Positions 1-32,000 of a stretch of DNA of 32,000 bases are shown here, one piece after another; the first letter of the stretch is position 1; every line of letters begins with the position of its first letter. The notes under the pieces were generated by a model. The model saw only the letters and a list, made by a program, of their open reading frames with translations, searched no databases and had not been told where the DNA came from. This DNA comes from an uncultured Lentisphaeria bacterium. Its GTDB lineage: Bacteria > Verrucomicrobiota > Lentisphaeria > JABSQK01 > JAJFLO01. Both the position numbers and the translations under genes were made by a program. The stretch lies in the NCBI GenBank assembly GCA_951812855.1, contig OX638337.1, forward strand, positions 1,650,001-1,682,000, in the 5' to 3' direction.

Positions 1-1880
1 ACGTCTGGGTCTATTACGAATGCAACCTCAGATTGCATATCATTATCTAACTTCTCCGCTTTTCTTGATATACGTTGAAACGTTTTGAAATCGGTAGAGA
101 GATTCCCGCGACTTTGATTTAAAAAATATAAAGAGGTACCGTTTATAAAGTTTGCAACAAACTTACGCCGGTTTACCTGAATAGCAGAAACGTTTTTTAA
201 AGGCATCCGGGAATCATTTTTTTTCTGACTGCCGCCATCAATTTTATCATGAGTAAAAAATAATTTTCCCCGCTTATTCAAGGCATCAATCAACAGACCT
301 TCCATGCCACTGACACCGTATCCATTACGATAATCAGTTTCATCAATTACCATATCAAAATAATCAATCTGTTTTGATTTCAGTAACGTTGTTAATGCAT
401 TTCCTGTTAAATTATAGTCATTGTTCCAAAGTTGATTCATAAAGGAAACTGGACCACCAACAATTCCGGTCAGACAATTCTGCTGAGTTATCATCTTGAT
501 ATCGCGTGCAAACGAAATAATAAATTCAGCCCAGGATTCGTTATAAAAGAGATAACTGTCCCTGTCAACACCTGCAGTCAGTGGATGAATAAATGAACCG
601 ATTGTGCCTTTAACCCACTTTTCTTTGGGAACATGTGAAACAGAATCCAGGGATACAGCATCCTGTTTCCAGGTCTTTTGCAATTCAGAATCTGAACCGT
701 ATCGTTTTGTTAGCCATTCCTGAAATTTTTTTTTATAGTCTGGATGCTGATCGCGTTCTGCATAAGGGTGTTGACTATAGCGGTTCAAATCAGTAATGAG
801 AGTACACCCGATGAAATAATCATAATCGGAGTCTCTCAAATAAGCGATTAAATACTTAACCGCAGTCTTACAATATTTGACCCACTCTGGATTCAGGTCT
901 GATATCACGACAGGTTTTTTGAATTTGCGTTCCTGTAAATTTTTCCACCAGTCAGGTGGAGAAGCCAAAAGAATATCAATAAAAACGGTGCGATTTTCCT
1001 GTCTTCCATACCCCGACAGCAATTCATCAATATAATCATAATCAATGTAGTCGACATAATTCCAGACCGGTTTAATATCTGGGCAGCTTGAATTGTAACC
1101 ACCAAAATTAAGAATAACGCGATTTATGTTATATTCTTCAGAAGTGCCTTGAATCCCCTTGTTCTTTACTGAATCAATTGTATTCCATTGTCCCAGTTGA
1201 GCAAGTGATTTATCATTTACATGAATTCTTGGTTCTCCTGATTTACCTTTAATTATCGATACATTCCGGGGTAATGGCTTTGCAAGAGATTTTTTAATCG
1301 CATTCTGCGACGGGATGTTTCCCTGAAACGAGATTCTAAGATTTGAAATATTCAGGCTCCCTGAAGTACTGGCATTTAACAGCAAATCAATATAGAAACC
1401 TTCGATCGTATGGCTCTTCTTCAATGTACTAAACGAGACTCTCCCAATAAGACTATCCTTATTTCCTTCGGCGGAATAAACCGAAACCATTGTTGGTCCT
1501 AAAGTTGCATTAACTTCATTTTGCGAAGTATGTATTTGATCACGCCCGGGTTTCAGCATAAGGAAGACATTAGAATTGATTTTAGCGGACGTAATATTTG
1601 TCGATGAGATTTCAAATTGAATTTCACAATTAGACACAATGGTTCTCTCAAAAGGAATGAACCAGGTTGCCCTGGAGCCAGCGTCGCCTGTAATTTGAAA
1701 TTCAGTTGAATGATCAGTTTTCTTAAAAAAGGTCGCTTCAACGTTCTCAGACTTGTGGAAAACAGAAATGTCCGGGTTTGATTTCTGAAAGTCAAAAAGT
1801 ATGTTGCCCGTGCCTCTGACAGTAAGTACTGCAAAGACGAGTGTAAATATTTTTACTTGACAAAATAATTCTAAATTCAT
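1..1880 (-). CDS. Secreted glycoside-hydrolase-like protein (GH42/beta-galactosidase-like TIM-barrel region); the C-terminus runs off the window
   Basis: Manual translation from the ATG at 1880 gives about 626 codons with no stop down to position 1. The ORF is missing from the track because it has no in-window stop. The N-terminus MNLELFCQVKIFTLVFAVLTV looks like a signal peptide. Later motifs such as LLASPPDWWKNL and FQEWLTKRYGSDSELQKTWK resemble GH42-type hydrolases. Family assignment is by eye only. Confidence 0.7.
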   Translation of the reverse strand, partial: MNLELFCQVKIFTLVFAVLTVRGTGNILFDFQKSNPDISVFHKSENVEATFFKKTDHSTEFQITGDAGSRATWFIPFERTIVSNCEIQFEISSTNITSAKINSNVFLMLKPGRDQIHTSQNEVNATLGPTMVSVYSAEGNKDSLIGRVSFSTLKKSHTIEGFYIDLLLNASTSGSLNISNLRISFQGNIPSQNAIKKSLAKPLPRNVSIIKGKSGEPRIHVNDKSLAQLGQWNTIDSVKNKGIQGTSEEYNINRVILNFGGYNSSCPDIKPVWNYVDYIDYDYIDELLSGYGRQENRTVFIDILLASPPDWWKNLQERKFKKPVVISDLNPEWVKYCKTAVKYLIAYLRDSDYDYFIGCTLITDLNRYSQHPYAERDQHPDYKKKFQEWLTKRYGSDSELQKTWKQDAVSLDSVSHVPKEKWVKGTIGSFIHPLTAGVDRDSYLFYNESWAEFIISFARDIKMITQQNCLTGIVGGPVSFMNQLWNNDYNLTGNALTTLLKSKQIDYFDMVIDETDYRNGYGVSGMEGLLIDALNKRGKLFFTHDKIDGGSQKKNDSRMPLKNVSAIQVNRRKFVANFINGTSLYFLNQSRGNLSTDFKTFQRISRKAEKLDNDMQSEVAFVIDPD

Positions 1881-1943
1881 TAGAAATTCATTATATTATA
1901 GTTGTGTTAATAAGTACACATACTCAATAAGGAAGAAACTATT

Positions 1944-2188
1944 ATGGGTCGTAGTCCAGATTGTGTCCTTCATTTACCGCTCGAAGATGTTTCTCGTCAG
2001 CATTCCCGCATTTTTTGTCGTAGTGATTCAGCCTGATAATGTTTTCATTGTACCCGGTGTTACTAAGTTCGATTACTCTAAAACCAGGTGGCAAATTATC
2101 ATATGCCGGAGATTTCGTTTTAGGAGTAAATTGTATGCCGGTGGCTGGTACACCTCGGACTGGAACATTACCAAATTATTATAATTAG
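1944..2188 (+). pseudogene. FHA-domain protein remnant, frameshifted
   Basis: An AGGAAG Shine-Dalgarno-like motif precedes the ATG at 1944. MGRSPDCVLHLPLEDVSRQHSRIF matches the FHA core pattern (GR..cdi.l.d..vSR.Ha.i). The frame ends at TGA 2034-2036. An FHA-like C-terminal piece (ITLKPGGKLSYAGDFVLGV) continues in another frame up to TAG 2186-2188. Confidence 0.4.
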
Positions 2189-2394
2189 AGATACCGTCAC
2201 TATATTTTTCAGGATTTTCCAGCAAATGAAAATCACTGACCTGAACAATACATTGTGTCATTATTTCACACTCTTGATTGAGTTAGTTTCCCCTAAAATC
2301 TTCATACATGTATTGACCGAAAATATCATTGAATTCGAATTGCTTATATTCTACCCCGGTCTCGCGATTTTGGAAATTAAAATTATAAAGTTGT

Positions 2395-2463
2395 ATAACG
2401 GATTACTCATTCTTTATTATAAACCCACTGTTTTTTAAAAATAAATAACGGATTACTCATTCT
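2395..2463 (+). repeat. Perfect 19-bp direct repeat ATAACGGATTACTCATTCT, two copies exactly 50 bp apart, at the gcvT 5' end
   Basis: The copies at 2395-2413 and 2445-2463 were read directly from the sequence. The second copy overlaps the homology-inferred N-terminal extension of gcvT. Confidence 0.8.
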
Positions 2464-2530
2464 GGACAATACATCTGAAAACTTAAAATCGATTCCTCTT
2501 GAAGATTGTCATGTAAAGGCTGGAGCAAAG

Positions 2531-3565
2531 ATGGTCCCATTCGGCGGCTGGAATATGCCAGTCCAATATCAAACCGGCATTATGGCTGAGCATAATTACA
2601 CACGACAGTATGTATCGATTTTTGACTGCAGTCATATGGGACAATTCAGAATTAAAGGTACCCGTGCCGGTGCAGACCTGGACAGACTTCTGCCCCGTTT
2701 GGCAGGTAACCAGCGAATCGGAAGCTGCCGATACAATTTTCTCTTGACCCCTAAAGGAACAGTTAACGATGACATAATTGTTTATCGTATTGATGATGAT
2801 GAATATTACATTGTCGTAAATGGAGCAACCATCAGTAAGGATGCCGAAATAATCAAAGAGCATTTATCTGACACGACTTCATTTGTTGATGAATCTGAAG
2901 CAACAGTAAAATTCGACATCCAGGGTCCGGAATCAGCAGAATTTCTTTGCGATTTAGGATTATCCCTGGAATCGCTTCCAAAATATTTTAAATTCTCACA
3001 CCTGCCACTCAACGGGATCAATTGTTTAGTATCCAGGACAGGTTATACCGGAGAATTAGGATTTGAATTTTATATTCCAAAGGATCATGGAGAAGAAATA
3101 TGGATGTTTTTTCTACAACACGATAGACTTCGACCCGCGGGCTTAGGTGCACGTGATACATTAAGGCTGGAGGTGGGGTATCCTTTATATAGCCGTGAAC
3201 TCGATGAAACCACAACACCTGTTGAAGCCGGATTTAGTAAAATACTGAATTTAGATCACGAATTTACGGCAAGAGAGTTTTTAACAAAAAAACCGTCAAA
3301 AAGACTTGTCGGCATTGCCTTTGACAGTCGTCGTGCAGTTCGCCACGGTGAGATTTTATTTTCAAATGATGGAACCGAAGTCGGGATTGTAACATCAGGA
3401 TCTTTCTCTCCGTCACTTAAGAGTTCTATCGCATTAGGATTCATAACTCAATGTGATATCGGCCGGGGTGGAACATTACACGTAAACTTAGGCAATAAAA
3501 GAATTAACGGAACTATCGTAGATTTACCATTTTACCAAGACGGCACGGTTCGAAATAAACTATAA
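2531..3565 (+). CDS. gcvT: Glycine cleavage system aminomethyltransferase (T protein)
   Basis: The 344-aa ORF carries MVPFGGWNMPVQY, TGYTGELGFE and LGARDTLRLE, all typical of GcvT. Homology continues upstream in frame (LKSIPLEDCHVKAGAK), but no ATG, GTG or TTG is present there. The true start may therefore be a non-canonical codon near 2459-2462. Confidence 0.93.
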   Translation: MVPFGGWNMPVQYQTGIMAEHNYTRQYVSIFDCSHMGQFRIKGTRAGADLDRLLPRLAGNQRIGSCRYNFLLTPKGTVNDDIIVYRIDDDEYYIVVNGATISKDAEIIKEHLSDTTSFVDESEATVKFDIQGPESAEFLCDLGLSLESLPKYFKFSHLPLNGINCLVSRTGYTGELGFEFYIPKDHGEEIWMFFLQHDRLRPAGLGARDTLRLEVGYPLYSRELDETTTPVEAGFSKILNLDHEFTAREFLTKKPSKRLVGIAFDSRRAVRHGEILFSNDGTEVGIVTSGSFSPSLKSSIALGFITQCDIGRGGTLHVNLGNKRINGTIVDLPFYQDGTVRNKL

Positions 3566-3939
3566 TTCATCATCGAAAAACCGTGCTGACTATTTTCAAT
3601 TTCAGGAATCTCAACATCTTCAACTTCAGATATCGTACCCAATCTATGCATAACTGCTGCCGAATGTTTTGAGGTCCCTTTTATTGTGACTTTTACATCA
3701 TTTGGATTGATTGTTTTAACCTCCCGCACCCTGGTTTCACCGAAGGACTGTCATAACCCTGCCAAACGGAACGAAATTCCGGATATATGGAAATTACTTG
3801 CTCCCAACTTCCTCATTTCAGTTAAAAAATCAACCATGCCCTGCCGTGCTTCGTCATCAGATTTGTTTTCGATTCTATCTATACCGGGACTGGAACCACT
3901 GCCCGCAGGCATTGCAGTTTGAGAAGGTTGTTGAGGCAC
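3532..3939 (-). pseudogene. Hypothetical protein split by an in-frame TGA (3748-3750)
   Basis: Track ORFs 3751-3939 and 3532-3729 lie in the same frame and are separated only by a TGA and six sense codons (...FRLAGL[TGA]QSFGETRVREVKTINPND...). A Pro/Ala/Gln-rich low-complexity N-terminal region is followed by a globular-looking C-terminus. No family was recognised. Confidence 0.4.
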
Positions 3940-4069
3940 TGCTGGTGCAGCAGCAGCCGGTGTCGATGGGTCGGGAGGAGGGGGCTGACAAGAGGCAGGT
4001 AAATTATCGTATTCGTAAATATGGGGGGATCATGAATCTGAACGCGGTTTGATCCGTGAATTTATTAAT

Positions 4070-5326
4070 TCATCGGGCGACGAGATCGGCGGCAGTTTCG
4101 CGTGCTTTTGCGATGATAGTTTCTTCCCCGCTGATATAGCGGTCCTGCATAAGAATTTTACCGTCACAAATTACTGTATTTACCACTGAACCATTTACCG
4201 AATAAACGAAATCCGAAACCCTGCTGTGTCCTGGAACCATCGGCGGCACAGTTGCATCGATTAGTATCATATCGGCAAGTTTACCTTCTTTTATTTCACC
4301 ACAGTTCGCGGAGAATATGGATGCTGTATTTCGAGTAACACAGTCAAATACGCAGTCAGCCGGTGCTGTTGTCGGGTCACCTGTTCTTGATTTTTCGACA
4401 AGAGCAGTGAATTTCATTTCTTCAAACAAATCAAAATTATTATTTGAGGCAACACCATCCGTACCAATTCCGATCAAAATTCCAGCCTCCTGTATTCTTG
4501 TAAACGGAAAAACTCCTGCGGACAGTTTCATATTTGCACACGGATTCGTCAGAATGCCGACGTTATACTGATTTAACAGTTCAAGTTCCCTGTCATCAAG
4601 CCAAATTGCATGGGCGATGCTCACGTTATCAGCTAACACACCGATTTTTTCGAGGTATTCAACCGGTCGTACACCATGCTGATCTATACAATCATGCACT
4701 TCTTTCTCGGTTTCGGATAAATGCAAATGCAGGTTCAATTTGTTTGATTTTGCAAATCCCTGAGCCCAGCTAAGACTATCTGCACTTACTGTATAGATTG
4801 CATGAGGACCAATGCAGTATGAAATTCGTTCCGGAAAAGATTTACTTAATCTAAATTCTTCTTCAATGACTCTCTTCTGTTGAGCAGATTTTTCCTTGTC
4901 AAACAAATCGATTAATACTCCGGAAAGAGACGCTCGCAGACCCATTTCATTTACGGCTTTTACCGACCCGGGCCAGAACCAATACATATCATTAAAAAAC
5001 GTTGTCCCACACTTAATCATTTCCAGGCACGCCAGCTTAGTGCCCCAATAAACATCCTCTTCTGTCATTTTTGCTTCAATAGGCCAGATTTTATCATTCA
5101 GCCAGTCGAATAACGACATATCATCTCCAAACCCTCTGAGCAATGTCATCGCAGCATGTGTATGCCCATTCATTAAACCGGGCAGAAGAATTTTACCCTG
5201 AGCATCAATCACATTATCAGCCTTGCAGTTTATAGCAGATGAAATCTGATCAATCCGGTTATCCTGAATATGTAAATCCGTCTTACTCCCGTTTAATATG
5301 GCGTTTTTTATCAGGAGACTCATAGA
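4070..5326 (-). CDS. mtaD: 5-methylthioadenosine/S-adenosylhomocysteine deaminase (amidohydrolase superfamily)
   Basis: LLPGLMNGHTHAAMTLLRGFGDDMSLFDWL, HLSETEKEV and GIGTDGVASNN are the metal-binding motifs of the MtaD/TRZ-ATZ amidohydrolases. The track ORF extends to 5377, but the homology-consistent start is MSLLIKNAIL at 5326. Confidence 0.85.
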   Translation of the reverse strand, partial: SMSLLIKNAILNGSKTDLHIQDNRIDQISSAINCKADNVIDAQGKILLPGLMNGHTHAAMTLLRGFGDDMSLFDWLNDKIWPIEAKMTEEDVYWGTKLACLEMIKCGTTFFNDMYWFWPGSVKAVNEMGLRASLSGVLIDLFDKEKSAQQKRVIEEEFRLSKSFPERISYCIGPHAIYTVSADSLSWAQGFAKSNKLNLHLHLSETEKEVHDCIDQHGVRPVEYLEKIGVLADNVSIAHAIWLDDRELELLNQYNVGILTNPCANMKLSAGVFPFTRIQEAGILIGIGTDGVASNNNFDLFEEMKFTALVEKSRTGDPTTAPADCVFDCVTRNTASIFSANCGEIKEGKLADMILIDATVPPMVPGHSRVSDFVYSVNGSVVNTVICDGKILMQDRYISGEETIIAKARETAADLVAR

Positions 5327-5454
5327 ATTTGATTGATTATTATTAGGGTTTGCAATCAAAATATGGTGGCAAAACATCTGCCATAGACGACGATGGACTG
5401 TTGAAAAAGCAACTGAGAACCGTATCTGTTTTGAAGTCAGTTACTAATTTACAT

Positions 5455-6156
5455 TCAATCATCAATTAAATGTTTAATGATCACGGTCAAAAAATTTTCC
5501 AGCTTTCCTAAATTCTGTTTACGCTTCATAACAATTTGATCCATTGTCAGGGGGGTGTCAACGATCCCGTTAGCATAATTATCAACCATGCATATGGATG
5601 CATACTTAAGATCACGTTCCCTGGCAAGTATGGCTTCATTTGTCATCGTCATACCCACAACATCGCCGATTTGTTTTATAAAATTTATTTCAGAGGGCGT
5701 CTCCAGAACAGGCCCCCTTACCTGAAAATAGATCCCTTCAGGAACCACCTTTATTTTGTGATGTTTAGCGATCTGAGTAATCACCTTTATCAATCCGCGA
5801 TCAAGGCCCGGTATTGTAAACTTCAATTCATTATCAAAAAAAGTAGGAATATTGAACAAATTAAAATAGTCATGAGGAATAAGCAGACTGCCCGGCACGA
5901 TTGTTTTTTTAAGTGAACCCGTTGAATTAATACCAATAATTTTAGATACATTTAATTCTTTTACGGCCTGCACATTAGCATGATAGTTGATCCGATGTGG
6001 CGGTGTATCCGCTTTTTCTCCATGCCGTTGAATAAACACATATCCCATACCCTGAAATGTTTGTGCCTCTCCATATTCAGTCTCTACTATTTTCTCTTCC
6101 AAATCAGAAAACAGAGCGGATTCCAAAAAACTCGTCCCTCCAATTATTGCAATCAT
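5455..6156 (-). CDS. mtnP: MTAP-family purine nucleoside phosphorylase (methylthioadenosine or methylthioinosine phosphorylase)
   Basis: IAIIGGTS, FIQRHG, PPHRINYHANV, INSTGSL and VVGMTMTNEAILARE match the MTAP/PNP family pattern. The likely start is MIAIIGG at 6156, while the track ORF starts at 6189. Confidence 0.8.
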   Translation of the reverse strand: MIAIIGGTSFLESALFSDLEEKIVETEYGEAQTFQGMGYVFIQRHGEKADTPPHRINYHANVQAVKELNVSKIIGINSTGSLKKTIVPGSLLIPHDYFNLFNIPTFFDNELKFTIPGLDRGLIKVITQIAKHHKIKVVPEGIYFQVRGPVLETPSEINFIKQIGDVVGMTMTNEAILARERDLKYASICMVDNYANGIVDTPLTMDQIVMKRKQNLGKLENFLTVIIKHLIDD

Positions 6157-6400
6157 GACTCTTCCCCTCAATTCACCATTCCAAAACACACCATCCTAAC
6201 GTGTATGATTTTGATTTCAACTCAAATCTCGAATTTAAAATAATCAGGAAAGGGAACGACCTCTCCCATATAACTCAATTTTTATTGAAAATATAGAGTA
6301 GACCGATTTGTATAATTTTATTTTTAAATTTAGACTTATTGATTTTAATATTATATATAACTTTATCTATAAATAAATATACTGATTAGTCTTTTTTATT

Positions 6401-6970
6401 ATGATAAGTTACAAGCGAGAAAAACTTATAGAGACTGCCCGCCAATTATTTTATCAATATGGGTTCCATGCGGTGGGAATTGATCTAATCCTTAAAAAAT
6501 CAGGGGTTGCTAAAAAAACCTTATACAATCATTTTTATTCGAAAGATGATTTGATTCTTGCAGTACTTCGACGGAACGATGAACATTTTCGAAATCATTT
6601 TGTTCGCTCCCTCGAGAATCGCGGTTTTTCAGCAAAAGAAAAATTATTATCAATTTTTGATACGACAGAAGAATGGTTCACAAGCAGTCAGTTTCATGGA
6701 TGTATTTTTATCAATGCCATCGCAGAATACTCAGATCGATCCGTACCGATTCACACTGTATGCAAAGAATATAAACGTACTATTCGGGACTGCATTGCCG
6801 GTCTTGCCAGAGAAGCCAATGCGTCTGATCCGAATGAATTGGCAGACCAGTTATCATTATTACTTGAAGGTGCAACGGTTACTGAGCAAGTCGGTGCAAT
6901 CAGAAAAAGTGCCGAACGTGCCAGAGAAATCGCAATAATATTGATAAATAGAGCCTGCAGTCTAAGCTAA
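6401..6970 (+). CDS. TetR/AcrR family transcriptional regulator
   Basis: The 189-aa ORF has an N-terminal helix-turn-helix region (LIETARQLFYQYGFHAVGIDLILKKSGVAKKTLYNHFYSKDDL) typical of TetR_N. Confidence 0.9.
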   Translation: MISYKREKLIETARQLFYQYGFHAVGIDLILKKSGVAKKTLYNHFYSKDDLILAVLRRNDEHFRNHFVRSLENRGFSAKEKLLSIFDTTEEWFTSSQFHGCIFINAIAEYSDRSVPIHTVCKEYKRTIRDCIAGLAREANASDPNELADQLSLLLEGATVTEQVGAIRKSAERAREIAIILINRACSLS

Positions 6971-7049
6971 TATTATCGATGGACAGAAATCACAATAAAT
7001 ACAACAAAAAATTATTAGCAGCACCAATACAAATCTTCAAGATTTGGGT

Positions 7050-7216
7050 GGGGGTGTAACTTTCGTTCTGTAATTTCATTTCTCCTGGTGTCGGTCTGGA
7101 GGGGGGCCCCGAGCGGTTTCAGCAGCAATCGATTGGGCCGACGGGCCGGGCACTGCGGAGGGGTTAGACTGGACAAATAGTATTGTCTGATCTAACAACC
7201 GCCAGAGGAGGTTTCC
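7050..7216 (+). repeat. GC-rich structured repeat element, copy 1; candidate MITE/PATE-like element or mobile structured RNA
   Basis: This copy aligns by eye with 30429-30587 in the same orientation. Shared blocks are GGGGGTGTAA..TTTCTGTAATTTCA, GCAGCAATCGATTG and CACTGCGGAGGGGTTAGACTGGACAA.TAGTATTGTCTGATCTAACAACCGC.AGAGGAGGTTT. It is strongly GC-rich compared with its AT-rich flanks and contains several hairpins. Confidence 0.75.
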
Positions 7217-7260
7217 TCCGGGGGAAATTTTTGAGTTGATAAAAACGCAGATCAACATAA

Positions 7261-7509
7261 CAATCATCAGTCAAAAATGGAAATAAAGGCGACCTGCATA
7301 ATGGCTTTGACCATAGCGGATTATACGGTATTTTAAGGAAAAGAGACAACTGGATTCTTTCTTACAATGAATGCGATGAGATTGACGATTTTTATGGTGA
7401 TTTTGCATTTTATTATCCTGAATGCAAGTATGGTATGTCAAACGATAAAAAATCAAGAGAAGTTTTGATTTTCAGTGATGATTTAGCAGAGAAAAACAAT
7501 CTCAAATAA
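7261..7509 (+). pseudogene. Start-less C-terminal gene fragment, 83 open codons
   Basis: The frame is open from the TAA at 7258 to the TAA at 7507-7509 (...GILRKRDNWILSYNECDEIDDFYGDFAFYYPECKYGMSNDKKSREVLIFSDDLAEKNNLK). The only ATG, GTG or TTG sits late, in ...KYGMSN. It lies just downstream of repeat copy 1. Confidence 0.3.
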
Positions 7510-7556
7510 TGGCAACACGATAAAGCTATGGCAGGCGTAGGTCAGGGGTATAGCGG

Positions 7557-8831
7557 ATGCAAGAGACAATAAAAAACAGAACGATATTTTGTAAAGACAA
7601 TCTTGATATTCTCGAAGGAATAAACACGGAGACGATTGATCTTGTTTACCTTGATCCGCCATTTAATAAAAAGAAAGTATTTACCGCTCCAATCGGTACC
7701 AGTGCTGAAGGTGCGAGCTTCAAAGATATATTTACCGAAGCGGATTTGAAGGAAGAGTGGGTACAGGAGATTCGTGAAGATTGGCCGAATGTCTACGAAC
7801 TGTTAAACGCAGTAAAAAACATTGAGGGGAGAAGTTCGTATAATTTTTGCTACCTTGCCTATATGGCTATTCGGTTAATAGAATGTCACAGAGTGCTAAA
7901 AAATACAGGCAGTGTTTATTTACATTGTGACGCTACCATGAGTCATTACTTAAAATTATTGCTTGATTGTATATTTGGGGAAAAAAATTTTAAGAATGAG
8001 ATTGTATGGTGTTATACAGGACCCAGTAATACAAAACGATATTACCCTAGAAAACACGATAGTTTGTTTTTCTATGTTAAAAATGCACAAGATAACTATA
8101 TATTTAACACCCAAGCCATAAAAATCCCATACGCTAAATTAGAGACAGGAAAAACAGGTGGTATATTTAAGCAAGCCGCAACCTTACATAAAGCGGGAAA
8201 AATACCAGAGGATTGGTGGGAAGAAAACAGAGATAATATGACCCCTGTAGGGCGTATACAAACAGAGCGCACGGGTTACCCGACACAAAAACCGCTTGCA
8301 CTGTTAGAGCGCATTATCAAGGCCAGCAGCAGCGAGGGTGATGTAGTGCTGGACCCGTTCTGCGGGTGTGCGACCACTTGCGTGGCAGCAGAGCGTTTAA
8401 GCAGACGATGGATTGGGATAGATGTATCGGTGAAGGCATACGAATTGGTGCAGGAAAGAATCAGAAATATGTACGAAATACGACAAGGAAAACTGGAAGA
8501 AGGCGAGTTATCTAAAACATATTTTTCTACCACGGCACCAACTCGTACCGATGACGGGGCAAATGCCAAGGATCAAAAATATGTTTATATTATCTCACAC
8601 CCACAATACGAAGGAGAGTATAAGGTTGGTATCGCAAGCGATGTAAAAAGCCGCCTGAGCAGTTATCAAACGAGCGATCCAAACCGAGACTACAAACTGG
8701 AATATAAACAGCTTACCGAACACTACCGGGCATTAGAGCGACATATCCACAATCAGTTTGATAGCCGACAGGAGTGGGTTCGTGCCGAGATGCAAGAGAT
8801 AATCAACGCGATGAAAAGCTATCGGCCTTGA
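7557..8831 (+). CDS. DNA methyltransferase (beta-class N6A/N4C, DPPF motif) fused to a C-terminal T5orf172/GIY-YIG-like domain
   Basis: Motif IV (DLVYLDPPFN) lies near the N-terminus and motif I (VLDPFCGCATTCVAAERL) lies later, which is the beta-class order. The C-terminal 90 aa (KYVYIISHPQYEGEYKVGIASDVKSRLSSYQTSDP...ALERHIHNQF...QEWV) match the T5orf172 pattern. No restriction endonuclease partner was recognised. Confidence 0.88.
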   Translation: MQETIKNRTIFCKDNLDILEGINTETIDLVYLDPPFNKKKVFTAPIGTSAEGASFKDIFTEADLKEEWVQEIREDWPNVYELLNAVKNIEGRSSYNFCYLAYMAIRLIECHRVLKNTGSVYLHCDATMSHYLKLLLDCIFGEKNFKNEIVWCYTGPSNTKRYYPRKHDSLFFYVKNAQDNYIFNTQAIKIPYAKLETGKTGGIFKQAATLHKAGKIPEDWWEENRDNMTPVGRIQTERTGYPTQKPLALLERIIKASSSEGDVVLDPFCGCATTCVAAERLSRRWIGIDVSVKAYELVQERIRNMYEIRQGKLEEGELSKTYFSTTAPTRTDDGANAKDQKYVYIISHPQYEGEYKVGIASDVKSRLSSYQTSDPNRDYKLEYKQLTEHYRALERHIHNQFDSRQEWVRAEMQEIINAMKSYRP

Positions 8832-8992
8832 TGAAATTAATGAAAATAAATAGCGTACACCCCTCGTAAAGGAATCGACTGCTTAAAAAATAAACAAAGA
8901 TGGAACCGTCAACGTTTGTCTCAGCAAGGATAAATTGATATTAAAAACATCACGCAGCAAACCGTGATTTATTTCAATCTCAAAGATTCTGT

Positions 8993-9253
8993 TTAATTGT
9001 GATTTTGTGTTGGATTCAACTGTGGAATGATCAAACGTTGACCAACCTGAAGCTGCCCCGGCGAATATAATACATCCCTATTGGCTTCATATAATAAAGA
9101 TAAACAAAGGGTGCCTGATAGCCGAATCCATTTATACAGTTAATCAGGATGATGCCAAATTCGTTCAATTGGAACATTTGTGACTTTCTTTAGAGGTGAT
9201 TTCTACACTGTAGTAAATATTGATATCATATACACAATCAGTGAGTTACTCAT
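8993..9253 (-). pseudogene. Small LysM-domain protein with in-frame TAG and TAA
   Basis: A single frame reads MSNSLIVYMISIFTTV[TAG]KSPLKKVTNVPIERIWHHPD[TAA]LYKWIRLSGTLCLSLLYEANRDVLYSPGQLQVGQRLIIPQ... The C-terminal part fits the LysM pattern (Y.v..GdTL..ia..Y......L.vGQ.L.IP). There is no frameshift, only two nonsense codons. Confidence 0.5.
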
Positions 9254-9387
9254 GAAATCTGGGAAAATCGAACGATACCATAGAGTGTGAAACATAAAAG
9301 GAAAACAGAGGTCATGCAGTGTCAAAAACCTGATCGTTTTCGGTATTGCAGGGATTTTATAAAATCTCAGTGCTTTTCTGTTCTATC

Positions 9388-9596
9388 TTATTTTTCCAGA
9401 TTCATTGCTTCTGATCGTGTTACAAAATTCTCATAATGAATTAAGCATCATGGTTCACCATGACGCCTGGTATATTTCGAATTCGTTTCGTATTGAATGG
9501 GTCGTTATGTTCATTAATTCGGCGGATGATATCGTTTGTTTGCCCAATGAACGTCTTGCCGTCTGGATTGGCAATAATATAAAACTTGAATGACAT
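9388..9596 (-). pseudogene. GIY-YIG nuclease family (UPF0213-like) gene with one frameshift and one in-frame TGA
   Basis: MSFKFYIIANPDGKTFIGQTNDIIRRINEHN carries the GIY-YIG N-terminal motif. After a 1-nt shift at an A-run the homology continues as KYTRRHGEP[TGA]CLIHYENFVTRSEAMNLEK. The TGA at 9448-9450 falls where family members have the conserved Trp (PW.Lvy.E.F). The span is 209 nt, which is not a multiple of 3. Confidence 0.6.
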
Positions 9597-9636
9597 ACGG
9601 AAGTTGGCAGGATATTCCAAAATTCACAAAGTAACC

Positions 9637-9711
9637 TGGCTCCGGCAGTTGGATTCGAACCAACGACCAAGTGGTTAACAGCCACCTACTCTACCGCTGA
9701 GCTATGCCGGA
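9637..9711 (-). tRNA. tRNA-Asn (anticodon GTT), with CCA encoded
   Basis: The reverse complement reads UCCGGCAUAGCUCAGCGGUAGAGUAGGUGGCUGUUAACCACUUGGUCGUUGGUUCGAAUCCAACUGCCGGAGCCA. It folds as a cloverleaf with a 7-bp acceptor stem, anticodon loop CUGUUAA, a T-loop GGUUCGAAUCC and a terminal CCA. Confidence 0.93.
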
Positions 9712-9931
9712 AAATTGTTTTTGTAAACCTGACTTGTATACCTATGTATATCAGTCGGGCAGGTAACAACAGTAATCAGGAGTATTCGGAATTCAAATTA
9801 ATTCAAAGTAAATATTTCTATTAAAATCATTTTAATTAAGAAACCGATACAAAAATATAAAAATGATTAACTAAATTCCATTCATTTGTTATTTTCAAGA
9901 TGTTTTTTATAGAATGTAACTTACTCTTTAT

Positions 9932-10846
9932 TCAGTCATAAAACGAAATTACCTCATCAATAGAGGCACGATTTGACAGTATCATTAAAAAACGATCCAC
10001 CCCCAATGCACACCCTGCACACTCCGGCAAGCCATACTTTAGAGCACGGATAAAATCCTCATCTATCGGATAGACTTCACGATTATTCTTCTTTCGAAGT
10101 TCTGCCGTATTTATGAACCGTCTTAATTGTTCTTCATGATCAATTAATTCACTGTATGCATTAGCAATTTCTAAGCCTCCGATATACAACTCCCAACGCT
10201 CAGCCAGTTTGCTGTTCGATTTTGAAGCACGTGCAAGGGCACCCAATTCGATTGGAAAATCGATTAGGACAGTTGCTCTGTCAGGTGAAAATTCTGGTTC
10301 AATTTCATCGGTAAGCAGTTCTTCAAATTGATTATTTTTCATGGCCTCCCCAACCGTTTTGTCCGTGAAAGTTGTAAACGCATTTTCAACGGTTAACTGC
10401 TCCCATTCTTCACCGACATTAATCGTCTGTTCACCATAGGTGAATTTCTGATTGTTCAGTAGATTGCTGCATACATATCGGACAAGCTCTTTTGTTTGAT
10501 TCAGTATGTCCATGTAGTTAAAGCCGGCAACATACCATTCCAACATCGAAAATTCGGGGTTATGAAGTCGCCCCTTTTCTCCATTTCGGAAACAGCTTCC
10601 GATCTGAAAGATTCGTTTGCAATCAGCGCTGAGCAGGCGTTTCATGTGTAATTCCGGAGAGGTACGAAGATAGTGGTTATTACACCTGACAGCATCAATA
10701 TGATCTTCTAATGCAGGTGTTTTAACGATAATTGGAGTGCAAACTTCAGTAAAATCATTTAAGTAGAAAAAGTCTCTAACCAGCTTCAGAAGTTGACTTC
10801 GCAATATTAAATTGTCACGCCTTATTAACGCGTTCGACATAGGCAC
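9932..10846 (-). CDS. epmA: EF-P--(R)-beta-lysine ligase (PoxA/GenX, class II LysRS paralog)
   Basis: FFYLNDFTEVCTPII, LRTSPELHMKRLL, IFQIGSCFRNGEKGRLHNPEFSMLEWY and GCALGVDRFLMIL are the class II aaRS motifs in the EpmA arrangement. The gene lies downstream of efp and overlaps it by 32 nt. Confidence 0.9.
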   Translation of the reverse strand: MPMSNALIRRDNLILRSQLLKLVRDFFYLNDFTEVCTPIIVKTPALEDHIDAVRCNNHYLRTSPELHMKRLLSADCKRIFQIGSCFRNGEKGRLHNPEFSMLEWYVAGFNYMDILNQTKELVRYVCSNLLNNQKFTYGEQTINVGEEWEQLTVENAFTTFTDKTVGEAMKNNQFEELLTDEIEPEFSPDRATVLIDFPIELGALARASKSNSKLAERWELYIGGLEIANAYSELIDHEEQLRRFINTAELRKKNNREVYPIDEDFIRALKYGLPECAGCALGVDRFLMILSNRASIDEVISFYD

Positions 10847-11381
10847 CGGTCCGGGTATCTAATTTGACGATATCCCCTTCGTTAACAAATAAAGGCACTT
10901 GTATTTCGTACCCATTTTCAAGTGTTGCCGGTTTTACAACATTGGTTGCTGTATCACCCTTAATTCCGGGTTCAGTCTCTTTTATTACTTTTTCAATGAA
11001 GACAGGAAGCGTCACGTCGATCGGATCATCGTTAAAGAGTAATATTCTGCATTCAGCATTTTCAATTAAAAAATTTACATTATTCCCTAAAATTTCAGAT
11101 TTTACATATAGTTCTTCATATGTTTTATCATCACTGAATACATAACGATCACCATCTTCATAACAATAAATACATTCTCTCTCTTCTAACTCGGGTTTAC
11201 CGATTTTGTCACTGGCCCGATACGTTTTATCCATTGTGGTTCCTGTTATCATATTCTTCAGTTTACATCGATAGAGTGCTTGACCCTTTCCGGGTTTATA
11301 AAAATCAAAATCAGTAACAGCCCATGGCTGATTATCAATCTCTATTTTCAAACCTTTACGCAAATCAGAACTGTTATACAT
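10815..11381 (-). CDS. efp: Translation elongation factor P
   Basis: The 188-aa ORF contains SDLRKGLKIEIDNQPWAVTDFDFYKPGKGQA and GDTATNVVKPATLENGYEIQVPLFVNEGD. It carries the conserved KPGKG loop that EpmA modifies. Confidence 0.95.
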   Translation of the reverse strand: MYNSSDLRKGLKIEIDNQPWAVTDFDFYKPGKGQALYRCKLKNMITGTTMDKTYRASDKIGKPELEERECIYCYEDGDRYVFSDDKTYEELYVKSEILGNNVNFLIENAECRILLFNDDPIDVTLPVFIEKVIKETEPGIKGDTATNVVKPATLENGYEIQVPLFVNEGDIVKLDTRTGAYVERVNKA

Positions 11382-11467
11382 AGTGACCTTTCGTTATCTA
11401 TTGCTAATATTGAGTGGATTTTTTGCAAAAATTCATTATATCAATGCCCCTGCTGAAGGCATAAATT

Positions 11468-11497
11468 AAGATAACATTTTCATGCTGCCTATGTCAA
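11468..11497 (-). promoter_or_regulatory. Candidate sigma70-type promoter for efp-epmA
   Basis: On the minus strand, TTGACA (11492-11497) is followed by an 18-nt spacer and TATCTT (11468-11473), about 87 nt upstream of the efp ATG. This is a pattern match only. Confidence 0.25.
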
Positions 11498-11892
11498 GTG
11501 TGCGGTTGACAGGCATTTGGGATTCCTTCATTACACAACACATTTTAGCTGTATTTCATATACGCTGAGTTCTTAAGAGAAGGTAATGAAGTATCCCGTA
11601 AGACTTACAACATATACCGGAAGCAGGAATCGTCATACTGGATTTTCCGTTTCGTGCAGGTCGGTATGCCAGGTGTTCTGAACGATTCTCTATATCAATT
11701 TATAGTTGCCATAGAATAACGATCAGATGATTATAGAGATCAGTTTTTTTGTGGGAAATTTAACCAGCCGCCGGAGAATTCCCCACATCCACTATATGTG
11801 TAATACTATCTCCTCAATCAAAATAAAACTCGATTAAGATTAAAAGTAAGAGTGACCTTGCCCCTTATAAAACTAGACCGTTTTGAAAGAGA

Positions 11893-12291
11893 TTATTTAT
11901 TAGAGTTATTTTTATTCGGTTGGTTTTGATTGCGAACGGATTCAATTTCATCATGGATTTGTTGCTTAATGATTGCTTGATTTTGAAACTTTTTGGTATT
12001 ATTTTTCAAGTGTTTTTTACGAACCGCTTCTTTTCTTGCCTTTTTCCTGATTTTTTCTTGAGGATCATTGTCAACTTGATCATTATTTTGTCGTTCTGTA
12101 CTTTCGAAGTATTCTAATCGGCCATTTAAGTTGTCATGCAAGGCTTTTTGCACATTATGATACTTATCAATTTTCTGCTGTAATTGAATTGGTAAATTAT
12201 CTTTACTATTGGTCTATGAATTTACTTGTAAACTTAAAAACGAAATGCTTAGATATAATGATATTATTGAGATAGAAATACCTTTTTTCAT
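11893..12291 (-). pseudogene. Small secreted Lys/Gln-rich protein with an in-frame TAG just after the signal peptide
   Basis: The ATG at 12291 gives MKKGISISIISLYLSISFLSLQVNS[TAG 12214-12216]TNSKDNLPIQLQQKIDKYHNV. This is in frame with the track ORF 11893-12153. The mature part is low-complexity and K/Q/N-rich. Confidence 0.45.
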
Positions 12292-12390
12292 TTTATTATT
12301 TTCCTTATATAGTTTAGATTGATGTAGTTTTGTTACTTTATACTAAGTAATAGTACTCAAAAATAAAAATATTTTTTCCCAATCCTTTTT

Positions 12391-12717
12391 TTAATATTCC
12401 TTTTGTTTTTCTCCACCTGTATCAAAAAATAAGTCTATATATTCCTCAGGGGGAGAATCATCATCGCGCATCAACGAGAAAATTTCTGAACCTGATTCCG
12501 GTTTATCTATGTAAGTGTGGTAACCTTGTGCCAATCCTATGTAAATGCATTCCTTCGATTCCTTGTACTGATGCGCTTCATTTTCAGCCATCTCTACAGC
12601 TTGTTTTAAATCACTAGCTTTCCAAAGTAAAATCCTTTCCTCATATAAGAATTCTTCTTTACTTTTTTCAAGTTTTGGGTGACGAAAGATACAGCGTACT
12701 GAATGCCATTTTTCCAT
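12391..12717 (-). CDS. Hypothetical protein, DUF4288-like pattern
   Basis: The 108-aa ORF has KWHSVRCIF...LYEERILLWKASDLKQAVEMAENEA...GSEIFSLMR, which resembles the DUF4288 pattern as recalled from memory. This was not verified. Confidence 0.55.
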   Translation of the reverse strand: MEKWHSVRCIFRHPKLEKSKEEFLYEERILLWKASDLKQAVEMAENEAHQYKESKECIYIGLAQGYHTYIDKPESGSEIFSLMRDDDSPPEEYIDLFFDTGGEKQKEY

Positions 12718-13384
12718 AATTTCCTCTTTGTAGATAATCGGTAAATTTAGATATATTCAAAATCAATGATATTCTTCTAACTATGTTATGAAAGTAATTT
12801 TCCAGAGTTTAGCAGTATTCTAAGACTAATTTATTTCAAAAAAATGAATACTAAACAAGATATATAAATTCTTGCATGAAGACCTACATAGGCAACTTAA
12901 AAATTTATTCATGCTTCTACTATCATCGCTTTAATTTTTGCATCTACGGGAATGATTAAACTCAAAATTACTATATGAGCACGTCAATCAAACATCTTTA
13001 TAGTTGATTACTTGTAATTGAGAAAATTGATACTCACTTCATATCCCTAATTAATTATGCAATTACAGGGGTGTCCTGTTTTTTATTTTTCTCTTCTGAA
13101 AGCATAAAAGTGAAGTGATCAGACGTGAAAGGTGAATTCTATCCGTTTTGGTTGGGCAATGTTTTTTATTCAAGCAGAAAGATCAGAAAGAACCGAATAA
13201 TCGAAAAAAATCGATTTCTCGGACAAAACAAATGTGTTTACAACTTGCAAAACCTCATATGGGCGACCCTGAGCTGCCATTAGTAATGTTTTTCCCGTTC
13301 AATCAAAAGTAATAAATCTAATACCGTATTTATTTTGTTTTGATTTTGACTTATTTTGCAAGACTCCTTTAGCCATTCTTCCAA

Positions 13385-13675
13385 TTATTCTGTTCCTAAA
13401 CCTATATCCCAAGAATCGATGTCAATAAATTTTTTCAAGGGATCATCTGGTCTAATTAATCGCGGATCAATCGAATAACACTCCCCCAGTTTCTCGAATA
13501 CTTTTTGGAAATTTGAATACTCTAATCTATAATCTTTAATCAGATCGTCATATAACGTTTTTAATGGCAGTGGTTCTCTAAATCCAAATAGTTGTTTTCT
13601 AATTTTTTGCCGATAAACTGATGTTAAAAAAAGCCAAATTAGAAATATTAGAAAAATTGTTATCAATTTAGTCAT
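13385..13675 (-). CDS. Putative immunity protein for orphan cassette 3 (N-terminal TM anchor)
   Basis: The 96-aa ORF has a hydrophobic N-terminus (MTKLITIFLIFLIWLFLTSV). Its ATG overlaps the stop of the upstream toxin-tip frame in an ATGA junction at 13671-13675, which is typical of toxin-immunity coupling. Confidence 0.55.
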   Translation of the reverse strand: MTKLITIFLIFLIWLFLTSVYRQKIRKQLFGFREPLPLKTLYDDLIKDYRLEYSNFQKVFEKLGECYSIDPRLIRPDDPLKKFIDIDSWDIGLGTE

Positions 13676-13990
13676 GGATTTGTAATAGATGACGGAAGAT
13701 TGACATATACTGCCCCTCCAATAAAAACACCTGCATTATAATAACCGATTCCCACTGTAATTGATCCAATAAATTCAGCTCCTTTTCTTATAATGGCAGT
13801 TCTTGCACCAGATACTCCTCTCAGTTAAACTTTTGTCACCCGGTTCCAAACCTAGGGCATCGTAAAGAGTTATCGGATTGTTTGTTACAAACTGATATAA
13901 ATTTATTCCACGTCCTTCACCTACCGGGTCTCTACTTAACCACCGCATGGAATCGGGATCATACCAGCGGCAGCCATAGTATATTCTCAA
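13671..13990 (-). pseudogene. Orphan RHS core-end plus C-terminal tip cassette 3, frameshifted
   Basis: RIYYGCRWYDPDSMRWLSRDPVGEGRGINLYQFVTNNPITLYDALGLEP is nearly identical at the DNA level to the core end of the main RHS gene. After a frameshift near 13825-13835 the tip continues as LRGVSGARTAIIRKGAEFIGSITVGIGYYNAGVFIGGAVYVNLPSSITNP. Confidence 0.65.
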
Positions 13991-14047
13991 AGGCGTGTCC
14001 TTTATTTACTTATTTATCTTGGCAGAATTCCTTGTGATACTGCCTGC

Positions 14048-14392
14048 TTAGTCAAGAGAAATAAGACCAAGAAACTTAAAAACAAGTACAGAAAAAATAC
14101 CTGACGCCATCCACAACAACATTCGTTTGTATGTTGACAAATAAAAATTTTGAAATTCTTCGCTCAAGAACTGTGAACGAGCTTTGGGGTCGATTATCGC
14201 CTGCCAAATATATTTAGGATCTGAAGTAGATATCAGTAATGGTATTTGAAATGAAACAATACCCCAAAAAATCAATGCAATATCACTATCCGTAGCCGTA
14301 GATATATACTTCCAACCGGATATACATAATGGTAAGAATATGACCCCGCATAGGACTGATGTAGCAGGCTGTCGAAAATCATACTTGTTCAT
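14048..14392 (-). CDS. Small integral membrane protein, about 3 TM segments (possible immunity component)
   Basis: The 114-aa ORF has three hydrophobic stretches: VLCGVIFLPLCISGW, IALIFWGIVSFQIPLLI and MLLWMASGIFSVLVFKFLGLI. Confidence 0.6.
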   Translation of the reverse strand: MNKYDFRQPATSVLCGVIFLPLCISGWKYISTATDSDIALIFWGIVSFQIPLLISTSDPKYIWQAIIDPKARSQFLSEEFQNFYLSTYKRMLLWMASGIFSVLVFKFLGLISLD

Positions 14393-14454
14393 AATAGTAG
14401 AGGGAGACCATTTTCCTAATTAAATCAGAACTTATTAAATTTCCCATTTCAGTT

Positions 14455-15102
14455 TTAGCGTTTCTCTGTCAGTTCATGTAGTGCGTTCTCAATTGATGAT
14501 TTTGCTGCAACTGTTTTTTCTTTTACTAATGCTTTAGATAGCACATCAATAATAGTTGCAGAATTTTCTGATGTGATCAAATCTAATATAAGGTTTGCGG
14601 CAGCACAACGTATTCGATAGAATTCATGATCAAGGCCTTCAAGAAAGAGTTTGAAATATTTATATTCTCCAAGTTTCGTTAAAGCATAATAAATGCGAAT
14701 TTTTTCTTCTTCTTTTGACTTAGGCAATTGTTGTTGCAGAACGTGGATTTTGTCTTTATCTCCAATATTTCCGATAGCAATAACCGCTTCAGATCGAACA
14801 AGTTCGTCTTCATCATCTAATAATTCGATAATATTATTAAGAGCGTCAAAAACCTTCCAATCTCCAAGAATTTCAAGAGCTGCAACACGCACTAATTCAT
14901 CTTGGTCAATGAGCGATCTGACAACTTGGTTTTTAACCTCCGGTAAATTGATTAAACCAAGTGCTTCAACTGCCCTGAATCTAACTTCAGAATCATCGTT
15001 ACTACAGTATTTTATTAACGTCTGAATTCGATCGATAATTTCTTCTGAAAGATTTTCAATTTCTTCAAGTTCTTTGATTTTTCCCAGGTAATTTTCTGAC
15101 AT
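14455..15102 (-). CDS. HEAT-repeat protein (PBS-lyase HEAT-like repeats)
   Basis: Units of about 31 aa recur: DDSEVRFRAVEALGLI, DQDELVRVAALEILGDW, DEDELVRSEAVIAIGNIG and HEFYRIRCAAANLIL. Confidence 0.8.
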   Translation of the reverse strand: MSENYLGKIKELEEIENLSEEIIDRIQTLIKYCSNDDSEVRFRAVEALGLINLPEVKNQVVRSLIDQDELVRVAALEILGDWKVFDALNNIIELLDDEDELVRSEAVIAIGNIGDKDKIHVLQQQLPKSKEEEKIRIYYALTKLGEYKYFKLFLEGLDHEFYRIRCAAANLILDLITSENSATIIDVLSKALVKEKTVAAKSSIENALHELTEKR

Positions 15103-15170
15103 GTTATATATCCATAGATTAGGCAGGAAAAATAAATTTTCCGAATGGTTTTAAGCAACATTATGGGACA

Positions 15171-15911
15171 TTAATTACAATTCCGCTTCGATTTATTTCT
15201 ATTTTTTCGAAATTTATCTTCTTCATCTCTCTTCTTGATTTTCTCTTCTTCAAGTCGAATGCTGTTGATGACCTTATTGATACTGTCAATTTGCTCTTGA
15301 TCTTTTTTTTGCTTAACAACAGCCTCTAACTTACTACGAATTTCCGTACGGTTCTCGTCATTGACTAACTCACGGAGATCATTTGCAGAGGATATTACAA
15401 CACGAGTATTTTCGTGGTCTAATCGGGCGACGAGCCTGCCAAAATATTCATCTTTTCCCAACCTAATGAGTGCAAAATAGATTGATCCCAGCTCCAATTC
15501 ACCTGCTTTGAGGAGACGTTCTTCCAAAAGAGTTATTGAGCTTTTAACTCCTATCTCGCCTATCGCAGTAGCAGCCCAGGATCTGCAAATCTCATTTGGT
15601 TCTTCCTCTTCGTCGATAAAATCAACAACCCAATCAAGAAAAACCACATGCTTCCATTCAGAAATGCACCTTAACGCTCCAGCACGGACATTTGCATCTT
15701 CATCATAAAGGGCCTCTTTCAAACGCTCTTCAACTTCCCATGTCCGAAGTTTCCAAAGTTGATCAATAGCACTCTCTCTGATTTTCGAATTTTCATGCTC
15801 AAGCAGTTTGATCAATCGATCTACATCGCATCCAATTCTGTGGGAAATAGTTTCTATCTCTTGCAAACAATTACGTTCTTCATCGTTGTTTTCCATAAAT
15901 CCTGTACTCAC
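15171..15911 (-). CDS. HEAT-repeat protein with a Lys/Glu-rich C-terminal tail
   Basis: HEAT-like units are present: ENSKIRESAIDQLWKL, DEDANVRAGALRCISEW, ICRSWAATAIGEIG and HENTRVVISSANDL. It is a paralog-like neighbour of 14455-15102. Confidence 0.8.
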   Translation of the reverse strand: MSTGFMENNDEERNCLQEIETISHRIGCDVDRLIKLLEHENSKIRESAIDQLWKLRTWEVEERLKEALYDEDANVRAGALRCISEWKHVVFLDWVVDFIDEEEEPNEICRSWAATAIGEIGVKSSITLLEERLLKAGELELGSIYFALIRLGKDEYFGRLVARLDHENTRVVISSANDLRELVNDENRTEIRSKLEAVVKQKKDQEQIDSINKVINSIRLEEEKIKKRDEEDKFRKNRNKSKRNCN

Positions 15912-15946
15912 TTGGATTAATTTTTTTCCAGTTAGTATAGCTAAAA

Positions 15947-16474
15947 TTAATTACATGCATTTTTCTTTTGTCGTTTTTCTTTCAATTCCTTTCTTTTTTG
16001 TTTGCCACTTTTGGGAGGCGGCTTCTGGTCGTTCATCTGTCGATTCTGTCTCTTTTTATTCGCCTTTTCTTGTGTTGTTCTTTTACCTCCACCTCCAGTT
16101 TCCCTGATATTATTTTTACCATATTGAGCCATCGCCGTTATTGTCTGATCGACGATGACTGCAGTCGCGCCGAAGCCTAATCCAATTGCTATTGCTGCTG
16201 TGCCTCCCGGAGAAAAAACTGGTACAAGGACTAGTGGATTTTCTCCAAGTGCATCAAGAAATACTATGGGATTGTTGGCGACAAACCTATGTAAATTTAT
16301 TCCACCTCCTTCACCTAATGGATCTCTTGATATCCACCGCATTGATTCTGGATCATACCAACGATAACCATAGTAAATTAAACCTGATTCAGCATCTCTG
16401 TACTTTGTGGAAAAACCGAAATTTTGAACGTAAGTTTCGGAAGTTCCGCTCAACTTTCCAAGGGGATTATACAA
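15947..16474 (-). CDS. Orphan RHS core-end plus C-terminal toxin tip cassette 2
   Basis: YNPLGKLSGTSETYVQNFGFSTKYRDAESGLIYYGYRWYDPESMRWISRDPLGEGGGINLHRFVANNPIVFLDALGENP parallels the last 80 aa of the main RHS gene. A unique 95-aa tip follows, with a Gly/Ala-rich hydrophobic segment and a polybasic tail. Confidence 0.8.
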   Translation of the reverse strand: MYNPLGKLSGTSETYVQNFGFSTKYRDAESGLIYYGYRWYDPESMRWISRDPLGEGGGINLHRFVANNPIVFLDALGENPLVLVPVFSPGGTAAIAIGLGFGATAVIVDQTITAMAQYGKNNIRETGGGGKRTTQEKANKKRQNRQMNDQKPPPKSGKQKRKELKEKRQKKNACN

Positions 16475-16560
16475 AAGTCCCCTAAAGAATGCCTACTAAC
16501 AGTTTTTAAGTCATCAAAAATTGACAATACATATCTTAACTGGTGGCAAGAAGCTATACG

Positions 16561-17121
16561 CTAATTCGGATATTTGTTCATTGTGGATAACGTTTCGATT
16601 ATTCTTTCATCCTGTGAATCAACAAAAAGACGATCAACATCAAAAATGTAAAATCTTGATTCCCCATTTATTTCTCCGTCTTGGGTAAATCTATCTACAA
16701 CGATCAGCTCATCTCGAATTTCTTGTACTTTCCCAATTATTGAATACTCATCATCTTTTGTTTTAATATTAAAAAGGCAGATCTTTTGACGTTTAAAGGC
16801 TTGCTGCACTGTGATTTTGAACAAATCGCTATCAGCCTCTAATCTTGACTGTTGAATAAATTCTTCATGCTGCTGGTTTTGGGCCTCGTATAAATATTCT
16901 ATTTTCCTTTCATATTGTGTCCCTCTAACAACATGAAACAAATCTTCTAAACATCTAACTAAATAACCATCAGCCAGACCATATTCAGAGATGTGACGCA
17001 GTAGTACATGATTATTACTGACATAGTGAATGAAACCCACAGCACAGTTATGTGGGTCATATCTATCCGTGTATATTGATACAACTTCATTCAGGTATTT
17101 TAATGTTAAAAGCGGTTCCAT
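16561..17121 (-). CDS. Putative immunity protein, with an internally duplicated domain of about 70 aa
   Basis: This 186-aa acidic protein lies downstream of toxin tip 1. The N- and C-terminal halves share a pattern: VVSIYTDRYDPHNCAVGFIHYVSNNHVLLRHISEYGLADGYLVRCLEDLFHV versus ICLFNIKTKDDEYSIIGKVQEIRDELIVVDRFTQDGEINGESRFYIFDVDRLFV. Confidence 0.6.
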   Translation of the reverse strand: MEPLLTLKYLNEVVSIYTDRYDPHNCAVGFIHYVSNNHVLLRHISEYGLADGYLVRCLEDLFHVVRGTQYERKIEYLYEAQNQQHEEFIQQSRLEADSDLFKITVQQAFKRQKICLFNIKTKDDEYSIIGKVQEIRDELIVVDRFTQDGEINGESRFYIFDVDRLFVDSQDERIIETLSTMNKYPN

Positions 17122-17422
17122 TTTTCCTTTCCCCTAAATATATTGCCTCTAAATTTTATTTATTTCAATGATTATCGGAGCATCCTGCGAAAGTATGTTC
17201 GAGATTCTGAGTCCTGAAATTGCAAATTTTCTGAAGAAGTGTAGATGTGTATAACATTGTCTCTATGCGTTTTTTATGCGGTCAGTGACGATCTGGTTTT
17301 ATGAACAAGGTCCGGCCGAAAAGAGTTTTGCAAGATGCTCATCAAAATATAGCATAAGTATAAAGAAGGCATACGATATAAAACATTGTTTTTGCTATTT
17401 ACAGCTTTTCCCTCGTTTCTTT

Positions 17423-17805
17423 TTATTTCCTTTTCTTTTGAGGCTGCCTATATTTTAATTTCTTTTTTGATCCTGTTCTAGATGAATGTGCATCCGAATG
17501 TTTATCCCAATTTGAGGGTCTTTTGTTGTTACCGTGCCCTAATTCCGCTCCATTTGGAGCATCAAAGCCCCTACCCATTCTAGAAATCATGTCAACGAAC
17601 CAAGCTGTAAAACCAGCTGAGACAAGAATTTTCCCTGCACCTCCAGCCAGAGGAACAACTAATGGGTTTTCACCTAAAGCGTCAATAAATACAAGTGGAT
17701 TGTTGGCGACAAACTGATATAAATTTATTCCACCTCCTTCACCTACCGGGTCTCTACTTAACCACCGCATTGAATCGGGATCATACCAGCGATAACCATA
17801 ATATA
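17423..17805 (-). CDS. RHS core-end motif plus C-terminal toxin tip 1, out of frame with the RHS body
   Basis: (LIYYGYRWYDPDS)MRWLSRDPVGEGGGINLYQFVANNPLVFIDALGENP is followed by a 79-aa tip: LVVPLAGGAGKILVSAGFTAWFVDM...KKKLKYRQPQKKRK. It is separated from the body by the duplicated TTAAT at 17806-17815. Confidence 0.8.
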
Positions 17806-26758: not shown

Positions 26759-27583
26759 CTAAAATAGGTCACACGTTAATTTTTTACGTCTCAACAACCG
26801 TAACGCTTTTGGCCTGATAATCTGCTTTAATTTATCCAGACTAAGATTATTGATGTCTGAATAGATATCTAAAAACTTTTCAATTTCCCGAATACCGGTA
26901 TCCGTCTCTACAGCATTGATAACAAACCTGGAAATATCGCGACCGGCCAAATAATCCTGACTTATATTACGATGCATAATGGACGCATCCAGATCAACAA
27001 ACCAAAAATCAAAGGTATTTTCATTAACAAGAATATTCGTCCATTTCAAATCTCCATGGGAAATTCCAAGTTGGTGAATCACACTAATATTATTCAATAC
27101 ACGCTCAAAAAAATCTGATTTTAAGAGATTATCATATAATTTTTTGTTATAATAGGCAATATCTGCCAACATCGTGCAATGAGTTAATGTCTCACAACAG
27201 TAATATCCGGTACCGTTATAATCGCCGTTATGATAAATGAAATAGGCAATTGGTTTTGCTACCGGCACATTATTATTATACAAATGCCAGGCAATGTTCC
27301 ATACGTTAAGTGCACGACTTTGACCAAATATTAATTTTAGGATGCGAAATTGAGGAAGCAGCTTATATTCCTTAACGAAAATGTCACTTTCTTCAGTGAT
27401 CTGAACCAAACCCGTTTTAGTTTTTCTATCAGTTTTAATAATTTTTGCTTTACCAGTGAGCAAGCTAATCGGCTCATTTGCCTTATCAAGCCAGACATTT
27501 AATGGAGATTTTTTGATAACACCACCACGAACATTCTTATCTGAATACTCTCGAAATAGATTTTGATCTGCCGAATTGTCCAT
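26759..27583 (-). CDS. Lipopolysaccharide kinase (Kdo/WaaP) family protein
   Basis: IHQLGISHGDLKWTNILV...FWFVDLDAS gives the catalytic loop and the Mg-binding Asp. The N-lobe contains FVKEYKL. Confidence 0.8.
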   Translation of the reverse strand: MDNSADQNLFREYSDKNVRGGVIKKSPLNVWLDKANEPISLLTGKAKIIKTDRKTKTGLVQITEESDIFVKEYKLLPQFRILKLIFGQSRALNVWNIAWHLYNNNVPVAKPIAYFIYHNGDYNGTGYYCCETLTHCTMLADIAYYNKKLYDNLLKSDFFERVLNNISVIHQLGISHGDLKWTNILVNENTFDFWFVDLDASIMHRNISQDYLAGRDISRFVINAVETDTGIREIEKFLDIYSDINNLSLDKLKQIIRPKALRLLRRKKLTCDLF

Positions 27584-27669
27584 TACGGTCTCTTACAATG
27601 AAATTTTTATAATAAAAATAACTGAATCTGCAATATCCTGCAGATTCCGAAAACTGTCAATAATACACG

Positions 27670-28543
27670 ATGTTACAAAAACTTACAAAATTATTTCCTT
27701 TATTTGAAACTGTAGATTTTCAACTCACCGAACCTTATAAAATCCCATTTAAAGATCATGATATCGATTCTTTTGAATCGCTGATGAATACGCAATCAGG
27801 CACACTTGTCTCCTTTTCCAATGAAACACAAATCATACGCCTGTCATTGTCCGACAAGCAAAATTCCACTTTTTTTATCAAGCACAGTTTAAGCACAAGA
27901 TTTAATCGATCAATTACAATGTGTTTTCGATTAGCAAAACCACATACCCGGAGCATTAACGAATTTCAGCTTATTTCCCATCTTAAAAAAAGTGGATTTC
28001 CGGCCATGATTCCGGCAGAATGGGGAGAACAACGATTTTTAGGGTTACCTGTGCGAGACGTTCTTGTTGTAAGGGAAATCAAGGGAGTTGAACTCGAAGA
28101 AACATTTCTTAAAGCTGAAAATTCCGAAAAAGTGTAGATTAGTAAAACAAATGGGTACATTTTTAGGTCAACTGAACAAAGCTGGTTTTTTTCATACCAT
28201 TTGATTAAGAGATATCATTATTGCAAGTAAAAAAGATGACTATTGGGAGGCTGATAGTCTGGTACTTATTGATCGGGAAGTGACGAAGCCCCGGCCACGT
28301 AAATTCAGTCCCGACAAATGCTGTTACTGTTTGGCACGATGTTACGCAAAGTTTATTCGTGCAGAATTCACGCTGACACCAAAGCAGCGCCTGATTTTTC
28401 TAGACGCTTATATCCAGGAAATTTCTCCTTCCTGGTATCCCGGAAAACGTGAATTGTTAATCCGGACTTCCACCTGTCTCAGGAGAATTGTCAAAGATAA
28501 ACGATACATCAAGGCGTCAAAAGCCTTGAAAGGGAAGCTGTAG
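27670..28543 (+). pseudogene. Third LPS kinase paralog, disrupted by a +1 frameshift at an A5 run and an in-frame TGA
   Basis: The N-lobe ORF 27670-28137 ends at a TAG. The +1 frame continues the family pattern (KKCRLVKQMGTFLGQLNKAGFFHTI[TGA 28202-28204]LRDIIIASKKDD...LVLIDRE). Deleting one A from the run at 27127-28131 region, precisely 28127-28131, restores a single frame. Confidence 0.7.
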
Positions 28544-28569
28544 ATAAATACAAAATGCGGAAAGGCATA

Positions 28570-29022
28570 TTAATGTTTGTCCGATAACAGTCGGTCTATT
28601 ATATGCGTATATTCCCCCATCGGCCGGACTCCTGCTAATGATGCTTCTAATTTGTTGGAATAAAAGATATTAACAGTCGGAATCGATCTGATATTAAATC
28701 CAGATGCAAGTTTCTCAAACATATCAATGTCAACCGCAACGACCGTTATCTTTTCAGAATATTTTTCGGCAATCCTGGCAATTGTGGGTTTTAAGACTGT
28801 GCATGGAGGACACCAATCTGCATGAAAATCGACTAATACAATGTCATTTTCAGAGAGGATGGTTAAAAATTCAACTTCAGTTTTTAGTGCGATAACATCG
28901 GAGCTGGATTCTTGAGTTGTTTTATCATCAATTTTAGATGCATTTTCCAGTTCACTCCCCCCACACCCGGATAATAATGCAAACCCAATTGCGATTATAA
29001 GGAATTTTAGGCGTATTTTCAT
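28570..29022 (-). CDS. Thioredoxin-fold lipoprotein with a WCPPC active site
   Basis: The lipobox is FALLSGC. The thioredoxin motif reads VLVDFHADWCPPCTVLKP, and a cis-Pro context occurs in RSIPTV. Confidence 0.85.
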   Translation of the reverse strand: MKIRLKFLIIAIGFALLSGCGGSELENASKIDDKTTQESSSDVIALKTEVEFLTILSENDIVLVDFHADWCPPCTVLKPTIARIAEKYSEKITVVAVDIDMFEKLASGFNIRSIPTVNIFYSNKLEASLAGVRPMGEYTHIIDRLLSDKH

Positions 29023-29105
29023 TTTCTTAATATCTTATTCTTCACTTCGTTACCAAGGTATTTTGCAGTATTTCAGTTTGTATCGAATCTTCGTTTTCTA
29101 AAGAT

Positions 29106-29867
29106 TTATATGTGTTTGTCAGTGACACCGTTTTGTGTTCGATCGGTTAAAAAATATTGAATTTCAACTTCTTTTGTTAATGGAATTAACCATTTTTCAT
29201 AAATTTCAGCTATAGTTTCAGGATTGATTTTGTAGTTCATCCTTGCTGAATCTACACCGATATCCTGGCCATATGTTGCGGTTTTCATTTTGACTCGCTT
29301 TAACAAAATCAGTTCTAACTCTTTATTTGTCAGAGTTTTTAATATACCATCAGAATCACCATCCCGAATTAATCCTTGATATAGATCTGGCTTTTCTTGA
29401 TATTTGCATTCTGCGATAAACTTGCCATAATGGATTCGTTTTGACAGAGCTTGCAGGCAGGAAACGTCACAAGTTGCACTTGATCCATAATTTTCATCAT
29501 CACCACTCGAACAAATAACAGGAATAATTTCATTCATATAAATATTACAGATTTTACTATTAATGTTTATACAATTCGGCTGTATTAAATGTGGATAATC
29601 AATCAATGGTAAAACGGGTTCGGGCAGATTCTCGAAAAATGGATGCTCATCGGGACTGGTATACCGGCGAACCCTGGAATGAATTGCCTCTGTTTCTCGT
29701 AACAGATAATCGAGAAAAGAACCTGAATGATTCGCGATTGGAATTGAACCGACCTGATAAATCGCCCGGTTTTGTTTAAACTGAGCACGTTCAATCATCG
29801 CGAATATTATTGTTTCTTCCTGACGAATTAATTGTTCTCGTAAATTGTTGAGATTTAATGGTTCCAT
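29106..29867 (-). CDS. Chorismate mutase, eukaryotic (yeast Aro7/plant) type AroQ
   Basis: The ORF is collinear with yeast Aro7 as recalled: LNLNNLREQLIRQEETIIFAMIERAQF, GSFLDYLLRETEAIHSRVRRYTSPDEHPFF, GSSATCDVSCLQALSKRIHYGKFIAECKY and LIPLTKEVEIQYFL. The likely start is MEPLNL at 29867, while the track ORF starts at 29912. Confidence 0.88.
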   Translation of the reverse strand: MEPLNLNNLREQLIRQEETIIFAMIERAQFKQNRAIYQVGSIPIANHSGSFLDYLLRETEAIHSRVRRYTSPDEHPFFENLPEPVLPLIDYPHLIQPNCININSKICNIYMNEIIPVICSSGDDENYGSSATCDVSCLQALSKRIHYGKFIAECKYQEKPDLYQGLIRDGDSDGILKTLTNKELELILLKRVKMKTATYGQDIGVDSARMNYKINPETIAEIYEKWLIPLTKEVEIQYFLTDRTQNGVTDKHI

Positions 29868-30089
29868 TGATTTAAACTCTAAGTAAATTTTCCCGGGACA
29901 ATTCTCCAACACTAAAATTGACTGATCTAAATGATAATTGATAAATAACAGCTTTTATTTCGGTTACATATCTAATCTATTCGACGATCAGAGGGCATGA
30001 ATTATGCAACATGTTATTCGAATAAAATCACAATCCTGGAAGAGAGTGAAAGTCATCACTTAATAAATAATTTCTTCAAAATCCAGTAA

Positions 30090-30428
30090 TTGCCAAACAT
30101 AGTTGCATTAGTCCGGTTATCCAAAATAAATGACTATATTCCGTTATCAATACTATGTTTGCCGGGGAACGAAAAAAAATATGTGATTGACTGTTTAGAC
30201 TCAAACTCGATATCGTCAGTCGGCGGTTATGTTGACCAATTTGAAGAAGGGTTTTCTACATATTCAGGTTTTAAATATGCTGTTACAGTCACCAATGGGA
30301 CTGCCGCACTTCACTTAAATCTACTCGCATTGAATATTGATGAAGGCAATGAAGTTTTCGTCCCATCAGCAACGTTCACTGCTTCAGCAGATGCGATTCG
30401 ATATACTGGTGCTGATCCTGAAAATTTA
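30090..30428 (+). pseudogene. DegT/DnrJ/EryC1/StrS-family aminotransferase, 5' fragment truncated at repeat copy 2
   Basis: IPLSILCLPGNEKKYVIDCLDSNSISSVGGYVDQFEEGFSTYSGFKYAVTVTNGTAALHLNLLALNIDEGNEVFVPSATFTASADAIRYTGADP matches the N-terminal third of the DegT family. Homology stops exactly where the GC-rich element begins at 30429. The PLP-lysine region is absent. Confidence 0.75.
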
Positions 30429-30587
30429 GGGGGTGTAAGTTTCTTTCTGTAATTTCACTTCTCGTGGTGTCGCCCCGAAGGGAGACCCGAGTGGTTGCGG
30501 CAGCAATCGATTGTGCCGCCACTGCGGAGGGGTTAGACTGGACAAGTAGTATTTGTCTGATCTAACAACCGCAAGAGGAGGTTTTCC
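30429..30587 (+). repeat. GC-rich structured repeat element, copy 2
   Basis: This is the direct-orientation homolog of 7050-7216. It contains a perfect GCGGCA/TGCCGC stem around a loop carrying the palindrome AATCGATT. It also carries the conserved 3' hairpin GGTTAGA-CTG-GACAA/TTGTC-TGA-TCTAAC. Confidence 0.75.
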
Positions 30588-30698
30588 GGTAATGCAACTT
30601 TTCTTCTGCCCGCTCTGATTCTAATGTCTGCATCGTGTTTTCCTTTCTCTTTATTTACTGATTGACTAAAACCCCTGCCAACTTGCCCTTCAAAATAT

Positions 30699-31009
30699 TT
30701 GATTTTATCATTATCGTGTTTAATAAATCGGTCTGATGCTGGATATACCGATGCGGTTATTGAAGCAGAACAATCTTATCAACTTGGTCAGTATAACAAC
30801 ACTCCGGTGCAATTGTTTGAATTGCTGCAAAAGTGAAAGCATTGTCATTGCAGGAAAAAGCAGATGTACTATACAGACGGGCATTATGTCTTGAAGGCCT
30901 TGCTCAGCAGAGAGAAGCAATGGGCATTTATAAGTTTATTATATCTGCTTATCCAACGACTGAGTCTGCCTATTGTTCAAAAACACGATTGGAAATTCTG
31001 AGTAGCTAG
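30699..31009 (+). pseudogene. Small TPR (YbgF/CpoB-like) protein, frameshifted at an A-run
   Basis: The first frame reads ...DAGYTDAVIEAEQSYQLGQYNNTPVQLFELLQK and ends at TGA 30834-30836. The -1 frame continues as VKALSLQEKADVLYRRALCLEGLAQQREAMGIYKFIISAYPTTESAYCSKTRLEILSS and ends at TAG 31007-31009. Both parts show a TPR-like helical pattern. Confidence 0.45.
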
Positions 31010-31797
31010 TTTGTTTTTTTTCTGGCTAAACCACATCTGCTTTTTGAGATAAAATCAATGATCTCTGAAATTTCAGGGCTGTCAGGAAATATATCCTGGA
31101 TTTCTGTTGTTGCTTCTTCCAGGGTTAAGGTGGAACGAATAATTTTCTTGAATGCATCTGAAACTATTTTTATGGTTTCTTTCGATTTTCCATTTCGCTC
31201 CATACCAATTTTGTTAATCACTCTCATCTCTGCAGGTATTCCATCAGCAATAGTAAACGGCAGCACATCATGGGTTAACTTGGAATATCCTCCAATCATT
31301 GCCATTTTGCCGATTTTGACAAACTGTACAACCCCGGTATAGCCACCGATAATTGCATTATCGTCTACTTCAGTATGACCGGAAAGCATTGCACCGCTGC
31401 TCATAATTATATTATTCCCCAATCGGCATTCATGAGCAATATGACAGTAGGATTGAATGAAACAGTCATCGCCTATTAGAGTAATATTGCCTGTTCCTGT
31501 GGATGAATTGACCGTAACATATTCACGAATAATATTGTTATTACCAATTTTTACATAGGCAGTTTCACCCTTAAACTTCAAATCCTGTGTTTGTTTTCCA
31601 AGACAGCAGAATGAATACAGTTCACAAGCATTACCCAGAGTTAAATGTCCGTCTAAGACGACGTGACTTTGAAGTTTACAATTGTCTCCAATGCGAACGT
31701 GTTCTCCGATAATGCAATAAGGGCCAATTGTACAGTTGTCTCCAATTATGGCACCTTCAGAAATAATGGCTGTTTTATGAATGGATGCTGTACTCAT
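31006..31797 (-). CDS. lpxA: Acyl-ACP--UDP-N-acetylglucosamine O-acyltransferase
   Basis: The 263-aa ORF has hexapeptide repeats throughout (IHKTAIISEGAIIGDNCTIGPYCIIGEHVRIGDNCKL...). The C-terminal helical domain is present, and the gene sits in the fabZ-lpxA order. Confidence 0.93.
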   Translation of the reverse strand: MSTASIHKTAIISEGAIIGDNCTIGPYCIIGEHVRIGDNCKLQSHVVLDGHLTLGNACELYSFCCLGKQTQDLKFKGETAYVKIGNNNIIREYVTVNSSTGTGNITLIGDDCFIQSYCHIAHECRLGNNIIMSSGAMLSGHTEVDDNAIIGGYTGVVQFVKIGKMAMIGGYSKLTHDVLPFTIADGIPAEMRVINKIGMERNGKSKETIKIVSDAFKKIIRSTLTLEEATTEIQDIFPDSPEISEIIDFISKSRCGLARKKTN

Positions 31798-31807
31798 ATT
31801 ATTTAAT

Positions 31808-32000
31808 TTATTCAGGATTCATGATTGCAAATTTAAATTGTGCTTCAGCAACTAACGTATTGGAAATAAAGATCTTACCAACACATTTTCCAAATTTTTC
31901 CTTGATTGACTTTAATTCTGCGTGTACGACAAGTCGGTTTGCAGGAGTAACAGGCGTAAAAAAACTGGCATTGTCAATAGACATAAAATAGATAATTTTG
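31808..32000 (-). CDS. fabZ: 3-hydroxyacyl-ACP dehydratase, C-terminal part; the N-terminus lies off the window
   Basis: Manual translation gives ...KIIYFMSIDNASFFTPVTPANRLVVHAELKSIKEKFGKCVGKIFISNTLVAEAQFKFAIMNPE and ends at TAA 31808-31810. This matches the FabZ hot-dog fold C-terminus. The stop lies 10 nt upstream of the lpxA start. Confidence 0.9.
   Translation of the reverse strand, partial: KIIYFMSIDNASFFTPVTPANRLVVHAELKSIKEKFGKCVGKIFISNTLVAEAQFKFAIMNPE

Follow-up and report, generated by a model that had tools for sequence, protein, structure and literature searches.

The two copies of a GC-rich repeat found in a 32,000-nt stretch of DNA from an uncultured Lentisphaeria bacterium (GCA_951812855.1 OX638337.1:1650001-1682000, referred to here as the window) are, with a probability that we put at about 0.9, inactive remains of the left end of a single insertion sequence (IS) that belongs to the IS406-like subgroup of the IS256 family. 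The repeat is the transposase-binding end and the leader of a DDE-type IS that moves by copy-out/paste-in, and the element is an unnamed IS406-like member of the IS256 family, seen in the window as two decayed ends. Both copies are homologous to a full-length element that is linked to a transposase gene, both have a terminal inverted repeat (TIR) core in common with other IS406-like elements, both are truncated, and one of them lies where a gene has been disrupted. The IS256 family consists of elements with DDE Mutator-like transposases, which transpose by copy-out/paste-in through a circular intermediate. The link of the window repeat to this family is drawn from sequence comparison, namely from one full-length relative in another organism and from the similarity of the TIRs.

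The repeat and its two copies

Comparison of the two copies by MAFFT and blastn confirmed the direct repeat that a first-pass annotation of the window had reported, with 82.7% identity over 173 nt between 7050-7221 and 30429-30589 (blastn E 5.7e-45). The 3-4 kb flanking both copies gave no further alignment by word-7 blastn or tblastx. As had been described, GGGGGTGTAA opens both copies; at copy 1, an extra GGGT stands between GGGGG and the ATTT(G/A) context said to precede it. The GCAG...CTGC blocks, the palindrome AATCGATT and the 3' hairpin GGTTAGA-CTG-GACAA/TTGTC-TGA-TCTAAC had been correctly recognised as conserved in both copies, and the proposed lack of coding capacity also holds, there being no reading frame common to the two. 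The window has 37% GC, and no other non-coding part of it is as rich in GC as the two copies, which reach 53% as a whole; the hairpin block of copy 1 has 61%. The general description of the repeat as strongly structured, non-coding debris of a mobile element was therefore right.

The differences between the copies called for more revision. A 9-nt segment, GACGGGCCG, had been regarded as an insert in copy 1. It is also present in the full-length relative (contig L101, described below), which serves as an outgroup, so that the 9 nt are ancestral and were lost from copy 2 by deletion. What had been described as the replacement of one hairpin by another is a hypervariable stretch with 6 substitutions in 14 nt, and in copy 1 and L101 this stretch pairs with the 9-nt segment, the pairing including a U:G to C:G change. 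The partner of the lost segment was orphaned in copy 2 and has drifted into a small local hairpin.

Substitutions between the copies are unevenly spread, with 15 in the 91 positions compared in 7050-7150 and 2 in the 64 of 7151-7214 (Fisher p 0.009), and both differences in the 3' part sit in the apical loop of the 3' hairpin. Neutral decay of dead relics does not explain the better conservation of these 64 nt, which may be due to gene conversion or to residual function.

Both copies are carried by both strains of the sample. The window stems from ENA metagenome assembly ERZ18545485; three haplotigs match it at 100% identity and the 1.94-Mb contig ptg000035c at 99.5%. On the extended contig, with about 8 kb more on the left and about 10 kb more on the right, there was no third copy in some 50 kb. 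Between the strains, which diverge by 0.5% overall, copy 1 differs at four positions, three of them clustered in a G/C run at 7100-7110 that reads GGGGGGCCCC in the window and GGGGGGGGGCC at the homologous loci of ptg000035c (L001/L100). Either a hypervariable homopolymer tract or errors in the long-read consensus could account for these differences.

A full-length relative with a transposase gene

A spurious 63-codon ORF on the minus strand across copy 1 served as query for a full HMMER search against 1.84 billion representative proteins. The match was one protein of 90 aa (P0135), with 60% identity over 44 residues, which runs on into a second frame of the repeat as copy 2 does. It is encoded on contig ERR11809032_765285 of Logan assembly ERR11809032 (L101). 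Positions 1752-1545 of this contig (minus strand) align with 7049-7254 of the window at 77% identity over 209 nt (E 1.2e-39) and with 30429-30518 at 80%. On L101 the repeat lies directly 5' of a frameshifted transposase gene of the IS256 family, the ORFs of which start about 255 nt from the outer end of the element. Both pieces of the transposase match PF00872 (Transposase_mut), with a match to NF033543 ('IS256 family transposase') at E 1.1e-37, and the reconstructed protein of 405 aa is 50-54% identical to annotated IS256/IS406-like transposases of plasmids.

From end to end the L101 element measures about 1463 bp (290-1752), and its TIR arms, at 298-316 and 1725-1743, can be extended to about 27 bp. 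The window repeat starts, with its first base (GGGGG...), at the outermost position of the left inverted repeat (IRL), which is represented by the first 27 nt of the repeat (GGGGGTGTAAnTTTCnTTCTGTAATTT). The first-pass annotation had stated that terminal inverted repeats are absent, and this is true of the fragment taken alone; its first 27 nt are nevertheless one TIR arm, and of the missing partner arm only a 21-nt tip at 30588-30608 is left. Thus the repeat matches an IS end of a different organisation from any that had been proposed, the left inverted repeat and leader of an IS256-family DDE transposon as it is found in L101. A check for a full-length parent with tnpA, tnpB or iscB had been suggested; the full-length relative L101 has a DDE transposase of the IS256 family instead. 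A search of the window by tblastn revealed no transposase remnant. Without a transposase and a usable right end, the window copies must be immobile.

The IS on L101, the only full-length relative, is decayed too: three or more frameshifts or stops interrupt its transposase gene and make it a pseudogene, and the element lies next to porin genes in flanks of 43% GC versus 37% here. The L101 host thus differs in base composition, and this IS lineage has passed from one organism to another and is in decay in both places. Inspection of the flanks at 290 and 1752 of L101 found no matching 8-9 bp that could represent a target-site duplication, nor is such a duplication visible around copy 1 or copy 2, neither of which has a right end. 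Since decay or rearrangement can erase a target-site duplication, its absence weakens, and does not exclude, membership of the IS256 family.

Comparison with IS256 and IS406-like elements

We extended the comparison to annotated or unannotated IS406-like elements from Hydrogenophilus (pTH1; L102), Isosphaeraceae (pEP7_01; L103), Burkholderia (IS406 of the Burkholderia multivorans plasmid NZ_CP090750.1; L104) and Halioglobus (pRR3-57; L105). All four have the IRL core TTCTTTCTGTAA(A/T)TT of window positions 7062-7076, with GTGTA before the core, so that they and the window repeat have in common a terminal core of the form ..GTGTA.C.T.C.TTCTGTAA(A/T)TT. A subterminal TGTAAT motif lies at 7069-7074 in copy 1 and at 30448-30453 in copy 2, and the equivalent position in the four relatives is occupied by TGTAAA or TGTAAT; a subterminal TGTAAA motif is a feature of IS256-family repeats (PMC7780238).

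Linkage to a DDE Mutator-like transposase is seen in the full-length homologue L101 only. Imperfect TIRs of about 24-41 bp, as the family has them, are present as two arms in L101 and as the IRL arm in the window copies; L101 also has the usual size of about 1.3-1.5 kb and a single transposase ORF, here frameshifted, and the TGTAAA-type motif is present while the 8-9 bp target-site duplication is missing. Like the present element, ISCth4 and IS256 itself are 1.3-1.5 kb long, encode one DDE Mutator-like transposase, prefer AT-rich targets and end in imperfect TIRs (about 26-31 bp) with a subterminal TGTAAA-type motif (PMC7780238). The AT-rich target preference, which has been reported for the IS256-family member ISCth4 (PMC7780238), fits the AAATTT-like flanks of the window copies. 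The present element differs from ISCth4 and IS256 in that its transposase is no more than a distant relative of theirs, in the lack of visible 8-bp target-site duplications, and in junction promoter halves that can only be guessed at (TTGCAT in the right inverted repeat, IRR, and TGTAAC in the IRL).

The resemblance to IS406-like elements extends into the leader. In these relatives, too, GC-rich hairpins occupy the interval from the IRL to the ribosome-binding site and, as in the window lineage, an IS406-like leader of this kind is combined with an IRL that is complementary to the Shine-Dalgarno region. Part of the GC-rich block of the window repeat (GATTG...GGGCCGACGG) recurs in the leader of the Isosphaeraceae element. 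When run over 0.3 Mb of related loci, a covariance model of the repeat (R1) recovered only itself, L101 (121 bits) and, weakly, IS406 (17 bits, E 6e-4). The leaders differ in length, at about 255 nt in L101 and about 100-150 nt in the IS406-like relatives, and that of L101 includes about 90 nt of additional AT-rich sequence with a promoter-like site and a new Shine-Dalgarno sequence. Unlike the IS406-like elements, the window copies are without transposase and right end.

Anatomy of the two remnants

The features of the two remnants and of the genes at copy 2 are collected in Table 1.

Table 1. Coordinates of the IS remnants and of the gene fragments bordering copy 2, in window positions
Feature	Position	Strand	Evidence
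Copy 1, IRL, GGGGGTGTAACTTTCGTTCTGTAATTT	7050..7076	+	Aligns with the IRL of L101 and of L102-L105
Copy 1, GC-rich structured leader	7077..7232	+	77% identical to L101 1752-1545; covariance-model match
Copy 1, promoter-like site TTGATA-17-AACAAT	7236..7264	+	Homologous TTGATA-18-AATTAT at L101 1563-1534
DegT/DnrJ/EryC1 aminotransferase, N-terminal fragment, ~110 aa	30090..30419	+	Pfam PF01041
Copy 2, IRL, GGGGGTGTAAGTTTCTTTCTGTAATTT	30429..30455	+	Alignment with copy 1 and L101
Copy 2, leader with 9-nt deletion relative to copy 1 and L101	30456..30587	+	Ends after GAGGAGGTTTTCC, where homology stops
Right-TIR tip, 21 nt, minus-strand reading CAGAAGAAAAGTTGCATTACC	30588..30608	-	20 of 21 positions match the IRR tip of L101
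TPR-like gene, frameshifted C-terminal remnant	30720..31020	+	Six-frame reading; weak TPR_6 match, E 1.3e-4, below the Pfam cut-off

Homology of copy 1 to the IS runs from 7050 to about 7254 (some 205 bp), and unrelated DNA follows beyond about 7254-7270. Within the leader there is a long 3' hairpin at 7161-7196 and a Shine-Dalgarno-like AGAGGAGG at 7204-7211, which aligns with the Shine-Dalgarno sequence of IS406-like elements. The leader closes with the hairpin GGAGG-TTT-CCTCC followed by GGGGGAAATTTTT; the L101 counterpart of this hairpin and T-run was called terminator-like. The promoter-like site is inside the IS relic, 3' of the structured block and 5' of where the transposase would be expected to start. 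Copy 1 has a TetR gene and a methyltransferase-T5orf172 gene as neighbours and is located at the far edge of a variable islet by a tRNA-Asn gene. Its promoter-like site faces a 71-aa ORF (about 7294-7509), called as a gene on the homologous loci of ptg000035c (L001/L100) and without a Pfam match to its product, and then the N6/N4 methyltransferase-T5orf172 gene (7557-8831). It is possible that the IS relic was co-opted as a promoter for this ORF and the methyltransferase.

Copy 2 keeps 159 bp of the IS. The right-TIR tip that adjoins it reached an alignment score of 37, compared with a shuffle maximum of 28; it occurs nowhere else in the window, where none is expected by chance. The tip is inverted and its outer end touches the broken leader of copy 2. 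Past these 21 nt no homology to the right end of the IS could be detected in 30609-30770. To the left of copy 2, the homology of the DegT fragment to its relatives ends past the conserved GA-x-P and just before the IRL, and the rest of DegT was not found on the right, where about 130 nt of unassignable sequence lead to the TPR-like remnant. With DegT cut off on its left and the TPR remnant on its right, copy 2 is located at a deletion junction of two truncated plus-strand genes.

The left junctions of both copies lie within short palindromes, CAAATCTTCAAGATTTG (7029-7045) at copy 1 and CCTGAAAATTTAGG (30417-30430) at copy 2, and between the end of the DegT homology and the IRL of copy 2 there are 9 nt (GAAAATTTA) that are unaccounted for. 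Both the palindromic junctions and the 9 nt may reflect an AT-rich target preference or filler DNA.

Each remnant consists of the 27-bp left TIR, at which the transposase binds and cleaves, followed by the GC-rich leader that in an intact element extends to the start of the transposase; this genome has lost the transposase gene together with the right end. What interrupted copy 2 could have been the end of another IS copy, or its own right end in an intramolecular attack. An inverted IRR tip placed against a broken leader is the arrangement expected from an insertion into the leader followed by near-total deletion of the insert. A later deletion would then have removed everything past the insertion, together with most of DegT and of the TPR gene. 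We infer the order of these insertion and deletion events.

Structure and possible role of the leader

Folding from the two window sequences alone yields essentially no covariation. In the leader helices G:C has changed to G:U on one side in several places, and the 3' hairpin contains two compensatory pairs, which are the extent of the covariation in the leader; several pairs are broken in L101. Changes to G:U, one-sided changes and the compensatory pairs fit the transposase-sense strand, to which the leader hairpins probably belong. A helix between the IRL and AGGAGG is part of the consensus fold of the window copies, and in the minimum free energy folds of IS406 and of the Hydrogenophilus element the IRL pairs with the Shine-Dalgarno region.

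Fold-back inhibition in IS10 and IS50 protects translation of the transposase from external transcripts. The likeness to those elements lies in a sequence close to the end that is complementary to the ribosome-binding site of the transposase and is sequestered in read-in transcripts; here CTTTC..TCTG of the IRL would pair with the ancestral ribosome-binding site CAGAGGAGG in the same manner. In addition, a hairpin and T-run directly before the element's own promoter-like site would stop transcripts reading in. Taken together, this pairing and the hairpin and T-run ahead of the promoter-like site lead to a model in which the leader is an insulator, and the most likely role for it in the intact IS, tentative as this must be, would be to shield transposase expression from outside transcripts. 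The difference from IS10 and IS50 is that the paired AGGAGG of this lineage is no longer beside the start codon. It is about 90 nt away, and the fold-back model may therefore apply only to the ancestral design. To our knowledge, fold-back inhibition has not been demonstrated for any member of the IS256 family.

A stronger version of this model would have the leader, in this lineage and in its IS406-like relatives, be a conserved cis-regulatory RNA module that combines fold-back with an insulating terminator, and would have its 3' domain still under selection in the dead copies. We consider this rather unlikely. One possible reason for such retained selection would be that copy 1 supplies a promoter and leader to the 71-aa ORF and the methyltransferase gene.

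Alternative explanations

The arrangement at copy 1 could also be read as the left end of a non-autonomous, TIR-bounded unit of about 1.8 kb (7050-8864), a mobile insertion cassette or transporter IS in which the transposase gene was replaced by the 71-aa ORF and the methyltransferase-T5orf172 gene and which was mobilised in trans by an IS256-family transposase. Directly past the stop codon of the methyltransferase gene, 8831-8864 reads ATGAAATTA...TACACCCC (ATGAAATTAATGAAAATAAATAGCGTACACCCCT), which matches the reverse complement of two blocks of the IRL, the inner one (TAATTTCAT) and the outer one (GGGGTGTA). The promoter-like site derived from the IS (7236-7264) points towards the genes of this putative unit, and the segment lies in the variable islet by tRNA-Asn, which is different in the relative OFTM167 (described below). 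However, the candidate right repeat has a Smith-Waterman score of 22 when the best chance matches of shuffled windows average 23.8, and it can be aligned only with a 4-nt indel that lengthens its middle; neither a target-site duplication nor a second example of such a unit is known. A cargo element of this kind therefore appears unlikely, and copy 1 is better regarded as a truncated IS end. An independent RNA, either a lineage-specific structured sRNA gene or a mobile structured RNA that was captured by chance in the leader of the L101 IS, would account for the unusual conservation of the 3' hairpin domain between the window copies, for GC-rich sequence in a genome of 37% GC, for the two compensatory pairs and for minus-strand fold z-scores of -2.4 and -3.7 in the two copies (plus strand, -1.1 and -1.9). 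This is highly improbable, because the repeat begins exactly at an IS terminal repeat that is common to IS406-like elements of other phyla, and because parts of its GC-rich block occur in the Isosphaeraceae leader. The two copies have in common no promoter or terminator inside the repeat, and there was no match in Rfam, with the HEARO and IS605-orfB models included, at the gathering score or at E<=10 for either strand of either copy. Nor were there further copies in GTDB genomes, JGI metagenomes, viral contigs, plasmids or phages: a strict pattern of the 3' hairpin had 0 matches in GTDB genomes, four exact patterns had 0 in viral contigs, and blastn against plasmids and phages found no relative. 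An 18-mer gave nine matches in JGI metagenomes, none of them a homologous copy; eight consist of the bare 18-mer, and the ninth (L006), which extends over 34 nt, falls within a coding region and is probably fortuitous. When all six frames of both copies were translated and concatenated, a search of a word-indexed protein database gave no match.

The first-pass annotation had put forward three identities, a PATE or MITE derived from an IS200/IS605 element, a relic of a guide or omega-RNA, and a family of mobile structured RNAs; all three were wrong, since L101 carries a transposase of IS256 type. A PATE or MITE of IS200/IS605 origin, or an orphan omega-RNA scaffold of TnpB or IscB, is suggested by the strong imperfect hairpin near one end, by a fragment without TIR or target-site duplication and by the AT-rich, ATTT-like left flank of both copies, and PATEs resemble the repeat in being short, non-coding, hairpin-rich IS derivatives that are found as orphans (PMC10055086). 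PATEs differ, though, in having subterminal hairpins at both ends, TAM/TEM cleavage motifs and HUH TnpA chemistry (PMC10055086), none of which was found here. The first 45 nt of the repeat form no DNA hairpin, the strong hairpin being confined to the 3' side (7161-7196), and by inspection neither TAM/TEM motifs nor complementarity of a guide to a cleavage site could be recognised. As L101 encodes a DDE transposase of the IS256 family with TIRs, and not TnpA or TnpB, the probability of an origin from such elements is negligible.

Several other candidates were considered and rejected. A bridge or seek RNA of the IS110/IS1111 type would be expected next to a DEDD recombinase, and the neighbour in L101 is a DDE IS256 transposase; two large guide loops would be expected as well, and the sole internal loop here measures 1x1 to 3x3. 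A sponge of the CsrB/RsmY type was discounted because each copy has four GGA by eye, compared with about 3.5 estimated by hand from composition, and the position of these motifs in loops is not consistent. An att site of a tRNA-Asn island was rejected since the core genes flanked by the copies are syntenic in OFTM167. Resemblances to attC, dif and oriT-nic, judged by eye, are in the wrong orientation or confined to copy 1. A small outward ORF on the minus strand (MKLQNESYTP in one copy, VKLQKETYTP in the other) was rejected since all three differences are non-synonymous and its Shine-Dalgarno sequence is lost in copy 2.

Genomic surroundings

The nearest genome in GTDB is that of the PVC-group MAG 'Verrucomicrobia bacterium OFTM167', with 87% identity in LpxA and 69% in EpmA, and the next relatives are Lentisphaerales at 50-64%. 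Nearest relatives as distant as these indicate that the lineage is very thinly sampled. We examined OFTM167 for an empty site or a syntenic copy and found no element at these loci. Synteny with OFTM167 is broken at both copies, the breaks lying right after LpxA and after tRNA-Asn. The genes that follow the same tRNA-Asn in OFTM167 encode DUF2442 and ParB-like HTH proteins, and this difference identifies the flank of tRNA-Asn as a variable islet. In the window, an ORF for a truncated GIY-YIG nuclease (51 aa; E 4e-7 in Pfam) occupies 9440-9600 of the minus strand, just downstream of the 3' end of tRNA-Asn (9637-9711, minus strand).

The block from 11400 to 23700 contains small ORFs and genes for HEAT-repeat proteins, a C39 peptidase and an RHS/YD-repeat protein of 1451 aa. 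It separates EF-P from a cluster of LPS-kinase and glycosyltransferase genes that is adjacent to it in OFTM167. The length of the RHS protein differs between the strains (1451 and 1468 aa), and the region has undergone rearrangement between them. A 153-nt sequence is present here three times (13836-13988, 16230-16382 and 17658-17810), which is consistent with orphan RHS toxin-tip cassettes.

Two further features lie near the start of the window. The sequence ATAACGGATTACTCATTCT occurs twice, 50 nt apart, at 2383-2463, just 5' of the gene for the T protein of the glycine-cleavage system (2531-3565). Rfam detected no glycine riboswitch at 2383-2463, and the pair may represent an operator or promoter that was duplicated. 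A third spot rich in GC (up to 64%) occupies 3566-4069 and is unrelated to the repeat. Its minus strand carries a gene with a Pro/Ala-rich linker that is split into ORFs of 62 and 65 aa and is probably a frameshifted pseudogene.

Significance

Identification of the repeat removes a candidate for a new mobile structured RNA and replaces it with debris of an IS256-family element, a change that has little import beyond annotation. It also marks two sites at which IS activity truncated genes, DegT among them, and which coincide with breaks in synteny. The debris is found in a small (1.94 Mb) and sparsely sampled genome of the PVC group and is typical of the erosion of host-associated genomes. For the family as a whole, a structured leader, with pairing between the terminal repeat and the ribosome-binding site, seems to be common to IS406-like elements and could represent a regulatory device.

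Follow-up and report, generated by a model that had tools for sequence, protein, structure and literature searches.

Organization of the RHS locus

The window considered here, that is, the whole stretch of 32,000 nucleotides analysed from an uncultured Lentisphaeria bacterium, appears to contain the 3′ end of an RHS polymorphic-toxin locus, with export via Sec, together with trailing orphan cassettes. The carrier gene and the first cassette comprise the following features:

22210..23124, minus strand: N-terminal piece of the RHS protein, 304 aa, with a signal peptide containing a lipobox-like FIGC, DUF6531 and a LamG-like 3-keto-disaccharide hydrolase domain
17806..22161, minus strand: RHS body, 1451 aa, with a CBM30-like domain, 13 RHS/YD repeat matches and a repeat-free insert of ~310 aa
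17804..17813, minus strand: frameshift scar, 'TAATT TAATA' versus a single 'TAATT' in the intact orphan 2
17663..17803, minus strand: tail 1 of the RHS-associated core (YYGYRWYDPDSMRWLSRDP...FIDALGENP), in a frame other than that of the RHS body
17662..17426, stop 17425..17423 (together 17423..17662), minus strand: tip 1, 79 aa

The carrier gene is interrupted twice. The N-terminal piece ends at a TGA (22212..22210) which is in frame with the RHS body; an alternative genetic code was considered for this codon and rejected, as EF-P, EpmA and others terminate with TGA, which is thus a true stop in this genome. The RHS body ends ('...KYKDTDSGLI*') midway through the Rhs-associated core, one codon short of YYGYRWYD; there, a 5-bp duplication creates a TAA (17808..17806) and throws the tail of the core and tip 1 out of frame. 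The duplication is identical in a sister strain; the in-frame TGA is likewise common to both strains, and the sister strain has an extra 1-bp deletion. Because the carrier is broken by the TGA and the duplication in both strains, no tip is now fused to a shell, and neither of the two known strains encodes a single polypeptide consisting of a tip, an intact RHS shell and an export signal. For the same reason the RHS system is most likely inactive and decaying, and probably a fossil.

Ahead of both tip 1 and tip 2, the match to Rhs_assc_core of NCBIfam (TIGR03696) stops at the G/E of DALGE; ORF P0003 matches model positions 1-75/76 (E=1.8e-23), and the C-terminal part of the model is matched by P0001, P0017 and orphan 3. 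P0001, the ORF called over core tail 1, counts 115 aa, with its start at an internal ATG (17770). The site of the autoproteolysis motif is occupied by the variant P(L/I)VF(I/L)DALGE, which differs from the PxxxxDPxGL type by Ala for Pro and Glu for Leu; cleavage there is putative. Downstream of tip 1 lie:

16561..17121, minus strand: p186, a 186-aa protein of no known family, net charge -11, cytoplasmic; candidate immunity protein for tip 1
16235..16474, minus strand: orphan cassette 2, in which the Rhs-associated core is complete (TIGR03696 positions 1-75) and no RHS body lies upstream
16234..15950, stop 15949..15947, minus strand: tip 2, 95 aa
15171..15911, minus strand: HEAT-246, a HEAT-repeat protein of 246 aa (241 from ATG), net charge -11; candidate immunity protein for tip 2
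14455..15102, minus strand: HEAT-215, a HEAT-repeat protein of 215 aa, net charge -14; candidate immunity protein for tip 4 of the sister strain
14048..14392, minus strand: TM114, a 114-aa protein with three hydrophobic segments
13775..13990, minus strand: orphan cassette 3, whose partial Rhs core (model positions 31-76) runs up to DALGLEP, then a 21-aa out-of-register end
13675..13776, minus strand: hydrophobic stretch of 'tip 3' (EFIGSITVGIGYYNAGVFIGGAVYVNLPSSITNP), in a frame different from that of orphan tail 3
13385..13675, minus strand: 96-aa protein bearing a membrane anchor at its N-terminus

Tips 2 and 3 are thus orphans, without an intact RHS shell in frame. The initial annotation had counted tip 3 as a third RHS tip; orphan RHS tail 3, however, stops after 21 residues ('GDKSLTERSIWCKNCHYKKRS*'), and the string quoted for the tip (GSITVGIGYYNAGVFIGGAVYV) is found at 13767..13702, outside the interval to which it had been assigned. 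Tip 3 is a frameshifted remnant; as its frame differs from that of its own RHS tail, it exists as a tip only if the frameshift is repaired.

Anatomy and composition of the tips

Tips 1 and 2 are real sequences of the minus strand; both directly follow DALGENP and agree exactly with the strings quoted in the initial annotation, including their lengths. In tip 1 a weakly hydrophobic Gly/Ala segment with an internal Lys is followed by 'DMISRMG...AELG' and a basic tail that ends in PQKKRK. Tip 2 consists of two parts:

16094..16234, minus strand: N-terminal module, residues 1-47 (LVLVPVFSPGG, a Gly/Ala-rich AxxxGxxxG segment, DQTITAM...ETG), homologous to tip 4 of the sister strain
15947..16093, minus strand: polybasic tail, 48 aa and stop, which aligns with neither the tail of tip 4 nor that of tip 1

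The net charge is +11 for tip 1 and +14 for tip 2, and in each of them Lys and Arg account for 11 of the last 30 residues. K[KR]x[KR] clusters occur nine times in the 7,575 aa of window ORFs, and since three of the nine fall within the two tip ORFs, the basic tails noted initially are a real local peculiarity. The tips are also short, as had been stated: the median tip among 45 related RHS tails from genome contigs is ~194 aa, only three of the 45 have 98 aa or fewer, and the tips found here rank in the shortest ~7%. Structure prediction with AlphaFold2 (AF2), a check suggested along with the initial annotation, gave for tip 2 a mean pLDDT of 54 and isolated helices only, without a globular fold; residues 1-23 were modelled as coil at low confidence, and charged helices were predicted in the tail with pLDDT up to ~84.

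Other features attributed to the tips fared less well. A G.(G/K)NN.R motif, said to be shared, is not: tip 2 reads GKNNIR, which is no strict match, the occurrences in tips 1 and 2 are unaligned, and the homologue in the sister strain reads GKGGNQHVGD, from which the motif is absent. The glycine-zipper-like stretch needs qualifying. Depolarising toxins of the TelE/EsxX, Tse4 and CdzC/D type carry (G/A/S)xxxGxxxG or GxxxGxxx(G/S/T) within a membrane-competent helix; a strict match to this pattern is found a single time in tip 2 and a single time in tip 4, at a homologous position, whereas tips 1 and 3 lack it, and shuffling at constant composition yields one in 15-24% of cases. A hydrophobic segment is present, but it is marginal by both scales applied: the best Kyte-Doolittle 19-mers score 1.86 (tip 2), 1.79 (tip 4), 1.48 (tip 1) and 1.27 (tip 3), and the best 19-mers on the Hessa scale lie between +2.0 and +4.9 kcal/mol, versus -1.0 to +1.2 in true TM or signal segments of neighbouring proteins. 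A membrane-directed, non-enzymatic action of the tips is the most economical reading.

A fourth tip in the sister strain

The sister strain carries a fourth tip (tip 4, 98 aa), homologous to tip 2 across a Gly/Ala-rich module of ~50 aa (tip 2 versus tip 4, BLASTP E=4e-17 and 38% identity; N-terminal halves, z=17 versus shuffles). Over the 36 aligned variable codons of the module pS is 0.74 and pN 0.30, from which purifying selection is seen to have acted on it in the past. Tips 2 and 4 are at synonymous saturation, yet both are open frames of near-equal length (95 and 98 aa) with a common architecture. Their basic tails do not align (z=-0.6); a similarity of the extreme 3′ ends (shared TGTAATTAAT) was considered as homology and rejected, being not significant versus A-rich controls.

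The two co-occurring strains differ by a cassette swap, the left breakpoint of which lies inside the conserved tail: 75 nt are 99% identical up to 'SPGG', where identity drops abruptly. Tip 4 closes with exactly the same 16 codons and stop codon as the HEAT-246 gene (15222..15174 and 15173..15171, respectively), and therefore at least one such tail end was made by recombination. Further contigs of the same sample are 100% identical to the window and therefore add nothing to the polymorphism data.

Candidate immunity genes

The GTG start of HEAT-246 (15911) lies 35 nt past the stop of tip 2, and HEAT-215 starts 68 nt past the stop of tip 4 in the sister strain, which makes it the candidate immunity protein for that tip; in the window strain it is kept as an orphan. 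Both are matched by HEAT_2 (E=2.3e-14 and 8.2e-23), and they share 36% identity (E=7e-31), which parallels the 38% of tips 2 and 4; such paired divergence is as would be expected for toxin-immunity pairs. The three candidates p186, HEAT-246 and HEAT-215 are acidic (-11, -11 and -14) and lack signal or TM segments, as opposed to tips of +11 to +14. K/R-rich ends, as seen in the tips, are also found on one HEAT protein and on other small ORFs of the window. The AF2 model of p186, which begins after a gap of 301 bp from the stop of tip 1, has a pLDDT of 51, too poor for a fold search.

Imm-HEAT is a recognised class of immunity to RHS toxins, present in Verrucomicrobia and Planctomycetes among others (PMC3482391, Zhang et al. 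2012), and HEAT-246 and HEAT-215 have its defining context, a HEAT-repeat gene beside a polymorphic-toxin C-terminal cassette. So far the class has been tied to the nucleases Ntox34 and Tox-REase-7 (PMC3482391). TM114, with three synonymous differences and one non-synonymous difference, is kept in both strains and is possibly a membrane immunity protein. The 96-aa protein has 131 aa in the sister strain (p131); a GAA-to-TAA change at 13387 truncates the copy in the window.

Searches for relatives

Only the tips themselves were returned by a word-indexed search of 5.8 billion proteins (queries tip 1, tip 2 and a three-tip profile) and by an HMMER search run exhaustively over 1.84 billion representatives, for which a profile of tips 1 and 2 was used. 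The tips and their sub-fragments had no match in Pfam (none even at E<=10), NCBIfam or PADLOC, and the 301 bp that follow tip 1, compared in all three frames with the same three collections, revealed no toxin-family remnant. Against the PDB, the tips gave chance-level matches only, whether searched by sequence or by profile; metagenome scans with the tip profile and the HEAT profile, and a viral scan, gave none. Scanning genome contigs with tail plus tip identified 48 RHS loci, mostly of Verrucomicrobiota; all of them have unrelated tips (best BLASTP E=0.26), and none of their neighbouring ORFs resembles the HEAT proteins, p186 or TM114. A resemblance to 'HGKGERNW' in one of them (L007) is not significant. 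In plasmids, tblastn matched the RHS core only, and in the three cases where the match reached farthest into the tip (Tolypothrix, Streptomyces and an enterobacterial plasmid) the tip proved to be unrelated. The proposal that the tips belong to no described toxin family is supported by these searches.

Proposed function and alternative explanations

Our preferred explanation, held tentatively and at somewhat less than an even chance, is that the tips are a lineage-restricted, non-enzymatic, antibacterial RHS tip family, probably membrane-acting, which is stranded in a decaying locus. Tips 2 and 4, and more distantly tip 1, may then form one family of short C-terminal cassettes. This family would have three members only, all from one sample, with a conserved and marginally hydrophobic Gly/Ala-rich module of ~50 residues (LVLVPVFSPGG - AxxxGxxxG - DQxITAM - G...(D/E)TG) followed by a disordered, fast-evolving polybasic tail of 25-48 residues. 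Aspartyl autoproteolysis at DALGE would free the tip from the RHS cocoon into a neighbouring bacterium, where copies of the Gly/Ala module would enter the cytoplasmic membrane and assemble into oligomers and the cationic tail would be pulled to the cytoplasmic face (positive-inside rule, membrane potential); the outcome would be depolarisation or permeabilisation, without catalysis. The acidic cytoplasmic HEAT-repeat proteins encoded directly downstream would sequester the toxin, possibly assisted by the 3-TM protein.

The documented part of this explanation consists of the tip anatomy, the lack of homologues, past selection, paired divergence and the broken carrier; toxicity, a membrane target and binding by the HEAT proteins are what we infer. 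Several points argue against it. Hydrophobicity is marginal on the Hessa scale, and tip 1 has an internal Lys and no zipper; where a zipper match exists, it is within chance for the composition, and AF2 gives only low-confidence coil for residues 1-23 of tip 2. The known RHS/CDI-type membrane toxins (Tse5, CDI ionophores) use membrane immunity proteins, and Imm-HEAT is tied to nucleases. The tails could be accidental, since they cannot be aligned and one tail end is shared with the HEAT gene by recombination. Finally, no tip is in frame with an intact RHS shell, and the members number three, from one sample.

A somewhat less probable, though serious, alternative is that the tips are dead remnants of longer cassettes, the module being the linker or the start of a lost toxin domain and the tails chance A-rich sequence which follows deletion or recombination junctions up to the next stop. 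That the tips might be decayed remnants was named in the initial annotation as a finding that would count against it, and decay is indeed evident in part: the carrier is split twice (TGA, 5-bp duplication) in both strains, tip 3 is frameshifted, p131 is cut by a strain-specific nonsense mutation in the window strain, and other gene fragments lie within the window. The tails themselves fit this alternative, as they are non-homologous, as tip 4 ends in 16 codons of the HEAT-246 3′ end, and as the similarity of the 3′ ends of tips 2 and 4 does not exceed that of A-rich controls; so do the 301 bp that separate tip 1 from the following gene and the rank of the tips among the shortest of their kind. 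However, a lost C-terminal domain could not be accommodated in the 35 nt between tip 2 and the HEAT gene, the stretch between tip 1 and p186 yields no toxin-family remnant in any frame, tips 2 and 4 have stayed open with the same architecture in spite of saturation at synonymous sites, and tips and HEAT proteins have co-diverged.

It is also conceivable, but unlikely, that the role of the Gly/Ala module ends with permeabilising or crossing the inner membrane and that the disordered basic tail is toxic in the cytoplasm via nucleic acids, ribosomes or acidic lipids, the HEAT protein wrapping the basic peptide in an importin-like manner. This would agree with immunity candidates that are cytoplasmic, strongly acidic alpha-solenoids, with all three tails staying basic despite no sequence conservation, with the charged tail helices predicted by AF2, and with the precedent of Tde1 (PMC10240207); but the tips match no nucleic-acid-binding family, a purely polycationic RHS payload is without precedent, and the tails may be recombination by-products.

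Rather improbable is a truncated form of one of the HEAT-paired toxins, Ntox34 or Tox-REase-7, or a MazF/PemK-like RNase diverged past recognition. Imm-HEAT does pair with both nucleases in RHS proteins, the former of which has GNxxD (PMC3482391), and G(K)GN/NN...(D/E)TG-like strings occur in the tips. Ntox34 is an all-alpha domain with the conserved residues GNxxD, K, C, C, K and WxCxH, and Tox-REase-7 has the restriction-endonuclease fold and the motifs GxxxE, IxD, ExK and Q (PMC3482391). Neither identity is supported, however, as tips 2 and 4 have a single Cys instead of two, no Trp and no WxCxH of Ntox34 (PF15606), as IxD and ExK of Tox-REase-7 are absent after the module, and as Pfam gives no match at E<=10. 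A weak likeness to residues 41-89 of Kid/PemK (16 of 45 positions identical without gaps; pairwise z=5.2 and 4.1) was rejected, as its PDB profile E of 1.1, obtained for Kid only, is at chance level; ChpBK, MazF and EndoA, compared with the tips, gave z ~0, tip 4 alone had no match in the PDB, and Pfam PemK had none either.

Very improbable is an effector directed at eukaryotes, in which the PQKKRK-type tail would be an NLS carrying the tip to host nuclei, as entertained in the initial annotation: K-K/R-x-K/R clusters are enriched in the tips versus other window ORFs and the small genome (1.94 Mb, circular, ~37% GC) is compatible with host association, but no conserved monopartite NLS is found among these clusters, the basic tails being the non-conserved part of the tips, K/R-rich ends are also present on a HEAT protein and on small ORFs, the tips are unfused to a deliverable RHS, and the adjacent immunity-type genes (co-diverging acidic HEAT proteins, the 3-TM protein), which are a signature of bacteria-directed toxins, imply a risk of self-intoxication and hence a bacterial target.

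Comparison with known systems

For a membrane-acting tip, a close parallel is Tse5-CT of Pseudomonas aeruginosa (RhsP1, PA2684), an RHS-encapsulated pore former without a predicted function which inserts in the cytoplasmic membrane and depolarises it (PMC9637101). Both are C-terminal fragments in an RHS shell, released by an aspartyl-protease motif (predicted here) and without a recognisable domain; Tse5-CT, however, has 149 residues, is delivered by T6SS/PAAR and is countered by the two-TM immunity protein Tsi5, whereas the tips have 79-98 residues, belong to an RHS protein exported via Sec (signal peptide), are accompanied by soluble HEAT candidates, are of marginal hydrophobicity and have no sequence similarity to it. 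EsxX is a depolarising glycine-zipper toxin which a soluble complex neutralises in the cytoplasm by sequestering the zipper and which polytopic membrane proteins neutralise from outside (PMC12744356). EsxX and TelE resemble the tips in having short zipper segments without a Pfam domain, and the soluble ExiAB with the membrane-bound ExiCD parallels HEAT-215/246 with the 3-TM protein; but they are exported by type VII systems of Firmicutes, their zipper lies near the C-terminus, HEAT repeats are unrelated to ExiAB, and the tips show no homology to them, with a zipper that is minimal and absent from tip 1. In the T6SS DNase Tde1, an N-terminal Gly-rich GxxxG segment permeabilises the inner membrane of the target (PMC10240207). 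The position of the Gly-rich segment, at the N-terminus of the delivered toxin, is the same, but in Tde1 the zipper precedes an Ntox15 DNase domain, in place of which the tips have a low-complexity basic tail. With Ntox34 and Tox-REase-7 the tips have in common that they are RHS-borne with HEAT-repeat immunity, and differ in the missing signature residues and Pfam matches.

The arrangement of the cassettes is not without parallel either. Orphan rhs C-terminal cassettes were reportedly described by Koskiniemi and co-workers after the main rhs genes in Salmonella, E. coli and Serratia, with toxin-immunity pairs exchanged by recombination in the core. Core-tail fragments are likewise arrayed after the main gene here, and exchange is seen directly between the two strains; in contrast, the main gene is inactivated, so that recombination can no longer arm a working carrier.

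Significance

It may be, although we consider it somewhat doubtful, that the tips represent a new class of RHS payload, a non-catalytic peptide of <100 residues composed of a Gly/Ala-rich insertion module (~50 residues) and a polybasic tail conserved in composition and free in sequence, neutralised in the cytoplasm by co-evolving acidic HEAT solenoids, that is, a toxin like a cationic peptide with an importin-like antidote. The practical value is limited, because all members come from a single lineage in one sample. If the tips are active now or were so recently, a very small non-enzymatic type of payload joins the RHS repertoire, and HEAT immunity, so far linked to nucleases only, is paired with a non-nuclease, which would aid the reading of many unannotated short tips. 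The locus is a clean natural case of a system being dismantled, in which two co-existing strains share two lesions of the carrier, differ by a swapped cassette, and one keeps the HEAT gene of the other as an orphan.

The RHS Cassettes and Their Carrier

The short C-terminal ends (tips) of the RHS proteins encoded here are carried by a main RHS gene and by orphan core-tail cassettes downstream of it. The genes concerned are all encoded on the minus strand:

22210-23124, minus: N-terminal RHS ORF, 304 aa, with signal peptide containing a lipobox-like FIGC, DUF6531 and a LamG-like domain
22210-22212, minus: in-frame TGA between the 304-aa ORF and the RHS body
17806-22161, minus: RHS body, 1451 aa, with a CBM30-like domain and 13 RHS/YD repeat matches
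17423-17770, minus: remainder of the RHS-associated core and tip 1, in another frame (ORF P0001, 115 aa)
16561-17121, minus: p186, acidic protein of 186 aa belonging to no family, first after tip 1
15947-16474, minus: orphan cassette 2, complete core and tip 2
after orphan cassette 2, minus: HEAT-246, then HEAT-215 (HEAT-repeat proteins of 246 and 215 aa)
after the HEAT proteins, minus: 114-aa protein with three TM segments
13775-13990, minus: orphan cassette 3, partial core, after the three-TM protein
after orphan cassette 3, minus: 96-aa membrane-anchored protein

The carrier cannot function as a canonical RHS toxin, because the piece with the export signal and DUF6531 is cut from the body by a genuine stop and the core is split by a duplication. 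This genome uses TGA as an ordinary stop, as at the ends of EF-P, EpmA and other genes. The RHS body ends with '...KYKDTDSGLI*', one codon ahead of the conserved YYGYRWYDP; alignment of the main gene ('GGTT TAATT TAATA TATTATGG') with the intact orphan cassette 2 ('GGTT TAATT TACTATGG') places a 5-bp duplication at the cassette boundary, which breaks the Rhs core in two and puts its remainder and tip 1 out of frame.

The RHS repeat region also holds a segment of about 310 aa free of YD repeats (18385-19320 minus, RHS residues 948-1259), which has no match in Pfam or PDB and may be an inserted domain of unassigned function within the shell. Directly upstream of the RHS gene lie a standalone C39 peptidase-domain protein of 184 aa with a hydrophobic N-terminus (23136-23690 minus) and an acidic thrombospondin-type-3 repeat peptide of 58 aa (23702-23878 minus). 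Elsewhere in the window, a DegT/DnrJ aminotransferase ORF covering only positions 6-88 of the 360 in the model (30090-30452, plus) and a 155-aa Kdo/WaaP kinase fragment (27670-28137, plus) look like gene fragments; both fit a picture of gene decay still under way in the 1.94-Mb genome.

An Undescribed Family of Tips

Tips 1 and 2 are exactly as read in the initial annotation, 79 and 95 aa after DALGENP, with net charges of +11 and +14, respectively; since DALG(E) is where the NCBIfam Rhs_assc_core model finishes, they start where RHS tips normally start. Other parts of that reading did not hold, which leaves it partly confirmed. A third Gly-rich tip had been described; there, the RHS tail runs into 'GDKSLTERSIWCKNCHYKKRS*', the quoted Gly-rich stretch lies in another frame and outside the interval assigned to it, and tip 3 is a frameshifted remnant. 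Tip 2 has no strict match to the G.(G/K)NN.R motif proposed as common to the tips, the motif in tip 1 finds no aligned counterpart in tip 2, and the sister-strain homologue lacks it.

This homologue, tip 4, is encoded by L053, a contig of a sister strain. It is 38% identical to tip 2 (E=4e-17), which marks the two as clearly homologous by sequence. The likeness lies wholly within the first 47-55 residues (z=17), the basic tails being no closer to each other than shuffles (z=-0.6), and the DNA homology runs out near position 16082. Because homology is confined to the N-terminal part and the tails are unalike, the unit is a conserved Gly/Ala-rich module (LVLVPVFSPGG - AxxxGxxxG - DQxITAM - G...(D/E)TG) followed by a variable polybasic tail. 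Across the 36 variable codons that can be aligned, synonymous divergence is saturated (pS 0.74) against a pN of 0.30; purifying selection therefore acted on the module. The likeness of tip 1 to the module is marginal (z=2.6; 36 of 2000 shuffles).

The proposal that the family is undescribed was borne out: relatives of the tips were found neither in Pfam, NCBIfam and PADLOC, nor by an indexed search of 5.8 billion proteins, an exhaustive scan of 1.84 billion representatives, or scans of metagenome and viral contigs, and PDB gave nothing significant. The 48 closest RHS tails from a scan of genome contigs are mostly from Verrucomicrobiota and bear unrelated tips; related tails have a median tip length near 194 aa, only 3 of the 45 having tips as short as those found here. 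A likeness to Kid/PemK (E=1.1) was followed up but discarded.

Cassette Exchange in a Sister Strain

Proteins of the window recur in two places, the ENA HiFi assembly ERZ18545485, whose short contigs are 100% identical to the window, and an NCBI record. A second contig, L053, is circular, 1.94 Mb in length and about 99.3% identical in the flanks. It shares the premature stop and the 5-bp duplication; the in-frame TGA is accompanied there by an extra 1-bp deletion 17 nt downstream (L053 about 5086-5110). Between the RHS bodies of the two strains pN/pS is about 0.45, with 15 non-synonymous and 9 synonymous differences, counts too small for a firm conclusion.

In L053, the stretch from 17657 to 15223, containing tip 1, p186, orphan cassette 2 including its tip 2, and the greater part of HEAT-246, is swapped for 240 bp that encode tip 4 (98 aa), with HEAT-215 directly after. 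The left breakpoint lies inside the conserved tail: over the 75 nt that lead up to 'SPGG' identity to orphan cassette 2 is 99%, after which it drops sharply. The right junction is in frame, carries an AGAAGAT microhomology and falls 16 codons ahead of the HEAT-246 stop, which is why tip 4 and HEAT-246 have the ending 'EDKFRKNRNKSKRNCN*' in common (16 codons and the stop; L053 9881-9932 and 15171-15222 minus, respectively). A hint of a homologous end in tip 2 (TGTAATTAAT) is not significant against A-rich controls.

L053 carries a further insert of 818 bp (12050-12867) with two ORFs of 128 and 99 aa; in its place the window has 112 bases of unrelated sequence (13057-12946), more cassette-like variation in the same island. 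The 131-aa membrane-anchored protein unbroken in L053 (11425-11820) is shortened to 96 aa in the window strain by a GAA-to-TAA change (13385-13387 minus). A 424-aa N6/N4 DNA methyltransferase fused to a T5orf172/MUG113 (GIY-YIG-like) domain (7557-8831, plus) is identical in both strains.

Candidate Immunity Genes

The paralogues HEAT-246 and HEAT-215 share 36% identity (E=7e-31), and each lies immediately downstream of one tip of the 38% identical pair, a parallel in divergence characteristic of cognate toxin-immunity pairs. The candidate immunity proteins are all acidic (net charges -11, -11 and -14), and signal and TM segments are absent from them. Imm-HEAT, a recognised class of immunity protein for RHS toxins, is so far linked only with Ntox34 and Tox-REase-7 (PMC3482391); the tips lack the signature residues of both and give no match to the two Pfam models. 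At the distal end of the array, an acidic DUF4288 protein of 108 aa (12391-12717 minus) and a K-rich ORF of 86 aa (11893-12153) may be further orphan immunity-type genes.

Mode of Action and Target

The best-supported reading is that the tip would be a small non-enzymatic antibacterial payload working at the cytoplasmic membrane, because it has no enzymatic signature, its conserved module is semi-hydrophobic and its presumed partners are acidic and cytoplasmic. Its cationic tail would come to face the cytoplasm, where a HEAT protein could sequester the toxin; toxicity, target and HEAT binding are what we infer. Precedents bearing on such a payload are Tse5-CT, a 149-residue, RHS-encapsulated pore former for which no domain is predicted (PMC9637101), EsxX, a glycine-zipper toxin that is countered in two separate ways, by a soluble complex in the cytoplasm and by membrane proteins (PMC12744356), and the glycine zipper of Tde1, which mediates membrane passage (PMC10240207).

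A transmembrane glycine zipper is only weakly indicated for the module. A strict zipper match occurs once in tip 2 and once, at the same position, in tip 4, but 15-24% of composition-matched shuffles also contain one, and tips 1 and 3 do not. The best 19-mers of the tips score +2.0 to +4.9 kcal/mol on the Hessa scale, compared with -1.0 to +1.2 for neighbouring true TM or signal segments and +9.4 for a soluble HEAT protein. AF2 run from the two-sequence alignment gave a mean pLDDT of 54 and no fold, with helices at residues 24-40, 54-68 and 77-93.

The NLS and eukaryotic target also suggested for the tails are highly improbable: of the 9 K-K/R-x-K/R clusters in the window, 3 fall in the tips, where they are indeed enriched, but it is the tails that are not conserved, one tail end is common to a HEAT gene, and neighbouring immunity genes point to bacterial targets. 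What stands of the original interpretation is an undescribed family that is plausibly non-enzymatic and membrane-directed. The locus itself is decaying.

The tips are RHS C-terminal cassettes with immunity genes, a known kind, of a family itself undescribed. The window strain retains HEAT-215 though it lacks tip 4, as would be expected of an orphan immunity gene against a co-resident sister strain. The system is most likely a fossil, though its tips show marks of past selection.
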